DNA of 64,000 nt from assembly GCA_963737155.1 (NCBI GenBank), contig CAVTRN010000002.1, forward strand, positions 1,376,001 to 1,440,000, read 5' to 3'. Shown here piece after piece: positions 1-64,000 of the stretch (positions within the stretch are counted from its first letter, which is position 1; each line of letters opens with the position of its first letter). The position numbers and the translations under genes are program-made. Origin of the DNA: Nitrospirota bacterium (GTDB taxonomy: Bacteria > Nitrospirota > UBA9217). Under the pieces are notes generated by a model, which saw nothing but the letters and a program-made list of their open reading frames with translations, did not search any database and had not been told where the DNA came from.

Positions 1-38
1 CGCCAGGAGGCGGGTCAAGCGGACCGGTGTTGGTTTAA

Positions 39-1590
39 ATCCCCGCTTAGATTCCGTGTTTGCAATATTGCGTTGTGTAGTTGTGCTATAATATCTCGCA
101 TGGCATCAGGAACAAGCGGAGTTAAATTCAGGGCGTATCCGACGGAGAAGCAGCAAGAGAAACTGTCTCAGTGGTTCGGCTGCCAGCCGCCTGATATACA
201 ACAGCAAAGTATCAGAATCGCAGTATTTCTACACCTTCAGGAAACACTCCCTTTCTTTTACCGGCATGCGGCTTCCAAACGATCAACAATACTCGCAGTT
301 CAAGGACAAAGAGCTCACCCCGTTTTTGTACGAGCTGCCTTCACAAGTACTCCGTAATGGTGCCGTCAGATTCATGGGCGCTCAACAGCGGTTTTTCAAA
401 GGGCTCGCCGAGCGTCCAACGTTCAAGAAGAAATCTGGTCGCCAAACCGTTTGGCTTACAAAAGAACTATTTCAGTTCGAGCCCACCGGCACGCAAAAGC
501 GGCCACAAAACCAAACAGGGTAAAACAATCTACGAGCACAAGCTGATGATCGGCACAAAAACACACAACCTCGGAGAATTGCGTTTTAAGGCCCATACGG
601 AATACGATTTACCGGCGACTATTACAATTGCGCGGGATGCCGGTAAGTGGTTTGTCTCCTTCTCCTATGCAGCGTCTGATGACCTCAATTTATCGGAATC
701 CGATCTTATCGCCCGTTACTCAGCGATGAACGCCTAAAATCTCAATAAAATCACGATGGGGATAGACCGTGGTGTGGATATCCCTGCCGTAACAAGCGCC
801 GATGAAAATCATGACTACACTGACAATCAAAAAAGCAACCTCGTTAAAAAAGAAGCTCGCCGGAAACGCTACCAGCGAATGATGGCCCGCAGACAAAAAG
901 GGTCAGGTCGCAGGAAGCGCGCAAATATTAAAGTTTCAAGCTGCCATGCACATGCAGCCCATGTCCGCTTAGACTTCGCCCACAAAACCAGCCGAAAACT
1001 GGTTGATTCCGATGCAGAAATCATCGTATTCGAGGACCTTAAAGTCAAGAAAATGACCAAAGCGCCGGAACCTAAACCAGCAGATAACGGTACGGGCGCA
1101 TATCTCCCCAACGGAGCTGCCGCCAAAGCAGGACTCAATAAAGCGATCCTAGCGTCCGCCTGGGGCAAAGTAAAGCTGTTCACCACGTACAAAGCCAAAA
1201 GAGCAAACAAACTCGTCATAGCCGTACCGCCACACTGCACGTCGCAGGAGTGTTCGAAGTGTTCGCACACTCACCCGGGTAATCGCCAGTCTCAGGCGAT
1301 ATTCGAATGCCAATGCTGCGGATTTACAGCAAACGCCGACTTTAATGCATCCGTCTCTGTCAAAAATAGGGGTATCCGGATGCTGGTCGCCGGCGAGATT
1401 GCCGTAAAGCAAACAACGCGTGCTATGCGGTTAAAGAAAACGCAACAACTAGGTCGGGAACCGGCCGAAGTTACGCGCGGGGAGATGGAAGTAAGACGAC
1501 CTGAGGGCACATGCCTTAAGGTCGCATCCGTCGGGAACCGTGAAACCCCCACTACAACCATTCTTACGATTTAGTGGCGGGAGAGTTCAT
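39..1590 (+). mobile_element. IS200/IS605-family (IS1341-type, tnpB only) element
   Basis: Preceded by TTTAA (34-38), an IS605-type target. Contains tnpB fragments and has no room for tnpA. The right end has the hairpin CCCCCACTA...TAGTGGCGGG followed by GAGTTCAT (to 1590). Removing the element rejoins the flanks in frame. Confidence 0.8.
100..1574 (+). pseudogene. tnpB: TnpB RNA-guided endonuclease, disrupted
   Basis: HTH start KFRAYPT..Q...L..WFGC. Frameshifts near 187 and ~492 and an in-frame TAA at 735-737. ORF 756-1574 keeps RuvC GIDRG, VFEDL and NADFNA plus the CSKC/CQCC zinc finger. Confidence 0.9.
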
Positions 1591-1847
1591 TTCAGCAACG
1601 AGGGAACTGATGAGTTGAACATCGACCCGGTGAATACTTCCTGAGGGGCAGGCCAGTGAAGGCTAGTTCGAGCCATCTGAAACAGGGAGAGAAGGGCACA
1701 ATTATAGCGCGGGTTTCAACAGCCATGAAAAGCGGGCCAATCGAGAAAACAATCAATGTGTTGAGTAATGATCCGAAGAAACCAAAGGTGATCCTTACAC
1801 TGGAAGACTTGCTGCCGCCGGTAAAAGACAACAGTATTTTCCCTTGA
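1591..1847 (+). pseudogene. DUF1573 (Ig-like) protein, 3' part; probable selenoprotein, IS-interrupted and frameshifted
   Basis: FSNEGTDELNIDPVNTS-TGA-G (DUF1573 pattern F.N.G...L.I..V..SCGC), then a 1-nt frameshift into KASSSHLKQGEKGTI...KTINVLSNDPKKP. The 5' part continues in frame at 1-39. Confidence 0.6.
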
Positions 1848-1920
1848 TGCCGCCGATAAATCCGTGACAAGACGAATGTGTCCGCGGTTGCAGATGTGAC
1901 CCTGTAGAATCCACCAAATA

Positions 1921-3543
1921 TCATTCCCGCCATACAGTCGTTTCAATTTCCCGCAACAACCATTCAAATGTTTCCGGATGGATCGCCGAGCAAACGACCC
2001 CCTTGAACCGGGCCGCCATGAACTTGACCCAGAGGGGGTTAACGAGATCGGCTTTATTAAAGACGATCAGCCGTGGGATATGGTCCAGACCGATTTCAAT
2101 GAGGAGGTTGTTTACCGAGTCCATTTGCTGTTCGAACCGTGGATTGCTGATGTCAACCACGTGCAGAATCAGATCGGCATCCAGCATCTCTTCGAGCGTG
2201 GCTCGGAAAGCACCGAGCAGGTCTTTAGGGAGGTCTTTAATAAATCCAACCGTATCGGTGATAACAACTTCACGGTCTCTCGGGAAACGAAGCCTGCGCG
2301 TTGCAGTATCGAGCGTGGCGAAGAGCAGGTTTTCGGCCTTGACCTCAGATTTGGTGAGGGCGTTGAAGAGTGTGGACTTGCCTACATTCGTGTATCCAGC
2401 TATGGAAACAATGGGGATATTGCTTCTGACGCGCCGCTCCCGGCGCTGGTCACGGGCTTTCTCCAGGGCATCAAGCTGTTTCTCCAGTCTGCGTATCCTG
2501 TCTCGGGCGCGGCGCATATCGATTTCGAGCCTTGTTTCTCCCGGGCCCCTGCCGCCGATTCCACCGGTTAGGCGCGAGAGCGCTGTAGATCGCTCCGAAA
2601 GCCTTGGCAGTCGGTACTTGAGCATGGCGAGCTCGACCTGAACCTTACCGTCGCCGCTGTGGGCGCGCCGGGCGAATATATCAAGAATGAGCTGGGTCCG
2701 GTCGATGACGCGCATTTCGGTGATATCGCCGATCGCCCTGACTTGGGCTGGCGTCAGGTTCTGGTCGAATACGATTAGGTCTGATCCGATTTGCTGAGAG
2801 CGGATGATCAGTTCCTTGAGTTTGCCTTCGCCGAGCAGGAATCGTGGATTGATTTCATGAAGCCTCTGAATCACCGTATCCAGAACCGTGATCCCATCGG
2901 AGTGCGCCAGTTCCTTGAGCTCTTCGATGGACTCTTCCTGCTCGTGCTTACTCTTTTTTGACGCACTCACGAGGATGGCCTGTTCTTTTTGAACTACCTC
3001 GCGCGCGGTCTGAGCCCGCTCCATTTGTCGTTCAATGTCAGCAATGAATTCCACCGCATCGATGTTGAGCGTATGGATCGTCTGCGGAGGCAGGACTTCA
3101 TAGAGTTTTTCCTCGGGATTGGGAGGGATGAGGTATGCGATTGAAATGCTCCCCGGCAGGCCGTCCGGCTGGACGGCGAGAGCGGCTATCATGTCGAGCC
3201 TGAGAAGCGCCAAGTCAGTCATATCCTCCTGGTTCAAGGGCTGTCCCTTGAGATGGGTATGAATGAATCGAACGCCGCGGAGGCGTCTGCTTCCAAGCCG
3301 GTATTCGGTGAGATCGGGAATAAGGATGTCCTTATTCGATCCGACGATCACATTTTGAACGTTTCCGGACCGATCGATGATGAGGCCGATCTGCCTGCTG
3401 ATTTCAGCGGAGGCTTCGGATAGGGCGCGAGCGGCTTCGGGGGTGATGATAGCGTTGGGCGGCATTCTCCTGCGGTAAAGTCGCTCAAGTTTCTTGATTT
3501 CCGCGGGTTTGAGTCCCGTTGTGTTGCCGTGGATAGTGGGAAT
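1921..3543 (-). CDS. hflX: GTPase HflX (ribosome-splitting factor), long N-terminal form
   Basis: GGIGGRGPGET, G1 GYTNVGKST, LFATLD, DTVGF, NKAD. The conserved-looking N-terminus HGNTTGLK..EIKKLERLYRRR extends to ATT at 3543, behind the RBS AAGGAG. Confidence 0.95.
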   Translation of the reverse strand: MPTIHGNTTGLKPAEIKKLERLYRRRMPPNAIITPEAARALSEASAEISRQIGLIIDRSGNVQNVIVGSNKDILIPDLTEYRLGSRRLRGVRFIHTHLKGQPLNQEDMTDLALLRLDMIAALAVQPDGLPGSISIAYLIPPNPEEKLYEVLPPQTIHTLNIDAVEFIADIERQMERAQTAREVVQKEQAILVSASKKSKHEQEESIEELKELAHSDGITVLDTVIQRLHEINPRFLLGEGKLKELIIRSQQIGSDLIVFDQNLTPAQVRAIGDITEMRVIDRTQLILDIFARRAHSGDGKVQVELAMLKYRLPRLSERSTALSRLTGGIGGRGPGETRLEIDMRRARDRIRRLEKQLDALEKARDQRRERRVRSNIPIVSIAGYTNVGKSTLFNALTKSEVKAENLLFATLDTATRRLRFPRDREVVITDTVGFIKDLPKDLLGAFRATLEEMLDADLILHVVDISNPRFEQQMDSVNNLLIEIGLDHIPRLIVFNKADLVNPLWVKFMAARFKGVVCSAIHPETFEWLLREIETTVWRE

Positions 3544-3669
3544 AAAGGTCTCCTTGACCGAATTCCGCGTCTTTGCCTTTTAACCCAGGGGAGGCGCGGA
3601 GCAAAAAGATACAGCGCAGACTGGTTTATGCACTGTTATCATTGTACCATGATTTTTCGCAGAACGCCG

Positions 3670-4164
3670 CTACTTGACCAGATACACGATATCGTGTTCC
3701 CGTGCATGATCCTTTATCCCAATGCCAACGCTTTGGCCGGGCTCAGCCCGGTCGATGTGCTTGTGTTCGTACTCCATGGACTCAACGGACTGGGAAAAAT
3801 CGGTAGTGCGTCCTTTCAAGCGAATGGTATCTCCTACCGTGAGCGTTCCCTTGTTGATCTGGACAACAGCGACATTTAGATGGCTGTAATAATGCGTAAC
3901 CGTGCCGATGGCCTCCTCGGTTTCAATCGGTTCTTCTACAGACGGAATAATGCGTGTTGGCGGTCCCGGCTCCACCATGAGCGATTTGGAAGGTGTTGTT
4001 TCCATCTGGAGAGTCGTGGCTCTCGTCTTAAAAACCTTCTTTGTTGCAGCTTTCTTGGCAGAAAATGAATTTTTCTTCATGGCTTTTTTCTTAACTGCTT
4101 TTTTTACAGTTTTGCGGGAAAAAGCTTTTTTTGCTTTTTTCTTGGCCTTTTTACTTTTTGGCAT
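3670..4164 (-). CDS. Lys/Ala-rich N-terminus plus EF-Tu domain II-like / peptidase U32 C-terminal-like beta-barrel protein
   Basis: RBS AAGGAGG before ATG 4164. MPKSKKAKKKAKK... followed by IGTVTHYYSHLNVAVV...L.VGD.I...G.TTDF.Q.VESM...A.PG..VGI. Confidence 0.8.
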   Translation of the reverse strand: MPKSKKAKKKAKKAFSRKTVKKAVKKKAMKKNSFSAKKAATKKVFKTRATTLQMETTPSKSLMVEPGPPTRIIPSVEEPIETEEAIGTVTHYYSHLNVAVVQINKGTLTVGDTIRLKGRTTDFSQSVESMEYEHKHIDRAEPGQSVGIGIKDHAREHDIVYLVK

Positions 4165-4187
4165 AAGGCGCCTCCTTTGTTGTTTAA

Positions 4188-4316
4188 CTTGCAATTCCCG
4201 GTAGCTTGCTACAGGGTCACCGCATAGAGGGAAGAGTTTGAGAACCCGTAGGTTTCTTAAAAGATAATCGTCTTCCTTCGTATAGATATCTCGCAGTTTG
4301 CTGCGGGGAGGTTCAT
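4188..4316 (+). mobile_element. Non-autonomous IS200/IS605-end element (PATE-like), family A copy 1
   Basis: Closely similar to 63026-63153. Terminal GCAG-YTTG-CTGC-type hairpins, preceded by TTTAA, ending GGAGGTTCAT. Confidence 0.7.
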
Positions 4317-5534
4317 TGCCGGCGAGATTTTGAATGTAGGCTTCGTATTCACACACAAACTTATGTTCTTTGATGCGATATGATATATGAAGCATGGTAT
4401 CGATTCGCTTCGAAATGCTCTTCCTTCAATGGCTAAACTGGCAAAATATTAGCAAATAAGTCATAAAAAGCAAGCAAAATTCAACGTTAATCAAATATTA
4501 TTTACAAAACATTGCTTGCTTAAAGGGAATTAGATTAATATGAAATAATCTGTGCCTTTTAAATGGATTGTCTTTGGAGATATAGTTCAAGAGCTTAATT
4601 ATCTTTAACGTTGCTGCATTCTTCCCTGAGCTTCTCTCCGCGGTATCAAAAAGTCTCGTTGACAGTTTTCCCTTAGTAAAATTCGTGCTTTCAAACGCAC
4701 GTTGTTCCTCAATGGCACCAACTTTGAGCAGTATGAAAGGACATAATAGAGGAGTTCGTACTGATATCGGCGGTATCCGAAATCCCGCGTTTTCGGAAAC
4801 AAGGACTATGCGCTTAACGCCCGTTTTCCGCATTGAGATCAGTTTTTGGACTTTTCACTGATAACAGGTTCACGAACATCATGAAAAGCTCCGAGGTGAT
4901 CAGCACACTCTGACGAATGCTGCGGGAGGGAAAATCTAGCTCCCTGCTGTCGCTGTCTTCTTGAAGGCCGTGCATTTTATTTTCCGACCTTGTCCCTGTC
5001 ATGCATGCATACGGGTGTTTATTTGAAAGTTCTGTGATTCATCAGTGGTTTTCAATATGTGCGTAATTGCGTTGTAATCTTGAAGTGAATCAGGTGATTA
5101 ATTTGGTCTGACACAACCCAGCGAACCATCCGATCCACATTAACGGAGGCAAATAATAAAGTCCCATCGTGAAGCGTGGTCTCTTTCAGATCAGGCCATT
5201 CCCAGCGTTCTTTGCGTAGAGCTCCTGTCGGTCTGAAAGGTACGCAAGAAGGACTGGAAGGGTCCTTTTTCGTCCTGTTTCCATCTAACTTGAATCGACC
5301 GCATCTTCTCAAAAGTAAAGCGCATACGTGAAGAGGAGGAAGTACCGTCCCCTCTACGGTATAGTCCAGCTATCATCACCGATCTGTTCGTGTGAAGCAG
5401 GCGAAGAAGACAGTGTGAGGGCTAGGGAGATGACCAAAATCTCAAAGGTCCTCTGAACGAAGTCGGCTATTGCCTCCTGTTTCGGTGTTGACTGTACCAC
5501 AGGGATGGATTATGATGTGCGGCACATGCCTGCC

Positions 5535-6611
5535 ATGAAAATATTGATCGTAAAAATGTCCGCTATCGGTGATGTGGTGCAGACGCTGCCCGCCCTTGAG
5601 GCCCTCAAAAAAAACTTTCCGGACAGCGAAATAACCTGGGTTGTCGAAGAGGCAGCCTCGGGCATCCTTGAGGGGCATCCTCTGATAGACCGTTTGTACG
5701 TATCGAAACGAAAAAAGTGGTTTCGCATGCTCAAAAATCCGGTCACCGCCGCGGAGGGTTTTGAACAGATGATCCGCTTTGTCCGGGAGCTGCGAAGCAT
5801 CCGTTATGATATCGCCATAGATTTCCAGGGGCTTTTTAAGAGCGGGATTGTGATCGGTCTGGCGCAGTCTAGCCGCAAGATCGGTTTTGATCGAACCCGG
5901 GAGCTCTCCTTCGTCTTCCTGAACGAGAAGCTGCCTCCCTACGATGTTGAGAAACATGCCTTGGAGAGGTATCTTGATTTGGCCCGTTACCTTGGCGTAA
6001 AGGACCCTTCTCCCAGATGTTCGCTCCCGATCGATCGAGAATGTGAGGTCATCAAAAATAGGCTGGAACGAATCAGGGACCGGGGGCGCATGCTTGTCGT
6101 TGTGAACCCTGGGGCGCGCTGGGCGACAAAGCTCTGGCCGGAGAAGAATTTTGCGGAGTTGGCGGATCGCCTGATCCGGGAGAAAAACGCAGTAATCGTA
6201 TTTTCTGGAAGCGGCGAAGACCGGGCTGTGAATGACAGAATCCTGTCGATGATGAGGGAAAAGGCCGCGAACTGGGCGGGTGAGACCACGCTCAAGGAAC
6301 TAGCCGCTCTCGCGTTCCTTTCCGATCTCTTTATAACCACCGATACCGGTCCGATGCACCTCGCAGCGGCTGCCGGAGCCAGAGTCGTTGCGCTTTTCGG
6401 ACCGACAGCCCCATGGCGGACGGGCCCATACGGGCCGTCTCACATTGTCGTACGCACGGGCATCGACTGTTCTCCCTGTTTTCAGCGGCAGTGTGATATC
6501 AATATGGAATGCATGTCTGGGATATCCGTTGAAGAAGTCATGCGGAATATTTCCTCGCAAGCGGAGAGTCTACACAAAACAGAAAAAAGGGAACCTCCTC
6601 ACAACGGTTAA
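5535..6611 (+). CDS. LPS heptosyltransferase (GT9, WaaC/WaaF-like)
   Basis: MKILIVKMSAIGDVV, DFQGLFKSG, NPGARWATKLWP, DTGPMHLAAA, ALFGPT.P.RTGP. Confidence 0.92.
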   Translation: MKILIVKMSAIGDVVQTLPALEALKKNFPDSEITWVVEEAASGILEGHPLIDRLYVSKRKKWFRMLKNPVTAAEGFEQMIRFVRELRSIRYDIAIDFQGLFKSGIVIGLAQSSRKIGFDRTRELSFVFLNEKLPPYDVEKHALERYLDLARYLGVKDPSPRCSLPIDRECEVIKNRLERIRDRGRMLVVVNPGARWATKLWPEKNFAELADRLIREKNAVIVFSGSGEDRAVNDRILSMMREKAANWAGETTLKELAALAFLSDLFITTDTGPMHLAAAAGARVVALFGPTAPWRTGPYGPSHIVVRTGIDCSPCFQRQCDINMECMSGISVEEVMRNISSQAESLHKTEKREPPHNG

Positions 6612-6629
6612 GCAGGGCTTCCTTTTTTT
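6583..6629. terminator. Probable bidirectional intrinsic terminator
   Basis: AAAAAAGGGAACC...GGCTTCCTTTTTTT between convergent genes. Confidence 0.45.
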
Positions 6630-6651
6630 GTTTTCGGGGAGCAGACGCGTT

Positions 6652-7101
6652 TCAGCAGGCTGTCATCGCCGCGGTTTGTTCGATGTATTTCACGATCTGG
6701 GCCAGGGGAAGACGGCGTTCATCGAGAGCCCAGAAAAAGAAATCGTCAACGGATTTGAACGGGCCGTATGCAGCTCGGTGTGAGGCGAGAGCATCGGCCG
6801 CAGTTTTGTCGGTGATGATCTGGTTTGCATTCATGATCTGGTCTAGAATTGTCGGGAAACCGGTATACCAGGAACCATAACTTTTTCCCTTTATATTGCT
6901 TATGCGGTCTTTAAGCATGTTCAAGACTTGACGGTAGAGGCCGGCTTGATCATTCATAGTGTGCTGTGGGTCGATGATAAGGGAGTGCATGCCGATGGCC
7001 TGGGTCATCTCTGAATAGCGATGCTGTTTAAAAAGTTCGCCAAGGTACGTATTTAGATTTTCCTTTTTTTCGATACTTGAGACCATGACGAGTTCCGACA
7101 T
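6652..7101 (-). CDS. Hypothetical protein
   Basis: 149-aa ORF with RBS GGGGAGGG and natural composition; no family recognised. Confidence 0.7.
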   Translation of the reverse strand: MSELVMVSSIEKKENLNTYLGELFKQHRYSEMTQAIGMHSLIIDPQHTMNDQAGLYRQVLNMLKDRISNIKGKSYGSWYTGFPTILDQIMNANQIITDKTAADALASHRAAYGPFKSVDDFFFWALDERRLPLAQIVKYIEQTAAMTAC

Positions 7102-7189
7102 AGCAGAGAGCCCTCCCCAAAGGATGACGATTTCAAATGCTGATATGCGATCTTATATCATGTCGAGGTGGGAATCAAGATTTATTTAT

Positions 7190-7323
7190 AAAACCTGTCC
7201 TTGAATACACAGCAGTTCTACTGATGGGATAAAAAGAATAATTCTGACAAAGTCAGGATAAGAATTGATTGTTTTAGGTTCTAGCGGTTTTGATGCCTGC
7301 AGCTCTGCTGCGGGGCAATTCAC
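7190..7323 (+). mobile_element. Non-autonomous IS200/IS605-end element (PATE-like), family B copy 1
   Basis: Follows TTTAT. Shares AAAAC..GTCC..AATAC and the end GATGCC.GCAGC...GCTGCGGGG.AATTCAC with 25075-25219. Confidence 0.6.
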
Positions 7324-7471
7324 TTAAAGAGCAGCGGCTGCGCTGTCATCTGTCATCCCCTGTCGTTTGCTGAAAACGTTCTGCCTTCCCACTAATAACA
7401 GTGTGAAAAACAAGAAGGGCAAATTATCTGGCTTGAAAATTCAACATAAATCGGGTAAAGTCGATAGTATT

Positions 7472-8683
7472 ATGTCTGGAATGAGTAAGTCGTCGCCCAC
7501 GTGGCGCAGGGGCCTTACTAAAAACGTTGTCATTCTGGGTTTTGTCAGCCTGCTGAACGACGGCGCATCGGAAATGATCTATCCGCTCCTGCCGATATTT
7601 CTCACTGCCGTGCTCGGTGCCGGTCCGGCAGTTATTGGGGTAATCGAAGGCATTGCCGAAGCGACCGCTTCACTGCTCAAACTCTACTCAGGATACCTCT
7701 CTGACCGGGTAAAGAAGCGGAAGGGCTGGATCGTCGCCGGTTATGCCATCTCTAATGCGATCAGGCCGCTTATTGCTTTTTCCACTTCATGGCTGCACGT
7801 GCTGGTGCTTCGATTTTTTGACCGCGTGGGTAAGGGCCTGCGTACATCCCCGCGCGACGCGATCATCGCCGACTCGACTCCTGGCGAGTACCGGGGCAAG
7901 GCCTATGGTTTTCATCGTGCCATGGACAACAGCGGCGCTATCGTCGGGCCTATTGCCGCTACAGCGCTGCTCTTGGTATTTCACGACAACATCAAAACGA
8001 TCTTTCTGCTTTCCTTCATCCCTGGCCTGCTTGCCGTGCTCCTACTTCTTTTCGGGCTCAGGGATAAGCAGCAGGAAACACCCCTTGCCGCCTCATCAAT
8101 ATTCAACTTCAGATCGGCTTGGGCCGAGATGTCGTCGGGCTTCCGCAAGTACCTGTGGATCCTCCTTCTGTTCGCGCTCGGGAACTCGAGTGATGCCTTT
8201 CTCCTGCTTCGGGCGCAGCAGCTCGGGGTGACGGTCACGCTCCTGCCAATGATCTGGGTTGTTCTGAACATCGTCAAGATGGGCCTATCTGTGCCGGGAG
8301 GAATACTCTCGGACCGCATTGGAAGAAAAAAAGTGATCGTAACAGGGTGGATCGTGTATGCCTTGGTGTATGCTGGATTCGGTGCGTCGACCCAATACTG
8401 GCATGCTTGGGCTCTATTCGCCGTGTACGGGATATACTTCGGCCTGACCGAGGGCGTCGAAAAAGCGCTGGTAGCCGATTTTGCGCCCGCACATTTACGC
8501 GGATCATCTTTCGGCCTCTATAACCTAGTCGTTGGTGTCGGGGCTTTACCGGCTTCGCTTCTCTTCGGTATCGTGTGGCAGAAATTCGGGTCAACAGCGG
8601 CTTTCAGCATGGGGGCAATCTTCGCTCTTGCGGCAAGCCTCATGCTGGCGATGCTGGCGGTAAAGAAATCCGTGGCATACTGA
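7472..8683 (+). CDS. MFS transporter
   Basis: About 12 hydrophobic segments; G.LSDR...R motifs; DRVGKGLRTSPRDAIIAD. Confidence 0.92.
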   Translation: MSGMSKSSPTWRRGLTKNVVILGFVSLLNDGASEMIYPLLPIFLTAVLGAGPAVIGVIEGIAEATASLLKLYSGYLSDRVKKRKGWIVAGYAISNAIRPLIAFSTSWLHVLVLRFFDRVGKGLRTSPRDAIIADSTPGEYRGKAYGFHRAMDNSGAIVGPIAATALLLVFHDNIKTIFLLSFIPGLLAVLLLLFGLRDKQQETPLAASSIFNFRSAWAEMSSGFRKYLWILLLFALGNSSDAFLLLRAQQLGVTVTLLPMIWVVLNIVKMGLSVPGGILSDRIGRKKVIVTGWIVYALVYAGFGASTQYWHAWALFAVYGIYFGLTEGVEKALVADFAPAHLRGSSFGLYNLVVGVGALPASLLFGIVWQKFGSTAAFSMGAIFALAASLMLAMLAVKKSVAY

Positions 8684-8759
8684 AGCGCGTACAACCTGAT
8701 GGGATGATTTTTACTGTCCTGTTGGATCTTGAATAAAGATGGAAAGGTAGAGGTAAGGT

Positions 8760-9359
8760 ATGGCAACGTTTACGGTAGCGATCAGTGGCGCGAGTGGAGC
8801 GCCCTATGCTCTACGGCTGATTCAGACACTCGTCAAAGGCGGTCATTCGATCTATCTGTTGATTACGGGGGACGGGTTATCGATCCTGAATGACGAAACA
8901 GGTCTAAGGTTGAAAGGTTCAGAAACCGATATCCAATTTGCGCTCGAGAAACATCTCGAGGCAAAAGAAGGGCAAATAGCCTATTTCGACGAAGGCAATA
9001 TGTACGCGCCGATCGCGAGCGGTTCCGTCCAAATTAACGCTATGGTCGTGGTTCCCTGCTCCATGAAAACGCTTGCATCCCTGGCCAATGGTTTTGCATC
9101 AAACCTGATAGAGCGGGCCGCTGATGTGACGCTCAAAGAAAAAAGAAAACTGATTATCGTCCCGCGCGAGACGCCGCTATCGGCAATTCATCTCCGGAAT
9201 ATGCTGACGCTGGCGGAACTGGGTTGTCATATTATTCCCGCCATGCCCGCTTTCTACCATCACCCCAAGGGGGTTTCCGATCTTGTAGACTTTGTTGCGG
9301 GCAGGGTGCTTGACAGCATGGGAATCGAGAACGATTTGTCTCCGAGGTGGGGTACTTAG
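8760..9359 (+). CDS. ubiX: Flavin prenyltransferase UbiX
   Basis: VAISGASGA, APIASGS, PCSMKTL, RAADVTLKE.R.LI.VPRETP, PAMPAFY. Confidence 0.95.
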   Translation: MATFTVAISGASGAPYALRLIQTLVKGGHSIYLLITGDGLSILNDETGLRLKGSETDIQFALEKHLEAKEGQIAYFDEGNMYAPIASGSVQINAMVVVPCSMKTLASLANGFASNLIERAADVTLKEKRKLIIVPRETPLSAIHLRNMLTLAELGCHIIPAMPAFYHHPKGVSDLVDFVAGRVLDSMGIENDLSPRWGT

Positions 9360-9518
9360 TATCGTTCGCTTTGTAAAATGGAATTGCAGATTACGATTGC
9401 GGGATCTCACTGCGAGCTGCTTGGATTTCTTCCCAAGCTCGAAGAAAAATCTTGCTCGTTTTTGTCTCAAGAATATTTCTGTGTGCTCGTGAATTGTAGC
9501 TGAATAAATGTGTCTGCA

Positions 9519-9980
9519 TTAGGCGTTATATTCCGTTCCGCCGCTACCGCCCTCGCCGAAGTTTTTCATCCACGTATCAATCATTGTTGAATCCTGCTTT
9601 GCAATTACCTCCTCCTCAACAAACACCGGCGCTCCGATCCGTATTGCGATGGCAACGGCGTCGCTTGGTCGCGAATCGATGTGAAATTCCTTGTTGTTGT
9701 GGAGGAGATAGAGTGAGGCGTAAAACGTATTATCGATGAGATCGCTGATTACCACGCGGGCTATCTCGATCTCGAGCCGGTCAAAGATATTGACGATCAG
9801 GTCGTGGGTGTGGGGCCGATCGAGCTTGACGTTGCTCATGGCCATGGCAATGGAATTGCCTTCTGCAGCCCCGATCCAGATAGGGAGAATCTTTTTCCCG
9901 GTTTCATCCTTCAAAACGACGATATAGCTGTTGTTCTTGCTGTCGAAAAGGATGGTATTGACATTCATCTGGATCCACAT
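9519..9980 (-). CDS. Bifunctional nuclease family protein (DUF151)
   Basis: LPIWIG..E...I, RPHTHDL, IDSRPSDAVAIA. RBS GGAG before ATG 9980. Confidence 0.92.
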   Translation of the reverse strand: MWIQMNVNTILFDSKNNSYIVVLKDETGKKILPIWIGAAEGNSIAMAMSNVKLDRPHTHDLIVNIFDRLEIEIARVVISDLIDNTFYASLYLLHNNKEFHIDSRPSDAVAIAIRIGAPVFVEEEVIAKQDSTMIDTWMKNFGEGGSGGTEYNA

Positions 9981-10110
9981 TCTGGTTCTCCATATATAAA
10001 TTAAAAATACCACACCCCCGATGCCAAGTAAAGGGATTATTTTATTGACTTTTATTAAAGATACGATATACTTTCTTTTCCGTAAACTGCGAAGGAATTG
10101 CCGATTATCA

Positions 10111-11775
10111 ATGAAACAGACTCTGACTGAAATCTTGGTTCAGGCCCTAAACAGAGCCAGGGAAAAAGGCGAACTAAAACTCGAAACGCAGCCAAAAATC
10201 ACGCTGGATACCCCGCGAGAAAAAAATCATGGGGATCTTGCCACTACGGTCGCCATGGCCTTGGCCAAGTCCGAAACCAAGTCGCCCCGGAAGATCGCCG
10301 AAATCATCATCAGTAACATCCAGGATGAAGAAGGCCTCATTGAAAAGACTGAAATCGCAGGTCTGGGCTTCATCAATTTTATTCTGAAGCAAGATCTGTG
10401 GAAAAAGACGCTCTTTGAAATAGATACGGACGGAGGATCCTACGGCCTGGTGAATATCGGCAAAGGAGCAAAAGTCCTCGTCGAGTTTGTTAGCGCCAAC
10501 CCCACGGGACCGCTTCATGTAGGCCATGGACGCGGAGCGGCACTAGGAGACGCCTTGGCGAATCTTCTTGCTGCCGTCGGATATGATGTGAGCCGGGAAT
10601 TTTATATAAATGACGCAGGAAGACAAATTCGACTTCTTGCCTTGTCTGTCTATGCCCGCTACCAGCAGACACTCGGCAACGATTTCACGTTTCCCGAGGA
10701 TGGCTACCATGGCACATACATCGAGGAGATTGCTCAGGATTTTTGGAAGGTTCATGGCAATAAATTTTTGAACATTCCTTTCGAGGAATGTTCAGACTCG
10801 TTTGCGGACTACGGTAAGGAAACGATGCTTGCGGATATCCGTAGGGACCTTGAGACCTTCGGTGTCAGATTCGATACCTGGTTCAGCGAGGCGTCACTCC
10901 TTTCCGATGGATCAGTGCAGTCTTCCCTTGACGAACTGATGGAGAGCCGCAACCTTTACGAGCAGGACGGCGCACTCTGGCTCCGTTCCACTGCGTACGG
11001 AGACGACAAAGACCGGGTTGTGGTAAAGAAAGATAAAAGCTATACTTACTTGGCAACGGACATCGCCTACCACCGGAACAAGTTGGCACGCGGGTACACG
11101 ACACTGGTGAACATCTGGGGGGCCGATCATCATGGCTATATCCCGCGTGTTCAGGCCGTGATTCAAGCATTTGGCCATCCCAGGGATTCGCTCCAGGTAT
11201 TGCTGGTGCAGCTTGTGGCGATCCTTCGGCACGGGCAGCCGGTACCCATGTCCAAACGGGCGGGGACCTTTGTGACGCTCAGGGATGTTGTCCAGGATGT
11301 GGGCTGCGATGCCGCCCGGTACATTTTTCTTACACGACGCTCTGATAGTCATCTGGATTTCGACCTCAACCTCGCCAAGGAACAGTCCCGGGAAAATCCC
11401 GTGTATTATGTGCAATATGCCCATGCGCGGCTGGCAAGTATTTTTCGCGAGGCAGAGGTGAGAAATATCGCCGTACCGAGGAGTGAAGCTCTTGACCTGG
11501 TGTTGCTAGACCTTGATGAAGAGCATAATATCATCAAACTACTCGCCAAGTACCCCGAAGTGGTTGAGGAAGCGGCTCTGGCTTACGAGCCGCACAGGTT
11601 GACGTTCTACCTCCAGGATCTCGCCGGGTTGCTGCACAACTACTATTTTAAATACCGGATCATAAGTGACGACAGAGCCCGAACAGGCGCAAAATTGTTC
11701 CTCATGAAGCAGGTGAAGACAGTCATCCAGAGTGCCCTGAAAATTCTGGGAGTCAATGCTCCAGAGAGAATGTGA
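10111..11775 (+). CDS. argS: Arginine--tRNA ligase
   Basis: VEFVSANPTGPLHVGHGR, WGADHHGY, MSKRAG, NPVYYVQYAHAR, C-terminal APERM. Confidence 0.98.
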   Translation: MKQTLTEILVQALNRAREKGELKLETQPKITLDTPREKNHGDLATTVAMALAKSETKSPRKIAEIIISNIQDEEGLIEKTEIAGLGFINFILKQDLWKKTLFEIDTDGGSYGLVNIGKGAKVLVEFVSANPTGPLHVGHGRGAALGDALANLLAAVGYDVSREFYINDAGRQIRLLALSVYARYQQTLGNDFTFPEDGYHGTYIEEIAQDFWKVHGNKFLNIPFEECSDSFADYGKETMLADIRRDLETFGVRFDTWFSEASLLSDGSVQSSLDELMESRNLYEQDGALWLRSTAYGDDKDRVVVKKDKSYTYLATDIAYHRNKLARGYTTLVNIWGADHHGYIPRVQAVIQAFGHPRDSLQVLLVQLVAILRHGQPVPMSKRAGTFVTLRDVVQDVGCDAARYIFLTRRSDSHLDFDLNLAKEQSRENPVYYVQYAHARLASIFREAEVRNIAVPRSEALDLVLLDLDEEHNIIKLLAKYPEVVEEAALAYEPHRLTFYLQDLAGLLHNYYFKYRIISDDRARTGAKLFLMKQVKTVIQSALKILGVNAPERM

Positions 11776-11836
11776 GATGCTGACAACAGGGGAAAACCAA
11801 AGATTTTTAGTGATATTAGCATGCTGGCTTCTGTAA

Positions 11837-12961
<1,125 letters not shown>

Positions 12962-13080
12962 CGACAGAAGCCCAAGTAACAGTGATCAAAGTATAAGGGG
13001 GGAGCCCTGACCTGTTCATTTGCATTTACTTAAAAAACTGGTTTTTGAAATTTTTACATTTATTATGAGGAGGTAATACC

Positions 13081-13422
13081 ATGTTTATCGCAACGGCTTA
13101 TGCAATGGGAGCGACGGGTGGCGGCACAGCGGCACCGGGTGGATCAGGAGGTTTTTCCAGTATTATCATGATGGCGGTCATTTTTGCCATCTTTTACTTC
13201 ATCCTGATCCGGCCTCAGCAGAAGAAGATGAAGGATCACAAAAAGATGGTGGAGGAACTCAAGAAGGGAGATAAGATCATCACCTCGGGTGGCATCTATG
13301 GTACGGTTGTAGGCAGTGGGACGAACACACTGAAGGTGGAGATCGCGGACGGTGTAAAGGTGAAAATTGCCCGCAGTACCGTCGGCACAGTGCTGTCTGA
13401 GGAAGAAGCTTCGAAAGAATAG
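13081..13422 (+). CDS. yajC: Preprotein translocase subunit YajC
   Basis: FYFILIRPQQKK, L.KGD.IITSGGIYG; tgt-yajC-secD synteny. Confidence 0.96.
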   Translation: MFIATAYAMGATGGGTAAPGGSGGFSSIIMMAVIFAIFYFILIRPQQKKMKDHKKMVEELKKGDKIITSGGIYGTVVGSGTNTLKVEIADGVKVKIARSTVGTVLSEEEASKE

Positions 13423-13539
13423 CAAGGAAGTGAAAAAGCGTTACGGCATGAACAGGACGGCAAGCGGTGAGTTTTCTTTTTCCGGGTTGAAAGAAATCGC
13501 AGTTCTTTATTCTGATTTTGTGTTTCAGGAGGCAAGTGT

Positions 13540-15114
13540 ATGAAGAAAAGTATTCAGTGGAGAATGGCGCTCATCGCCTTTTCGGTACTGCTCGCGCTGT
13601 TTTTATTTCTGCCGTCAACACCGCTGAGGGACAGTCTGCCCTCGGTGTGGCGCGAGAGTGTTCCCAAAATATCGCTCGGACTTGACCTCAGGGGCGGTAG
13701 CGCCCTCGTGATGCAGGTTGAGACGGATAAGGCTGTGGAATCCTCGGTGGACAACATCGTGGCTGCCTTGCAGACAACGGCTGCAGAACAGAAGCTTGAG
13801 GTGATGTTTAACAGGACTGGTCTGGACATCAGCGCCAAATTCCCCGAGGCTCAACTCGACAACGTAGAGAAGCTCGTCAAGGACAGCTACGCTATTCTTG
13901 ATATAAAGTCCCAGTCCCAGGGGGAATTGATCTACAGTTTGAAGGCTGCTGAAGTGAATCGTCTAAAAGTGTCGGCTGTGCAGGAGGCTCTCGAACGGAC
14001 CCGCTTGAGAGTGGACAAATATGGAGTGGCCGAACCGCAGATCTACAAGCAGGAAAGCGATCAGATTGCTCTCCAACTTCCGGGTGTGAAAAATCCGCAG
14101 GATGCAATCGCCTTTATTAAGACGGCAGGCAGACTTGAGTTTAAACTGGTTAACCTCGATCCCGAAGAACTCCAGAAGGCGATTGCCGGAAAGGTTCCAG
14201 AGGGTATGGAGCTCCTCTATGAGGAAAGGGAAGGCGAGGGGGGCAAGATTGAGAAACGGCCGGTCCTGCTCTACAGCAAGACACTTCTGACCGGTGACCG
14301 CCTGAAGGAGGCCAAGGTCGGCATCGACCAGTACAACAAGCCTGACATATCAATATCGTTCGACAGCGAGGGTGCCAATATTTTTGACCGCATCACTGGT
14401 GATAATGTCGGAAAACAGCTCGCCATTGTGCTCGATGGAGTGGTACAGTCGGCACCGCGCATCCAGGATCGCATCAGCGGCGGCAACGCGGAAATTACCG
14501 GGAACTTTACTAATGAAGAGGCTGAGAAGCTCGCCATCGTGCTACGTGAATCGCTGCCGGCTCCCGTGAAGATCATCCAGAACGTGACAGTCGGCCCATC
14601 GCTGGGCCAGGATTCCATCAACATGGGTGTCCGCTCTGCGCTGATCGGTGGTCTAGTGGTTATCGTATTCATGGTTTTTTATTACCGTTTGGCTGGGGTC
14701 ATCGCAGACTATGCCATTGTGCTGAACCTTGTGCTGCTCCTCGGAGCCATGGCGTTGCTGAACGCAACGCTTACTCTGCCAGGTATCGCAGGCATCATCC
14801 TTACCATCGGCATGGGCGTCGATTCAAACGTGCTGATGTTCGAGCGCATCCGCGAGGAGATCAGGGCGGGCAAGCTGCCCCGTCCGGCGGTTGACTCGGG
14901 ATACGACAAGGCTTTTCTGACGATCCTAGACTCTCACGTGACGACGCTTATTACGGCTGCCGTGCTTTTCATGTTCGGCACGGGCCCCATTAAAGGTTTC
15001 GCTGTATCGCTCAGTCTCGGCATCATCATCAACCTCTATTCCGCCTTGGTGGGCACAAAGGTGATATTTGACATCATCAATTCCAAGTGGAAGCTGGAGA
15101 AACTCAGTATTTAG
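13540..15114 (+). CDS. secD: Protein translocase subunit SecD
   Basis: LGLDLRGG, VGPSLGQDSI, TLTLPGIAGIILTIGMGVDSNV. Confidence 0.97.
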   Translation: MKKSIQWRMALIAFSVLLALFLFLPSTPLRDSLPSVWRESVPKISLGLDLRGGSALVMQVETDKAVESSVDNIVAALQTTAAEQKLEVMFNRTGLDISAKFPEAQLDNVEKLVKDSYAILDIKSQSQGELIYSLKAAEVNRLKVSAVQEALERTRLRVDKYGVAEPQIYKQESDQIALQLPGVKNPQDAIAFIKTAGRLEFKLVNLDPEELQKAIAGKVPEGMELLYEEREGEGGKIEKRPVLLYSKTLLTGDRLKEAKVGIDQYNKPDISISFDSEGANIFDRITGDNVGKQLAIVLDGVVQSAPRIQDRISGGNAEITGNFTNEEAEKLAIVLRESLPAPVKIIQNVTVGPSLGQDSINMGVRSALIGGLVVIVFMVFYYRLAGVIADYAIVLNLVLLLGAMALLNATLTLPGIAGIILTIGMGVDSNVLMFERIREEIRAGKLPRPAVDSGYDKAFLTILDSHVTTLITAAVLFMFGTGPIKGFAVSLSLGIIINLYSALVGTKVIFDIINSKWKLEKLSI

Positions 15115-15144
15115 TTCCCCGAGAAGCGGGGCAGGGAGGAAGAA

Positions 15145-16053
15145 ATGCTTCAAATTCTGCATAAAACCAACATCGACTTCATGGGGTGGAAGAATGTATC
15201 TTTTTCATTCTCCGCCCTTCTCGTTATCCTTGGCATCATAGGCTTGGTGCAGATAGGACGTGGCAAGGCGAACCTAGGCATCGATTTCGTCGGCGGCACA
15301 ACGATCCAACTCGGCTTTAAAGATGCTGTGCCGATTAACAAGGCGCGAGCTGCACTCGAAAAGAATGGCTTTCAGGGTTCGACCATTCAGGAAGTCGGCG
15401 AGGGGGGAAATAAAATCCTGATCAGATTGCGCGAATCCGAAGGCACTTCGGATAAGGTGCAGAACGTGTTCAGGCAGGAGTTCCCAGGAAATCCCTTCGA
15501 GGTCATCAGCATCGAGGAGATTGGGCCAGTGATCGGCCAGGCCCTTCAGCGCCAAGCGCTCTGGGCGGTCACGATATCGATCGCGGCAATCATCATCTAC
15601 ATCGCCTTCCGCTTCCAATTCAAGTTCGGCGTGGCCGCAGCCATTGCGACGGTGCATGACGTCCTCGCGGTGCTCGGTATCTTTTACATTCTGAACAAGG
15701 AGATCAACCTGCTTATCGTCACAGCGCTTCTGACGCTTGCGGGTTACTCGCTGACCGATACTGTGGTGGTTTTTGACCGGATTCGGGAGAATATCAAAAA
15801 GAACCGGCGCGATCCGCTGCCAAAACTGGTAAACGACAGCATTAACGAGGTGCTGTCCCGGACCATCATTACATCGCTTACGGTGGTGCTTGTGCTTGTA
15901 CCACTCGTGCTGTTCGGTGGCGATGTGCTGCATGATTTTTCCATAGCGCTCCTTATGGGAGTTATCGTGGGGACCTACTCTTCAGTGTTTGTCGCAAGCC
16001 CCGTGCTAGTGGTGTGGCATGTGAAGACAGGTGGAAAACTGATCGGGAAGTAA
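15145..16053 (+). CDS. secF: Protein translocase subunit SecF
   Basis: LGIDFVGG, GYSLTDTVVVFDRIRE, GTYSSVFVA. Confidence 0.97.
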   Translation: MLQILHKTNIDFMGWKNVSFSFSALLVILGIIGLVQIGRGKANLGIDFVGGTTIQLGFKDAVPINKARAALEKNGFQGSTIQEVGEGGNKILIRLRESEGTSDKVQNVFRQEFPGNPFEVISIEEIGPVIGQALQRQALWAVTISIAAIIIYIAFRFQFKFGVAAAIATVHDVLAVLGIFYILNKEINLLIVTALLTLAGYSLTDTVVVFDRIRENIKKNRRDPLPKLVNDSINEVLSRTIITSLTVVLVLVPLVLFGGDVLHDFSIALLMGVIVGTYSSVFVASPVLVVWHVKTGGKLIGK

Positions 16054-16103
16054 TAGCGGCGAGCTTGTTAGTTTGCAGCAGAAGGCAATATTGTATCTTT
16101 TCT

Positions 16104-16136
16104 AAAGGGGAGGAAGCGTGATGCTTCTCCCTTTTT
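16104..16136 (+). terminator. Intrinsic terminator after secF
   Basis: AAAGGGGAGGAAGC-GTGAT-GCTTCTCCCTTTTT hairpin plus T tract. Confidence 0.65.
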
Positions 16137-16702
16137 GTTTAGATAATCACAATCGAGTGTGTGATTTACGTGAAACAATTGGTAGCTAGAGCGCAGCGAA
16201 ACCGGCCAACATCCACCCAATGGATTCAGCGTCAGGTTTGATTAATGACTTGGCTCCAAGTCAACGGTGAGATTTTCTACCAAAAAACGTTGCCCTTGTC
16301 ACAGCAATCATTGCTATTGTACGAAGCTTCAACTTGATTATCGATCACAAGAAACAGAAATTCATTAGGTTTCTCGCTACGTTACCCGCCAACCCGGAGT
16401 TTATAGCCCTTTGGATGATATATCAACCTTTAGACGACATAGCGGAGAAGAAAGCAGTTTGCTCTCCACCTTGAAAACAACCGAAGACTTCTATAGACGA
16501 TTGGCAAACTTGGTCACATGACTCATGTTCGCAACAGATTTTTGGTTAAGCCATTGGCCTTAACTGCAGCTTTCCGCATCAGGAACTTATTATGCTCAAA
16601 AGGAAGAATTTCTGACCGTTTTGCATACCTCTTTTGTTGCGGCTGAAGCGACGATGTGTTACTATGCCAGTAAAATTACTCCAATTAGAAAAGCAGGGAA
16701 CT

Positions 16703-17386
16703 ATGTTCGAGGATACTATCAAAACAATTCGCATTGCCGGCAGTGATGCCAGAATCCTGTTGGAGTCCGATCTCATCCGGCTCACCTGCGGCGTGAGCGG
16801 ATGCAGTTCCAACTGTTGCACAAAAAGCGCTCCCATCGTGCTCAATCCGTATGAAATCGCTTTGATATGTCGGGAAAGCAACACGGCTTATGAAGACCTT
16901 CTAGACATTGTAGATACGGGCAGGGCCAAGGGCTTCCCCCTCGTTATGCTGCCGCGTGACCCTCATTGTCATTTCTGGACCGGTAAAGGGTGCCGCATCT
17001 ACAGGAGTCGTCCACTTGCCTGCCGGCTGTATCCGCTCGGCAGGGTATTCGACCGGGGAACGTCACATATCGTATTGCCAGATCTCAATGTTTGCTCGGG
17101 TTTGTCAGCCTCGCCCGACAAATCCGTAGCTGATTACCTGCGCGATCAGGACACCGTCGTACAGATCCAGATGGCGGACCGATGGATAGAGTTTGTGTCC
17201 GATTTGGAGCAGAAGCCGCTACCCGACAAACCAGTCACCTCGGTGGCTTTTCATTTGCTGGTTTACAGTCCTGATACGCCGCCTGCTGTTGACCATAGCG
17301 ATTCTAAGCTTTCTCTCGAGGAACGATGCATCCTGCGGCTTGCGACAGCTCGACACCAGATTCCCATGTATTTGGGGGGCCTGTAG
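16703..17386 (+). CDS. YkgJ-family CxxCxxCC Fe-S/Zn cluster protein
   Basis: CGVSGCSSNCC, C.FW....C.IY..RPLACRLYPLGR. Confidence 0.88.
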   Translation: MFEDTIKTIRIAGSDARILLESDLIRLTCGVSGCSSNCCTKSAPIVLNPYEIALICRESNTAYEDLLDIVDTGRAKGFPLVMLPRDPHCHFWTGKGCRIYRSRPLACRLYPLGRVFDRGTSHIVLPDLNVCSGLSASPDKSVADYLRDQDTVVQIQMADRWIEFVSDLEQKPLPDKPVTSVAFHLLVYSPDTPPAVDHSDSKLSLEERCILRLATARHQIPMYLGGL

Positions 17387-17571
17387 TTTTTTTTCTGCTT
17401 TTACTGTCAAAGTTGGCTGGGCCAGGCCCATCCAATGCCTGTACGGCTGCATGTCAATTGATACATTATTAAAGAACGGCTATTGACAGGACTAGTCACT
17501 CCCGATATTATAATTATATTTATGGTATTATCAAAACCGCCGTGGGATCTCCTTTTCCTATTGGTAAGCAT

Positions 17572-19968
17572 ATGACATTGTTTCGACAGTTCGTTCTGAC
17601 GCTGTTCATGGTGGTGTTGGCCTCCTGCGCAGCGAATAAGGCGGTTCCTTTGAACAGCGTTGTTCCGGAAGCGCCGCATTCCGCATCCCCAACAATCAAA
17701 CGGATTTCCCTAATTGACCCCGAGAAAGCGCTGAAAACCGCTCTTGATTCGGAAAAAACCGAGAATTGGGAGGCTGTGCTTCTTCTGTGCAGGCAGATTG
17801 CCGAGCAGTACCCCAATACGATTTGGTATAGACGGTCGCTTTTTTTGTCCGAACGCGCGTTTATTCGGCTTGACAGCCCCAGTGAGGCGGAGTCAGCCAT
17901 GCTTAGCATACGGACAGAGTATTCTGAAATGGCTGATTACGCCGTCTTTCTTCTGGCGGAGTATTTTAATTCAAAAGGCCTATACAGCAAAGCTGCAGCC
18001 CTGTACGAGGTCCTGATGGAAAATTACCCAAAGAGCTCCCTTCGGATGCGTTCGGAATATCAGCGCGGGCTGGCCCTTCTCGGGATGTATGCCCATCCCC
18101 AGGCCATCGACGCTTTCATGGAGTTTCTTGAAACATACCCGCATTCCGAGTTGGCGCCTGATGCGGGTCTGGGCTTGGCACGGGCTCTGACCGCCGAGGT
18201 ACAGCTTGAGCAGGCAGTGCGAGTCTACCAGAACGTGTGGATCAAGACCCCTGGCACTGACGCGGATCTGGAGGTGGAGAAGACTCTTTCGGAGATGAAA
18301 TCCTGGGGAGTGGAAGTTCCGGAATATACCGTTGATGAGCTTTTCGAACGCGGAAAGACCCTGTTCCTGATGAGCCAATACGAAAAAGCTGTAGACGTCT
18401 TTATGAGGATTCTCTCGAAGGACGTGGCCCCTTCGTACCGGTCAGACGTTCTCCTTCGTGTTGGCATCGCCCTTTTCAATCTGAACCGGCAGGCAGATTC
18501 TGCGGCCATCCTCGAAAAGATGGTGCATGATTATCCCACAGACCCGAAGACGCCGGAGGCGCTGTTCTGGATTGGGAGATGTTACAGCAAACTCGACGCC
18601 AAGGAGCGGGGGATCAGGGCCTTTCAAAAACTGCTCGGCCACTTTCCGGAAAGTAAGTGGGCCGATGATGCGCTCTTCTCAATGGCAAACATTTATCGTG
18701 AATCAGGAGACATGAAAAAAGCTCTCCCGTTTTACGAACGGTTAAGCAGGGAATACCCCGACAGCAGGTTTGCCGACAGCGCAATCTGGTGGAGAGCTTG
18801 GTCCTCGTATACAGTCGGTGATTACAGGAGGTCAGAACAGACGCTCCAGGAACTTATCAACCGTTATCCCCGTTCGTTTCTGGTGGAACAGTCGCGCTAC
18901 TGGCAGGGTAGGGCGGCCGAAAAAATGAGCAATCCATCGCGCGCGGCGGCTTACTTCGAAGAGGTGTTGAGAAGGGGTCCTTACACGTATTACGGATACC
19001 TCGCTGCTGAACGAAAAGGACGTCTAGAAGCGGCAATAGCGGACTTCAAAACTGCGAGCACCATCAGTATAAATATTGATGACGTCTGCGAGGGTGGAAA
19101 CTCCAGCGGTCATCCGATGAATTCCTTTGGTAGTAATGAGGGACCGTCGAAATGGACCGGTGAAGCGCAGCAGGCCCTTTCTGAGGAGCCTTCCTACCGG
19201 AAGACGCTGGAATTAATATCGCTTGATATGAAAAAGGAGGCAGATCAGGAGCTGTCGGCACTCCAAGGCTCCATGCCCCGTCAACAGGGCATCTTCATCG
19301 TTTTGAGCAAGGTCTTCTTCGACCTGGGCGATTACTATCGTTCCCTCCAGTTAGTGCTCAGAAACTACGAGCGGTACCTGGAACGGCCTGTGGAGGGAGT
19401 ACCTGAGGATATGTGGTTTCTCGCCTATCCCCAGGACTATTGGGAAAGCATTCTTTCCTACGCCCGGAAGTATGGCCAGGACCCATACTTTATCGCTGCC
19501 GTTGTCCGGGAAGAGAGCCAGTTCTCTCCCGGAGCGTTGTCACACGCGGGAGCGCGAGGGTTGATGCAAGTGATGCCGACTACCGCGGAGTGGGTCGCAA
19601 AGCGGATTAAACTATGCGGTTTCGATCGGAGCAAGCTGTTTGACGCCGACACAGGAGTCAATGTCGGAACATGGTATATCAGTTATCTCATGAAGCAATT
19701 TAAGGGAGATCCTCTCCTGGTTGCGGCGGCATACAACGCCGGACCTGATGCAGTAACGGCATGGCTCGAAAAAGTCGGCTCTGACCGGGATAGGGACGCT
19801 TTCGTCGAAGAAATTCCTTATGCAGAAACGCGTGGATATGTGAAGAAGGTGCTTCGTAACTATGGCGAGTACCTGAGAATTTATGGGAAGCCCGATGGGT
19901 CCGCGTTTTTAGGACCAGTGAGCAGCAATCCAGAGCCGGCCGTTACAACGGGAAAAGGAAGAGATTGA
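17572..19968 (+). CDS. TPR-containing soluble lytic transglycosylase (Slt70-like lipoprotein)
   Basis: Lipobox VLASC, many TPR repeats, SLT motifs REESQF, GARGLMQVMP, AAYNAG, ETRGYVKKV. Confidence 0.93.
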   Translation: MTLFRQFVLTLFMVVLASCAANKAVPLNSVVPEAPHSASPTIKRISLIDPEKALKTALDSEKTENWEAVLLLCRQIAEQYPNTIWYRRSLFLSERAFIRLDSPSEAESAMLSIRTEYSEMADYAVFLLAEYFNSKGLYSKAAALYEVLMENYPKSSLRMRSEYQRGLALLGMYAHPQAIDAFMEFLETYPHSELAPDAGLGLARALTAEVQLEQAVRVYQNVWIKTPGTDADLEVEKTLSEMKSWGVEVPEYTVDELFERGKTLFLMSQYEKAVDVFMRILSKDVAPSYRSDVLLRVGIALFNLNRQADSAAILEKMVHDYPTDPKTPEALFWIGRCYSKLDAKERGIRAFQKLLGHFPESKWADDALFSMANIYRESGDMKKALPFYERLSREYPDSRFADSAIWWRAWSSYTVGDYRRSEQTLQELINRYPRSFLVEQSRYWQGRAAEKMSNPSRAAAYFEEVLRRGPYTYYGYLAAERKGRLEAAIADFKTASTISINIDDVCEGGNSSGHPMNSFGSNEGPSKWTGEAQQALSEEPSYRKTLELISLDMKKEADQELSALQGSMPRQQGIFIVLSKVFFDLGDYYRSLQLVLRNYERYLERPVEGVPEDMWFLAYPQDYWESILSYARKYGQDPYFIAAVVREESQFSPGALSHAGARGLMQVMPTTAEWVAKRIKLCGFDRSKLFDADTGVNVGTWYISYLMKQFKGDPLLVAAAYNAGPDAVTAWLEKVGSDRDRDAFVEEIPYAETRGYVKKVLRNYGEYLRIYGKPDGSAFLGPVSSNPEPAVTTGKGRD

Positions 19969-20038
19969 CATGGCGGATTTACTTCCGCTCCGGTTCGGTT
20001 ACCTGAAGTATCCTTTAACTAGGTTGAGGAATGTTGTA

Positions 20039-20278
20039 TTGAAAGAGCTCGATGAAAAATTAAGCTTGATAGAAAAGCGTGTTCGTGCGCTTATGGCCGA
20101 GAATAAGAATCTTACCGACCGAATCTGCAATCTTGAGCAGGAGCTTCTTGTGGCGCGCCGCGAAGCACAGAAGTCAGAACACCATTATGACAGAAATCTG
20201 ATCATTCGTGAGAAGATCGAACATATTCTACACGCCCTCGAGTCCATCGGAATAAAAAGCACGATTGATCAACGGTAA
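20039..20278 (+). CDS. Short coiled-coil protein, ZapB-like
   Basis: RBS GAGG before TTG 20039; heptad coiled coil L..LE.KV..L..EN..L ending REKIEHIL..LE. Confidence 0.6.
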   Translation: MKELDEKLSLIEKRVRALMAENKNLTDRICNLEQELLVARREAQKSEHHYDRNLIIREKIEHILHALESIGIKSTIDQR

Positions 20279-20417
20279 GAAAATGAGTCAAGAAAGAGGC
20301 CGCCCTAATGATGAGTGAGGCTTTTTATTCTTTTTTGAGTTCTAAAACTCGTCTCTACAAGAAGGAGATGTAAGACGCTGGTTTCGAAGCAACAAATAAA
20401 ATCCTATCACTATAGGG

Positions 20418-20446
20418 TGGACTTATGATCAGTATCACGATATAAA
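20418..20446 (+). promoter_or_regulatory. Sigma70-like promoter
   Basis: TGGACT-N17-TATAAA. Confidence 0.3.
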
Positions 20447-20715
20447 TAAAAGCTGATATCGCGTACTCGTAGAGCAGTCAAGTTTGCCAGGTGTTCAGCC
20501 GGTCAGGTTTGCCGTTTCTCTCGTGGCAACGCCCGCGCGCTACAAAGACAGTAAAGCATCAATCACTAAAAGAGCGAACCAGTTATTGTACGCAAGTAAA
20601 CAGGCTGGTCGAAATCGTCTGACTTTGGACTTTTAGCTCTGCGAAAAAAATAGGAGGGTGGAATACTGTTAATATTTATATTGTATAATATAATTTTATA
20701 TGATATAATGTATTT

Positions 20716-21282
20716 ATGAAACTAAGCGTATGGGCAAAGCAACAAGGTATAACCTATCAAGCGGCATGGAAATGGTGGAAGGCTGGCAAGCTGCCGGTTG
20801 AGGCTGAGCAGATGCCTACCGGAACCATCATTATAAAAGAGCAGAAAACTGCCCAAGGTTCTGTTGCTCTTTATGCCCGGGTATCCAGTCATGACCAAAA
20901 GAAAGACCTGGACGGGCAGCTCGGGCGGCTTTCCGTATATGCCGCTTCCAAAAGATTGTCAGTTTCAAAAGCGGTGTCTGAGGTTGGATCTGGTCTTAAT
21001 GGGCACAGGCCAAAACTCATGAAGCTGCTTGCCGACTCCAACGTCAGTATTATTGTCGCCTTGCATCGTGACCGGCTTATGCGGTTTGGATCTGAGTATG
21101 TAGAATCGGCACTTCGAGCTCAAGGTCGTCAATTTATTATTGTAGACCAGACCGAGCTAAAGGACGATCTGGTGCTGGACATGATTGAAGTATTGACATC
21201 GTTTTGCGCAAGGCTCTACGGACGCCGGTCAGCGGCCAATAAAGCAAAAAAAGCTCTGGAGGCCATGGAAAATGGCAAGTAA
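20716..21282 (+). CDS. tnpA: IS607 transposase (MerR-like HTH plus serine recombinase)
   Basis: MKLSVWAKQQGITY, YARVSSHDQKKDL, EVGSGLNG.R.KL, RDRLMRFG, FCARLYGRRSA. Confidence 0.96.
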   Translation: MKLSVWAKQQGITYQAAWKWWKAGKLPVEAEQMPTGTIIIKEQKTAQGSVALYARVSSHDQKKDLDGQLGRLSVYAASKRLSVSKAVSEVGSGLNGHRPKLMKLLADSNVSIIVALHRDRLMRFGSEYVESALRAQGRQFIIVDQTELKDDLVLDMIEVLTSFCARLYGRRSAANKAKKALEAMENGK

Positions 21283-22960
21283 TAAGGATAACAAGGCCAA
21301 GAGCGGCAAAAGTGAAACACTTTCTTTTACCGCTCAAACTTTGCTGATTGACATGTCTTACCTGGACACAAAGAAGTCTCTTTATCATGTTCTTGACGAT
21401 ATCGGCGACTCATACGGGCACATCAAACGCTCTCTCTTTAAAGACAGCGTTCGTTCCGGCAACAAACCCATTTCATTCAAAAATGAGTATCTTGTCAGGT
21501 ATGGTATCACCGCCCGGCAGTTTAACGCTATCCGCTACGATCTTGACGGCAATATCAGCTCCGCGGTTGAGGTATTAAAACTACGGATTGAAAAGCTCGA
21601 GCACAAAATAAAATCTGCGAGAAAATGGATTAAAACCAGAGAGAACAGTATCATTGACATACGCAAAGACAAAAAATTGTCCGAATATGAGAAAACGCCC
21701 AGCGTGAAGTCTCTCCGTTTTGCGGTCCATAACAAAAAACGGAAGCTCCATTCATCGGAGCAGAAACTGGAAAAGCTGAAATACGATTTGGACAAAGGCC
21801 GAATCAGGATTTGCTTTGGGACAAAGAAACTTTTCCACAAGCAGTTTAACCTTTCTGAAAACGGTTATAAATCCCACAATAACTGGCTGTCTGCCTGGAA
21901 GGCTGCCCGAAGCTCTTCATCGTTTTGTCTGGGATCGAAGGATGAAACGGCCGGCAACCAGACCTGCACGCTTGGCGTCGACGGGTCGCTCAGGATACGG
22001 GTCCCAAACTATCTTGCCAAAAAATACGGTAAACACATCATGGTGCCTACCGTAACATATCCTTACGGGCAGGAATATATTGAGCAGGCGCTCCTGTGCG
22101 GCCAGGCAATCACCCACCGGTTTGTCCGTGGCGAGAAAGGTTGGTATCTGTATTCATCGGTTGATATCCCCCAAAGAGAAACAGTAACCGGGAAACCGCA
22201 AGAAATCGGATGTATTGGTATAGATGTAAACGAAAAAGAGATTGCTGTTTCCGAGACTGACCGGTTCGGCAATTTTGTCTGGCACACAACGTATGCTGCA
22301 TGTATAAAAGACAGAACCACGGAACAGACCGAGGCAACTTACGGTGATATCTGCGTCGGCATTATCGACCGGTCAATTAAAACAGGGAAACCCGTCGCTC
22401 ATGAAACTCTTGACTTCGAAAAGAAGAAAGCATCTCTTAAAGAACAGGGAGTAACGTATGCGCGGATGCTATCCGGGTTCGCCTATTCCACCTTTTTAAA
22501 CATGCTTGACCGCAGAGCATATAAGGCAGGCGTCGGTGTGCTCTCCGTGAATCCTGCTTACACATCCGTTATCGGAAGAAACAATTATATGTCTTTTCAT
22601 GGCATCTCGCCGCATGAAGCAGCGGCGCTTGCTATCGCGAGAAGAGTTCAAGGATATTCCGAGTCTCCCATACCAAGCAGAACCGCCTCCCCTCTACCTG
22701 TAAGGAATCGAGAGGAGTACATCTGGAAGTTTTGGAGCAAGATGAGGACTCGGGGAGGTTGTGGAAATCATCACAGTCTCTACCAACGACGGTCCTTACA
22801 GGACTCCCCAGGCTGCGCTGAATTGCAGAAGAAGCCATCATCCCGTCGACAGCGCAATTCTCCGGGCCACCTGCCAGCAGCAGTCTTGCTAAAAAGGCGC
22901 CAGAAACAATCCCGATCAGCAAACAACGGGACTTGGGTGAATCAGGGCGGGAATCCCTGA
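21272..22960 (+). CDS. tnpB: IS607-associated TnpB-related protein (562 aa)
   Basis: FGTKKLF, GSKDETAGNQ, RuvC-I GIDVN, RuvC-II ETLDF, VNPAYTSVIG, HEAAALAIARR. Confidence 0.9.
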   Translation: MASNKDNKAKSGKSETLSFTAQTLLIDMSYLDTKKSLYHVLDDIGDSYGHIKRSLFKDSVRSGNKPISFKNEYLVRYGITARQFNAIRYDLDGNISSAVEVLKLRIEKLEHKIKSARKWIKTRENSIIDIRKDKKLSEYEKTPSVKSLRFAVHNKKRKLHSSEQKLEKLKYDLDKGRIRICFGTKKLFHKQFNLSENGYKSHNNWLSAWKAARSSSSFCLGSKDETAGNQTCTLGVDGSLRIRVPNYLAKKYGKHIMVPTVTYPYGQEYIEQALLCGQAITHRFVRGEKGWYLYSSVDIPQRETVTGKPQEIGCIGIDVNEKEIAVSETDRFGNFVWHTTYAACIKDRTTEQTEATYGDICVGIIDRSIKTGKPVAHETLDFEKKKASLKEQGVTYARMLSGFAYSTFLNMLDRRAYKAGVGVLSVNPAYTSVIGRNNYMSFHGISPHEAAALAIARRVQGYSESPIPSRTASPLPVRNREEYIWKFWSKMRTRGGCGNHHSLYQRRSLQDSPGCAELQKKPSSRRQRNSPGHLPAAVLLKRRQKQSRSANNGTWVNQGGNP

Positions 22961-23046
22961 CGTTAACCGGCAGCAGCACTGTTCGGCTGCCGTCATAGTT
23001 ATGAGAAATAAAATACTATGTTTTTAGGAACGGTTGAGAGCGCGAA

Positions 23047-23826
23047 ATGAGTGACCATGCGTCCGGCTCTCGACGGCAAGATTGGGAGCCGGCTGTGGAT
23101 ATCGTTATTGCCAGAAAACTCATAAAGGATTATAACGGATTTCGGGCTGTGGATGGCATTGATTTCGCGATTAACGGCGGCGAATGCTTCGGCTTCCTTG
23201 GACCGAACGGTGCGGGGAAGACCACAGTCATGCGGATGATCTCCTGTTTCATGCCACCGACGACCGGGTCGGTGTCGATATTCAGCCTTGACTCGGCTAA
23301 ACAACCGAGCGAAATCAAATCGAGGATAGGAGTCATGCCTCAGGATAACAACCTTGATCCCGACCTCTCGGCAATCGAGAACCTTATGGTTTACGGACGG
23401 TACTTCGATATCAGAAAAAAAGAATCTCTCCGGCTCTCACGTGTGCTGCTCGAATTTGTTGAACTTCAGGACAAGGCTGGAGCGAAGATCGACCAGCTCT
23501 CTGGGGGGATGAAGCGCCGCCTTCTGCTTGCACGCTCCCTCATGAATACCCCGGAAATACTGATCCTCGACGAGCCTACGACCGGCCTCGATCCGCACAG
23601 CAGACGTGCTGTCTGGGACAAGCTCAATCATCTGAAAAAAAAAGGCACGACGCTTCTGCTGACGACCCATTATATGGAGGAAGCGGAAAAACTCTGCGAT
23701 CGCGTTGCAATCATGGATTCGGGAAAGATCGTTACCATTGATTCGCCTTCTCATCTCATGAAACTTCATGGCAGTAACCTCGAAGACGTCTATCTCAAAC
23801 TGACGGGGAGGAGCCTTGCGGATTAA
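23047..23826 (+). CDS. ABC-2 exporter ATP-binding subunit (NodI-like)
   Basis: [42 protein letters not shown]. Confidence 0.95.
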   Translation: MSDHASGSRRQDWEPAVDIVIARKLIKDYNGFRAVDGIDFAINGGECFGFLGPNGAGKTTVMRMISCFMPPTTGSVSIFSLDSAKQPSEIKSRIGVMPQDNNLDPDLSAIENLMVYGRYFDIRKKESLRLSRVLLEFVELQDKAGAKIDQLSGGMKRRLLLARSLMNTPEILILDEPTTGLDPHSRRAVWDKLNHLKKKGTTLLLTTHYMEEAEKLCDRVAIMDSGKIVTIDSPSHLMKLHGSNLEDVYLKLTGRSLAD

Positions 23827-24571
23827 TCGCGCATTCAGCGTTTGGCAGCGGCACTGGCTCGTTTATACTAAATTATACAAGACGAGCTTTGCGCTGAATT
23901 TCGCTGAGCCGGCGCTGTATCTTGTTGCCATGGGACTGGGACTCGGTTCCTTCGTGAAAGACATTCACGGACAGCCTTACATCAAATATATCGCGCCCGG
24001 GATCGTGGCTTCGTCCTCCGTTTTCGCCGCTGTTTATGAGTGCACCTACGGCACCTATATAAGAATGACTTTTCAGAAAACCTTCGATGCTATTCTTGCC
24101 ACTCCTGTAAACCTGGACGATCTCATAGCGGGGGAGCTTGTTTGGGGTGCGACCAAAAGTGTAATCTTTGGAATCACCATAGCGATTGTAATAGCCCTGT
24201 TCGGGCTTGCTGAATCTCCACTCATCATATTCGTCATCCCCTTTATCTTTTTGGGTGGGTTGATATTCGCCGAACTGTCCATTATTTTTTGCGCAATTGT
24301 CCCGGGGATTGATTCATTCAGTTATTTTTATACACTTTTCATGACTCCGCTTTTTCTATTTTCTGGCATTTTTTTTCCTCTTGATAGTATGCCGCGCCTG
24401 GTCGCCGATTTCGCATATTTTACACCACTCTATCACCTGGTGATTGTCTGCCGGGCACTTAACTCGGGCTCCGTCGCCAATGCCCTCGGGAGCATTATCT
24501 GGCTTATTGTGGCTGTTGTGGTCCTTGCCCCTCTCCCATTTAAGCTTATGAGAAAAAAGATAATCATGTGA
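23816..24571 (+). CDS. ABC-2 exporter permease (NodJ-like)
   Basis: EP.LYL..MG.GLG, YI.YIAPG, FSGIFFPL, PLYH; overlaps the ATPase gene. Confidence 0.93.
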   Translation: MRINRAFSVWQRHWLVYTKLYKTSFALNFAEPALYLVAMGLGLGSFVKDIHGQPYIKYIAPGIVASSSVFAAVYECTYGTYIRMTFQKTFDAILATPVNLDDLIAGELVWGATKSVIFGITIAIVIALFGLAESPLIIFVIPFIFLGGLIFAELSIIFCAIVPGIDSFSYFYTLFMTPLFLFSGIFFPLDSMPRLVADFAYFTPLYHLVIVCRALNSGSVANALGSIIWLIVAVVVLAPLPFKLMRKKIIM

Positions 24572-25074
24572 GGTAAGGCCACTCTGAAGACGTCAGGATA
24601 TCCATGAACAACGTATTCCCGTCGCGGGCTAGCTTCATCACGAGGAATTGACGATCATGAAAAAAAATACTGCAGTGCTCAAGTGAATACTGTTTGACGG
24701 GCGATCTATTCCTTAGCGGTCTCGAACGCCCACATGCTCGGCATCAATATTATGATATTATTTATATATTTTTTGGCAACCTATTACTGCTGCCGGGCAA
24801 GATCATCGCTTCCAACTCTAAGAAAATATCGCAGGAATCAAACGTGGTCCACATCCCTGGTGGAAACGATCGGGATAATACTATATACGGTCGCCCGTAA
24901 AAAAAATGAATCAAACTGAAAAAGCATCGTTGCGATCATGTTTTCCATGTATCATCAGCGAGCCCATATTTCTCAGAGCCATCGAGCGTCAGGAAAATAA
25001 AGGCCCCGTTGAAAGTGTGGAAATAATAAAAGCCCAGTGTACTCAGTCCAGAGTGCTGGGCAACATAACTTTAT

Positions 25075-25219
25075 AAAACAGTCCTGAAATACCCGGCAGC
25101 TCTGCTGCTGGGATGAAAAGGACATCCTGGCGAAGCCAGGATAAGCTTTAGCCTTTTTGTTGTGCTTTTTTTTGGGTTTCAAGTTACGATGCCTCGCAGC
25201 TTGCTGCGGGGTAATTCAC
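25075..25219 (+). mobile_element. Non-autonomous IS200/IS605-end element (PATE-like), family B copy 2
   Basis: Follows TTTAT. Left hairpin CCCGGCAGC..GCTGCTGGG; right end CCTCGCAGCTTGCTGCGGGGTAATTCAC. Confidence 0.65.
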
Positions 25220-26082
25220 TATTTTGATAGAAACTTGTATACTGCCGAAAAATCCATTTCTCCCAATCCGTTTTTAACTGCTAGAGCATAGATTTCTTTT
25301 GCCAGATTCGACATTGGTAATGCAACGCCTGCTTCGTAAGCGGTATCTGACGCAAGCTGTAAATCCTTGTGCATCCATTGAAGCGGAAACTCCGTATCGA
25401 ACTTGCCTTCCTCCATCTTTGAGCGCTTCATGGATAGGAACGGAGCAGCCACGGGAGAACTGAGCAGGGTATCGAGGAGTTGGCCCTTGGCTATCCCCAG
25501 TGCTTCGCCGAGAATGATCGCTTCCGAGAAAGCCACCATCTCCTGGGCCAGGATCACATTATTCACCATTTTCATGGAGGTTCCCATTCCGTTTCCTCCG
25601 ATATGAAAGACCGACTTGCCCATTGCTTCGAAGAGTGGACGGGCTTCCTCAACATCGGATTTATCGCCCCCTACGAGGAATACAAGCTGGCCCTGTTCGG
25701 CCGGTCCTTTTGACCCGGCGACTGGCGCGTCGATAAAGCGTATCCTCCGCTGATGGGCCTCGGAAGCCATGAGACGCGAGAATGAGGGATTAACGGTGCT
25801 GCAATCGATCCAGAGCGAATTGACGGCGAGCGTGTTGAGAAATCCGCTACGCCCGAGCAAGGCTGTTTCAGCCACTGCATCAGGTTTTGAAAGCATCGTG
25901 ATAATCGTTTTTACCTGACGAGCCACATCAGCCGGAGTAGCCGCCCATAGCGCCCCTCGCGCGGTGAGCAGATCCGCTTTCTGTCTTGTTCTGTTATAAA
26001 CGACCAGTTCATGTCCTTTTTTCTGGAGATTCTCCGCCATGCGGATGCCCATGATTCCCAAACCTATGAAACCGATCTTCAT
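25219..26082 (-). CDS. NAD(P)-dependent beta-hydroxyacid dehydrogenase (3-hydroxyisobutyrate dehydrogenase family)
   Basis: MKIGFIGLGIMG, VYNRT, DAPVAGS, GTSMKMVNN, KDL.LA. Confidence 0.93.
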   Translation of the reverse strand: MKIGFIGLGIMGIRMAENLQKKGHELVVYNRTRQKADLLTARGALWAATPADVARQVKTIITMLSKPDAVAETALLGRSGFLNTLAVNSLWIDCSTVNPSFSRLMASEAHQRRIRFIDAPVAGSKGPAEQGQLVFLVGGDKSDVEEARPLFEAMGKSVFHIGGNGMGTSMKMVNNVILAQEMVAFSEAIILGEALGIAKGQLLDTLLSSPVAAPFLSMKRSKMEEGKFDTEFPLQWMHKDLQLASDTAYEAGVALPMSNLAKEIYALAVKNGLGEMDFSAVYKFLSK

Positions 26083-26437
26083 GTAGACCTCCTGTTCTCG
26101 AGAGTAGAAAATCATACAAGGTGCGTACCAGGGCCGTCTGCAATATAAACCACGACGGCGTGAGGGTTTAATCCGCGTTTAATGTTTTCTTCGCGTCTTT
26201 TGCGACATTGCAGCAACGATTTAAGTTATTTACGAAGTTGTCTTAAAGATAAGTCCCGGCTTTATTCACAGTCGCTTCTTTACGGCTTATTCACACTGTC
26301 TTTTTGTAAGATGATTAGGCTCGTGCATTTATTGCGTCCTAAGGATTTCTGGAGGCTTCGGACTGAATACGGGGTTTCGCGTTCCTTTGCCAGTCTCCAC
26401 TCCTGTCTCACGTCAAATCGCATTAATTGTACATTAT

Positions 26438-26575
26438 CAAAAGCGAAGCAGAAGACCTCGGCGTTAGCCCGTGGATGAATGCGTTCCTGTTGTCCCAGTC
26501 CACCTCAAGAGGGACTGATGATGGGGTGCTTTTGCGGTTTCAAAGTGCCACGGACATAAGCCCGAGGGTATATAT
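26438..26575 (+). mobile_element. Degenerate IS605-end-derived element (PATE-like), family C
   Basis: After TTAT. Left CCTCGGCGTTAGCCCGTGGATGAATGCG and right GCCACGGACATAAGCCCGAGG are related hairpins. Confidence 0.4.
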
Positions 26576-26677
26576 TTGACGAGCTAGTCGTTATTCATGA
26601 GATTGCATCCTGCGCCTTGTTTAATTTTGTACGTTCTGCACCTTGACAAATGATTCGGAAGGAGCAAAAATTATACT

Positions 26678-27529
26678 ATGAATACTCGAGTGGCAAGCGG
26701 ATTGTTTTTCCTGTTTATTTTCCTGGTAATTGCACTGACAACGGCAGAGGTTGGGTCTAAACAAGTGTATCAGGTTGACAAGAGAAAGATTATATCTTTC
26801 AACCAGATGATCAGCGATGTGAAAAAAGCCGACTTTGTTATTATTGGTGAAGTACATGATGATCCTGATCATCACCGCTTGGAGCTGGCAATTATCAGAG
26901 CGCTCCATGAATCGGACGTGCCGCTTGCAATTGGTCTAGAGATGTTCAGAGCCGACAGTCAGAGGGCTCTGGACGAATGGGTTCGCGGATCGTTAACGCT
27001 TGATGGTTTTCTGCCTCTTTACTACGACAACTGGCGCATGGCCTGGCCGATGTACCGGGACATATTTACCTATGCTAGGGAACATCGGATTCCTCTTGTG
27101 GGGCTAAATATTTCCGACAAGATAGTTGCGACTGTGGCAAAAAAAGGGTTCGCGTCGCTCACGAAAAAAGAGCGACAAATGCTTCCCCGTGGTATCAGTT
27201 GTAATGTGGATCCAACCTATATGAATTTCATTAGAGAGGCTTACGCCGGTCATCCCAACGAAACGGACAAGTTGTTTCTAAATTTCTGTGAAGCTCAGAT
27301 GGTCTGGGACAAAAGCATGGCGGCAAACCTGATTGATTATCGAAAACTGCATCCGTCCCAAACTGTAGTAGTTCTTGCCGGTGTAGGGCATGCCTGGAAA
27401 CGGGGGATTCCCGAACAACTTGCCCAGGAATCAAAGTATTCTGTTAAAACCGCGCTACCGCTTGTGCCGGGCCAAATTGAGAAGGACACTGTCACCGTGA
27501 ATGACGCGGATTATATACTGCTGAACTGA
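26678..27529 (+). CDS. ChaN-family (haem-uptake/Tiki) periplasmic protein
   Basis: IGEVHD..DHH, IGLEMF, EAQMVWDKSMA, VLAG.GH; N-terminal signal/TM. Confidence 0.9.
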   Translation: MNTRVASGLFFLFIFLVIALTTAEVGSKQVYQVDKRKIISFNQMISDVKKADFVIIGEVHDDPDHHRLELAIIRALHESDVPLAIGLEMFRADSQRALDEWVRGSLTLDGFLPLYYDNWRMAWPMYRDIFTYAREHRIPLVGLNISDKIVATVAKKGFASLTKKERQMLPRGISCNVDPTYMNFIREAYAGHPNETDKLFLNFCEAQMVWDKSMAANLIDYRKLHPSQTVVVLAGVGHAWKRGIPEQLAQESKYSVKTALPLVPGQIEKDTVTVNDADYILLN

Positions 27530-27638
27530 TTTCTCTTCATCAGCCGCATGATCTTGGAATACCGCCAGCCATTAGAGAATGGCTGATCTTCTCTCGTAAA
27601 TCGAACAGAGCAATTATTGATTATACGAGAGCTTCTGC

Positions 27639-27923
27639 CTATTTAACCCTTCTCATAAACTCTCCGACAGGGACCGCCGGGAGCGATATAAGTTGCACTG
27701 AACCTCGAGAGCCTATCTCGACGGACATCTTCAAAACCGTTTCGTTGTCCGGTGCTTCAACGATATTCACAAAATCATAATTACCCATGAGCGCATATTG
27801 TTGAAGAATTTTTACACCCATAGCTTCGATTTCCCGGTTCACTTCCAAAATTCGTTCCGGTTTCTGCTTTATGGTGCGCCTGCCTTCGTCGGTAAGATTG
27901 CTCAGGATCACGTAATACGGCAT
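27639..27923 (-). CDS. GYD domain protein
   Basis: MP.Y..L..LT.EG, YALMGNYDFV.IVEAPD. Confidence 0.9.
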   Translation of the reverse strand: MPYYVILSNLTDEGRRTIKQKPERILEVNREIEAMGVKILQQYALMGNYDFVNIVEAPDNETVLKMSVEIGSRGSVQLISLPAVPVGEFMRRVK

Positions 27924-28196
27924 TATTGCTGTCCTTTCCTGAGAAGTACTGATTTAGAATGCATCCGATGGCCAAGAAATACCATGATTTAATTATAGCT
28001 TTATTTTGCCAGTTCCGTATGATACTGCGTTTTTTATCGCAAGCGTGTATCTATTTGATATATATTGAATATGATTGAGCATGCTAAAAAGCGATCGGCA
28101 AACCATCCATTTATACCGGAGGTAAAGCATTAGTAACTGACCACAGTTTACTCCCTTTCGCCCCGTTTAGTGAAATCTCTGCAATGAATTTATGGA

Positions 28197-28271
28197 ATCG
28201 GGTGGGTAGGGAGCCTTACGGCTTCTTTTTCCCCTCAGAACTGTATATGAGAGTTCTCTCTCACACACCTC
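28197..28271 (-). mobile_element. Group II intron 3' remnant (domains V and VI)
   Basis: Minus strand: 34-nt GAGGTGTGTGAGAGAGAACTCTCATATACAGTTC (DV), then TGAGGGG...GCCGTAAGGC...CTACCCACCCGAT (DVI, ending AT). Confidence 0.65.
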
Positions 28272-29006
28272 AAGTTCCTTTCAAGGAAACCCTGGTGTAG
28301 ATCCTCACGATTCAAATTAAAGTCGCTTCACGATATTTGCGGGCTGTCAATATGATGAAGCCTAAAGGGACACCGATGCTGAACTGAAGCTCGGTATTGT
28401 CATTTGTATACCTTTCGTATATTGATTCATACTATGTTCTCGTGACGAAGAACCTGCCAATTGAGCTACTTTAGAAAGTCCCTCATTAATCGGGGATATC
28501 CATACCATACAGCAGGACCTTCGCTTTTTTTTATGGAATCTCAATCCAGCCATCTACCAGCATTCACAGCTTGCCTTACTGTTGCCTGACCGAATTACTT
28601 CGCGGCGAAGGTACTCGGGTATCACGTTCCTCATAAATGATCTTCGCGTGAATTAGGTGTGTCATTGACACCGGTGGTAATGCAGTTTCATGCAGGTACA
28701 GTATAGACCTGCAGTCAGCCATTTGCCATTCGCACAGGGGATGCGCGAAGCCGAATGCGTGGGGAAACCCAAACCATAAGTTTTACATGATTGCCCAAGG
28801 TAAACGCTGTGTGAAAAAAATCATCTCGCACGGTTCCGACGAACAGGGGGAATCTTGCAACAAACGTCCTTTCAGCGTTTTACCGAGTGCAATAATTTCC
28901 CTTGACTCATAACACAGAATAGGATTAGGCTATTTTTATTTTTCTTGATTTCAGGAAAGGCTTATGTTATAGATGATTAAGGAAAGGTCATAGGTGAGGC
29001 AAAACC

Positions 29007-29189
29007 ATGAAGCGAGAAGGAGCAAAATTCAAAAAACAGCATCCTTCGGCTGGTTTAAAAGAAAAGCCCATGTGCGGAACCCTGTCCTATCTTGCTGAAT
29101 GCCGCGGCATGGTACAATGGGCCGGTTCAAACAGGTGGCCGGAGCATCCCAGCGATGTGAAAAAAATTGTACGAAAAATATCCCGCTGA
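29007..29189 (+). CDS. Small hypothetical protein
   Basis: 60 aa with RBS GAGG, followed directly by a terminator. Confidence 0.4.
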   Translation: MKREGAKFKKQHPSAGLKEKPMCGTLSYLAECRGMVQWAGSNRWPEHPSDVKKIVRKISR

Positions 29190-29211
29190 ATTCTAAGATG
29201 GCGGGTTTTTT
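29182..29211 (+). terminator. Intrinsic terminator
   Basis: CCCGCTG...TGGCGGG-TTTTTT. Confidence 0.55.
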
Positions 29212-29241
29212 AATTTGCCGGCAAAGGAGTTTAAATAAGTC

Positions 29242-29430
29242 GTGTGCGATCTTAAAGCCTACGTCAGGAAAAATAACAGAGAAGAGTTGCTGCTGGAGTC
29301 CGTCAATCATGTTCTTGTCGAGCATGGCGAGGTCACGTTTCGCAATCTTTTCGGTGAGGAAAAAAAAATCCGTGGCGAAGTGCGCGAGGTATCGCTTGTC
29401 AAGAATCGAATCATCGTTGAAGGAATTTAA
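29242..29430 (+). CDS. CooT-family nickel-binding protein
   Basis: MCDLKAY....EEL.LESV, NLFGEEK...G; RBS AAGGAG. Confidence 0.82.
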   Translation: MCDLKAYVRKNNREELLLESVNHVLVEHGEVTFRNLFGEEKKIRGEVREVSLVKNRIIVEGI

Positions 29431-29491
29431 AAAGAGCTTTATGCCCGCCTGGCCGATGTTTCACTGAAATTTCGCCTGAATGCCTCCAAGC

Positions 29492-30496
29492 CTAATTGGT
29501 TGAAAGAACTACAGCACGCCTTCTGACTTTTTGATCCACTCGTACGGCAATTTCATCCAGAGCGAATTCTTTTTTGATCAGTATCAAATTTTCGCGTTTC
29601 TGCCCGATGGCCGCTGATCTGTCAAGGGGGTTCACGCAAAAGACAGCGGTCTTTACTTGGCCGCCCGCGTTTATTAACGTCAACCGCATTTTCTCGTTTA
29701 AAATTAAGGAATCCACGAGCTGCCTGAATGCTGGGTGATACGGTCCGGCGAGTATGGTGCCAGGCTTTTCAAGTTCCTCGGTCGATTGGAGGCCCATGCG
29801 GATTACCTCAATTCCATGTTTCTCAAACCGTACAAAAGCTTCTAGACACATGGTCACAGCCGCTCCCAAGGTAAGCGGTCTGTAGCGCCCGCTCTTGTAA
29901 AGATTTTCGAGAGGGGTATTTTTTATAACGAGAGCGGGATAAAGCCGAACACTATCCGGTTTGAGCTCTAGGATCTTGGCGACGGTTTCTCGGAAAATGA
30001 CTTCCGAGTCTCCCGGCAGACCAGGCATCAACTGAAGGCCGACGGAAAATCCCTGTTGCCTGAGCAGCGTGAATGACTTTAATGTGTCTGCCGCCGTATG
30101 ACCGCGGTTCGAAAGCGAAAGCACCTCGTCATTCATGGACTGGACGCCAAGTTCGATTGTCTGAACGTGATATGACTTGAGGAGAGATAGGATTTCAACG
30201 TTGATGCAATCTGGCCTAGTTGACAGCCGGATTGTTCGAACGTGATTCGTGTACAAAAAGGGCTGAACCGCTTCCAGATATCGCTTCATCGTTTCCAGCG
30301 GCAGTGCGGTAAAACTCCCGCCATAAAATGCCACCTCTGCGGAAATTTCTGAAGAATGGGTGCTCAGATAGAGGCGGATTTTATCGGAGATAGTCGATGC
30401 ATCCTCAGGTTTGTTTTGGCCAGTGATTTTTTTCTGGTTACAAAACACACATTGGTGCGGACAGCCCGAGTGGGGAATAAAGAAGGGGATGATCAT
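29492..30496 (-). CDS. Radical SAM protein (Elp3/YhcC-like)
   Basis: CPHQCVFC, AFYGGSFT, STRPD, IELGVQS, GPYHPAF. Confidence 0.92.
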   Translation of the reverse strand: MIIPFFIPHSGCPHQCVFCNQKKITGQNKPEDASTISDKIRLYLSTHSSEISAEVAFYGGSFTALPLETMKRYLEAVQPFLYTNHVRTIRLSTRPDCINVEILSLLKSYHVQTIELGVQSMNDEVLSLSNRGHTAADTLKSFTLLRQQGFSVGLQLMPGLPGDSEVIFRETVAKILELKPDSVRLYPALVIKNTPLENLYKSGRYRPLTLGAAVTMCLEAFVRFEKHGIEVIRMGLQSTEELEKPGTILAGPYHPAFRQLVDSLILNEKMRLTLINAGGQVKTAVFCVNPLDRSAAIGQKRENLILIKKEFALDEIAVRVDQKVRRRAVVLSTN

Positions 30497-30546
30497 AGAG
30501 TCAGCAGGCGGAACGTAGGAGGTGGGGATGTAAATATTTACCCTCT

Positions 30547-31242
30547 CTACTGCCTATAGTTTCTGGTTAATTTATCCAGTGCTTCCTTCGCGGCTTTTTG
30601 TTCAGCTTCTTTTTTGTTTTTACCGATACCCCGGCCGTAGATCTCACCTTTGATTACCAGATCAATGGTGAATTGCTTAAAATGATCAGGACCGGTCTCG
30701 GCCGCGATGCGGTATTCGGGGAGCTGCTTCAATTGTTCCTGGCATAATTCCTGTATCTCCGTTTTATAGTCGAGCGTACTCCTTGATACGCAGGTTTTGT
30801 GTATCAGTTCCTCAAAAAAATGAATGACAAACTCTTTCGCTGCGATATTGCCACCGTCAAGATAAATAGAGGCGATCAACGCTTCGAGGCAGTCAGCAAG
30901 TAGCGAGTCCTTGTCTCTTCCACCGGTTTGCTCTTCGCCTCTTCCGAGCAGTAGGTAATTGCCAATGCCAATTTCACGGGCTATGGAGGCAAGGGCGGGT
31001 TCGCTCACCAGCGCAGCCCGAAGCCGGGAGAGATCGCCCTCGCTTGAGGCCGGGCACGCATTCATCATGTGTTCAGTGATGACCAGGCTTAGGACGGCAT
31101 CGCCCAGGAACTCGAGCCGCTCATTGTGGACGGACAGGCGATTTTCATTCGCGAAGGATTTGTGCGTCAGTGCCTGTTCGAGCAGCTCCCTATTCTCGAA
31201 GTGATAGCCGATGCGCTGTTGAATATCTAATAGGGGGGGCAT
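30547..31242 (-). CDS. rnc: Ribonuclease III
   Basis: ALTHKS, NERLEFLGDAVL, C-terminal dsRBD. Confidence 0.98.
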   Translation of the reverse strand: MPPLLDIQQRIGYHFENRELLEQALTHKSFANENRLSVHNERLEFLGDAVLSLVITEHMMNACPASSEGDLSRLRAALVSEPALASIAREIGIGNYLLLGRGEEQTGGRDKDSLLADCLEALIASIYLDGGNIAAKEFVIHFFEELIHKTCVSRSTLDYKTEIQELCQEQLKQLPEYRIAAETGPDHFKQFTIDLVIKGEIYGRGIGKNKKEAEQKAAKEALDKLTRNYRQ

Positions 31243-31243
31243 T

Positions 31244-32485
31244 CTATTTCCGGAACCGTCTGAAGATCAGGCAGGCATTTGTCCCGCCGAAACCAAAGGA
31301 GTTGGACATGGCCACATCCGCCTGAACCGTTCTCGACGTATGTGGAATGTAGTCCAGATCGCATTCCGGGTCGGGATTATCAAGATTGATGGTCGGCGGC
31401 AGAAGACCTCGGTCGAGGGCCAAAATGGTGATAACTGCCTCCACGCCGCCAGCGGCGCCGAGTAGGTGACCAATCATAGACTTCGTGGAGCTTATCGGTA
31501 TTTTGTAGGCATGGTCTCCAAAGACGGTCTTGATGGCGATTGACTCAAGCTCGTCACCGTATTTGGTCGATGTGCCATGGGCGTTGATATAGCCCATCTC
31601 CGCAGGGGATATGCCCGCGTCTTTGACAGCCATCTTCATGCATCGTGCTGCCCCTTCACCGTTCGGCGCTGGCGCTGTTATGTGATACGCGTCACCAGAG
31701 GCGCCGTAGCCGATCACCTCTGCATAGATGCGTGCGCCGCGCTTTTCGGCACACTCGAGGCCTTCAAGAACGACAACGCCCGAGCCTTCGCCCATGATGA
31801 ACCCGTCGCGCTCTGTGTCGAAAGGACGGCTTGCGCGTTGAGGTTCGTCGTTCCGCGTGGAGAGTGCCTTCATGGCGTTGAATCCACCGACGCCGAGCGG
31901 ACAGATACATGATTCAGTTCCGCCCGCGATTATCGCATCAGCATCGCCGCGCTCAATTGTCCTGAAAGCCTCACCGATGGAATGAGTGCCGGTCGCGCAG
32001 GCCGTTACCACGCAGATATTGGGGCCCTTTGCGCCATACCTGATGGAAAGAATACCGGCCGCTTCGTTGATAATGAGCATGGGGATGAAGAATGGGGTGA
32101 TTTTCCGGTATCCGCGTTCGAGGTATATCTTGTGATATTTCTCGATGGCAGGAAGTCCGCCCATGCCGGAGCTGACCATGATACCGACGCGTTCGGCGTT
32201 CTCCGGCGTGATTTTGATCCCCGAAGTATCCACGGCCATCTGGCTTGCGGCGATCGCCAGATGGATAAAGCGGTCCATTTTCTTTATTTCTTTCAGCTCG
32301 ATATAATTTTCCGGCACAAAACCATGGATATCGCCGGCAATCTGCGTCGGAATGCTTTTGTCATCGAACCGAGTTATAGGACCGATTCCCGAATTCCCGT
32401 TGATCAAGCCCGTCCAGCTTGTTTCCGTGTCAAGCCCGACCGGCGTGATCATGCCGATGCCGGTGACCACTACTCTTCTCTTCAA
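31244..32485 (-). CDS. fabF: Beta-ketoacyl-ACP synthase II
   Basis: TTG start after AGGAGG; [30 protein letters not shown]. Confidence 0.97.
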
Positions 32486-32611
32486 CGATGAATCCTCCTG
32501 GATAAAAATCCGAAAAGCCAAAAAATCCGCTCTCGCGTTTGCGGGATGGGTCTTCTGGCTTTTGGAATTTCGTACGAGATGATTATTTGGTAATTGGTAC
32601 TACGAACGCCG

Positions 32612-32848
32612 TTATTTTTGTTTTGCCTTGATGTAATCCGCTGCATTCTGGACAGTTGCGATCTTTTCAGCATCTTCATCAGGAATTTCGATGCCGAATT
32701 CCTCTTCAAGTGCCATAACCAGTTCCACTGTGTCGAGTGAATCGGCACCAAGATCGTTCACGAATGAGGCCTCAGGTTTCACATCTCCTTCGGGTACGCC
32801 GAGCTGCTCAGAAATGATTTTTTTTACTTTTGCGTCTATATCTGCCAT
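32612..32848 (-). CDS. acpP: Acyl carrier protein
   Basis: [20 protein letters not shown]. Confidence 0.98.
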
Positions 32849-32924
32849 TGTCATCCTCCTCCGGTAATGTGTCTATCTATGAGCCTCATGTATTTGATTC
32901 ATATTATTTAAATTAGATGGACTT

Positions 32925-33665
32925 CTACATGTACATTCCACCGTTCACGTGGATGACCTGACCGGTGATGTACGATGCCCACGGAGAAGCTAGGAAGCGG
33001 ACCGCGTTCGCGACATCTTCCGGCGTACCGAGTTTCCCCATGGGGATCTGTTTTGCGAGTTCCTGCCGGACATTCTCGGTTAGGGCTTGCGTCATTGCGG
33101 TTTCAATAAACCCCGGTGCAACGGCATTGGCCGTGATATTGCGGTTTGCATATTCCCGGGCAATAGTCTTGGTAAGACCGATGAGGCCGGCTTTGGATGC
33201 AACGTAATTCGCCTGGCCCGCGTTCCCCATGGCACCGACGATAGAGGCGATGTTAATGATGGTGCCTGATCTCTGTTTTGTCATGTATTTCAGAGCGGCT
33301 TTCGCGCAAAGAAAGGCGCCTTTCAAATTTATGCTGAGCACCAGATCCCAATCTTCGTCCTTCATCCGGAGAATGAGACCGTCGCGGGTGATACCAGCGT
33401 TGTTCACCAAGATGTCCACCCTGCCGAAATTTTCTACGACCTGTTCCATCATAGCGGTTACATCCGCGGACACGGCAACATTGGCCTTGAGAGCCAAGGT
33501 TTTTTTCCCTTTAGCCGCTATGTCCGCAGCGGTCTTTTGCGCCGCCTCGAGGTTGACGTCGCAAAGCGCGACATCGGCGCCATCATTCGCGAGCGCGAGC
33601 GTGATATCCCTGCCGATCCCCTGTGCCGCACCTGTGACAAGAGCTACTTTTCCGCTGAGACTCAT
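32925..33665 (-). CDS. fabG: 3-oxoacyl-ACP reductase
   Basis: TGAAQGIG, NNAGITRD, YVASK, VNGGM. Confidence 0.97.
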   Translation of the reverse strand: MSLSGKVALVTGAAQGIGRDITLALANDGADVALCDVNLEAAQKTAADIAAKGKKTLALKANVAVSADVTAMMEQVVENFGRVDILVNNAGITRDGLILRMKDEDWDLVLSINLKGAFLCAKAALKYMTKQRSGTIINIASIVGAMGNAGQANYVASKAGLIGLTKTIAREYANRNITANAVAPGFIETAMTQALTENVRQELAKQIPMGKLGTPEDVANAVRFLASPWASYITGQVIHVNGGMYM

Positions 33666-33740
33666 TGTTGCTCCATAAATACAGCGGTCATGGCTAAGAT
33701 CATATCCCTAACCCGTGTTGCTTAACCACTGGCATTATTT

Positions 33741-34673
33741 TTAAATTCCCAGAGCGCCAAGCGTGACATTCATGCTCTTTCTGTCTTCCACGTTCAACAC
33801 TTTTGCATCTTGTGCAATTTTTTTCACCAGGGAGGAGAGCACCTTGCCGGGCCCGATTTCGATGAAGGTGTCGAATCCCCGGGAAATCATGTTCCTGATT
33901 GAATCTTCCCAGTAAAGCGGCGAACTGATCTGCTTTATGAGCGATTGCCGTAGATCGGAGGCTTTCTCCAAAAACTTGGCATCCGCGTTGTTCACAATCG
34001 GAATGTTGAGGTCGCTGAGAACGACTTTTTCAAGTTCTTTTTCGAGCCGTTCACTGGCTTTTTTCATCATTATGCTATGCGATGGAACGCTTACCATCAA
34101 AGGGACTACTTTTTTTGCTCCTGCGGCTTTGGCGAGTTCCATGGCTTTTTCCACGGCCTGCTTTTCACCGGCAATGACGATCTGGCCAGGCGAGTTGTAA
34201 TTTGCAGGGGCAACTATACCATTTTTGGCAGCTTCAAGGCAAGTTTTTTCTACGTCGCTTCGCTCCATGCCCAGAATTGCGGCCATGAGTCCTGCTCCCG
34301 ATGGCACGGCTTCCTGCATGTACCTGCCTCGCTTTCTGACCAGCGCAATTGCGTCTTTGAGCTCAAATCCGCCCGCAGCGGTAATTGCCGTAAATTCTCC
34401 GAGACTATGGCCGACGGCCGCTTCAGCGGTTAAGCCTCTACGTTCTAGGGGCCTCAGGATCGCAATGCTTGCCGCGAGAATCGCCGGCTGAGTGTTTTCT
34501 GTCATGTTCAGCTGCTCAAGAGGTCCGGCCATGCACAGATGAACAAGATCATAACCTAGTACGGTACTGGCAACGTCGAATACCTCTTTCGACTCGCGGT
34601 AATATTCGATGAATTCCTTTGCCATGCCAGCATACTGAGATCCTTGGCCGGGGAACATAAACGCAATTTTCAT
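33741..34673 (-). CDS. fabD: Malonyl-CoA:ACP transacylase
   Basis: FPGQGSQ, GHSLGE, ANYNSP.Q, EIGPG.VL. Confidence 0.97.
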   Translation of the reverse strand: MKIAFMFPGQGSQYAGMAKEFIEYYRESKEVFDVASTVLGYDLVHLCMAGPLEQLNMTENTQPAILAASIAILRPLERRGLTAEAAVGHSLGEFTAITAAGGFELKDAIALVRKRGRYMQEAVPSGAGLMAAILGMERSDVEKTCLEAAKNGIVAPANYNSPGQIVIAGEKQAVEKAMELAKAAGAKKVVPLMVSVPSHSIMMKKASERLEKELEKVVLSDLNIPIVNNADAKFLEKASDLRQSLIKQISSPLYWEDSIRNMISRGFDTFIEIGPGKVLSSLVKKIAQDAKVLNVEDRKSMNVTLGALGI

Positions 34674-34696
34674 GAAATAACCCTGATATTAATTCA

Positions 34697-34767
34697 GCCG
34701 CAGATTTATACAGGTGCACGCAGATTTCCTTCGTTCCGACAGTCATTTTCTGCGGTTATCTGCTGCC
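34697..34767. repeat. 9-nt-periodic inverted repeat
   Basis: CGCAGATTT/ATACAGGTG/CACGCAGAT units opposed by TTCTGCGGT/TATCTGCTG. Confidence 0.4.
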
Positions 34768-34776
34768 AAAAAATTC

Positions 34777-35967
34777 TCATCCTCTCATTTCACGGATTTT
34801 CTTGATCATGATCGGAACAACTTCATGCACATCGCCAACAATGCCATAAGTGGCGACGTTAAAGATAGGCGCATCGGGATCCCTATTGATAGCCACGATG
34901 ACATCTGATGACTGCATACCGGCGACATGCTGGACTGCTCCGGAGATTCCGCAGGCGATATAGAGTTTGGGACAGACGGTTTTTCCTGTCTGTCCCACCT
35001 GGTGGGGATAAGGGATCCATCCTTCATCCACCGCTCCCCTAGTGGCTGCAACAGCGCCTCCTAGCACTTTTGCCAGCTCTTCAATCAGCTGGAAATTCGC
35101 GGCATTGCCGAGGCCGCGCCCTCCGGCCACGATGATGTCTGCCTCGCAGATGTTCACGGTTTCGCCCAGTGCTTCCACCGTTTTAATGACCTTGGTGCGC
35201 AGATTGTCTGACTGTGAGTACTTGATATCGATAATGTCACCTGTCCGGGAATCATCGCGAGGCGAGGGTTTCATAACTTTATGTCTGACTGTTGCCATTT
35301 GGGGGCGATGATTCGGTGTGACGATGGTAGCCATAATATTGCCGCCGAAGGCCGGGCGGGTCTGATGCAAGTTTCCGGTTTCCGCATCGATGTCGAGCAT
35401 GGTGCAATCGGCGGTAAGGCCGGTGCCAAGTGCTGAAGCGACTTTAGGAAAGAATGACCGGCCAATGGCTGTCGCGCCGGCGAGGATGATCTCGGGTTTG
35501 TGCTGTTTCGCGAGAGTGGTTAGGATCGCGGCATAGGAGTCATCATTGAAATCCTTCAGTGCAGCGTTGTCCGCTACATAGACGATGTCGGCTCCGTGCG
35601 CTATAAGGTCCTTAACCTGTCCCTTAATTCCGTGGCCGATAAAGACAGCGGATAGTTTGGTTTCCTTTTTGCCGGCGAGCTTCCTACCTTCCCCGAGAAG
35701 TTCCAGCGCGACGCTTGAGATGTCTCCCTTATGTTGTTCGGCGAAAACCCATACGCCCTTGTATGCCGAATGATCGACAGCAGGCGTTGCATCCTCACCG
35801 GTTCGCTCAATGGCCTTGAATTCGCAGACTTCAATGCAGGCACCGCACATGGTGCATGCTTCGGTAATATAGGCCTTGCCGTCGCGCATCTCGATTGCGC
35901 CAAACGGGCATGCAATTACGCACTTTTCGCAGGCTGTGCAGGTATCGGATATAATACGAACACTCAC
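34777..35967 (-). CDS. etfA: Electron transfer flavoprotein alpha subunit with N-terminal 2x[4Fe-4S] ferredoxin domain
   Basis: CTACEKCVIACP and CTMCGACIEVC; GLTADCT, RPAFGGN, QVGQTGKTV.P.LYIACGISGAVQH; GTG start after AAGGAG. Confidence 0.95.
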   Translation of the reverse strand: MSVRIISDTCTACEKCVIACPFGAIEMRDGKAYITEACTMCGACIEVCEFKAIERTGEDATPAVDHSAYKGVWVFAEQHKGDISSVALELLGEGRKLAGKKETKLSAVFIGHGIKGQVKDLIAHGADIVYVADNAALKDFNDDSYAAILTTLAKQHKPEIILAGATAIGRSFFPKVASALGTGLTADCTMLDIDAETGNLHQTRPAFGGNIMATIVTPNHRPQMATVRHKVMKPSPRDDSRTGDIIDIKYSQSDNLRTKVIKTVEALGETVNICEADIIVAGGRGLGNAANFQLIEELAKVLGGAVAATRGAVDEGWIPYPHQVGQTGKTVCPKLYIACGISGAVQHVAGMQSSDVIVAINRDPDAPIFNVATYGIVGDVHEVVPIMIKKIREMRG

Positions 35968-36060
35968 TGGGAACTCCTTGAAATTAGAATGCATCTAGCG
36001 GATTGCAGATGAAAGCCTGAAACGTTTTGCATCCAAGGTTTTGGCTTTATATGTCTTCTG

Positions 36061-36846
36061 CTAAATCAGCGACTGCTCTTTCAACTTCCGGACGAGCGTC
36101 GTTATCTGATCTTCCATATTTCCGGTCAGTATTTCTCTCTGTCCGCGGGGAGCAGGAGGGAATATCCTGACAACTTTCGTCGGCGACCCTTTCAACCCGC
36201 ATTTGTTCTCGTCCGCATTTATGTCTTTTGCGTTCCAAATCGTCACTTTGAGGCTTTTTGCTTTCATCTTGCCCCTGAGCGAGGGAACTCTAGGCTGGTT
36301 GATCTCCTTCACGACTGAAATAAGCGCGGGCAGGGACGTCTCAACCACGTCATGACCTTCGTCCATGAGACGCTCGACCACCATCTTATATCCCTTGACC
36401 TGTTCGATCTTCCTTATATAAGCGACAAAGGGGATGCCGAGCATGTCGGCGGTCTCGGGACCGACTTGAGCTGTATCGCCATCGATGGCCTGCTTACCGG
36501 CGATGATGAGGTCGAAGTCACCCAATTTTCTGATCCCCTGAGAAAGGGCGTAGGACGTGGCCCACGTATCGGCTCCCGCAAAGGACCTGTCGGACAGAAG
36601 AACCGCGTCGTCAACGCCCAGGGAGACGGCTTCCTTGAGCGCCTCTGCAGCCTGAGGCGGGCCCATAGTGAATGCGGTTACTTTGCCGCCATGTTTTTCA
36701 CGGAGTCGAAGGGCCTCTTCGATGGCATACATATCATAGGGATTGATGATGCTCGGCACACCATCGCGTATGAGCGTATTGGTTTCACGGTTGATCTTAA
36801 CTTCCGATGTATCCGGTACCTGTTTGACAAGTACTACGATATGCAT
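36061..36846 (-). CDS. etfB: Electron transfer flavoprotein beta subunit
   Basis: VKQVPDT, INPYD, MGPPQA, DRSFAGADTWATS, GKQAIDGDTAQVGP. Confidence 0.96.
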   Translation of the reverse strand: MHIVVLVKQVPDTSEVKINRETNTLIRDGVPSIINPYDMYAIEEALRLREKHGGKVTAFTMGPPQAAEALKEAVSLGVDDAVLLSDRSFAGADTWATSYALSQGIRKLGDFDLIIAGKQAIDGDTAQVGPETADMLGIPFVAYIRKIEQVKGYKMVVERLMDEGHDVVETSLPALISVVKEINQPRVPSLRGKMKAKSLKVTIWNAKDINADENKCGLKGSPTKVVRIFPPAPRGQREILTGNMEDQITTLVRKLKEQSLI

Positions 36847-36869
36847 GCGATTTCTCCGAAATCGAGCTT

Positions 36870-36946
36870 GAAAAGTCTAATGAGTCTAATGTATTGTTCG
36901 TTTTTATTACTCTTCAGACTCTATGAATTCTCAGATGTTCGACTCC
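36870..36946. repeat. 9-nt-periodic inverted repeat
   Basis: AAAAGTCTA/ATGAGTCTA units opposed by TACTCTTC/AGACTCTAT/GAATTCTCA. Confidence 0.45.
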
Positions 36947-36947
36947 T

Positions 36948-38105
36948 TTACTTCTGCCTTGTAACTTCCTTGATCATGTCGAGCGCAATGACGTTCCGCT
37001 GAATCTGGTTGGTGCCCTCATATATCTGTAGGATTTTCGCGTCGCGCATCATTTTCTCGACGGGGTATTCCCTCATATAACCTGAACCACCCATGATCTG
37101 GACCGCATCAGTCGTTACTTTCATCGCAGTGTCTGTTGCAAAGAGCTTGGCCATGGCTGAAGCACGGGAGACATCTTTGGCGCCGGTGTCCACGAAGCGT
37201 GCCACCGAATAGACGAGCGACCGGGCCGCTTCGGTCATGGTTTGCATGTCTGCCAGCATGTGCTGGATGGCTTGGAAGGACGTAATAGGCTGGCCGAACT
37301 GGACTCGCTGTTTGGCAAACTTGATCGCTTCGTCGATGGCCCCCTGAGCTACACCAACTCCCTGGGCGCCTACACCTGTCCGGGAACTGTCAAGGGTCTT
37401 CATGGCGACGATGAAACCCATGCCTTCCTTTGCGATGAGATTTTCCTTGGGGATACGGCAATTGCTGAAAATGAGTTCGGTTGTGGATGAAGCCCGGATT
37501 CCCATTTTGTTCTCTTTTTTCCCGAAGGTGAATCCAGGAGTGCCCTTTTCGACGATGAAGGCCGATGCTCCCCGGGCGCCCTTCGATCTGTCGGTAATGG
37601 CAATGATAGTGTAAATTCCTGCCTCGCCGCCGTTCGTGATCCACTGTTTGGTGCCATTTAGCACATACTCATTTCCTTCGAGATTCGCAGTGGTTTGAAC
37701 GCCACCGGCGTCGCTGCCGGCATTCGCCTCGGTGAGGCCGAAGGCTACGAAACGCTTCCCCGATGCGATATCGGGAAGATATTTCTTCTTATGCGCATCT
37801 GTTCCATAGAGCAGAATGGGGTAGGTGCCGAGTGCGTTTGCCGCATAGCTCGTCGAGACGCCGACACATGCCTTGGAAAGCTCCTCAACGGTGATGCAGA
37901 GTTCCAGGGATTTTTTACCCAGCCCTCCGTACTCTTCGGGGATGTAGAGTGCGAGAAGGTCGGCCTGTGCCAGTGCCTTCATGATGTCCGAAGGGAATTT
38001 GTTGTGTTCGTCGAGCTCGGCGCGTACGGGAACGACCTTCTCAACGGCGATTTGCCGGGCGAGGTCGCGTATCATGATCTGTTCTTCAGTCAGCAAATAG
38101 TCCAT
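36948..38105 (-). CDS. Acyl-CoA dehydrogenase (butyryl-CoA dehydrogenase/CarC-like)
   Basis: FGLTEANAGSDA, NGTKQWITNG, KMGIRAS, QFGQPI, MGGSGY, IYEGTNQIQ (catalytic Glu). Confidence 0.96.
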   Translation of the reverse strand: MDYLLTEEQIMIRDLARQIAVEKVVPVRAELDEHNKFPSDIMKALAQADLLALYIPEEYGGLGKKSLELCITVEELSKACVGVSTSYAANALGTYPILLYGTDAHKKKYLPDIASGKRFVAFGLTEANAGSDAGGVQTTANLEGNEYVLNGTKQWITNGGEAGIYTIIAITDRSKGARGASAFIVEKGTPGFTFGKKENKMGIRASSTTELIFSNCRIPKENLIAKEGMGFIVAMKTLDSSRTGVGAQGVGVAQGAIDEAIKFAKQRVQFGQPITSFQAIQHMLADMQTMTEAARSLVYSVARFVDTGAKDVSRASAMAKLFATDTAMKVTTDAVQIMGGSGYMREYPVEKMMRDAKILQIYEGTNQIQRNVIALDMIKEVTRQK

Positions 38106-38147
38106 GGAGCCCTCCGATAACTATGAAAATGAACGATAAGAATACTG

Positions 38148-39128
38148 TTACCATCTCACCAGGGCAGATGCCCAGGTGAGACCTCCACCGAAAGCTTCAA
38201 ACAGGAGGAGATGGTTTTCTTTTATCCTGCCATCGCGGACTGCTTCATCAAGAGCCATCGGAATCGACGCTGCGGACGTATTCCCGTATTTGGGAAGTGT
38301 GAGAACGACTTTTTCCATCGGCATATTGAGACGCTGCGCCATGGCCTTTATGATTCTAAGATTCGCTTGGTGCGGCACGAGGTAGTCGATCTCTTCGGGC
38401 TTGACCTTGTTGTACTCAAGGGCTTCCTGCACGACACCCTCAAGCGCCCGTACAGCAGTTTTGAAAGTTTCGTTGCCTTTCATTTTTATAAAGTGCATCC
38501 GCCTACGGATAGTATCATGGGATGCTGGGTGCTGGGCGCCGCCGGCGGAAACATGAATCAAATCCTGAAGAGAACCATCGGAATGAAGATGGGTCGAGAG
38601 TATTCCTCGCTTGCCGGCATGCCGCTGTATCACGACCGCACCCGCACCGTCTCCGAAAAGAATGCATGTTGTGCGGTCCTCCCAGTCTGTGAACCGCGAA
38701 AGAACTTCTGCCCCGACGAGAAGGATGTTATTATACATGCCGGCGACGATGAATGCACTTGCAACGGACATTCCGTAGATGAACCCGGAGCAGGCAGCAT
38801 AGATGTCGAATGCGGCCGCTTTTTTTGCACCGAGCTTTTCCTGGAGCACGCAGCCCAAGCTTGGCAGGATCATGTCGGGCGTCATCGTGGCCACAAGAAC
38901 AAGGTCAAGTTCGTCCGGACCGAGTCCTGCAGCCTTGAGGGCCTTTTTGCTAGCTTCGTAAGCCAGGTCCGAGGTCGTCTGTCCTTTTTCGGCGATTCTT
39001 CGTTCCTTAATGCCGGTGCGTTCGGTGATCCATTGATCGCTGGTATCTACGAGCTTTTCCAGATCGTGATTGGAAATGACTTTTTTTGGTGCATAGGACC
39101 CGGTTCCTGTTATCAGTGCGTGGACCAT
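38148..39128 (-). CDS. fabH: Beta-ketoacyl-ACP synthase III
   Basis: AACSGF, LFGDGAGA, PHQAN, GNTSAAS, FGGGLTW. Confidence 0.97.
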   Translation of the reverse strand: MVHALITGTGSYAPKKVISNHDLEKLVDTSDQWITERTGIKERRIAEKGQTTSDLAYEASKKALKAAGLGPDELDLVLVATMTPDMILPSLGCVLQEKLGAKKAAAFDIYAACSGFIYGMSVASAFIVAGMYNNILLVGAEVLSRFTDWEDRTTCILFGDGAGAVVIQRHAGKRGILSTHLHSDGSLQDLIHVSAGGAQHPASHDTIRRRMHFIKMKGNETFKTAVRALEGVVQEALEYNKVKPEEIDYLVPHQANLRIIKAMAQRLNMPMEKVVLTLPKYGNTSAASIPMALDEAVRDGRIKENHLLLFEAFGGGLTWASALVRW

Positions 39129-40138
39129 TTGGTTTTGGTAAGCTCCATATTCTTTCCGATGTCATCGCGTATGCGTTTATTGACCTCGCTCATTGCGAGT
39201 TCGGTGGCAACACGGATTGCGTTTTTAATAGCTCGAGCGGACGAGCGGCCGTGACTGATGATGCTGATACCGTTTATGCCGATGAGGGGCGCCCCGCCGT
39301 ATTCCGCGTAATCGACGCGGTGTCTGAGTGAGTTGAAGGCCGGCCGCATCAGCAGATAGCCGAGTTTGTTGATTAAGCTCTTTTCAATGTCCTTGCGGAG
39401 AAACGTCCCAATTGCTTCAGCGACAGCCTCGGAGACCTTGAGGACGACATTTCCGATGAAACCATCGCAAACGATCACGTCCGCTTTACCTGACATGACA
39501 TCGCGTCCTTCGACGTTCCCGATGAAATTCAACGAAGTTTCGGTAAGGAGCTTGAATGCTTCCTTGGTTAATTCGTTACCCTTCGTTTCCTCTTCACCAA
39601 TGGACAAAAGCCCAACTCGAGGATTCGGATTTTTCAGGAGGTACCTGGCATATACATCACCCATGACCGCGAACTGCAAAAGGTGATTCGGTTTGCAATC
39701 AACATTTGCACCCATGTCGAGGATGATGGATGTTCCCGTGATCGTCGGCATGAAAGTGGCTATGGCAGGACGCTCCACGCCTTCAATCCTGCCAAGTACA
39801 AAGAGCGACGTCGACATGGCCGCACCGGTATGGCCCGCGCTGATGACTGCGGATGCTTCTCCGTTTTTCACCAATTCATTGGCTACTCGGATAGATGAGT
39901 CTTTCTTTCTGCGAAAGACCGTGGCGGGAGAATCATGCATGTCCACCACTTCCGTTGCATTCAGAATTTCAAGAGGGAGTACTTTCGCGGACGGGTACTT
40001 GTCGAGTTCTTGCCGGACAAGCTGTTCAATGCCGACAAGGATGATGCCAACTCCCAACTCCTGAGCGGCCAGTACCGAACCCGCAACAATGGCCTGTGGT
40101 GCGTTGTCTCCCCCCATCGTATCAACGGCAATCTTCAT
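39113..40138 (-). CDS. plsX: Phosphate acyltransferase PlsX
   Basis: IAVD.MGGD.AP, SAGHTGA, LDMGAN, DGFIGNV.LK, HGRSS. Confidence 0.97.
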   Translation of the reverse strand: MKIAVDTMGGDNAPQAIVAGSVLAAQELGVGIILVGIEQLVRQELDKYPSAKVLPLEILNATEVVDMHDSPATVFRRKKDSSIRVANELVKNGEASAVISAGHTGAAMSTSLFVLGRIEGVERPAIATFMPTITGTSIILDMGANVDCKPNHLLQFAVMGDVYARYLLKNPNPRVGLLSIGEEETKGNELTKEAFKLLTETSLNFIGNVEGRDVMSGKADVIVCDGFIGNVVLKVSEAVAEAIGTFLRKDIEKSLINKLGYLLMRPAFNSLRHRVDYAEYGGAPLIGINGISIISHGRSSARAIKNAIRVATELAMSEVNKRIRDDIGKNMELTKTKWSTH

Positions 40139-40153
40139 ATAGACTTTCTACAA

Positions 40154-40202
40154 TATAAAAGGCAAAGGAATATACCGAAAAGATAGTATCTCCCTTTGCC
40201 TT
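40154..40202 (-). terminator. Intrinsic terminator/attenuator between rpmF and plsX
   Basis: AAGGCAAAGG...CCTTTGCCTT inverted repeat, with a T tract on the minus strand. Confidence 0.5.
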
Positions 40203-40215
40203 CAAGCAAGCGTCG

Positions 40216-40398
40216 TTATATCTGTTGAACAGTTACGATCTCGCGGCCATTGTAGGTGCCGCATGACATGCAGGCATGGTGAGGCTTTTTAACTTCCTGA
40301 CACTGTGGGCAGGCCGTTAGATTCGGGGCCTTGAGGTGTTTATGAGTGCGCCTCTTGTCCCGTCGTGATTTGGAATGTCTGTGTTTTGGATTTGCCAT
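40216..40398 (-). CDS. rpmF: 50S ribosomal protein L32 (zinc-ribbon form)
   Basis: MANPKHRHSKSRRDKRRTH, CPQC, CMSCG.Y. Confidence 0.97.
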   Translation of the reverse strand: MANPKHRHSKSRRDKRRTHKHLKAPNLTACPQCQEVKKPHHACMSCGTYNGREIVTVQQI

Positions 40399-40417
40399 GA
40401 TTGTAGAGTGCTCCTTT

Positions 40418-40933
40418 TTATTTTTTTAGTAAATCTTTTAACGCTGAAAATGCACCGAAGTCTCCCGGTGCATTTCGCTGATGACCACATTCTGTTTTAT
40501 TTAGGTCCGTCCCACAGACACTGCAAAGTCCTTTACACCCGGGATTATGCAGCGGTACCATGGGAATGGATATCATCAACTGTTCTTTGATGATATCCAA
40601 AGGTTCAATTTCATCGCCATCGTAAAACTCCATGTCCATTTCGCCGCTGACAAGTTCATATTCGCCATCGGTGTCAATGGAATTTATCGGTGCAAGGTCG
40701 AAATTTAATTCCGTATCAATGTCAAAAGTGAAGCGCTCCAAGCATCGGCTGCATTCCAGTAGGGGCTGGGCCTTTACCTGCCCTGAGATATGCAGAATGC
40801 CGCCTTTCATCGGTTTGATGCTGAAAACAGCTGTAAATGAAGTAGATTTTGTCCCAGTATCGAATAGATCGATCGGCTGCCCAAGCTTCAGTGTTAGCCC
40901 TTGCGGCGGTATATCATTGATATTGATTACCAT
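40418..40933 (-). CDS. yceD: DUF177/YceD family protein
   Basis: CSRCL, P..PL....CKGLCSVCG.DLN; position upstream of rpmF. Confidence 0.93.
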   Translation of the reverse strand: MVININDIPPQGLTLKLGQPIDLFDTGTKSTSFTAVFSIKPMKGGILHISGQVKAQPLLECSRCLERFTFDIDTELNFDLAPINSIDTDGEYELVSGEMDMEFYDGDEIEPLDIIKEQLMISIPMVPLHNPGCKGLCSVCGTDLNKTECGHQRNAPGDFGAFSALKDLLKK

Positions 40934-41494
40934 TTCTTTTACTCCAAGGGCTGTAAGTGACGAATTATATAGAGAAGCTCCCGATTTGTCAAGAAAAAAT
41001 AAAAAATGCCGATATCCTTATTGATCAATGTCTCGATTTGTCGAAAGTGAAATACCGCCAAGTCAGGAACCATCAATGTTCCACGTCTGGCAATCTCCAA
41101 CGAATCGGAAGCCTTTCTTGAATAGATCCCTGCGCGAAACAAGTGCTTTTGACTAGAGCATGCTCGTATCGGCAAAGATTGTTGCCAGCGATGTGTTTGT
41201 CTTTATCATTTTGGGAATCCTTGATACAGACCGTAAAGGGCTGTTTCTAAAGTGCATGTCGTATTGATGGGGGGCATGTTCGTGCAATTGCATTATGCTC
41301 ATGCAGGTTATGTTCCCATGTCTTCTCAACCGCAAGGCATAAAATAGATGCGGTCTAACTGCCGGACGAGGGAAAAAGGGAAAAACCGCACGAGCGGCGA
41401 AAGACCTTGACCACACTCGCCGATTAGGCAGAACAGTCTCAACGTGTACCCGGAGAAAATAGCGCGGAGGGAAAAGAATAACACCCGGCAGAAA

Positions 41495-42880
41495 TCAGTT
41501 TTTTTCTGTAACATCCCGAATAGCGTTGGCGATGATTCTCACCATGCTCTTCAGATCTTTCAGAGTGACGGAGAGCGGCGGCATCAGCACGATTACATTG
41601 CCAAGCGGCCTGATAATAAGGCCCTGCCTGCGGCATTCCAGATTAACTTTGTTGCCAATCTTGTCTTCAACCGGATAAGGTTCTCCTGTAGTCTTGTCTT
41701 TCACTAATTCAATCCCGACCATGAACCCTCGTTGTCTCACTTCGCCGACGTGCGAGAACTTTTTAAAAGCCGCCAACTCTTTTGACAGCAATTTGATCTT
41801 TGGCTGAAGTTTTGTAAGCGTCTTCTCCTTCTTGAATAGGTCGATGCTAGCAAGAGCGGCGGCGCAGGCCAGGGGGTTACCGGTGTACGTATGGCCATGG
41901 AAAAAAGTTTTGGATTCCCGGTATTCGCCAAGGAAGCCTTGGAAAATGTCATCCGTTGTTAACGTTGCGGCAAGTGGGAGATATCCGCCGGTGAGACCCT
42001 TCGCTATGCACAGGATATCCGGCGCGACCTCCTCGTGTTCGCAAGCGAACATTTTGCCGGTCCTCCCGAATCCTGTGGCGACCTCGTCCGCGATCATGAG
42101 GATACCGTAAGCAGAGCACAGCTCCCGAATCTTCTTCAAATATCCGGGCGGCTGCAGGAGCATGCCTGCGGCGCCCTGTACTAATGGCTCAATGATGAGT
42201 GCGGCGGTTTCAGATGCATATTTCTGGATCGTTCTTTCGGCATGGGTAAGGCAGGTTTTGAGGCATCCGTGGCGAGTCTGTATGTGTTTGCAGCGGTAAC
42301 AGTTAGGAGTTTCGATCTTGCGGGTCTGAAACAGAAGCGGCTTATATATTCTATGGAATAGATCTATGCCTCCAACGCTTACGGATCCGATGGTGTCACC
42401 GTGATAAGCCTCGGTGAGGGAAAGGAAACCGGTTTTGTGCTGATATTCTGGACCTTTCTGCTGCCAGTATTGGAATGCGATCTTGAGCGCGATCTCCACG
42501 GCCGTCGATCCGCTATCGGAATAAAAGATTTTTGAGAGGCCTTTCGGCGCTATTTTGGAAAGTTTTTCAGCTAGGCGCAATGCAGGGACGTTTGAAAGCC
42601 CCAGCAGAGTTGTGTGCCCGATTTTTTTGAGCTGTGCAACGATGGCAGCGTCGATTTCTTTTTTCCCATGTCCATGAACCGTTACCCAGAGCGACGATAC
42701 CCCATCTAGATATACGCTGCCGTGTATGTCGGTGAGTAAACTTCCTTTCCCGCTTTCGATGATAATCTGCTGTTCCTTATCCCAATCCTGCATCTGAGTG
42801 AAGGGATGCCACAGGTACATCTTGTCCAGTTTTTCAAGGTGGTTCCCTGCAGCCTGTCTTTGCATTTTTCGCGGCGTCAA
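41495..42880 (-). CDS. bioA: Adenosylmethionine--8-amino-7-oxononanoate transaminase
   Basis: WHPFTQM, DGVSSLW, YSDSGSTAVE.ALK, ADEVATGFGRTG, AKGLTGGYLP, HGHTYTGNP. Confidence 0.96.
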   Translation of the reverse strand: MTPRKMQRQAAGNHLEKLDKMYLWHPFTQMQDWDKEQQIIIESGKGSLLTDIHGSVYLDGVSSLWVTVHGHGKKEIDAAIVAQLKKIGHTTLLGLSNVPALRLAEKLSKIAPKGLSKIFYSDSGSTAVEIALKIAFQYWQQKGPEYQHKTGFLSLTEAYHGDTIGSVSVGGIDLFHRIYKPLLFQTRKIETPNCYRCKHIQTRHGCLKTCLTHAERTIQKYASETAALIIEPLVQGAAGMLLQPPGYLKKIRELCSAYGILMIADEVATGFGRTGKMFACEHEEVAPDILCIAKGLTGGYLPLAATLTTDDIFQGFLGEYRESKTFFHGHTYTGNPLACAAALASIDLFKKEKTLTKLQPKIKLLSKELAAFKKFSHVGEVRQRGFMVGIELVKDKTTGEPYPVEDKIGNKVNLECRRQGLIIRPLGNVIVLMPPLSVTLKDLKSMVRIIANAIRDVTEKN

Positions 42881-43086
42881 AGAAGAGTCTCCCCTGTTTT
42901 TCGTTAAGAACTTCGGTGATTGTTATTATAATGTCCACATGTTTTTTGTCAATCATAAAAAGGGCTTGAAAACACTAGCTTCTTTCTGGTAGAATAGTAA
43001 GCTTAAACATTACGGCGCAGGACATTTTTCGCGATATATCCCGCACGGGCGAACCAACCCGCTGATCCCGGAGGTTTTTCAATAGC

Positions 43087-44586
43087 ATGATCAAAAAGAA
43101 GAGATTCCTTATTGCTGCTGCATTTTTAATCATGCTTGGCGTGATTGTCGGACTTTTATTGTCATCGCATCTCGATATCGTTTCACCGCTTCGGGCAAAA
43201 AGCCAGTTATCGCCCAAAACAGTGGAAATCCTCACGCAGCTGAGCGAAGCACAGTCTGAAGTGGCTGCAGTCGCCACTCCTTCAGTGGTTAATATATCGA
43301 CAACACGTGTGATTAGGTCGGGAGAAGAAATACCGGGCAATCTCTTTGAAGATCCTTTTTTCAGAAGATTTTTCGGAGATCAATTTTCCAATCCGAATGT
43401 TCCCAGAGAATACAAGGAACAGAGTCTGGGGTCCGGGGTCATCGTGACAGAGGACGGCTATATCGTTACGAACAACCATGTGATCGAGAAGGCCCAGGAA
43501 ATCAAGGTTTTGCTTTTGAACAAGAGGGACTATAAAGCAAAGGTTGTCGGAGTAGATCCTAAAACCGATATCGCTGTCATCAAGATTGACGCCAAGGGAT
43601 TACCGGCGCTGTCATGGGGGGATTCCAACAAACTCAAAGTGGGAGAGATCGTTTTTGCGATCGGGAACCCATTCGGATTGAACCAGACCGTAACGATGGG
43701 CGTGATCAGCGCCGTCGGACGTGCGAATGTAGGCATTGCAGATTACGAAGACTTCATTCAAACTGACGCAGCTATCAATCCTGGAAACTCGGGCGGAGCG
43801 CTTATTAATACACATGGCGAGTTGATCGGCATCAATACGGCCATCCTGTCGCGGTCCGGTGGTTACCAGGGAATCGGATTTGCCGTACCGAGCGGCATGG
43901 CCCAGCAAGTGATGGACGACTTGGTGAAGTATAAGAAAGTTGTTCGCGGTTGGCTCGGCGTTAGTATCCAAGACATTAACGAAGATCTTGCCGAGGAATT
44001 CGGCATTAAGGATCTCCAAGGCGCTTTGGTTAGCGGCGTGATGAAGGGGAGTCCTGCGGAAAAAGCCGGCATTAAGCAGGGAGATGTAATCCTTGACTAT
44101 GACGCCAAGGTGGTTGAGGATACGGGTCATCTCAGAAATATGGTAGCCCAGACCCCCATCGGCACGACGGTAAAAATCAGGCTACTGCGCCAAAAAAAAG
44201 AGTTTGTAGTTGAAGTGAAAATTGCCGAACTGTCGAAGAAAATCGCAAAGGCTTCGACCGGGGAAGAACTCTCTGAACAGGCAAAAGAGGGGGAAAGCAG
44301 TGCCTTGAGTGGATTGATCGTGCGCGAACTCACGCCGGAGCTTGCAAGCCATTTCGGCTATGACGAGCATGAAAAAGGCATCATCGTAGTGAAGGTTGAT
44401 GCTTCCAGTAGCGTTTTCGAAGCTGGAATCCGACCCGGTGATATAATCATCCAGCTCAATCAGAAAAGCATGACGACACTGGAGGCGTACAACAAAGCTG
44501 CATCCAGGATCAAAGGGAAAGACAGGATACTGCTTCTTGTACGCAGAAGGGGGCAGGATTTATTCGTCACTATTAAGCCGGAATAG
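43087..44586 (+). CDS. degP: Do/DegP-family serine protease with two PDZ domains
   Basis: GSGVIV, TNNHV, DAAINPGNSGG; two PDZ-like domains. Confidence 0.93.
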   Translation: MIKKKRFLIAAAFLIMLGVIVGLLLSSHLDIVSPLRAKSQLSPKTVEILTQLSEAQSEVAAVATPSVVNISTTRVIRSGEEIPGNLFEDPFFRRFFGDQFSNPNVPREYKEQSLGSGVIVTEDGYIVTNNHVIEKAQEIKVLLLNKRDYKAKVVGVDPKTDIAVIKIDAKGLPALSWGDSNKLKVGEIVFAIGNPFGLNQTVTMGVISAVGRANVGIADYEDFIQTDAAINPGNSGGALINTHGELIGINTAILSRSGGYQGIGFAVPSGMAQQVMDDLVKYKKVVRGWLGVSIQDINEDLAEEFGIKDLQGALVSGVMKGSPAEKAGIKQGDVILDYDAKVVEDTGHLRNMVAQTPIGTTVKIRLLRQKKEFVVEVKIAELSKKIAKASTGEELSEQAKEGESSALSGLIVRELTPELASHFGYDEHEKGIIVVKVDASSSVFEAGIRPGDIIIQLNQKSMTTLEAYNKAASRIKGKDRILLLVRRRGQDLFVTIKPE

Positions 44587-44668
44587 GGAAGTCTGTTGAA
44601 CGGTTTGCTGATTCGTCGGCTGTCACAGCTTATTCACGTTAGTATACTTTAAGCGTTCAGGAAAGGGG

Positions 44669-45697
44669 GTGAGAACGATGGGACTGATACTTATAAGGAT
44701 ATTATTTATTTTATTAAGCACTCTGCTCGGTTATTATGTATCCACACAGCTCTATGATCAGGTCAGCAAACTTGAGGGAATGGCGGTGGGATTCAGTGTT
44801 GCAGTGTTGATCATCCTTACCGAATTCTTGTTCAGACGAGTCTCATTAAAGGTCATCATTGGCGGCATTCTCGGTTTTATCCTCGGCCTGACAGCTGCAA
44901 ATCTTATTGCTGCTCCCCTGAAACTCGTACCTCTTGAGCGGAGCATTGTCAATTTCATTCTGTTGCTTATGAACGGTTTTTTTGGATACATCGGCATCAC
45001 GATCGGCATCAGGGAGGGAGAACGTTTTAATCCTGCGAATATTAAAAAGTTGTTCAAAAGCGGTGCGGAAGAAAATATCAAAATCATGGATACCAGTGTT
45101 ATCATCGATGGCAGGATTGCCGATGTATGTGAGACTGAATTCCTGGACGGTACGATCATCATTCCCCAATTTATTTTACACGAGCTCCAGCATATCGCTG
45201 ACTCCTCGGATTCGCTGAAACGGGCCCGGGGACGAAGGGGCCTCGATATTCTGCATCGTATTCAGAAGATGAACCATATGGAAGTCCGTATTACCGAGGA
45301 AGACTTTCCGAAAATACGCGAAGTCGACAGCAAGCTGATAGCGCTGGCTAAAAAAGTGGGGGCAAAAGTCGTCACGAACGATTTTAATCTGAACAAAGTT
45401 GCAGAACTCCAGGGTGTCAAAGTGCTGAATATCAATGACCTCTCGAATGCGGTTAAGCCGGTTGCGCTTCCCGGCGAGAGTATGCGGGTCTTCGTGCTCA
45501 AGGAAGGCAAGGAAGTGGGGCAAGGCGTGGCATACTTGGATGATGGCACAATGATTGTTGTGGAAAACGGGCGGAAGTACATCAACAAAAACATTGATGT
45601 TGCAGTTACGAGCGTTCTGCAGACTGCGGCGGGCAGGATGATTTTCACGAAGCTGAAAGAAGACTTTGAACATGACCTACAACCGGCGGAGCGATAA
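44669..45697 (+). CDS. Membrane PIN/TRAM domain protein (YacL-like)
   Basis: TM N-terminus, [41 protein letters not shown]. Confidence 0.93.
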
Positions 45698-45813
45698 TTT
45701 AAAGAAGAAGGCAAACAGGATACGATAGATGGCGAATGTGGGAACAGGAGCAGGAAACCTTGCTGCGACTCCGGTTTGTCCCTTTAATCATATTCTTTAT
45801 CTCAGGAGGTTCA

Positions 45814-46557
45814 ATGTCAGGTCATTCGAAGTGGGCGACAACAAAACACAAAAAAGCCGCTACCGACGCGAAGCGCGGAAAGATATTCACCAAGCTTGCG
45901 AAAGAAATTACGGTTGCGGCAAAGCTTGGCGGCGGCGATCCCAGCGGGAACCCCCGTCTCAGAACGGCGATTGCCAAGGCAAAGAGCGTCAGTCTCCCCG
46001 CCGAAAATATCAAGCGCGCTATCCAGAAGGGCACGGGTGAACTGCCGGGCGTATCCTACGAGGAGATTATTTACGAGGGTTACGGGCCGGGAGGGGTAGC
46101 GGTCATCATCGAAGTTATGACTGACAACCGGAACAGGACGGTATCGGAAATTCGCAATATTTTCAGCAAAGCCGGCGGCAACATGGGGGAGGCAGGCTGT
46201 GTTTCCTGGATGTTTCACAAAAAAGGGTATATTGTAGTAAGCAGATCCAAGGCCGATGAGGATAAACTCATGTCACTGGCACTTGACGCAGGCGCCGAGG
46301 ACATGCAGACAGAGGACGATAATTTTTCGATTACGACGGCACTGAATGATTTCGAGCAAGTGAAGAAGGCGCTCGAGGACGCGGGGGTGGCTCTCGATGT
46401 AGCTGAAACCACCATGATCCCGCAAACCTACGTGAAACTCGACGGTAAGGAAGCGCAACAGATGCTGCGTCTCGTTGAAACACTGGAAGACAATGACGAT
46501 GTACAGAACGTGTACGCCAACTTTGATATTCCCGAGGAAATCATGAACGCCGAGTGA
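45814..46557 (+). CDS. yebC: YebC/PmpR family protein
   Basis: [31 protein letters not shown]. Confidence 0.97.
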
Positions 46558-46649
46558 CGGGTTGTTTCCAGCTGTTCGTGATGAATGAACTCTGTAAAAT
46601 CAGCTGATCGCGAATAGATTGCGCATCTGGTTCTGGCGAGGGAGGAGTT

Positions 46650-47207
46650 ATGAGGGTACTAGGCATTGACCCGGGGACGCTGACAAGCGGGTATGGGATC
46701 GTAGCTGAAGAAGACCACAAGCTTTTTCATGTCGCCTCAGGCGGCATCAGTCCCTCTGTTAAACAGCCATTTCCGAAGCGGCTCAAAAAGATTTATGAGG
46801 AACTCGAGAAGATTATCGAAAAGTACAGGCCCAATGTCGTCGTGGTGGAAGACCTCTTTGTGTCGAAAAACATCAAATCGGCCCTCAAACTCGGCCACGC
46901 CAGGGGAGTCGCAATTCTTGCGGCAATGAACGCAGGGCTTCCAGTATTTGAATATGCCCCTCTGGAAGTGAAACAAGCTGTCGTGGGGTACGGAATGGCG
47001 GGTAAAAAACAGGTGCAATTAATGGTAAAAAACCTACTGGACCTTCAGAAAGTTCCCCATCCTGCCGATGCAGCCGATGCCCTTGCCGCGGCGATCTGTC
47101 ATATTCATTCATCACGGCTCCGAGAGATTCTCAAGTCTCCCTCGTCCCTGCGCCAGCCAGGAAGAGAAGTCGGCGTGGCGAGAGTCCGTAGGTCACAGGC
47201 AGGATAA
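46650..47207 (+). CDS. ruvC: Holliday junction resolvase RuvC
   Basis: LGIDPG, LKLGHARG, VK.AVVGYG.A.K.QV, DAADALA.AICH. Confidence 0.96.
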   Translation: MRVLGIDPGTLTSGYGIVAEEDHKLFHVASGGISPSVKQPFPKRLKKIYEELEKIIEKYRPNVVVVEDLFVSKNIKSALKLGHARGVAILAAMNAGLPVFEYAPLEVKQAVVGYGMAGKKQVQLMVKNLLDLQKVPHPADAADALAAAICHIHSSRLREILKSPSSLRQPGREVGVARVRRSQAG

Positions 47208-47208
47208 G

Positions 47209-47808
47209 ATGATCGCCTTACTTACAGGGAGGCTCAGGCGTAAGGCCGTCGATCACCTTATTATCGATGTGTCCGGTGTGGGTTATCAGGTGCAGACGCC
47301 CTTATCCACCTATTACAAACTTCCGGATAGCGGAGAGGAAGTCACTCTTCATATTCACACGCATGTCCGCGAAGATACTCTGTCACTATACGGTTTTCTG
47401 GGGGAAGAGGAAAAGGATTTGTTCCTGCTGCTGATGGGAGTTTCAGGAATCGGTCCCCGCCTCGCCCTCGGCATGCTGTCTAGCCTGTCTGTCACGGATA
47501 TCGCTCAAGCCATACAAGCTTCCGATGATTCAAAACTCTGTAGCATCCCCGGTATAGGGAAGAAGACCGCCGCCCGACTAATTCTTGAACTGAAGGACAG
47601 GATGATACAGCTGTCTGTCACTGCTTCGACATCGGACCACAGGGCCGCAACAACAGACCATAGAGAAGATGCACTTTCGGCACTCATGAACTTGGGATAC
47701 AAAAAACAGCATGCGGAAGAAGCATTGAAGAAAGTGCTTCACGTTCAACCCGGCCTTACAATCGAGGCCCTAATCAGGGAAGGGCTTGCCGTTCTGATGA
47801 GGTGCTGA
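47209..47808 (+). CDS. ruvA: Holliday junction branch migration protein RuvA
   Basis: GVGY, VRED..LYGF, VSGIGP, PGIGKKTA.R, AL..LGY. Confidence 0.96.
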   Translation: MIALLTGRLRRKAVDHLIIDVSGVGYQVQTPLSTYYKLPDSGEEVTLHIHTHVREDTLSLYGFLGEEEKDLFLLLMGVSGIGPRLALGMLSSLSVTDIAQAIQASDDSKLCSIPGIGKKTAARLILELKDRMIQLSVTASTSDHRAATTDHREDALSALMNLGYKKQHAEEALKKVLHVQPGLTIEALIREGLAVLMRC

Positions 47809-47857
47809 GAACCCCCCCAAGGGGCATGATGACCACCGCTATGTCATATAGACGTTT

Positions 47858-48889
47858 TTGAGGGTGAAATTGCAGGAGAGAATCATAGAGCCGGAACAAA
47901 ACGATGACGATGTTCAACTCGACAGGAGTCTGAGACCCCTTCACTTTGACGACTTTGTCGGTCAGGAACGGATCAAGGACAATCTGCATGTATATATCGA
48001 AGCGGCAAAGGGTAGAAGAGAGGCGTTGGATCATGTGCTTTTCTGCGGGCCGCCGGGGTTGGGAAAGACGACGTTAGCGAACATTATCGCGCATGAACTG
48101 GGCGTTAATATAAAAACTACGTCCGGCCCCGTACTCGAGCGCGCCGGCGACCTTGCCGCTATCCTCACGAATCTCCAGGAGCGCGATGTTTTATTCATCG
48201 ATGAAATCCACCGGCTTAACCGAATTGTCGAGGAAATTCTCTATCCCGCTATGGAGGATTTCCAGCTGGACATCATTATCGGACAGGGACCAGGTGCCCG
48301 TTCGATAAAGCTTGAACTCCCGCAATTTACTCTTGTCGGTGCCACGACACGTACGGGTTTGCTTACGTCCCCGCTCCGGGACCGCTTCGGCGTCATTGAC
48401 CGGCTCGGTTTTTATGACACAGATGAACTCAGGAAAATCGTCCAGCGATCTGCAGGGCTACTTCAGACCACGATTGATTCCCCCGCCGCCCTGGAAATTG
48501 CACGTCGCTCCCGGGGCACCCCCCGTATCGCCAATCGGTTGCTCCGGAGAGTTAGAGATTTTGCCCAAATCCAGGGCGATGGGACTGTTACTCCTGAGAT
48601 TGTTGCAAGCTCCATGAAAAGGCTCGAAGTCGATGAGAAGGGCTTTGACCACATGGATCGGAAACTTCTGCTCTCAATTATTGACAAATTCGATGGCGGA
48701 CCGGTAGGGCTTGAAACGCTCGCTGCGGCACTCAACGAGGAAAAGGACACCATCGAGGATGTTTATGAGCCGTTCCTGATCCAGGAAGGTTTCCTTGACA
48801 GGACGCCTCGGGGCAGGCAGGCCACGCGTCTTGCCTATGAGCATTTCGGCAGAAAAAGGCAGGCATCGACGCAGGGGAAATTGTTGTAA
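47858..48889 (+). CDS. ruvB: Holliday junction helicase RuvB
   Basis: [40 protein letters not shown]. Confidence 0.98.
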
Positions 48890-49012
48890 ATAAGGCTCAA
48901 TGAGACGCCGCTCAACTCCTCGTCATGCTCGGTTTTTCCGAAGTTTCTCGCACTAGTTGCAATACTCAAGGCTGGATTGGGTCAGCCGGAGCCACCACTC
49001 GGAGGCATATTC

Positions 49013-49549
49013 ATGAATGTCTTGCTCCATATCTGTTGTGCCCCCTGCGCGCTCTATCCCTACTTTCGGCTGAAGGAAGAAAGAATGGAGCCAACAGGCT
49101 ACTTTTACAATCCCAACATCCATCCTTATCAGGAATATCGCAGAAGGCTCGATACAGTCAAGGAATTTGCCGCACGGGTTGGTCTGGATGTGATGTACCG
49201 GGATGGATATGAACTTGATCCCTTCCTGCTCCGCGTTGCCGGCAAAGGGGCTCTTCGGTGTGAGCAGTGCTACCGGATGAGATTGGACGCAGCAGGAGCG
49301 GCTGCCCGGGAAAAAGGATTTAGGATTTTCACGACCTCTCTCCTTTATAGTAAGTACCAGAAACATGATCTGATTACGGGGGTAGCGAAAGAAATGGGTG
49401 CAGAGCACGGTGTGGAATTTTATTATGAGGACTTTCGCCGAGGCTGGCGAGAAGGAGTTGTTGAATCAAAAGCCATGGGTCTGTACCGCCAACAATACTG
49501 CGGATGTATATACAGCGAACATGACCGGTATAGAAAAGTAGCGGACTAG
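49013..49549 (+). CDS. queH: Epoxyqueuosine reductase QueH
   Basis: LLHICCAPC, YNPNIHP..EY..R, RC..CY..RL, YRQQYCGC. Confidence 0.93.
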   Translation: MNVLLHICCAPCALYPYFRLKEERMEPTGYFYNPNIHPYQEYRRRLDTVKEFAARVGLDVMYRDGYELDPFLLRVAGKGALRCEQCYRMRLDAAGAAAREKGFRIFTTSLLYSKYQKHDLITGVAKEMGAEHGVEFYYEDFRRGWREGVVESKAMGLYRQQYCGCIYSEHDRYRKVAD

Positions 49550-50247
49550 GTTTGATCCCGGGCATAAGGGCTTTCGATTGTTATGCTGGCGAAAATAATT
49601 CTTTTACAGCATCTTCAGACGGCAGCCCGGAGCGTATACCGAGCTTGGCAGAATTTCGCAAACAGGGAAACGGATTGCTGCTCGTTGTCAGCGACTGGAC
49701 ACTGAAAATTACCTCCGAAGAGCACTAGTATCCGAGATTTTGCCTGCTAGGAATACGAGGTACTGATTGCGCGGCGGTCGCCGCGAGAACTTACACTTTG
49801 TGACAGAAGAGATTAGCGGGTTGTCGGCACAAACAGTTGTAGCCGACGTGAATCGTTAGGCTTATATATGCACCCAGAGGGGCCTTCGCAAGCGAATTAG
49901 GCGATAAAGGACCCCAGTATCGTTTTCGAATTGGAAATTGACGAGAGCGAAGTCGAATTTTAATGAAGAGGATTGGGTCAAGGTGTTAGGTGTCGGTCTG
50001 TGCTAATTGTTAGCCGATGTAATAGCGAAGAGGGGTGGATTAATATACCATTCATTTGCACCACGACTCGGGGAAAAAAGACACCTTCAGTTGCAGTGAT
50101 GTTTGTTACGGGTTTTTCCTGGGTCGCCAGATCATTTCTCTTGACTCGAACAGGCCACGCGGATAATATTATACGATGCGCAGAGTTAATTCCGTTGTTC
50201 GTAAGATCAGCGTGAATGTCGGCATCGACGTATTTCAAGGAGCAAGT

Positions 50248-51090
50248 ATGGCACGTATGAAAAAGAAATCAAAACAACCGTCAAAACCAACATCAGCTGC
50301 CGCCGTGGCTGCAACGACAACAACGATAAGAAGAAGCGATACTTTTCTGGTTGTCATCCTGTCCTTGTCGCTACTGATTGCCGGAGCCTTGACTGTTGCA
50401 TCATATGTAAGGAACAGCATCTACCGGACCCAAGTTGCCCTGTGGCGCGACATAGTGAAACGTTCGCCTGACAAGCGAAGGGCTCATGAGAACTTAGGAC
50501 AGGCGTTGTCCACTGCCGGATCGATTGCGGGGAATCCGAAGGAAGCGATGGAACTCTACCAGGAGGCTCTGAAGCAGTTTGGGATGGTCCTGGCGCTCAA
50601 GGACGATGGCAGTGTGCCGATGCGGGACCTGTACCGCGAGACCGGCGTGGTCTATTTCCGCATGGGGATGTATAATGATGCGATTATTGCTTGGCAGACC
50701 GGGTTGCGGTACGCGCCTAACGATCCAAGCCTTTCAAACAATCTGTCGATTGTGCTTATGCAGAACGGAAGATACGATGAGGCCGCCGCGCAGGCTCAAA
50801 CGGCTCTTGCTATGGATCCCCGGATGCCGCAGGCCCTTAATACCATGGGCCAGGTGTATATGGCCAAACAAAATTTCAACAAGGCAGTCGAGTATTTTGA
50901 AAAGGCGCTTCAAAGCGAGCCGGATGTGCCTGCTCGGTATTGGAATGTTGCGCTCGCCCTGTCGCAGGCGAAGAAATACGATATCGCACTGCAATACGCG
51001 AACAAGTACGCCTCCATGGAGTCCGACCCCCAAGGTCGTAAACGCGCTGCAGAATTCATAGGTTATCTGCAGACTGCCATGAGACATTGA
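50248..51090 (+). CDS. Single-TM TPR protein (TMTC-type C-terminal module)
   Basis: Basic N-terminus, one TM, RN..Y....LW.D.V..SP.K.R.H.NLG, then TPR repeats. Confidence 0.85.
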   Translation: MARMKKKSKQPSKPTSAAAVAATTTTIRRSDTFLVVILSLSLLIAGALTVASYVRNSIYRTQVALWRDIVKRSPDKRRAHENLGQALSTAGSIAGNPKEAMELYQEALKQFGMVLALKDDGSVPMRDLYRETGVVYFRMGMYNDAIIAWQTGLRYAPNDPSLSNNLSIVLMQNGRYDEAAAQAQTALAMDPRMPQALNTMGQVYMAKQNFNKAVEYFEKALQSEPDVPARYWNVALALSQAKKYDIALQYANKYASMESDPQGRKRAAEFIGYLQTAMRH

Positions 51091-51306
51091 CCTCATGCAT
51101 GAAAAAAAACGATCGGGAATTGAACTGTACTCCGGGATGGCTCGTAACCGCGAAATTAAAAAATTGTAGCTGATGATGAAACAGATGAAATACCCGCCAC
51201 TAAGCCGAATTCACGGTCACAGAAGGTAGCAAACTGCAGGTGATCCCGAAGCCCGTCTTATGTCCTTCTCCTGCGTGCATTACTTTGGTTAGTTCCTGCC
51301 ATCGTG

Positions 51307-52500
51307 CTACTTCAACGCATTCAATGCTTTTTCAATTCTATTTATCCCTTTTTGAATATTCTCCATGGATGTCGCATAGGAAAGACGGATGTACGCATCG
51401 GCGCCGAAGGCGTCCCCTGATACAAGCGCTACCTGAGCATCGTCGAGAAAATAGGCGGCTAGGTCGGCCGAGTTCTGTATACATTTGCCCTTGGCACTTT
51501 TCCCGTAGAAGGACGAGACACGTGGGAAGGCGTAAAATGCACCTACCGGCATAAGACAGGAAACTCCCGCCATATCATTCAGCCGGGCCACCATGTATTT
51601 TCTTCTTTTGTCAAACTCTGCATTCATAGCCCCGATGAAATTCTGGGGTCCGCGGAGGGCTTCCACTGCTGCTTTCTGAGATATAGACGTGGGGTTTGAT
51701 GTGCTCTGGCTCTGGATGTTGGTCATGGCGGTTATTACGTCCCGAGGGCCTGCCGAATAGCCGATACGCCAGCCGGTCATCGCATGAGACTTGGATACGC
51801 CGTTCACTACAATAGTCAGGTTTTTTATCTCCGGGCTGAGCGAAGCAATGCTCGTGTGCGTGAATTCGTCATAAATCAGTTTCTCATAGATTTCGTCGGA
51901 AATAATATAAATATTGTGTTTGATGGCCACAGCGGCGATGTCCTCAAGCGTTTTTTTGTCATATGCAAGGCCGGTGGGATTCGAAGGGCTGTTCAGGATC
52001 ACCGCTTTGGTCTTTCCAGTGATGGCTTTTCCAAGCTTCTGCGCCGATAGCTTGAATCCCTCTTCTTCCGTCGTTTCCACGATTACCGGAATAGCATCGT
52101 TCAACAGCACCTGGTCGGGATAGGAAACCCAGTAGGGCGCGGGTATGATGACCTCGTCGCCAGGGTTGAATAAGGCCTCAGCTATATTGTAGAGACTATG
52201 CTTCGCGCCGCAGGAGATCAGAACTTGCGTTTTTTCATACTGGAGTCCGTTGTCGTTCCTGAATTTATCTATGACGGCTTCTTTTAACTCGTCTGTACCG
52301 CCAGCCGGAGTATATTTGGTGAATCCCGATTGAATCGCCTTGATGGCCGCCTGCTTTACATTTTCCGGTGTGTCGAAATCTGGTTCACCGACGCCGAAAT
52401 CCACCACATCGATCCCCTGGGCCTTCATCGTTTTTGCTTTTGCTGCGGTCGCCAGGGTGGGGGAAGGTTTAATGACCTGTGCCCGTTTTGCAATTCCCAT
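51307..52500 (-). CDS. PLP-dependent class I/II aminotransferase (aspartate aminotransferase-like)
   Basis: GEPDF.TP, LNSPSNPTG, SDEIYE, NGVSKSHAMTGWRIGY, RLSYA. Confidence 0.95.
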   Translation of the reverse strand: MGIAKRAQVIKPSPTLATAAKAKTMKAQGIDVVDFGVGEPDFDTPENVKQAAIKAIQSGFTKYTPAGGTDELKEAVIDKFRNDNGLQYEKTQVLISCGAKHSLYNIAEALFNPGDEVIIPAPYWVSYPDQVLLNDAIPVIVETTEEEGFKLSAQKLGKAITGKTKAVILNSPSNPTGLAYDKKTLEDIAAVAIKHNIYIISDEIYEKLIYDEFTHTSIASLSPEIKNLTIVVNGVSKSHAMTGWRIGYSAGPRDVITAMTNIQSQSTSNPTSISQKAAVEALRGPQNFIGAMNAEFDKRRKYMVARLNDMAGVSCLMPVGAFYAFPRVSSFYGKSAKGKCIQNSADLAAYFLDDAQVALVSGDAFGADAYIRLSYATSMENIQKGINRIEKALNALK

Positions 52501-52735
52501 TTTTCTTTAAAACCCTTTCTTATTATGAAGTCAATGCGCGTGATTTTATTAACACAGACGTAGCGTAAAGTCAACGGCTTTCTTGGCCGAAACGTGGTTG
52601 TCCCGAAAGCCAGCCTTGAACGGGGGTCTCTGCGCGAGTACGGGTGAATTTATGAATAGAAACGTCTCCGACTTGGTACGCTTGGGTTGCAATGTGATGG
52701 AAAGTATGATACTATTTTTTCATTCAGGAGGCTTC

Positions 52736-53137
52736 ATGTTTGGTTTTTTTCTGCGCTGGGCCATTAATCTGCTGGCTATGGTGATCGCCGGATCAATAAT
52801 CTCAGGTATCAGGATTCAGAGCATTGGGATAGGAATTATCGCCGCCGGAATTTTCGGCGTCGTGAACGCCGTTATAAGGCCGGTGGTTCTCATTCTTACG
52901 CTCCCGATCAATCTTCTTACCCTTGGTTTGTTTACCCTGGTGATTAACGCTGCGATGCTTGAGCTTGTGTCTGATGTTGTACCGGGGTTCACGATCGAAT
53001 CGTTTCGGGCAGCTTTTCTCGGCGCTTTGCTGATCAGTCTTATCAGCTGGCTGGTGAATATATTTGTCAGCGGCGACGGAACTTTTGTTTTCATTAAGCG
53101 GGTGCATAAAGATGATGACCGCCGGACGAGACGATGA
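52736..53137 (+). CDS. 4-TM phage-holin-family / YvlD membrane protein
   Basis: VNA.IRP....LTLPINLLTLGLFTLVINA; RBS AGGAGG. Confidence 0.9.
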   Translation: MFGFFLRWAINLLAMVIAGSIISGIRIQSIGIGIIAAGIFGVVNAVIRPVVLILTLPINLLTLGLFTLVINAAMLELVSDVVPGFTIESFRAAFLGALLISLISWLVNIFVSGDGTFVFIKRVHKDDDRRTRR

Positions 53138-53169
53138 AATGCATGGCATGAACGCTTGGAGTAATGAGG

Positions 53170-53891
53170 TATGACGCATATGTGTTTACCGGGTGGGTCC
53201 CGCCAGGATGAGCATAGAACTGAAACGGGATGATCCAGCTTCACGGGGCAGTAAGAGCATCCATGTTGGTTGTCATGAGTCTGGATATCCTTTCGATAGA
53301 CCATAATACCAGGTTGTCCGTTGTCGCCGGCATGCTCTCGGGGCCGGCGCTCGGTTTTATCGCTGTGGATGAAACGAATCTTTAACTTGCGATCATGGGG
53401 CATGGCGGGGTGATGGCGATAGGACTCAATACTTTGCTTTTCGGCGCGGAAGCACATCCTCGGATATTCCCTATTTTTGTATTTTCCGATAAGACTGTCG
53501 GTTTTCTGGAGTGCCAGTATCGCTACAGTGCTGATTCTGTTCATTACGGACCGGCGTTCTTCTCGGAATGTCTTTGATCAGATCCTTTCCACCATTGTCT
53601 GGAAAAGATATTTCATTTGCACCGCGGAACTACGGGTATGGGAAAGAAAAACGAACATAATGATCGAGCATAATTTGGCGAAACTCGGAGTTCGACCGTT
53701 TCGTGACACAACTTGTCTTTAACTTTTTGGTGGAGAAAAACGGCAAGCCGGCCCGTGTCGGCGTTCTGTTCGTGCGGATGGAACTACTGATTCCGGATGA
53801 ATCATACAAGGGTCTTGCTATCTGCTCCTGGACGAATTCATTATCCTCATTAATGCGTATAACCGGGACGGCATGGCCATTATTAAGTTAA
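53170..53891 (+). pseudogene. Decayed MgtC/SapB-family membrane protein
   Basis: Fragments in changing frames: GAVRASMLVVMS (cf. AGLRT.MLV), VVAGMLSG..LGFIA (cf. A.VV.GIGF.GAG) and WGMA...MAIG. Confidence 0.35.
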
Positions 53892-54170
53892 CCAACAACC
53901 TGAACCTCGTGCTGCATTCCACCTCTGTGTCTATGCTCTGTCCGGGGGCACAGGTTAATTGCTTCCCCTTGGAACATATTCATGCAAGCCGATGCATTGA
54001 AGCCGTCTAATATTGATCCATCGGTGCTCAAGGAATTATTTTAAACTGAGGAAGTGCGGCATTGCCGTGGATGTTCCTAATACAGGTAAAACAGGCCGTG
54101 AATCACTTGGCTCGGCTTGTATACAACTGAATTGCCGGTATGCCGAACTCGGCTCGGAAAAGGAGGCAAC

Positions 54171-55427
54171 ATGCCGCAGGGCGGTCTTGGACAACGACAG
54201 CGAGTTATTATTCCACTTTTTGCGCTCTTATTCGCCGCCATGATCTGCATAGGTGTCGCTGCAGGATATTTTATTTTCAAGGGTGAGCGGATGGGTGTCA
54301 TCCTCTCCTTCGTTCTTCTGTTATTGAGTCCGGCGGTCGCCTATCTGCTGTATAAAAAGACCATTTTCCCTTCTTATCGCAGCTTGGAGGACGCAAACCT
54401 TGAACTTCATTTAAAGCAGGAAGAACTCCTGGATGTCAAAGATGACCTGTTTATAAAGTTTCTGGGCATGTATGACGTCAACTTTGCAGCGAATTCTCCG
54501 AAATTATTCTCAGAGCGTTTGAAGGATGTAGCTGATATCACCGCGAGGGTCATGGAAGCCGATGCCTGCTTTGTTTTTCTCTATGACCGGACGAAAGACG
54601 ACCTTGTTTTTTCGGCCTCCAACGGTATTCAGGAAGGCGCAATAGGGAAGGTTCGCATCCCTCTTGGTGAAGGTGTAGAGGGATGGGTTGGAAGACGGCT
54701 CGAGCCGCTCACATTAAGGGATTATAGAGCCGATTCGCGGTTCCGGGAGATCGCCGGTCTTTCGCTTATCGGGTATGTATCAGTCTATTGTCTTCCTCTT
54801 TATGTATATTCAAACGGAGTTCTTGTGGGCGTCATGGAGGTGTTTTACGGGAAGGCGAAGACATATTCAGACGAAGAGATTAATTTCTTCACGTCGTTGT
54901 CCGGGATCCTTTCAACGACGATTCAAAACGAACAGATGCAGTCTGAACTGCGGAAGATGAATATTGAACTCGAACAGTGGGTCACCGAAAAAATCGAGGA
55001 ACTCCGCGCATCGGAGGAGCGTTACCGAGTCCTGGTGGAGAATGCCTGCCAGTCGATCTTCCTTCTTGCCACGAATGGAGATATCCTCTTCGCAAATGAT
55101 CAGGCAGAGAAACTGACCAAATATGCGAAGTATGATCTCCTGCACAAAAACTTCTTTGAGCTTTTTGTTGTCGGCCCTAAAAATCCGAGGGAAATCCTGT
55201 CAGATGTTACCAAGGGGCAGCAGACAGTGATGCAGGGAGAACTCAGCCGCGCCGATGGCAGTGTCGTTCCCGTAGAGGTGAGCGGCGTGGAGCTCTCTCT
55301 CATGGGGAAGCGATTTGTTCAGGCTGTTGTTCAAGATGTCTCCACTCAGGTGCGTCTTGAACAGCTTCTCCTCAGAAAAGAACAGGAATTGGCCGAACTG
55401 AAGGCACGGCTAAACACCGGCGGGTAA
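54171..55427 (+). CDS. Membrane-anchored GAF plus PAS sensor protein without output domain
   Basis: Two TM helices; GAF (RIPLGEGVEGWVG...EPL); LRASEERYR.LVE linker; PAS ending VVQDVS; short coiled-coil tail. RBS AAGGAGG. Confidence 0.88.
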   Translation: MPQGGLGQRQRVIIPLFALLFAAMICIGVAAGYFIFKGERMGVILSFVLLLLSPAVAYLLYKKTIFPSYRSLEDANLELHLKQEELLDVKDDLFIKFLGMYDVNFAANSPKLFSERLKDVADITARVMEADACFVFLYDRTKDDLVFSASNGIQEGAIGKVRIPLGEGVEGWVGRRLEPLTLRDYRADSRFREIAGLSLIGYVSVYCLPLYVYSNGVLVGVMEVFYGKAKTYSDEEINFFTSLSGILSTTIQNEQMQSELRKMNIELEQWVTEKIEELRASEERYRVLVENACQSIFLLATNGDILFANDQAEKLTKYAKYDLLHKNFFELFVVGPKNPREILSDVTKGQQTVMQGELSRADGSVVPVEVSGVELSLMGKRFVQAVVQDVSTQVRLEQLLLRKEQELAELKARLNTGG

Positions 55428-55483
55428 TACCTCTAACCTTCCTTTCTCCGCGTGTTTTTTATCTTTACAGAAATTGGAACATA

Positions 55484-55499
55484 TGGTATAAATTATGCA
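55484..55499 (+). promoter_or_regulatory. Possible sigma54 -24/-12 promoter upstream of lptC
   Basis: TGGTATAAATTATGCA (GG-N10-GC). Confidence 0.3.
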
Positions 55500-55535
55500 T
55501 GTGGCGGTCTGCGGTTGCCATATGCTTGTATGACT

Positions 55536-56111
55536 ATGAAAGTGAACAGAACACTAATCCAACTTTTTCTGATGTTTCTGATTGTCGGTGCCAGTGTTTA
55601 TGGCGGTTATCTGCTTATACGGGAAACAAGTGAAAGTAATATACCGTCCGTGTTGCAACCATCGGTCTCCGGTGTGCTGCGTCCGCTGATGAGCATGGAG
55701 GGATTCAGATTTGCTCAATCGGAAAACGGGGTTATTTCCTGGCGGATGAATGCAAGGAATGCCGTGCTTTTTGATAACAAGGAAGCTAAACTTAATGATG
55801 TGGAAATTGACTTCAAGAATCCCGACGGCAAAGAAGCGACTCTTTTCGGCGACACCGGGAATATGGACACAACGAGCGGAAATGCATCCGTCCATCGTAT
55901 ATCGCAGGACGTCAGGATTGCTACGGCTGATGGTTATCTTCTGACCACCAGTTCGCTTTTCTGGAAAGCCGGGGAACGGCTCGTCTCGACCCCCGACCCG
56001 TTTAAATTGCTGGGAAGCAAGATATACCTCGAGGGTGTGGGCATAACGGCGAATGTCGATTTGCATACCTTTGTGGTGGAAGACAATGTCAAAACCATAC
56101 TGCAGAAATAG
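55536..56111 (+). CDS. lptC: LPS export protein LptC
   Basis: N-terminal TM and beta-jellyroll-like body (W...A..A, L.T..L.W); upstream of lptA-lptB. Confidence 0.88.
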   Translation: MKVNRTLIQLFLMFLIVGASVYGGYLLIRETSESNIPSVLQPSVSGVLRPLMSMEGFRFAQSENGVISWRMNARNAVLFDNKEAKLNDVEIDFKNPDGKEATLFGDTGNMDTTSGNASVHRISQDVRIATADGYLLTTSSLFWKAGERLVSTPDPFKLLGSKIYLEGVGITANVDLHTFVVEDNVKTILQK

Positions 56112-56610
56112 TCTGTTTATACTGGTTGCAGTCGTACTTATGGCCGCAGCGTCTCCGTCCCAAGGTACAAAGCCGGAGAAAGCAGCGGAGGAACCTATAG
56201 TAATAACCTCGAACCGCATGGAAGCAGAGCAACTCGGGGATAAGGTGACGTTCACTGGGAATGTGCTGCTCAAAAAAGAAAAGATGACGCTGCAGTCCGA
56301 TTCTATGATCGTGTACTATGATACAAGTTCAAAGAATATTAAGGAGATAGATGCCTTCGGCAATGTCATCGTGCGGAAGGATGGTAGGATTGCGCTCGCG
56401 AAGGAAGCCTTCTATTACACAGGTGAAGAGAAAATCGTCCTAACCGGCGATGCGCGGATTATCGAGAACGATAATGAACTCGGCGGTAAAAAAATTACCT
56501 TGTTCTTGAAAGACGACCACAGCATCGTTGAGGGCGGTACGGTGTTGTTCTATCAGGACAAAACGGATAACAAAATGGAAAGACTGGAACAGGGGAATAA
56601 GCAGAAGTAA
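56086..56610 (+). CDS. lptA: LPS transport periplasmic protein LptA
   Basis: Signal peptide, PI.ITS, FTGNV, A.GNV, IVLTG.A, G..I. Confidence 0.9.
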
Positions 56611-56623
56611 AAAAAAGGATCGC

Positions 56624-57346
56624 ATGCAGGCGCTTGAAGCGAAACGGCTAGAAAAGAGCTACCGCGGTAAAAAAATTGTACGTGGAGTAAGTCTACAGGT
56701 AAGGCAGGGGGAGGTCGTTGGACTTCTCGGACCGAACGGAGCAGGCAAGACTACGACATTTTATATGGTTGTCGGACTTGTGAGACCGGACCAAGGCAGG
56801 GTTCTTCTCGAAGGTACGGACATCACGAAAATGCCGATGTATCTGCGCGCGAAAAACGGCATAGGTTACCTGCCGCAGGAGCCCTCCGTTTTTAGAAAAC
56901 TGACTGTGGCCCAGAACCTTATGGCCGTTCTTGAGACCATGAGCCTCTCATCGGCCGAGAGAAAAGAGCGCAGGGACGGGTTGCTCGAGGAACTGGGGAT
57001 AGCTCATCTGGCTGACAGCATGGCGTATACGCTGTCGGGAGGGGAACGTAGACGGGTTGAAATAGCACGGGCGCTTACGCTGTCTCCGAAATTCATTCTT
57101 CTCGATGAGCCGTTTGCGGGCATCGATCCGCTCGCCGTGCAAGACATACAGGGTATCATCTCCTTTCTCAAGGGAAAAGGGATTGGTATTTTAATCACCG
57201 ACCACAATGTTCGCGAGACCCTCGCTATTACCGACCGTGCGTATATCATCAACGAAGGGAAGATCATTGAAGCAGGGACTTCGGCAGAAATCACGGCGAG
57301 CCCACGAGTACGGGAATTTTATTTGGGTGAAACTTTTCAATTATAA
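56624..57346 (+). CDS. lptB: LPS export ABC ATPase LptB
   Basis: [55 protein letters not shown]. Confidence 0.97.
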
Positions 57347-57460
57347 TAAAGAAGAGAGAGGCGCAGTCAGGAACCAGGAGCCGGAAGCGGTGAGTTTGCT
57401 AAAAGGCGTTATGCCTTTCTTCCGATTTCTGACAACTGGCCCCCTAAATTCGGTTTAATT

Positions 57461-58930
57461 ATGGAAGCCCGGCTTGAACTAAAACTTTCTCAGAAACTTA
57501 TCATGACGCCTCAACTGCAGCAGGCGATTAAGTTGCTCCAACTGTCGCGGCTTGAGCTGGTGCAGTCTGTCTCCCAAGAGCTTATAGAAAACCCCGTTCT
57601 TGAGGAAGTTACTCCGGAAACTGCTGAAGATTCGTCGGAAGGTGATGAAGTCTCGGCCCCTGAAACGTCGCAGACTATGGAATCCGTTGCGGAGGCTCCG
57701 CCTGAGCAGGAACGGGCGGAAGAACTAAAGAGCGATCTTGCACTTGGCCCCGAATGGGATGAGTATCTGAACGAACTTGGGGATGGCCGGGATTACGGGA
57801 ATGCCGAAGCTGATGATAAGGAACTTCCGTCCTACGATCAAACGCTGACCAGGCTCCCGTCGCTGAGCGACCATCTGATGTGGCAGCTTCACCTATCGAC
57901 ATCGGACGCTGGCATCGTGAAGGCGGGAGAGTGGATAATCGGGAACATGGATGATGACGGGTATCTCCGCGCTACACTCGAGGAACTCTCGCAGCAATCA
58001 GACATGCCCATCGCTATCATGGAACGGGCGCATGACCTTATCCGAGGTTTCGACCCCTCCGGTGTAGGGGCGCGCGATCTCCGGGAGTGTTTGTTGATTC
58101 AAGCAAAGCAGCTGGATCTGCAGGGGACGCTCGTTGAAAAGATCATTGAAGCGCATCTTCCCGATCTGGAAAAGAGAAAATACGCGAACATCGCAAAAAC
58201 CCTGAACGTTACTCCACAGGAAGTAATGGAGGCATCACACGTAATCATCCATGAGCTAGAGCCGAAACCGGGCCGGCCCTTCCTTGCAGCCGATACGAAT
58301 TACGTAGTGCCCGATGTTTATGTAATAAAGATAGAAGACCGATATGTAGTGCAGCTCAATGAGGAAGGACTCCCGAGGGTGCGGATCAATTCATACTACC
58401 GGAAACTGCTGCACTCCAGGGAAACGGTCGACAAGGTAACCAAGGAATACGTGGAGGAACGCCTCCGCTCGGCGCAATGGCTTATCAAGGGAATGGAGCA
58501 GAGGAACAAAACGATTTACCGGGTTGCCGAAAGCATTGTGAAATTTCAGCGGGACTTTCTGGACAATGGTATTTCTCATCTGAAGCCGATGGTTCTCAAG
58601 GACGTGGCGGCGGACATCAGCATGCACGAGTCGACGATAAGCCGCGTCACCACAAACAAGTACATGCACACCCCCCAGGGTATTTCCCCGATGAAATACT
58701 TTTTCACGACAGGATTCATGGCCGGGACGGGCACCGAGGTTTCTTCGCTAACCGTCAAAGACGCTATTCAGAAAATGATCCAGGAAGAAGACCCGTCCTC
58801 ACCCTTGAAAGACCAGCAGATTGTCGATGCATTAAAAACCCGGGATGTAGATATTGCGCGCCGAACCGTAGCCAAGTACCGTGAGGAGCTGAGGATTCCA
58901 CCGACCAGTGTGAGAAAAAGGACCGGATGA
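57461..58930 (+). CDS. rpoN: RNA polymerase sigma-54 factor
   Basis: MTPQLQQAIKLLQL, HESTISR, RpoN box ARRTVAKYRE. Confidence 0.98.
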   Translation: MEARLELKLSQKLIMTPQLQQAIKLLQLSRLELVQSVSQELIENPVLEEVTPETAEDSSEGDEVSAPETSQTMESVAEAPPEQERAEELKSDLALGPEWDEYLNELGDGRDYGNAEADDKELPSYDQTLTRLPSLSDHLMWQLHLSTSDAGIVKAGEWIIGNMDDDGYLRATLEELSQQSDMPIAIMERAHDLIRGFDPSGVGARDLRECLLIQAKQLDLQGTLVEKIIEAHLPDLEKRKYANIAKTLNVTPQEVMEASHVIIHELEPKPGRPFLAADTNYVVPDVYVIKIEDRYVVQLNEEGLPRVRINSYYRKLLHSRETVDKVTKEYVEERLRSAQWLIKGMEQRNKTIYRVAESIVKFQRDFLDNGISHLKPMVLKDVAADISMHESTISRVTTNKYMHTPQGISPMKYFFTTGFMAGTGTEVSSLTVKDAIQKMIQEEDPSSPLKDQQIVDALKTRDVDIARRTVAKYREELRIPPTSVRKRTG

Positions 58931-59104
58931 GGTTGGTGCGCATCTGCAACAAGGATGCCGACCTCAGGGAATCCTGGACAGGAGGGCTGGGACCGTATTC
59001 TATATCCGCACAATCATGAAGGTTGCAAATCGCTATAGCCTGAAGGAGGAACAGAGGATCTTTATATGCGCTTTGCTTCAGGCAGAACTTTACCCCGTTT
59101 AAAA

Positions 59105-59120
59105 AGGAATCATTTTTGCA
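59105..59120 (+). promoter_or_regulatory. Possible sigma54 promoter upstream of hpf
   Basis: AGGAATCATTTTTGCA (GG-N10-GC, TTGC at -12), 32 nt before the ATG. Confidence 0.35.
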
Positions 59121-59152
59121 AATATTTATGATCTGAGAGCAAGGAGGCTCCC

Positions 59153-59683
59153 ATGCAGGTAAGTGTTATCGGAAGGCACATTGAGGTCACAGAAGCGCTC
59201 AAGCTGTATGCTACGGAAAAATTCAACCGCTTGGGAAAATATCTTCCGAAGGCGCTGGATGTGGTAATTACCCTTTCAGTCGTAAAAAAAGTTCACCACA
59301 TCGCGGAGGCGGTTATTAAATCGAATGGTGTGCTGATCCAGGCGTCTGAAGAAACCGAGGAGATGTATTCAGCTATCGATCTGTTAATCGAGAAGATCGA
59401 AAGGCGCGTCAGACGGTACAAGGAAAAGCTGGTTGACCATAAACATCATGGTGGCAGAACCGAGGTTTCGGAGGGTTTGTCGTCCCATGCAGACGATCGC
59501 ATACCCCAAATCATCAAAACCAAACGCTTTGACCTCAAACCCATGCTGCCGGAGGAAGCGGTGATGCAGATGGAACTTTTGGACAAGGATTTTTTTATTT
59601 TTGCCAATGCTGGTAGCGGCCAGGTAAATGTTATTTATAAGAGAAGAGACGGCAACGTAGGACTCATTGAGCCCGCTAGATAG
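59153..59683 (+). CDS. hpf: Ribosome hibernation factor (long HPF/RaiA)
   Basis: GRHIEVTEAL..Y..EK, MYSAID, C-terminal KPM..EEA..QM...F..F.N, VIYKR.DG. Confidence 0.96.
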   Translation: MQVSVIGRHIEVTEALKLYATEKFNRLGKYLPKALDVVITLSVVKKVHHIAEAVIKSNGVLIQASEETEEMYSAIDLLIEKIERRVRRYKEKLVDHKHHGGRTEVSEGLSSHADDRIPQIIKTKRFDLKPMLPEEAVMQMELLDKDFFIFANAGSGQVNVIYKRRDGNVGLIEPAR

Positions 59684-59701
59684 CAGGACGGACGCATCGA
59701 G

Positions 59702-60187
59702 ATGGCCACAATTAAGGATCTTTTGCAAGACGACCTGATCATTGAAGACATTGCAGCGACTGATAAAAATGGGGTGCTTCGAGAGTTCGCACGGCTGCTG
59801 AGGGTAAAAGGAAAAATTGAGGATGAAGAGGTTCTTGTCCGTGTACTAACGGAACGGGAGGCTTTTGGCAGCACGGGCATCGGTGACGGCGTGGCCATCC
59901 CACATGGTAAACTGGGCAATGTTCCGGGCATAATTGTTGCCTTCGGCAGGTCAAAGCGGGGGGTGGAGTATCAGTCGCTAGATGCAAAACCCGTTTTTCT
60001 CTTTTTCCTTCTCGTAACACCTGATGACAAACCCGGGGACCATTTAATGACCCTTGCGCGGATAACCAGAATTCTCAAAAACACCGCGCTGCGGACCAGC
60101 CTGAGGCGGGCTTCCGGGCGGCGAGAGATGCGGATACTCTTATTTGAAGAAGACAGTAAATATTTTCAACCCGTAACGCAAAGATGA
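59702..60187 (+). CDS. ptsN: PTS EIIA (Ntr/Fru type)
   Basis: RE..GSTGIGDGVAIPHG; follows rpoN-hpf. Confidence 0.92.
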   Translation: MATIKDLLQDDLIIEDIAATDKNGVLREFARLLRVKGKIEDEEVLVRVLTEREAFGSTGIGDGVAIPHGKLGNVPGIIVAFGRSKRGVEYQSLDAKPVFLFFLLVTPDDKPGDHLMTLARITRILKNTALRTSLRRASGRREMRILLFEEDSKYFQPVTQR

Positions 60188-61068
60188 TTGTTACCGTTGG
60201 AAATCTAGCCGGGGTCGCTAAGGTTATTGTGGGACACTCAGGTCTTGGGCGACGCATCCTCTCGCCACAGGTAATTTCGCTTGATTTGGGCTCACTAACG
60301 GCGGATCGCGCGAAAATATCGTGTGTACTGCATATCCGACCTAGTCAGTCAAACTATCTTTGCTCACTCCCTCTCAAAGACCGCACCGGCGTCGTCCGCG
60401 CCCTTATAAAACTGAGGCCTGCTTGCCTGCTGCTGACAGGTGGGAAGATCTGTCAGGAACTGCTCGCCAGGGCGGAAGCGGCCCGTATCCCTGTTCTGAA
60501 GACCACAAAACTGACGCAATTGACGCGGCTGCTTGCAGATCAGCTGGAAGCGCACATCAGCATGCACGGCGTCTTGGTTCAGATCTTCAGTCTTGGCACG
60601 TTGATCATCGGCGAAAGCGCCATCGGCAAAAGCGAAGCCGCTCTCGATCTCGTATTGCGTGGTCATAAACTGATAGCTGACGATGTGGTCATCATCGAGA
60701 AGACCGATGATGAAATCAGCGGGAAACCGACCGAGATGGGGGCGGACCTACTGCAGATCCGAGGGCTGGGAATCATCGATGTCCGGGCTCTTTATGGAGA
60801 GTCCGCTACCCTGAGTTCTTCGCGGATCGGGCTGGTGGTAGAGCTGGAAGAGTGGGGAAAAGGTCATCAGTACAGCCTGGTAGGCCTGCGTGAGCGTCGG
60901 TATCGCTTGCTCGGTGTCAATCTGCCCTACCTTAAGCTTCCGGTCAAACCTGGGCGGAACATGGCCACACTCATCGAAGTGGCCGCTAGGAATCAGATGC
61001 TGAAGAACCGCGGGATATTTACCGCAAAGGATTTGAATAAGCGGCTTCTCAAGAGGCTTTCAGGATGA
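60184..61068 (+). CDS. hprK: HPr kinase/phosphorylase
   Basis: HGVLV, GESAIGKSE, HKLIADD, IRGLGII, PVKPGRN...IEVAARN. Confidence 0.93.
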   Translation: MIVTVGNLAGVAKVIVGHSGLGRRILSPQVISLDLGSLTADRAKISCVLHIRPSQSNYLCSLPLKDRTGVVRALIKLRPACLLLTGGKICQELLARAEAARIPVLKTTKLTQLTRLLADQLEAHISMHGVLVQIFSLGTLIIGESAIGKSEAALDLVLRGHKLIADDVVIIEKTDDEISGKPTEMGADLLQIRGLGIIDVRALYGESATLSSSRIGLVVELEEWGKGHQYSLVGLRERRYRLLGVNLPYLKLPVKPGRNMATLIEVAARNQMLKNRGIFTAKDLNKRLLKRLSG

Positions 61069-61934
61069 AAAAACCGCACATGATTGTCGTGACCGGACTC
61101 TCAGGTTCAGGTAGGAGTGCCGCACTTAAAGCCTTCGAGGATATTGGCTTTTATTGCGTCGATAATCTTCCTCTTATGCTGCTTCCCGCGTTTGTGGATT
61201 TTGCCTTTCAATCGGAACAGGCGTCCCGGTCCGCAATCGGTATCGATGTCAGGGAAAGGGGATTTCTTGAACGGTTTCCCGCTCTCTATGGGCAATTAAA
61301 GTCCCGCAGTCAGGGCATCGCCATCGAACTTCTATTCTTAGACGCATCGGACCAGACAATTGTTCGGAGGTTCAGCGAAACCCGGCGGCCCCATCCGCTT
61401 GCTCGCGGAGCAACTCCTCTTCTTGACGGCATCAGAGAAGAACGGGCGGAACTCGGTGCTGTCCGGAAACTTGCCGACCGGATCATTGAAACATCAGACT
61501 ACACAGTGCATGATCTGAGACAGACGATAGAACGCCAATACTCCGCTGACGACGCCGGTAGGCCTATGGTGATTACTCTTGTTACGTTCGGCTATAAATA
61601 TGGCGTTCCCTATGATCTTGATCTACTCTTCGATTTGCGTTTTTTGCCGAACCCGCATTTCGTCCCTCACCTGCGGCCTTTAACGGGAGAGGATGCAAGC
61701 GTTAGGGAGTATATTATGGAGCGTTCTGATTCCCTCGAATTTCTCGTGCGATTGCAGGAATTTCTCGAATATCTTCTCCCTCGCTATAGAAGCGAAGGCA
61801 AGAGCTATCTAACAATCGGGTTCGGTTGCACCGGCGGGCGACACCGATCTGTGGGATTCGCGTTGCTGGTTGCTGACCGTCTTAGACATAGCGGGTACGA
61901 AGTAAACATCAAACATCGGGACATAGGGATCTAA
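61065..61934 (+). CDS. rapZ: RNase adapter RapZ
   Basis: TGLSGSGRS, CVDNLP, RRFSETRRPHPL, FGYKYG, GCTGGRHRSV. Confidence 0.96.
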   Translation: MKKPHMIVVTGLSGSGRSAALKAFEDIGFYCVDNLPLMLLPAFVDFAFQSEQASRSAIGIDVRERGFLERFPALYGQLKSRSQGIAIELLFLDASDQTIVRRFSETRRPHPLARGATPLLDGIREERAELGAVRKLADRIIETSDYTVHDLRQTIERQYSADDAGRPMVITLVTFGYKYGVPYDLDLLFDLRFLPNPHFVPHLRPLTGEDASVREYIMERSDSLEFLVRLQEFLEYLLPRYRSEGKSYLTIGFGCTGGRHRSVGFALLVADRLRHSGYEVNIKHRDIGI

Positions 61935-61935
61935 A

Positions 61936-62097
61936 GAGCCTTGAGAGTCTTGTGAGTTTGGTGGATTTACGGAGTTCATAACGTCTGAAGAAAAGCATCT
62001 GCGTTCGTGTCACCTAATAGACACTAAAGATCCTGTTGACCCCTTGTACTGCATAGACTCCATATACACAATGAACTCGAAGAACTCTTCAGAATTT
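61936..62097. repeat. 9-nt-periodic inverted repeat array
   Basis: Left GAGCCTTGA/GAGTCTTGT/GAGTTTGGT/GGATTTACG/GAGTTCATA; right AGACACTAA/.../AGACTCCAT/.../GAACTCGAA/GAACTCTTC. Confidence 0.6.
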
Positions 62098-62113
62098 AAA
62101 AGGAGATGCGGAA

Positions 62114-62515
62114 ATGATTGGACTGGTGGTAGTATGTCATGAGGATATGGGCTCTGAACTGGTCAAAGCCGCAGAAATGATTGTCGGAAAGATAGATGCC
62201 GTGGCGTCAATCAGTGTAAAAGAGGACAGTGCTCCGGAAGCGCTCAGGGATCAGATCCAAGCCGCCATTAAGAAGGTAGACCGGAAAAATGGCATCATGC
62301 TGCTCACTGATATGTTCGGTGGCACGCCGTCCAACATCGCTCTTGCCTTCCTTGGAGAGACCATAGAAGTTGTAACCGGCGTCAACTTGTCCATGCTGAT
62401 AAAGTTTGCGAACCACCGTGACGAAAAACCTCTTCCGGAACTCGCTAAACTTATTCAGGAGGCTGCACAGAAGAGTATCGTGATTGCGAGTCAGATGCTG
62501 AAAGGGAAAAAATAA
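62114..62515 (+). CDS. PTS mannose-family EIIA
   Basis: MIGLVVVCH (phospho-His), LTDMFGGTPSN, GVNL.ML. Confidence 0.94.
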   Translation: MIGLVVVCHEDMGSELVKAAEMIVGKIDAVASISVKEDSAPEALRDQIQAAIKKVDRKNGIMLLTDMFGGTPSNIALAFLGETIEVVTGVNLSMLIKFANHRDEKPLPELAKLIQEAAQKSIVIASQMLKGKK

Positions 62516-62523
62516 AACCGGAA

Positions 62524-63015
62524 ATGATTGTTTTTATACGCATAGACGACCGCCTTATTCACGGGCAGGTTGTGGAGGGTTGGGTGAACTATCTGAAGGC
62601 ATCTTGCCTCCTTGTTGCCGACGATGCCGTCGCTTCAAACACGCTTCAGCGTTCTATCATGGAATTGGCGGTCCCGCAAGGGCTGAAGGTGATGATTGGC
62701 CCGGTGGAGGAAATTTGCAGGCGGCTGCGGACCCCGGAGCTGGATGCCGAACGGATCATGCTGCTGTTCTCCAACCCCGCCGACGTTCTCCGTGCGATCA
62801 AGGCGGGGATGGAGTGCCGCTCCCTGAACGTCGGCGGATTGCACTTCATCCCGGGCAAGCGCAAGCTTATGGATGTACTTGCGGTGAATGAAGAGGACTT
62901 GGATGCACTCAGAGAGATCGTCGGTAAAGGGATTAAAATCGATATTCAGACAGTGCCCACTCAACGTCCGATTCCACTCAGGAAAATTCTTGATGCCTGC
63001 GCGATAAAGAAATAA
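62524..63015 (+). CDS. PTS mannose/sorbose-family EIIB
   Basis: RIDDRLIHGQV, LNVGG, Q.VP. Confidence 0.95.
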   Translation: MIVFIRIDDRLIHGQVVEGWVNYLKASCLLVADDAVASNTLQRSIMELAVPQGLKVMIGPVEEICRRLRTPELDAERIMLLFSNPADVLRAIKAGMECRSLNVGGLHFIPGKRKLMDVLAVNEEDLDALREIVGKGIKIDIQTVPTQRPIPLRKILDACAIKK

Positions 63016-63025
63016 GTAAGTACAA

Positions 63026-63153
63026 CTTGCAATTCCCCGTGGTTTGCTGCAGGGTCACCGCATAGAGGGAAGAGTTTGAGAAACCGCCGGCTTCTCATAA
63101 GATAATCATCTTCCTTTTTATAGATACCCCGCAACTTGTTGCAGGAGGTTCAT
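63026..63153 (+). mobile_element. Non-autonomous IS200/IS605-end element (PATE-like), family A copy 2
   Basis: Shares CAGGGTCACCGCATAGAGGGAAGAGTTTGAGAA and both terminal hairpins with 4188-4316; ends GGAGGTTCAT. Confidence 0.7.
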
Positions 63154-63204
63154 TGAGCAGAGTTTGGAGTAAGGAGTACTGAAGGGGTTTGAAGGGGTAT
63201 TTCG

Positions 63205-63981
63205 ATGGCGGCGTTTAATATGCATACTGTTCTGGCAGTTCTCGGGATTGCGTTCGTCGGCGGGGCCATTGGACTCGACCGGACCGCAGCTGGCCAGTTT
63301 ATGATTTCCCAGCCCATCGTTGCCGGTCCCCTTACGGGGTGGATGCTTGGAGAACCCACAGCGGGGATTATTGTTGGAGCAACGCTAGAACTGATATGGG
63401 TTCTCGATATGCCGGTCGGAACTTTTGTTCCCGCGGACGCGACAATCGGGACGGTATCGGCAACGGCCATTGCGGCCCTCGGTGCCCCATCTGGCGCGCC
63501 GCTCCCTCTTATCGGCTTCAGCATACTTTTGTCAACGGCGATGGTGACAATGACCATGAAGGCTGAAGGGTTGGTACGAACCTGGAATTCACAGTTCACC
63601 GAAAAAGCGTTGTCTACATCAGGTCCGAATACAGGACCCGCGTTATTTCGTGCTCAGTCTTTAGGGCTTGCGCTGTTTTATCTGAAATCGTTTGTTCTTT
63701 ATTGTATCTTTATTCCCTTGGGGCTTGCGGCAACTGGGTTGTACAGGAATTTGCCGGATGCATTCCCGAGAGCATTGTCGTTGTTTGTCAAGCTGCTCCC
63801 CCTTTTGGGAGTGGCGTTGGTTGTGCGCAAAATCACAGTGAAGACATTCGATCAGTATGTTCTGGTCGGTTTTGCGACTGCTGTTCTTTTCGCAATGTTG
63901 ATACATGCTCCCGACTTTGTCGTGCTGCTCACGGCAGCCGTGGGGTGGATAGGAGCTAGGTACAGTGAACGGCAATCGTGA
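63205..63981 (+). CDS. PTS mannose-family EIIC
   Basis: LD...Q.MISQPIVAG...G..LG....G...GA.LEL.W....PVG..VP. Confidence 0.88.
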   Translation: MAAFNMHTVLAVLGIAFVGGAIGLDRTAAGQFMISQPIVAGPLTGWMLGEPTAGIIVGATLELIWVLDMPVGTFVPADATIGTVSATAIAALGAPSGAPLPLIGFSILLSTAMVTMTMKAEGLVRTWNSQFTEKALSTSGPNTGPALFRAQSLGLALFYLKSFVLYCIFIPLGLAATGLYRNLPDAFPRALSLFVKLLPLLGVALVVRKITVKTFDQYVLVGFATAVLFAMLIHAPDFVVLLTAAVGWIGARYSERQS

Positions 63982-64000
63982 TACAATTGGTATTCGCGAT

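What the first reader, a model, noticed from the sequence alone, without database searches (positions are those of the whole stretch)
33741..39128. Bifurcating-type acyl-CoA dehydrogenase/EtfAB module embedded in the core fatty-acid synthesis operon
Seen: on one strand the order is yceD-rpmF-plsX-fabH-acd-etfB-etfA-fabD-fabG-acpP-fabF-rnc, with gaps of only 42-103 bp and no obvious terminator inside the insert. No fabI/fabK/fabL/fabV appears anywhere in the window. EtfA carries an N-terminal 2x[4Fe-4S] domain, and EtfB has FAGADTWATS and AIDGDTAQVGP. Established: this architecture matches electron-bifurcating clostridial Bcd-EtfAB and Acetobacterium CarCDE, which reduce enoyl-CoA and ferredoxin with NADH; fabH-fabD are normally adjacent; ACAD-fold enzymes acting on acyl-ACP are known from PKS/mycobactin pathways. 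Inference: this could be an undescribed FAS step, namely (a) an electron-bifurcating enoyl-ACP reductase replacing FabI and yielding reduced ferredoxin each elongation cycle, (b) a supplier of butyryl or branched acyl-CoA primers to the adjacent FabH, or (c) an anaerobic acyl-ACP dehydrogenation route to unsaturated lipids.
Basis: partly seen in the sequence, partly recalled or inferred. Interest (0 to 1): 0.85.

Follow-up and report, generated by a model that had tools for sequence, protein, structure and literature searches.

The report
Flavoprotein module replacing enoyl-ACP reductase
A butyryl-CoA-dehydrogenase-like enzyme and its electron-transfer flavoprotein sit inside the fatty-acid synthesis operon of a bacterium with no known enoyl-ACP reductase, so they probably perform that missing step in a way not described before.

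Summary
The minus strand carries yceD-rpmF-plsX-fabH-acd-etfB-etfA-fabD-fabG-acpP-fabF-rnc behind one perfect sigma-70 promoter. EtfA has an N-terminal 2x[4Fe-4S] domain, and EtfAB is closest to bifurcating ETFs (CarDE).

The 100%-complete genome has no FabI, FabK, FabL or FabV. FabD, FabH, FabG, FabZ, FabF and AcpP are present.

In 201 Nitrospirota genomes the candidate reductases split almost without overlap:
- 65 have FabI.
- 3 have FabK only.
- 21 have a FabL-like SDR with a Y-x6-K motif.
- 110 have the Fd-EtfA orthologue, 109 of them also the Acd orthologue, one copy each.
- 2 could not be assigned.

FabK and the FabL-like SDR lie directly upstream of fabD, and so does etfBA (91 of 110). 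The fab-linked arrangement recurs in MAGs labelled as at least six other phyla.

Best reading (about 0.65): Acd-EtfAB is the enoyl-ACP reductase of type II fatty-acid synthesis here, and it may also reduce ferredoxin. This rests on comparative genomics only.

Caveats:
- Modules 69-72% identical coexist with FabI in 6 of 8 Bacillota genomes.
- The closest characterised relatives use short CoA esters.
- ACP use, chain-length range and bifurcation are untested.

Ten literature searches found no prior report.

The parts
40964..40992 (-). sigma-70-type promoter (TTGACA-17-TATAAT) upstream of yceD; likely start of the operon
   Evidence: 12 of 12 consensus matches. The total number of promoter-like sites in the region is at chance level, so this one site is suggestive only.
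40418..40933 (-). yceD (DUF177)
   Evidence: PF02620, 86 bits
40216..40398 (-). rpmF (ribosomal protein L32)
   Evidence: PF01783, 87.5 bits
39113..40138 (-). plsX phosphate acyltransferase
   Evidence: TIGR00182, 397 bits (cut-off 243)
38148..39128 (-). fabH, beta-ketoacyl-ACP synthase III
   Evidence: TIGR00747, 449 bits (cut-off 292)
36948..38105 (-). acd: Bcd-like acyl-CoA-dehydrogenase-fold flavoprotein, proposed catalytic subunit of the enoyl-thioester reductase. E363 in the YEGT motif is invariant.
   Evidence: three ACAD domains; best solved relative 5ol2_C, C. difficile Bcd, 418 bits; E363 invariant in 24 fab-linked sequences; one orthologue per genome in 109 of 201 Nitrospirota genomes
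36061..36846 (-). etfB: ETF small subunit of the bifurcating type
   Evidence: 209-266 bits to the five bifurcating ETFs (6fah_B CarD is best), against 81-91 bits to non-bifurcating ETFs
34777..35994 (-). etfA: ETF large subunit with a fused N-terminal ferredoxin domain
   Evidence: full-length match to CarE (6fah_A, 409 bits, query residues 11-400); one orthologue per genome.
35800..35967 (-). 2x[4Fe-4S] ferredoxin domain of EtfA (residues about 10-65)
   Evidence: Fer4 families, residues 12-62; both Cys motifs aligned with CarE
33741..34673 (-). fabD, malonyl-CoA:ACP transacylase; the gene most constantly adjacent to etfA
   Evidence: TIGR00128, 337 bits; etfA-fabD gap of 500 bp or less in 91 of 110 genomes
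32925..33665 (-). fabG, 3-oxoacyl-ACP reductase
   Evidence: TIGR01830, 338 bits (cut-off 298)
32612..32854 (-). acpP, acyl carrier protein (DSLD motif)
31244..32521 (-). fabF, beta-ketoacyl-ACP synthase II. The listed TTG start may be about 13 codons too early.
   Evidence: TIGR03150, 660 bits, match starts at residue 15
30547..31242 (-). rnc, ribonuclease III; last gene of the conserved block
   Evidence: TIGR02191, 267 bits

Best explanation
Acd with EtfB and Fd-EtfA is the enoyl-thioester reductase of type II fatty-acid synthesis in this Nitrospirota bacterium. It stands in for FabI, FabK, FabL or FabV without being related to any of them.

Proposed mechanism, by analogy with the Bcd-EtfAB and CarCDE complexes:
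- NADH reduces the FAD in EtfB.
- One electron path runs through the FAD of EtfA to the FAD of Acd, which reduces trans-2-enoyl-ACP to acyl-ACP at the conserved Glu363 site.
- The other path may run through the two [4Fe-4S] clusters fused to EtfA to an external ferredoxin.
- If so, each elongation cycle would spend 2 NADH and return one reduced ferredoxin.

Shown here: the gene content, the missing ENR, the synteny, the mutual exclusion, and the closeness of the proteins to bifurcating ETF complexes.

Inferred: the reductase role, ACP rather than CoA as the carrier, the acceptance of C4-C18 chains, and bifurcation.
For: 1. The own genome (100% complete, 2 contigs) has FabD, FabH, FabG, FabF and AcpP and FabZ, but no known ENR.
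- FabI model NF005717: best hit 69 bits, which is FabG itself. E. coli FabI scores 293 bits on this model.
- FabL model: best hit 187 bits, on a paralogue whose own best model is FabG at 305 bits, above that model's cut-off.
- FabV: 0 matches.
- FabK: best hit 138 bits, inside a 2792-aa PKS-like ORF; cut-off 453.
- All 8 own SDRs aligned carry the classical YxxxK motif at the catalytic position. None carries the Y-x6-K motif of FabI there.

2. Phylum sample of 201 genomes.
- FabI at 229-342 bits in 65 genomes: families f5-f10 and f18.
- FabK above its cut-off in 4 genomes: f2 3 of 3, plus G048.
- FabL-like SDR orthologue in 21 genomes: f16 18 of 18, f20, f28 and G205.
- Acd orthologue (72-92% identity, one per genome) in 109, and Fd-EtfA in 110, all in the remaining families.
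- Among the 110 module genomes: 0 have a strong FabI, 0 have FabK above its cut-off, and 0 have the FabL-like orthologue.
- 2 of the 201 genomes could not be assigned.

3. Same position in the operon.
- FabK lies directly upstream of fabD in 4 of 4 genomes.
- The FabL-like SDR (Y-x6-K motif; best model FabL; best structure 3oic) lies between fabH and fabD in G138, and next to fabD in 10 of the 10 genomes I could compare.
- etfA lies within 500 bp of fabD in 91 of 110 genomes. 99 of these had a listed FabD row.
- In closed genomes where acd has moved away, etfB-etfA-fabD stays together as a trio.

4. Spread across phyla. 41 of the 80 best Acd loci are fab-linked. They come from MAGs labelled Nitrospirota, Thermodesulfobacteriota/'delta', Rokuibacteriota, Omnitrophota, Actinomycetota, Saganbacteria and Pseudomonadota. 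In those 41 genomes FabI-like hits occur in 2 (157 and 170 bits), and FabK above its cut-off in 0.

5. A separate catabolic set exists in the own genome: a second EtfBA without the Fd domain, two ACAD paralogues at 35-36% identity, and two FadB-thiolase clusters.

6. EtfAB groups with structurally characterised bifurcating ETFs, and Acd with C. difficile Bcd.
Against: - There is no biochemical or expression evidence of any kind.
- The nearest characterised enzymes (Bcd, CarC, and AcrC by model) act on short or aromatic CoA esters. An ENR must handle C4-C18 acyl-ACP. I found no sequence feature that shows a deeper pocket or ACP docking.
- Modules 69-72% identical, with Fd-EtfA in 7 of the 8, stand away from fab genes in 8 Bacillota genomes, and 6 of these 8 also have a good FabI at 273-299 bits. 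So this enzyme type need not be the sole ENR and may have another role.
- Of the 41 fab-linked genomes from many phyla, 5 have strong FabK-like genes (260-358 bits) and 2 have weak FabI-like genes.
- Three genomes of the own family have FabK-like hits of 191-258 bits.
- acd itself is within 3 kb of etfA in only 60 of 109 genomes; it lies on another contig in 39 and far away in 10.
- The families in the phylum sample are related to one another, so the number of independent gains and losses is small, perhaps 3 to 5.
- ENRs of an unknown kind, for example MDR-type enzymes, were not searched for.
Confidence: 0.65

Rival explanations
1. An ordinary catabolic or fermentative butyryl/acyl-CoA dehydrogenase-EtfAB complex lies in the fab operon for historical or regulatory reasons. 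The true ENR would be an undiscovered enzyme elsewhere.
For: - The closest solved relatives are CoA-dependent Bcd and CarC.
- Modules 69-72% identical coexist with FabI and are not fab-linked in 6 of 8 Bacillota genomes.
- acd is often unlinked from etfBA.
Against: - etfBA-fabD adjacency holds in 91 of 110 genomes, and fab linkage recurs in MAGs labelled as several phyla.
- The module is a single copy in almost every genome of exactly those families that lack every known ENR, with 0 of 110 overlapping.
- The own genome has a separate ETF, ACAD paralogues and FadB-thiolase clusters for beta-oxidation.
- No crt, hbd or thl genes lie next to the module.
Confidence: 0.15
2. The FabX-like NMO flavoprotein, or another NMO or PKS ER domain, is the real enoyl-ACP reductase, and Acd-EtfAB does something else.
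For: - A FabX/FabK-family gene is conserved in many relatives: hits in 27 of the 41 fab-linked genomes.
- It is 80-81% identical in 2 closed Nitrospirota genomes.
- FabX and FabK belong to one family (passages of PMC8626469).
Against: - The protein matches H. pylori FabX over its full length (227 bits), against 73 bits for FabK. FabX is a dehydrogenase/isomerase, not a reductase.
- It is interrupted by a 1-nt frameshift in the own assembly.
- It was not found in 14 of the 41 fab-linked genomes, including two records titled 'chromosome'.
- It was not found in 3 of 5 single-contig Nitrospirota genomes that carry the module.
- The ER domain in the 2792-aa ORF was seen in few relatives.
Confidence: 0.08
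3. The module makes butyryl-CoA or branched acyl-CoA primers for the adjacent FabH.
For: acd is adjacent to fabH in the own operon. The Bcd-type enzyme is expected to prefer short chains.
Against: - This leaves the ENR step empty.
- The constant neighbour is fabD, not fabH.
- No thiolase, hbd or crt gene is linked.
- A straight C4 primer offers no obvious gain over acetyl-CoA (inference).
Confidence: 0.05
4. The module works in the oxidative direction as an acyl-ACP dehydrogenase that feeds anaerobic unsaturated fatty-acid synthesis (a FabX-like 'backtracking' route), with confurcation of electrons to NAD+.
For: ACADs normally oxidise. No FabA-FabB pair was noted. The own FabX-like gene is frameshifted.
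Against: - The ENR would still be missing.
- A FabX homologue exists in many carriers.
- The mutual exclusion is with reductases (FabI, FabK, FabL-like), not with desaturation genes.
Confidence: 0.05

Closest known systems
CarCDE, caffeyl-CoA reductase-Etf complex of Acetobacterium woodii (PDB 6FAH)
   Same: - EtfB matches CarD at 266 bits.
- EtfA matches CarE at 409 bits over its full length, including the N-terminal 2x[4Fe-4S] domain.
- Acd matches CarC at 312 bits.
- It has the same three-subunit layout of an ACAD plus an ETF.
   Different: CarC reduces an aromatic enoyl-CoA in caffeate respiration (recalled). Here the genes lie inside the FAS II operon and the genome lacks an ENR. Acd is closer to Bcd (418 bits) than to CarC.
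Bcd-EtfAB, the bifurcating butyryl-CoA dehydrogenase complex of Clostridioides difficile (5OL2) and Acidaminococcus fermentans (4L1F, 4KPU)
   Same: These are the best solved relative of Acd (5ol2_C, 418 bits) and close relatives of EtfAB. The catalytic Glu lies in the same YEGT motif.
   Different: The clostridial EtfA has no ferredoxin domain; its match starts at query residue 78-81. Those genes belong to butyrate fermentation with crt, hbd and thl (recalled). Here no such genes are linked, and the neighbours are fabH and fabD.
FabK, FabI, FabL and FabV, the four known enoyl-ACP reductase families
   Same: The proposed role is the same. FabK and a FabL-like SDR hold the same position directly upstream of fabD in other Nitrospirota genomes.
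   Different: There is no homology. Acd has the ACAD fold and needs a separate ETF. The known ENRs are SDR enzymes or a TIM-barrel flavoprotein that take NAD(P)H directly.
FabX of Helicobacter pylori (7E1Q)
   Same: Both are flavoproteins with Fe-S clusters proposed to act on acyl/enoyl-ACP in FAS II.
   Different: FabX belongs to the NMO family and is a dehydrogenase/isomerase. A FabX homologue is encoded separately in this lineage and is frameshifted in the own assembly.
ACAD-fold enzymes acting on carrier-protein thioesters (MbtN, PigA/RedW)
   Same: These set a precedent for the ACAD fold accepting carrier-protein-bound substrates.
   Different: The relation is weak: MbtN model 85 bits (cut-off 700), RedW 258 bits (cut-off 650), PigA 239 bits (cut-off 500). 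Those enzymes oxidise, and they belong to secondary metabolism.

Membership tests
Bifurcating ACAD-EtfAB complexes (Bcd-EtfAB / CarCDE type) | ACAD-fold dehydrogenase with a catalytic Glu in the C-terminal YEGT motif | tested here: met
   Three ACAD Pfam domains. E363 is invariant in 24 fab-linked sequences and aligns with the same motif in 5ol2_C and 4l1f_A. That this Glu is the catalytic base is recalled.
Bifurcating ACAD-EtfAB complexes (Bcd-EtfAB / CarCDE type) | EtfA and EtfB group with bifurcating ETFs rather than with respiratory ETFs | tested here: met
   EtfB scores 209-266 bits to the five bifurcating ETFs, against 81-91 bits to the others. EtfA scores 289-409 bits, against about 150 bits.
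Bifurcating ACAD-EtfAB complexes (Bcd-EtfAB / CarCDE type) | N-terminal 2x[4Fe-4S] domain on EtfA (CarE subtype) | tested here: met
   Fer4 families at residues 12-62. Both Cys motifs align with CarE.
Bifurcating ACAD-EtfAB complexes (Bcd-EtfAB / CarCDE type) | NADH-dependent reduction of the enoyl thioester coupled to ferredoxin reduction | not testable with these tools
   This needs an anoxic enzyme assay.
Bifurcating ACAD-EtfAB complexes (Bcd-EtfAB / CarCDE type) | The substrate is a CoA thioester | not testable with these tools
   The genomic context points to ACP, but no sequence test could settle it.
Acryloyl-CoA reductase AcrABC (NCBIfam equivalogs) | Scores above the curated cut-offs | tested here: not met
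   AcrC 474 bits against a cut-off of 640; AcrB 242 against 475; AcrA 354 against 600.
Known enoyl-ACP reductases (FabI, FabL, FabV, FabK) | Homology to one of the four families | tested here: not met
   Acd and EtfAB have unrelated folds. No gene in the genome reaches these models.
Enoyl-ACP reductase as a function | It is the only candidate for the step in a genome with an otherwise complete FAS II, and it is exclusive with other ENRs among relatives | tested here: met
   for the own genome. for the phylum sample: 0 of 110 overlap with a strong FabI, FabK or FabL-like gene.
Enoyl-ACP reductase as a function | Catalyses reduction of trans-2-enoyl-ACP across C4-C18 | not testable with these tools
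   There is no assay. The closest characterised relatives prefer short chains.
ACAD-type acyl-ACP dehydrogenases (MbtN) | Score above the curated cut-off | tested here: not met
   85 bits against a cut-off of 700.

The most novel reading that the evidence does not exclude
Acd-EtfB-FdEtfA is a flavin-based electron-bifurcating enoyl-ACP reductase. Every elongation cycle of fatty-acid synthesis would oxidise two NADH, reduce enoyl-ACP, and deliver a low-potential reduced ferredoxin through the clusters fused to EtfA.

Lipid synthesis in many anaerobes (Thermodesulfovibrionia and MAGs labelled Thermodesulfobacteriota, Rokuibacteriota, Omnitrophota and others) would then recover part of the large free-energy drop of the enoyl reduction. 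This would be a fifth ENR class, unrelated in fold to the other four.
Probability: 0.4. Interest if true: 0.92.

Novelty: new variant of a known kind. Interest (0 to 1): 0.82.

Why it matters
The enoyl-ACP reductase step is the most variable step of bacterial type II fatty-acid synthesis. It is a classical drug target, and four enzyme families are known for it.

An ACAD/ETF-based reductase would be a fifth, mechanistically unrelated solution. It would fill a gap in the annotation of a whole class of Nitrospirota (110 of 201 sampled genomes) and of anaerobes from several other phyla.

If it bifurcates, it would link anabolic lipid synthesis to the ferredoxin pool. That bears on the energy budgets of energy-limited anaerobes and on how lipid hydrogen-isotope signatures are read.

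The idea is directly testable, because a MAG titled Thermodesulfovibrio, a genus that I recall has cultured members, carries the Acd orthologue (L051; its etfBA context was not seen).

Tried and rejected
- Complex prediction of an Acd dimer with AcpP, both given as alignments A1 and A2. It returned no verdict (score 0.00, controls not run). It is not used for or against binding.

- Search for expression data. No RNA holder was listed, only partial DNA holders in soil metagenomes. Co-transcription could therefore not be examined.

- Contigs of four runs laid on the FabX-like locus. One contig of a relative about 95% identical carries one extra base at L002:2095, inside a short A run, which restores the frame. 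The contigs that are 99% or more identical do not cover the site. Whether the frameshift is real or an assembly error stays open.

- Acd tree.
  - One row, L085, was dropped because of an in-frame stop.
  - The two own paralogues used as outgroups had branches of about 8 changes per site and one was misplaced, so the root is not usable.
  - The tree shows a Nitrospirota plus 'delta' group (support 96) and a separate group of unlinked Bacillota and PVC rows (support 98). It neither proves nor rules out a single origin of fab linkage.

- Group-specific residues.
  - R17 and R28 are present in 97% of 68 linked or Nitrospirota sequences. They are Ala in the 6 Bacillota sequences whose genomes have FabI.
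  - The two solved bifurcating Bcds have V/A and A/V at these positions. R17 also occurs in actinobacterial acyl-CoA dehydrogenases.
  - There are few independent contrasts and I have no coordinates to place the residues, so this is kept as a lead only.

- FabV search on the 41 handles at E <= 1e-5. The control rang in no genome, so that blank is uninformative. The searches at E <= 0.01 had a ringing control.

- Literature. Ten searches combined enoyl-ACP reductase, bifurcation, ETF, acyl-CoA dehydrogenase, fab gene names and Thermodesulfovibrio. None found a paper describing an ACAD/ETF-type ENR or etf genes in fab operons.
  - PMC4916218 was read in passages and is irrelevant.
  - PMC8626469 was read in passages.
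  - All other papers were seen as listings only.
  - Subscription journals and supplements were not searchable.

Full report
**What is there.** The window is G000:C2:1376001-1440000 of a 4.84-Mb genome in two contigs, rated 100% complete. Its nearest relatives are MAGs labelled Nitrospirota or Thermodesulfovibrionia.

On the minus strand, ORF listing and Pfam/NCBIfam scans give yceD, rpmF, plsX, fabH, an acyl-CoA-dehydrogenase-fold gene (acd), etfB, etfA, fabD, fabG, acpP, fabF and rnc.
- The gaps are 42, 101, 66 and 103 bp around the three inserted genes.
- plsX and fabH overlap.
- A perfect TTGACA-17-TATAAT promoter lies just upstream of yceD.
- No convincing minus-strand terminator lies inside the insert. 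The overall counts of such sites are at chance level, so this is weak evidence.
All of them align with CarE and CarD of the caffeyl-CoA reductase complex.

**What the three proteins resemble.**
- Acd is most like the Bcd subunit of the C. difficile bifurcating complex (5ol2_C, 418 bits). It keeps the Glu of the YEGT motif, E363, which is invariant in 24 fab-linked sequences. No NCBIfam equivalog is reached; AcrC scores 474 bits against a cut-off of 640.
- EtfB scores 209-266 bits against the five solved bifurcating ETFs, and 81-91 bits against respiratory ETFs.
- EtfA scores 289-409 bits against about 150 bits, and only CarE matches it over its full length, ferredoxin domain included.

By sequence, this is a CarCDE/Bcd-EtfAB-type complex.

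**Is an ordinary enoyl-ACP reductase present elsewhere?** None was found.
- I took E. coli FabI from an annotated record to find the FabI models. It scores 293 bits on NF005717. The own genome's best score on that model is 69 bits, and that hit is FabG.
- The FabL model peaks at 187 bits on a FabG paralogue. That paralogue's own best model is FabG, above its cut-off, and FabG itself scores 180 bits on the FabL model.
- The FabV domain has no match (the control rang).
- FabK peaks at 138 bits inside a 2792-aa PKS-like ORF, then at 76 bits, against a cut-off of 453.
- The genome has only about ten SDR genes. In an alignment with E. coli FabI, all eight that I aligned have the classical YxxxK at the catalytic position, and none has Y-x6-K there. 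That Y156 and K163 are the catalytic pair is recalled.
- FabZ is present.

FAS II is thus complete except for the reductase.

**The 76-bit FabK-like hit.**
- In the own assembly it is split by a frameshift.
- In a relative it is an intact 367-aa NMO-family protein.
- That protein matches H. pylori FabX (7E1Q) over its full length at 227 bits, against 73 bits for FabK. Passages of PMC8626469 confirm that 7E1Q is FabX, a decanoyl-ACP dehydrogenase/isomerase.
- A contig of a strain about 95% identical has one more base in a short A run at the break. Identical-strain contigs do not cover it.
- FabX-like genes were not found in 14 of 41 fab-linked genomes, including two records titled 'chromosome'. 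They were also not found in 3 of 5 single-contig Nitrospirota genomes that carry the module.

So this protein cannot be the general reductase of these lineages.

**Conservation of the arrangement.** A scan of species-representative genomes with Acd kept the best 80 of at least 592 confirmed loci. I mapped the twelve window proteins onto them.
- 41 loci have fab genes beside acd.
- Full or nearly full operons with acd-etfB-etfA between fabH (or plsX) and fabD (or fabG) occur in MAGs labelled Nitrospirota, Thermodesulfobacteriota/Deltaproteobacteria, Rokuibacteriota, Omnitrophota, Actinomycetota, Saganbacteria and Pseudomonadota. In a few of them the module lies after rnc or fabF instead.
- In the genomes of those 41 loci, FabI-like hits at E <= 1e-30 occur in 2 (157 and 170 bits).
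- FabK above its cut-off occurs in 0, and strong FabK-like genes (260-358 bits) in 5.
- FabV occurs in 0, but the control did not ring at that threshold.

**A phylum-wide table.** I searched the same 201 Nitrospirota genomes (200 plus the own genome; 193 are at least 90% complete and at most 5% contaminated) seven times.
- FabI: 68 genomes at E <= 1e-30. Of these, 65 score 229-342 bits and make up families f5, f6, f7, f8, f10 and f18 entirely, and 41 of 43 in f9.
- Acd orthologue (E <= 1e-120, 72-92% identity, exactly one match per genome): 109 genomes. These are 35 of 37 in f1 plus the own genome, and every sampled genome of f3, f4, f11-f15, f17, f19 and f21-f27. There is none in the FabI families.
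- Fd-EtfA: the same families, 110 genomes at 53% identity or more, one each. Four weaker hits lack the ferredoxin domain.
- FabK above its cut-off: f2 (3 of 3) and G048.
- f16 (18 genomes) had none of these. Its representative G138 has yceD-rpmF-plsX-fabH-[271-aa SDR]-fabD-fabG-acpP-fabF-rnc. The SDR's best model is FabL, its best structure is B. subtilis FabL (3oic), and it has Y-x6-K aligned with the FabI pair.
- Orthologues of that SDR occur in 21 genomes: f16 18 of 18, f20, f28, and one f9 genome that lacks FabI.
- There is no real FabV. The 17 marginal hits score 23 bits or less, and 14 of them fall on the f16 SDR itself.

The partition is 65 FabI, 3 FabK only, 21 FabL-like, 110 Acd/Etf and 2 unassigned. 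The unassigned ones are G146, which is 90% complete and also lacks a detectable fabD, and one f9 genome.

Among the 110 module genomes none has a strong FabI, FabK above its cut-off, or the FabL-like orthologue. The exceptions to note are:
- one weak FabI-like hit (G106, 151 bits);
- three f1 genomes with FabK-like hits of 191-258 bits.

**Same position in the operon.**
- FabK ends 24-217 bp upstream of fabD in all four FabK genomes.
- The FabL-like SDR is next to fabD in 10 of the 10 genomes I could compare.
- etfA lies within 500 bp of fabD in 91 of 110 genomes. For 11 genomes the FabD row was cut from the table, 6 have the two genes on different contigs (several at contig ends), and 2 are 2.5-2.8 kb apart.
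- acd is less fixed: within 3 kb of etfA in 60 of 109 genomes, elsewhere on the same contig in 10, and on another contig in 39.
- In closed genomes where acd has moved (G054, 380 kb away; G118, 4 kb away on the other strand), etfB-etfA-fabD persists as a trio.

Three unrelated enzyme systems therefore alternate at one operon position, directly upstream of fabD, within one phylum. Two of them are enoyl-ACP reductases by homology. From memory, clostridial fab operons carry fabK at the same place.

**Is the module needed for catabolism instead?** The own genome has a second EtfBA without the ferredoxin domain (29-33% identity). It also has two ACAD paralogues (35-36% identity) and two FadB-type plus thiolase clusters, one of them beside an ACAD paralogue. 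Beta-oxidation thus has its own parts. No crotonase, 3-hydroxyacyl-CoA dehydrogenase or thiolase gene lies beside the module in any of the 80 loci.

**Evidence that cuts the other way.**
- Eight Bacillota genomes hold acd-etfB-etfA (Fd domain matched in 7 of the 8) at 69-72% identity without fab neighbours, and six of them also have a good FabI at 273-299 bits. None has FabK above its cut-off.
- This fits the pattern (unlinked copies coexist with an ENR, linked ones do not), and bacteria with two ENRs are known (recalled). It also shows that this enzyme type is not diagnostic by sequence, and that it sits very close to enzymes that may use CoA esters.
- The quick tree puts most of those Bacillota rows (5 of 8), together with four unlinked PVC rows, in one supported group (98). 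The Nitrospirota and 'delta' rows form another (96). The root and deep nodes are unresolved.
- I found no sequence feature that proves ACP docking or a longer acyl pocket. Two arginines (R17, R28) separate the linked and Nitrospirota set from the six Bacillota sequences whose genomes have FabI, but the contrasts are few and R17 also occurs in actinobacterial acyl-CoA dehydrogenases.
- The families in the phylum sample are kin, so the table reflects a handful of evolutionary events and not 201 independent trials.

**Mechanism proposed.**
- Shown: the gene content, the missing step, the exclusivity, the shared operon position, and the membership of EtfAB among bifurcating ETFs by sequence.
- Inferred: NADH enters at the EtfB flavin. 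One electron path goes by the EtfA flavin to Acd-FAD, which reduces trans-2-enoyl-ACP. The other goes by the fused [4Fe-4S] clusters to ferredoxin, as proposed for CarCDE and Bcd-EtfAB (recalled).
- A non-bifurcating mode is equally compatible with the data. In it, NADH or reduced ferredoxin would simply feed Acd.

**Novelty.** Ten full-text searches found no description of an ACAD/ETF enoyl-ACP reductase or of etf genes in fab operons. Subscription journals and supplements were outside the search.

The machine itself is of a known kind. Its recruitment as the FAS II reductase would be new and would add a fifth ENR class.

I put the ENR reading at about 0.65 and true bifurcation in that role at about 0.4.

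Noticed in passing
own genome C1:1116433-1117493 (L002:1228-2330, minus strand); outside the window: A FabX-like NMO flavoprotein gene with a Cys-rich C-terminal part is split by a 1-nt frameshift in a short A run. It is intact (367 aa) in relative G004, and a related-strain contig has the extra base. This is either an assembly error or a real pseudogene.
   Followed up: partly
own genome C2:1550084-1556170; about 110 kb beyond the window end: A single 2792-aa ORF has a FabK-like ER domain, then KS-like, AT-like and KR-like parts. It looks like a PUFA-synthase or PKS-like lipid megasynthase. A similar 2495-aa ORF occurs in G011.
   Followed up: no
own genome C2:1319198-1322044; about 54 kb before the window start: A 2663-aa ORF contains an ACAD-like domain. 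An EtfA C-terminal-like stretch lies about 2 kb away. This is an unusual fusion or neighbourhood and was not examined.
   Followed up: no
own genome C2:1221507-1225164: A second small fab-like cluster holds two KS genes, a FabZ/FabA-like dehydratase and a FabG paralogue that is above the FabG cut-off. It is probably a specialised lipid or polyene pathway.
   Followed up: no
G138 (L110:8853-9668) and 20 other Nitrospirota genomes: A 271-aa SDR with a Y-x6-K motif lies between fabH and fabD. It is below the FabL and FabI cut-offs (158 and 111 bits). It looks like a divergent ENR clade that current models would name only 'SDR family oxidoreductase'.
   Followed up: partly
window 21272-22960 (+): A 562-aa ORF has no Pfam match at E <= 1e-5.
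   Followed up: no
window 38211-39254 (+): A 347-aa ORF lies antisense to fabH and plsX. It is almost certainly a shadow frame of the highly scoring genes on the other strand.
   Followed up: no
L028 and other 'MFD' long-contig MAG loci: Several neighbouring genes (pmbA/tldD, zinc ADH, DeoC aldolase) are shorter than in L025. This suggests indel errors in those assemblies, so frameshifts in such MAGs should be read with care.
   Followed up: no
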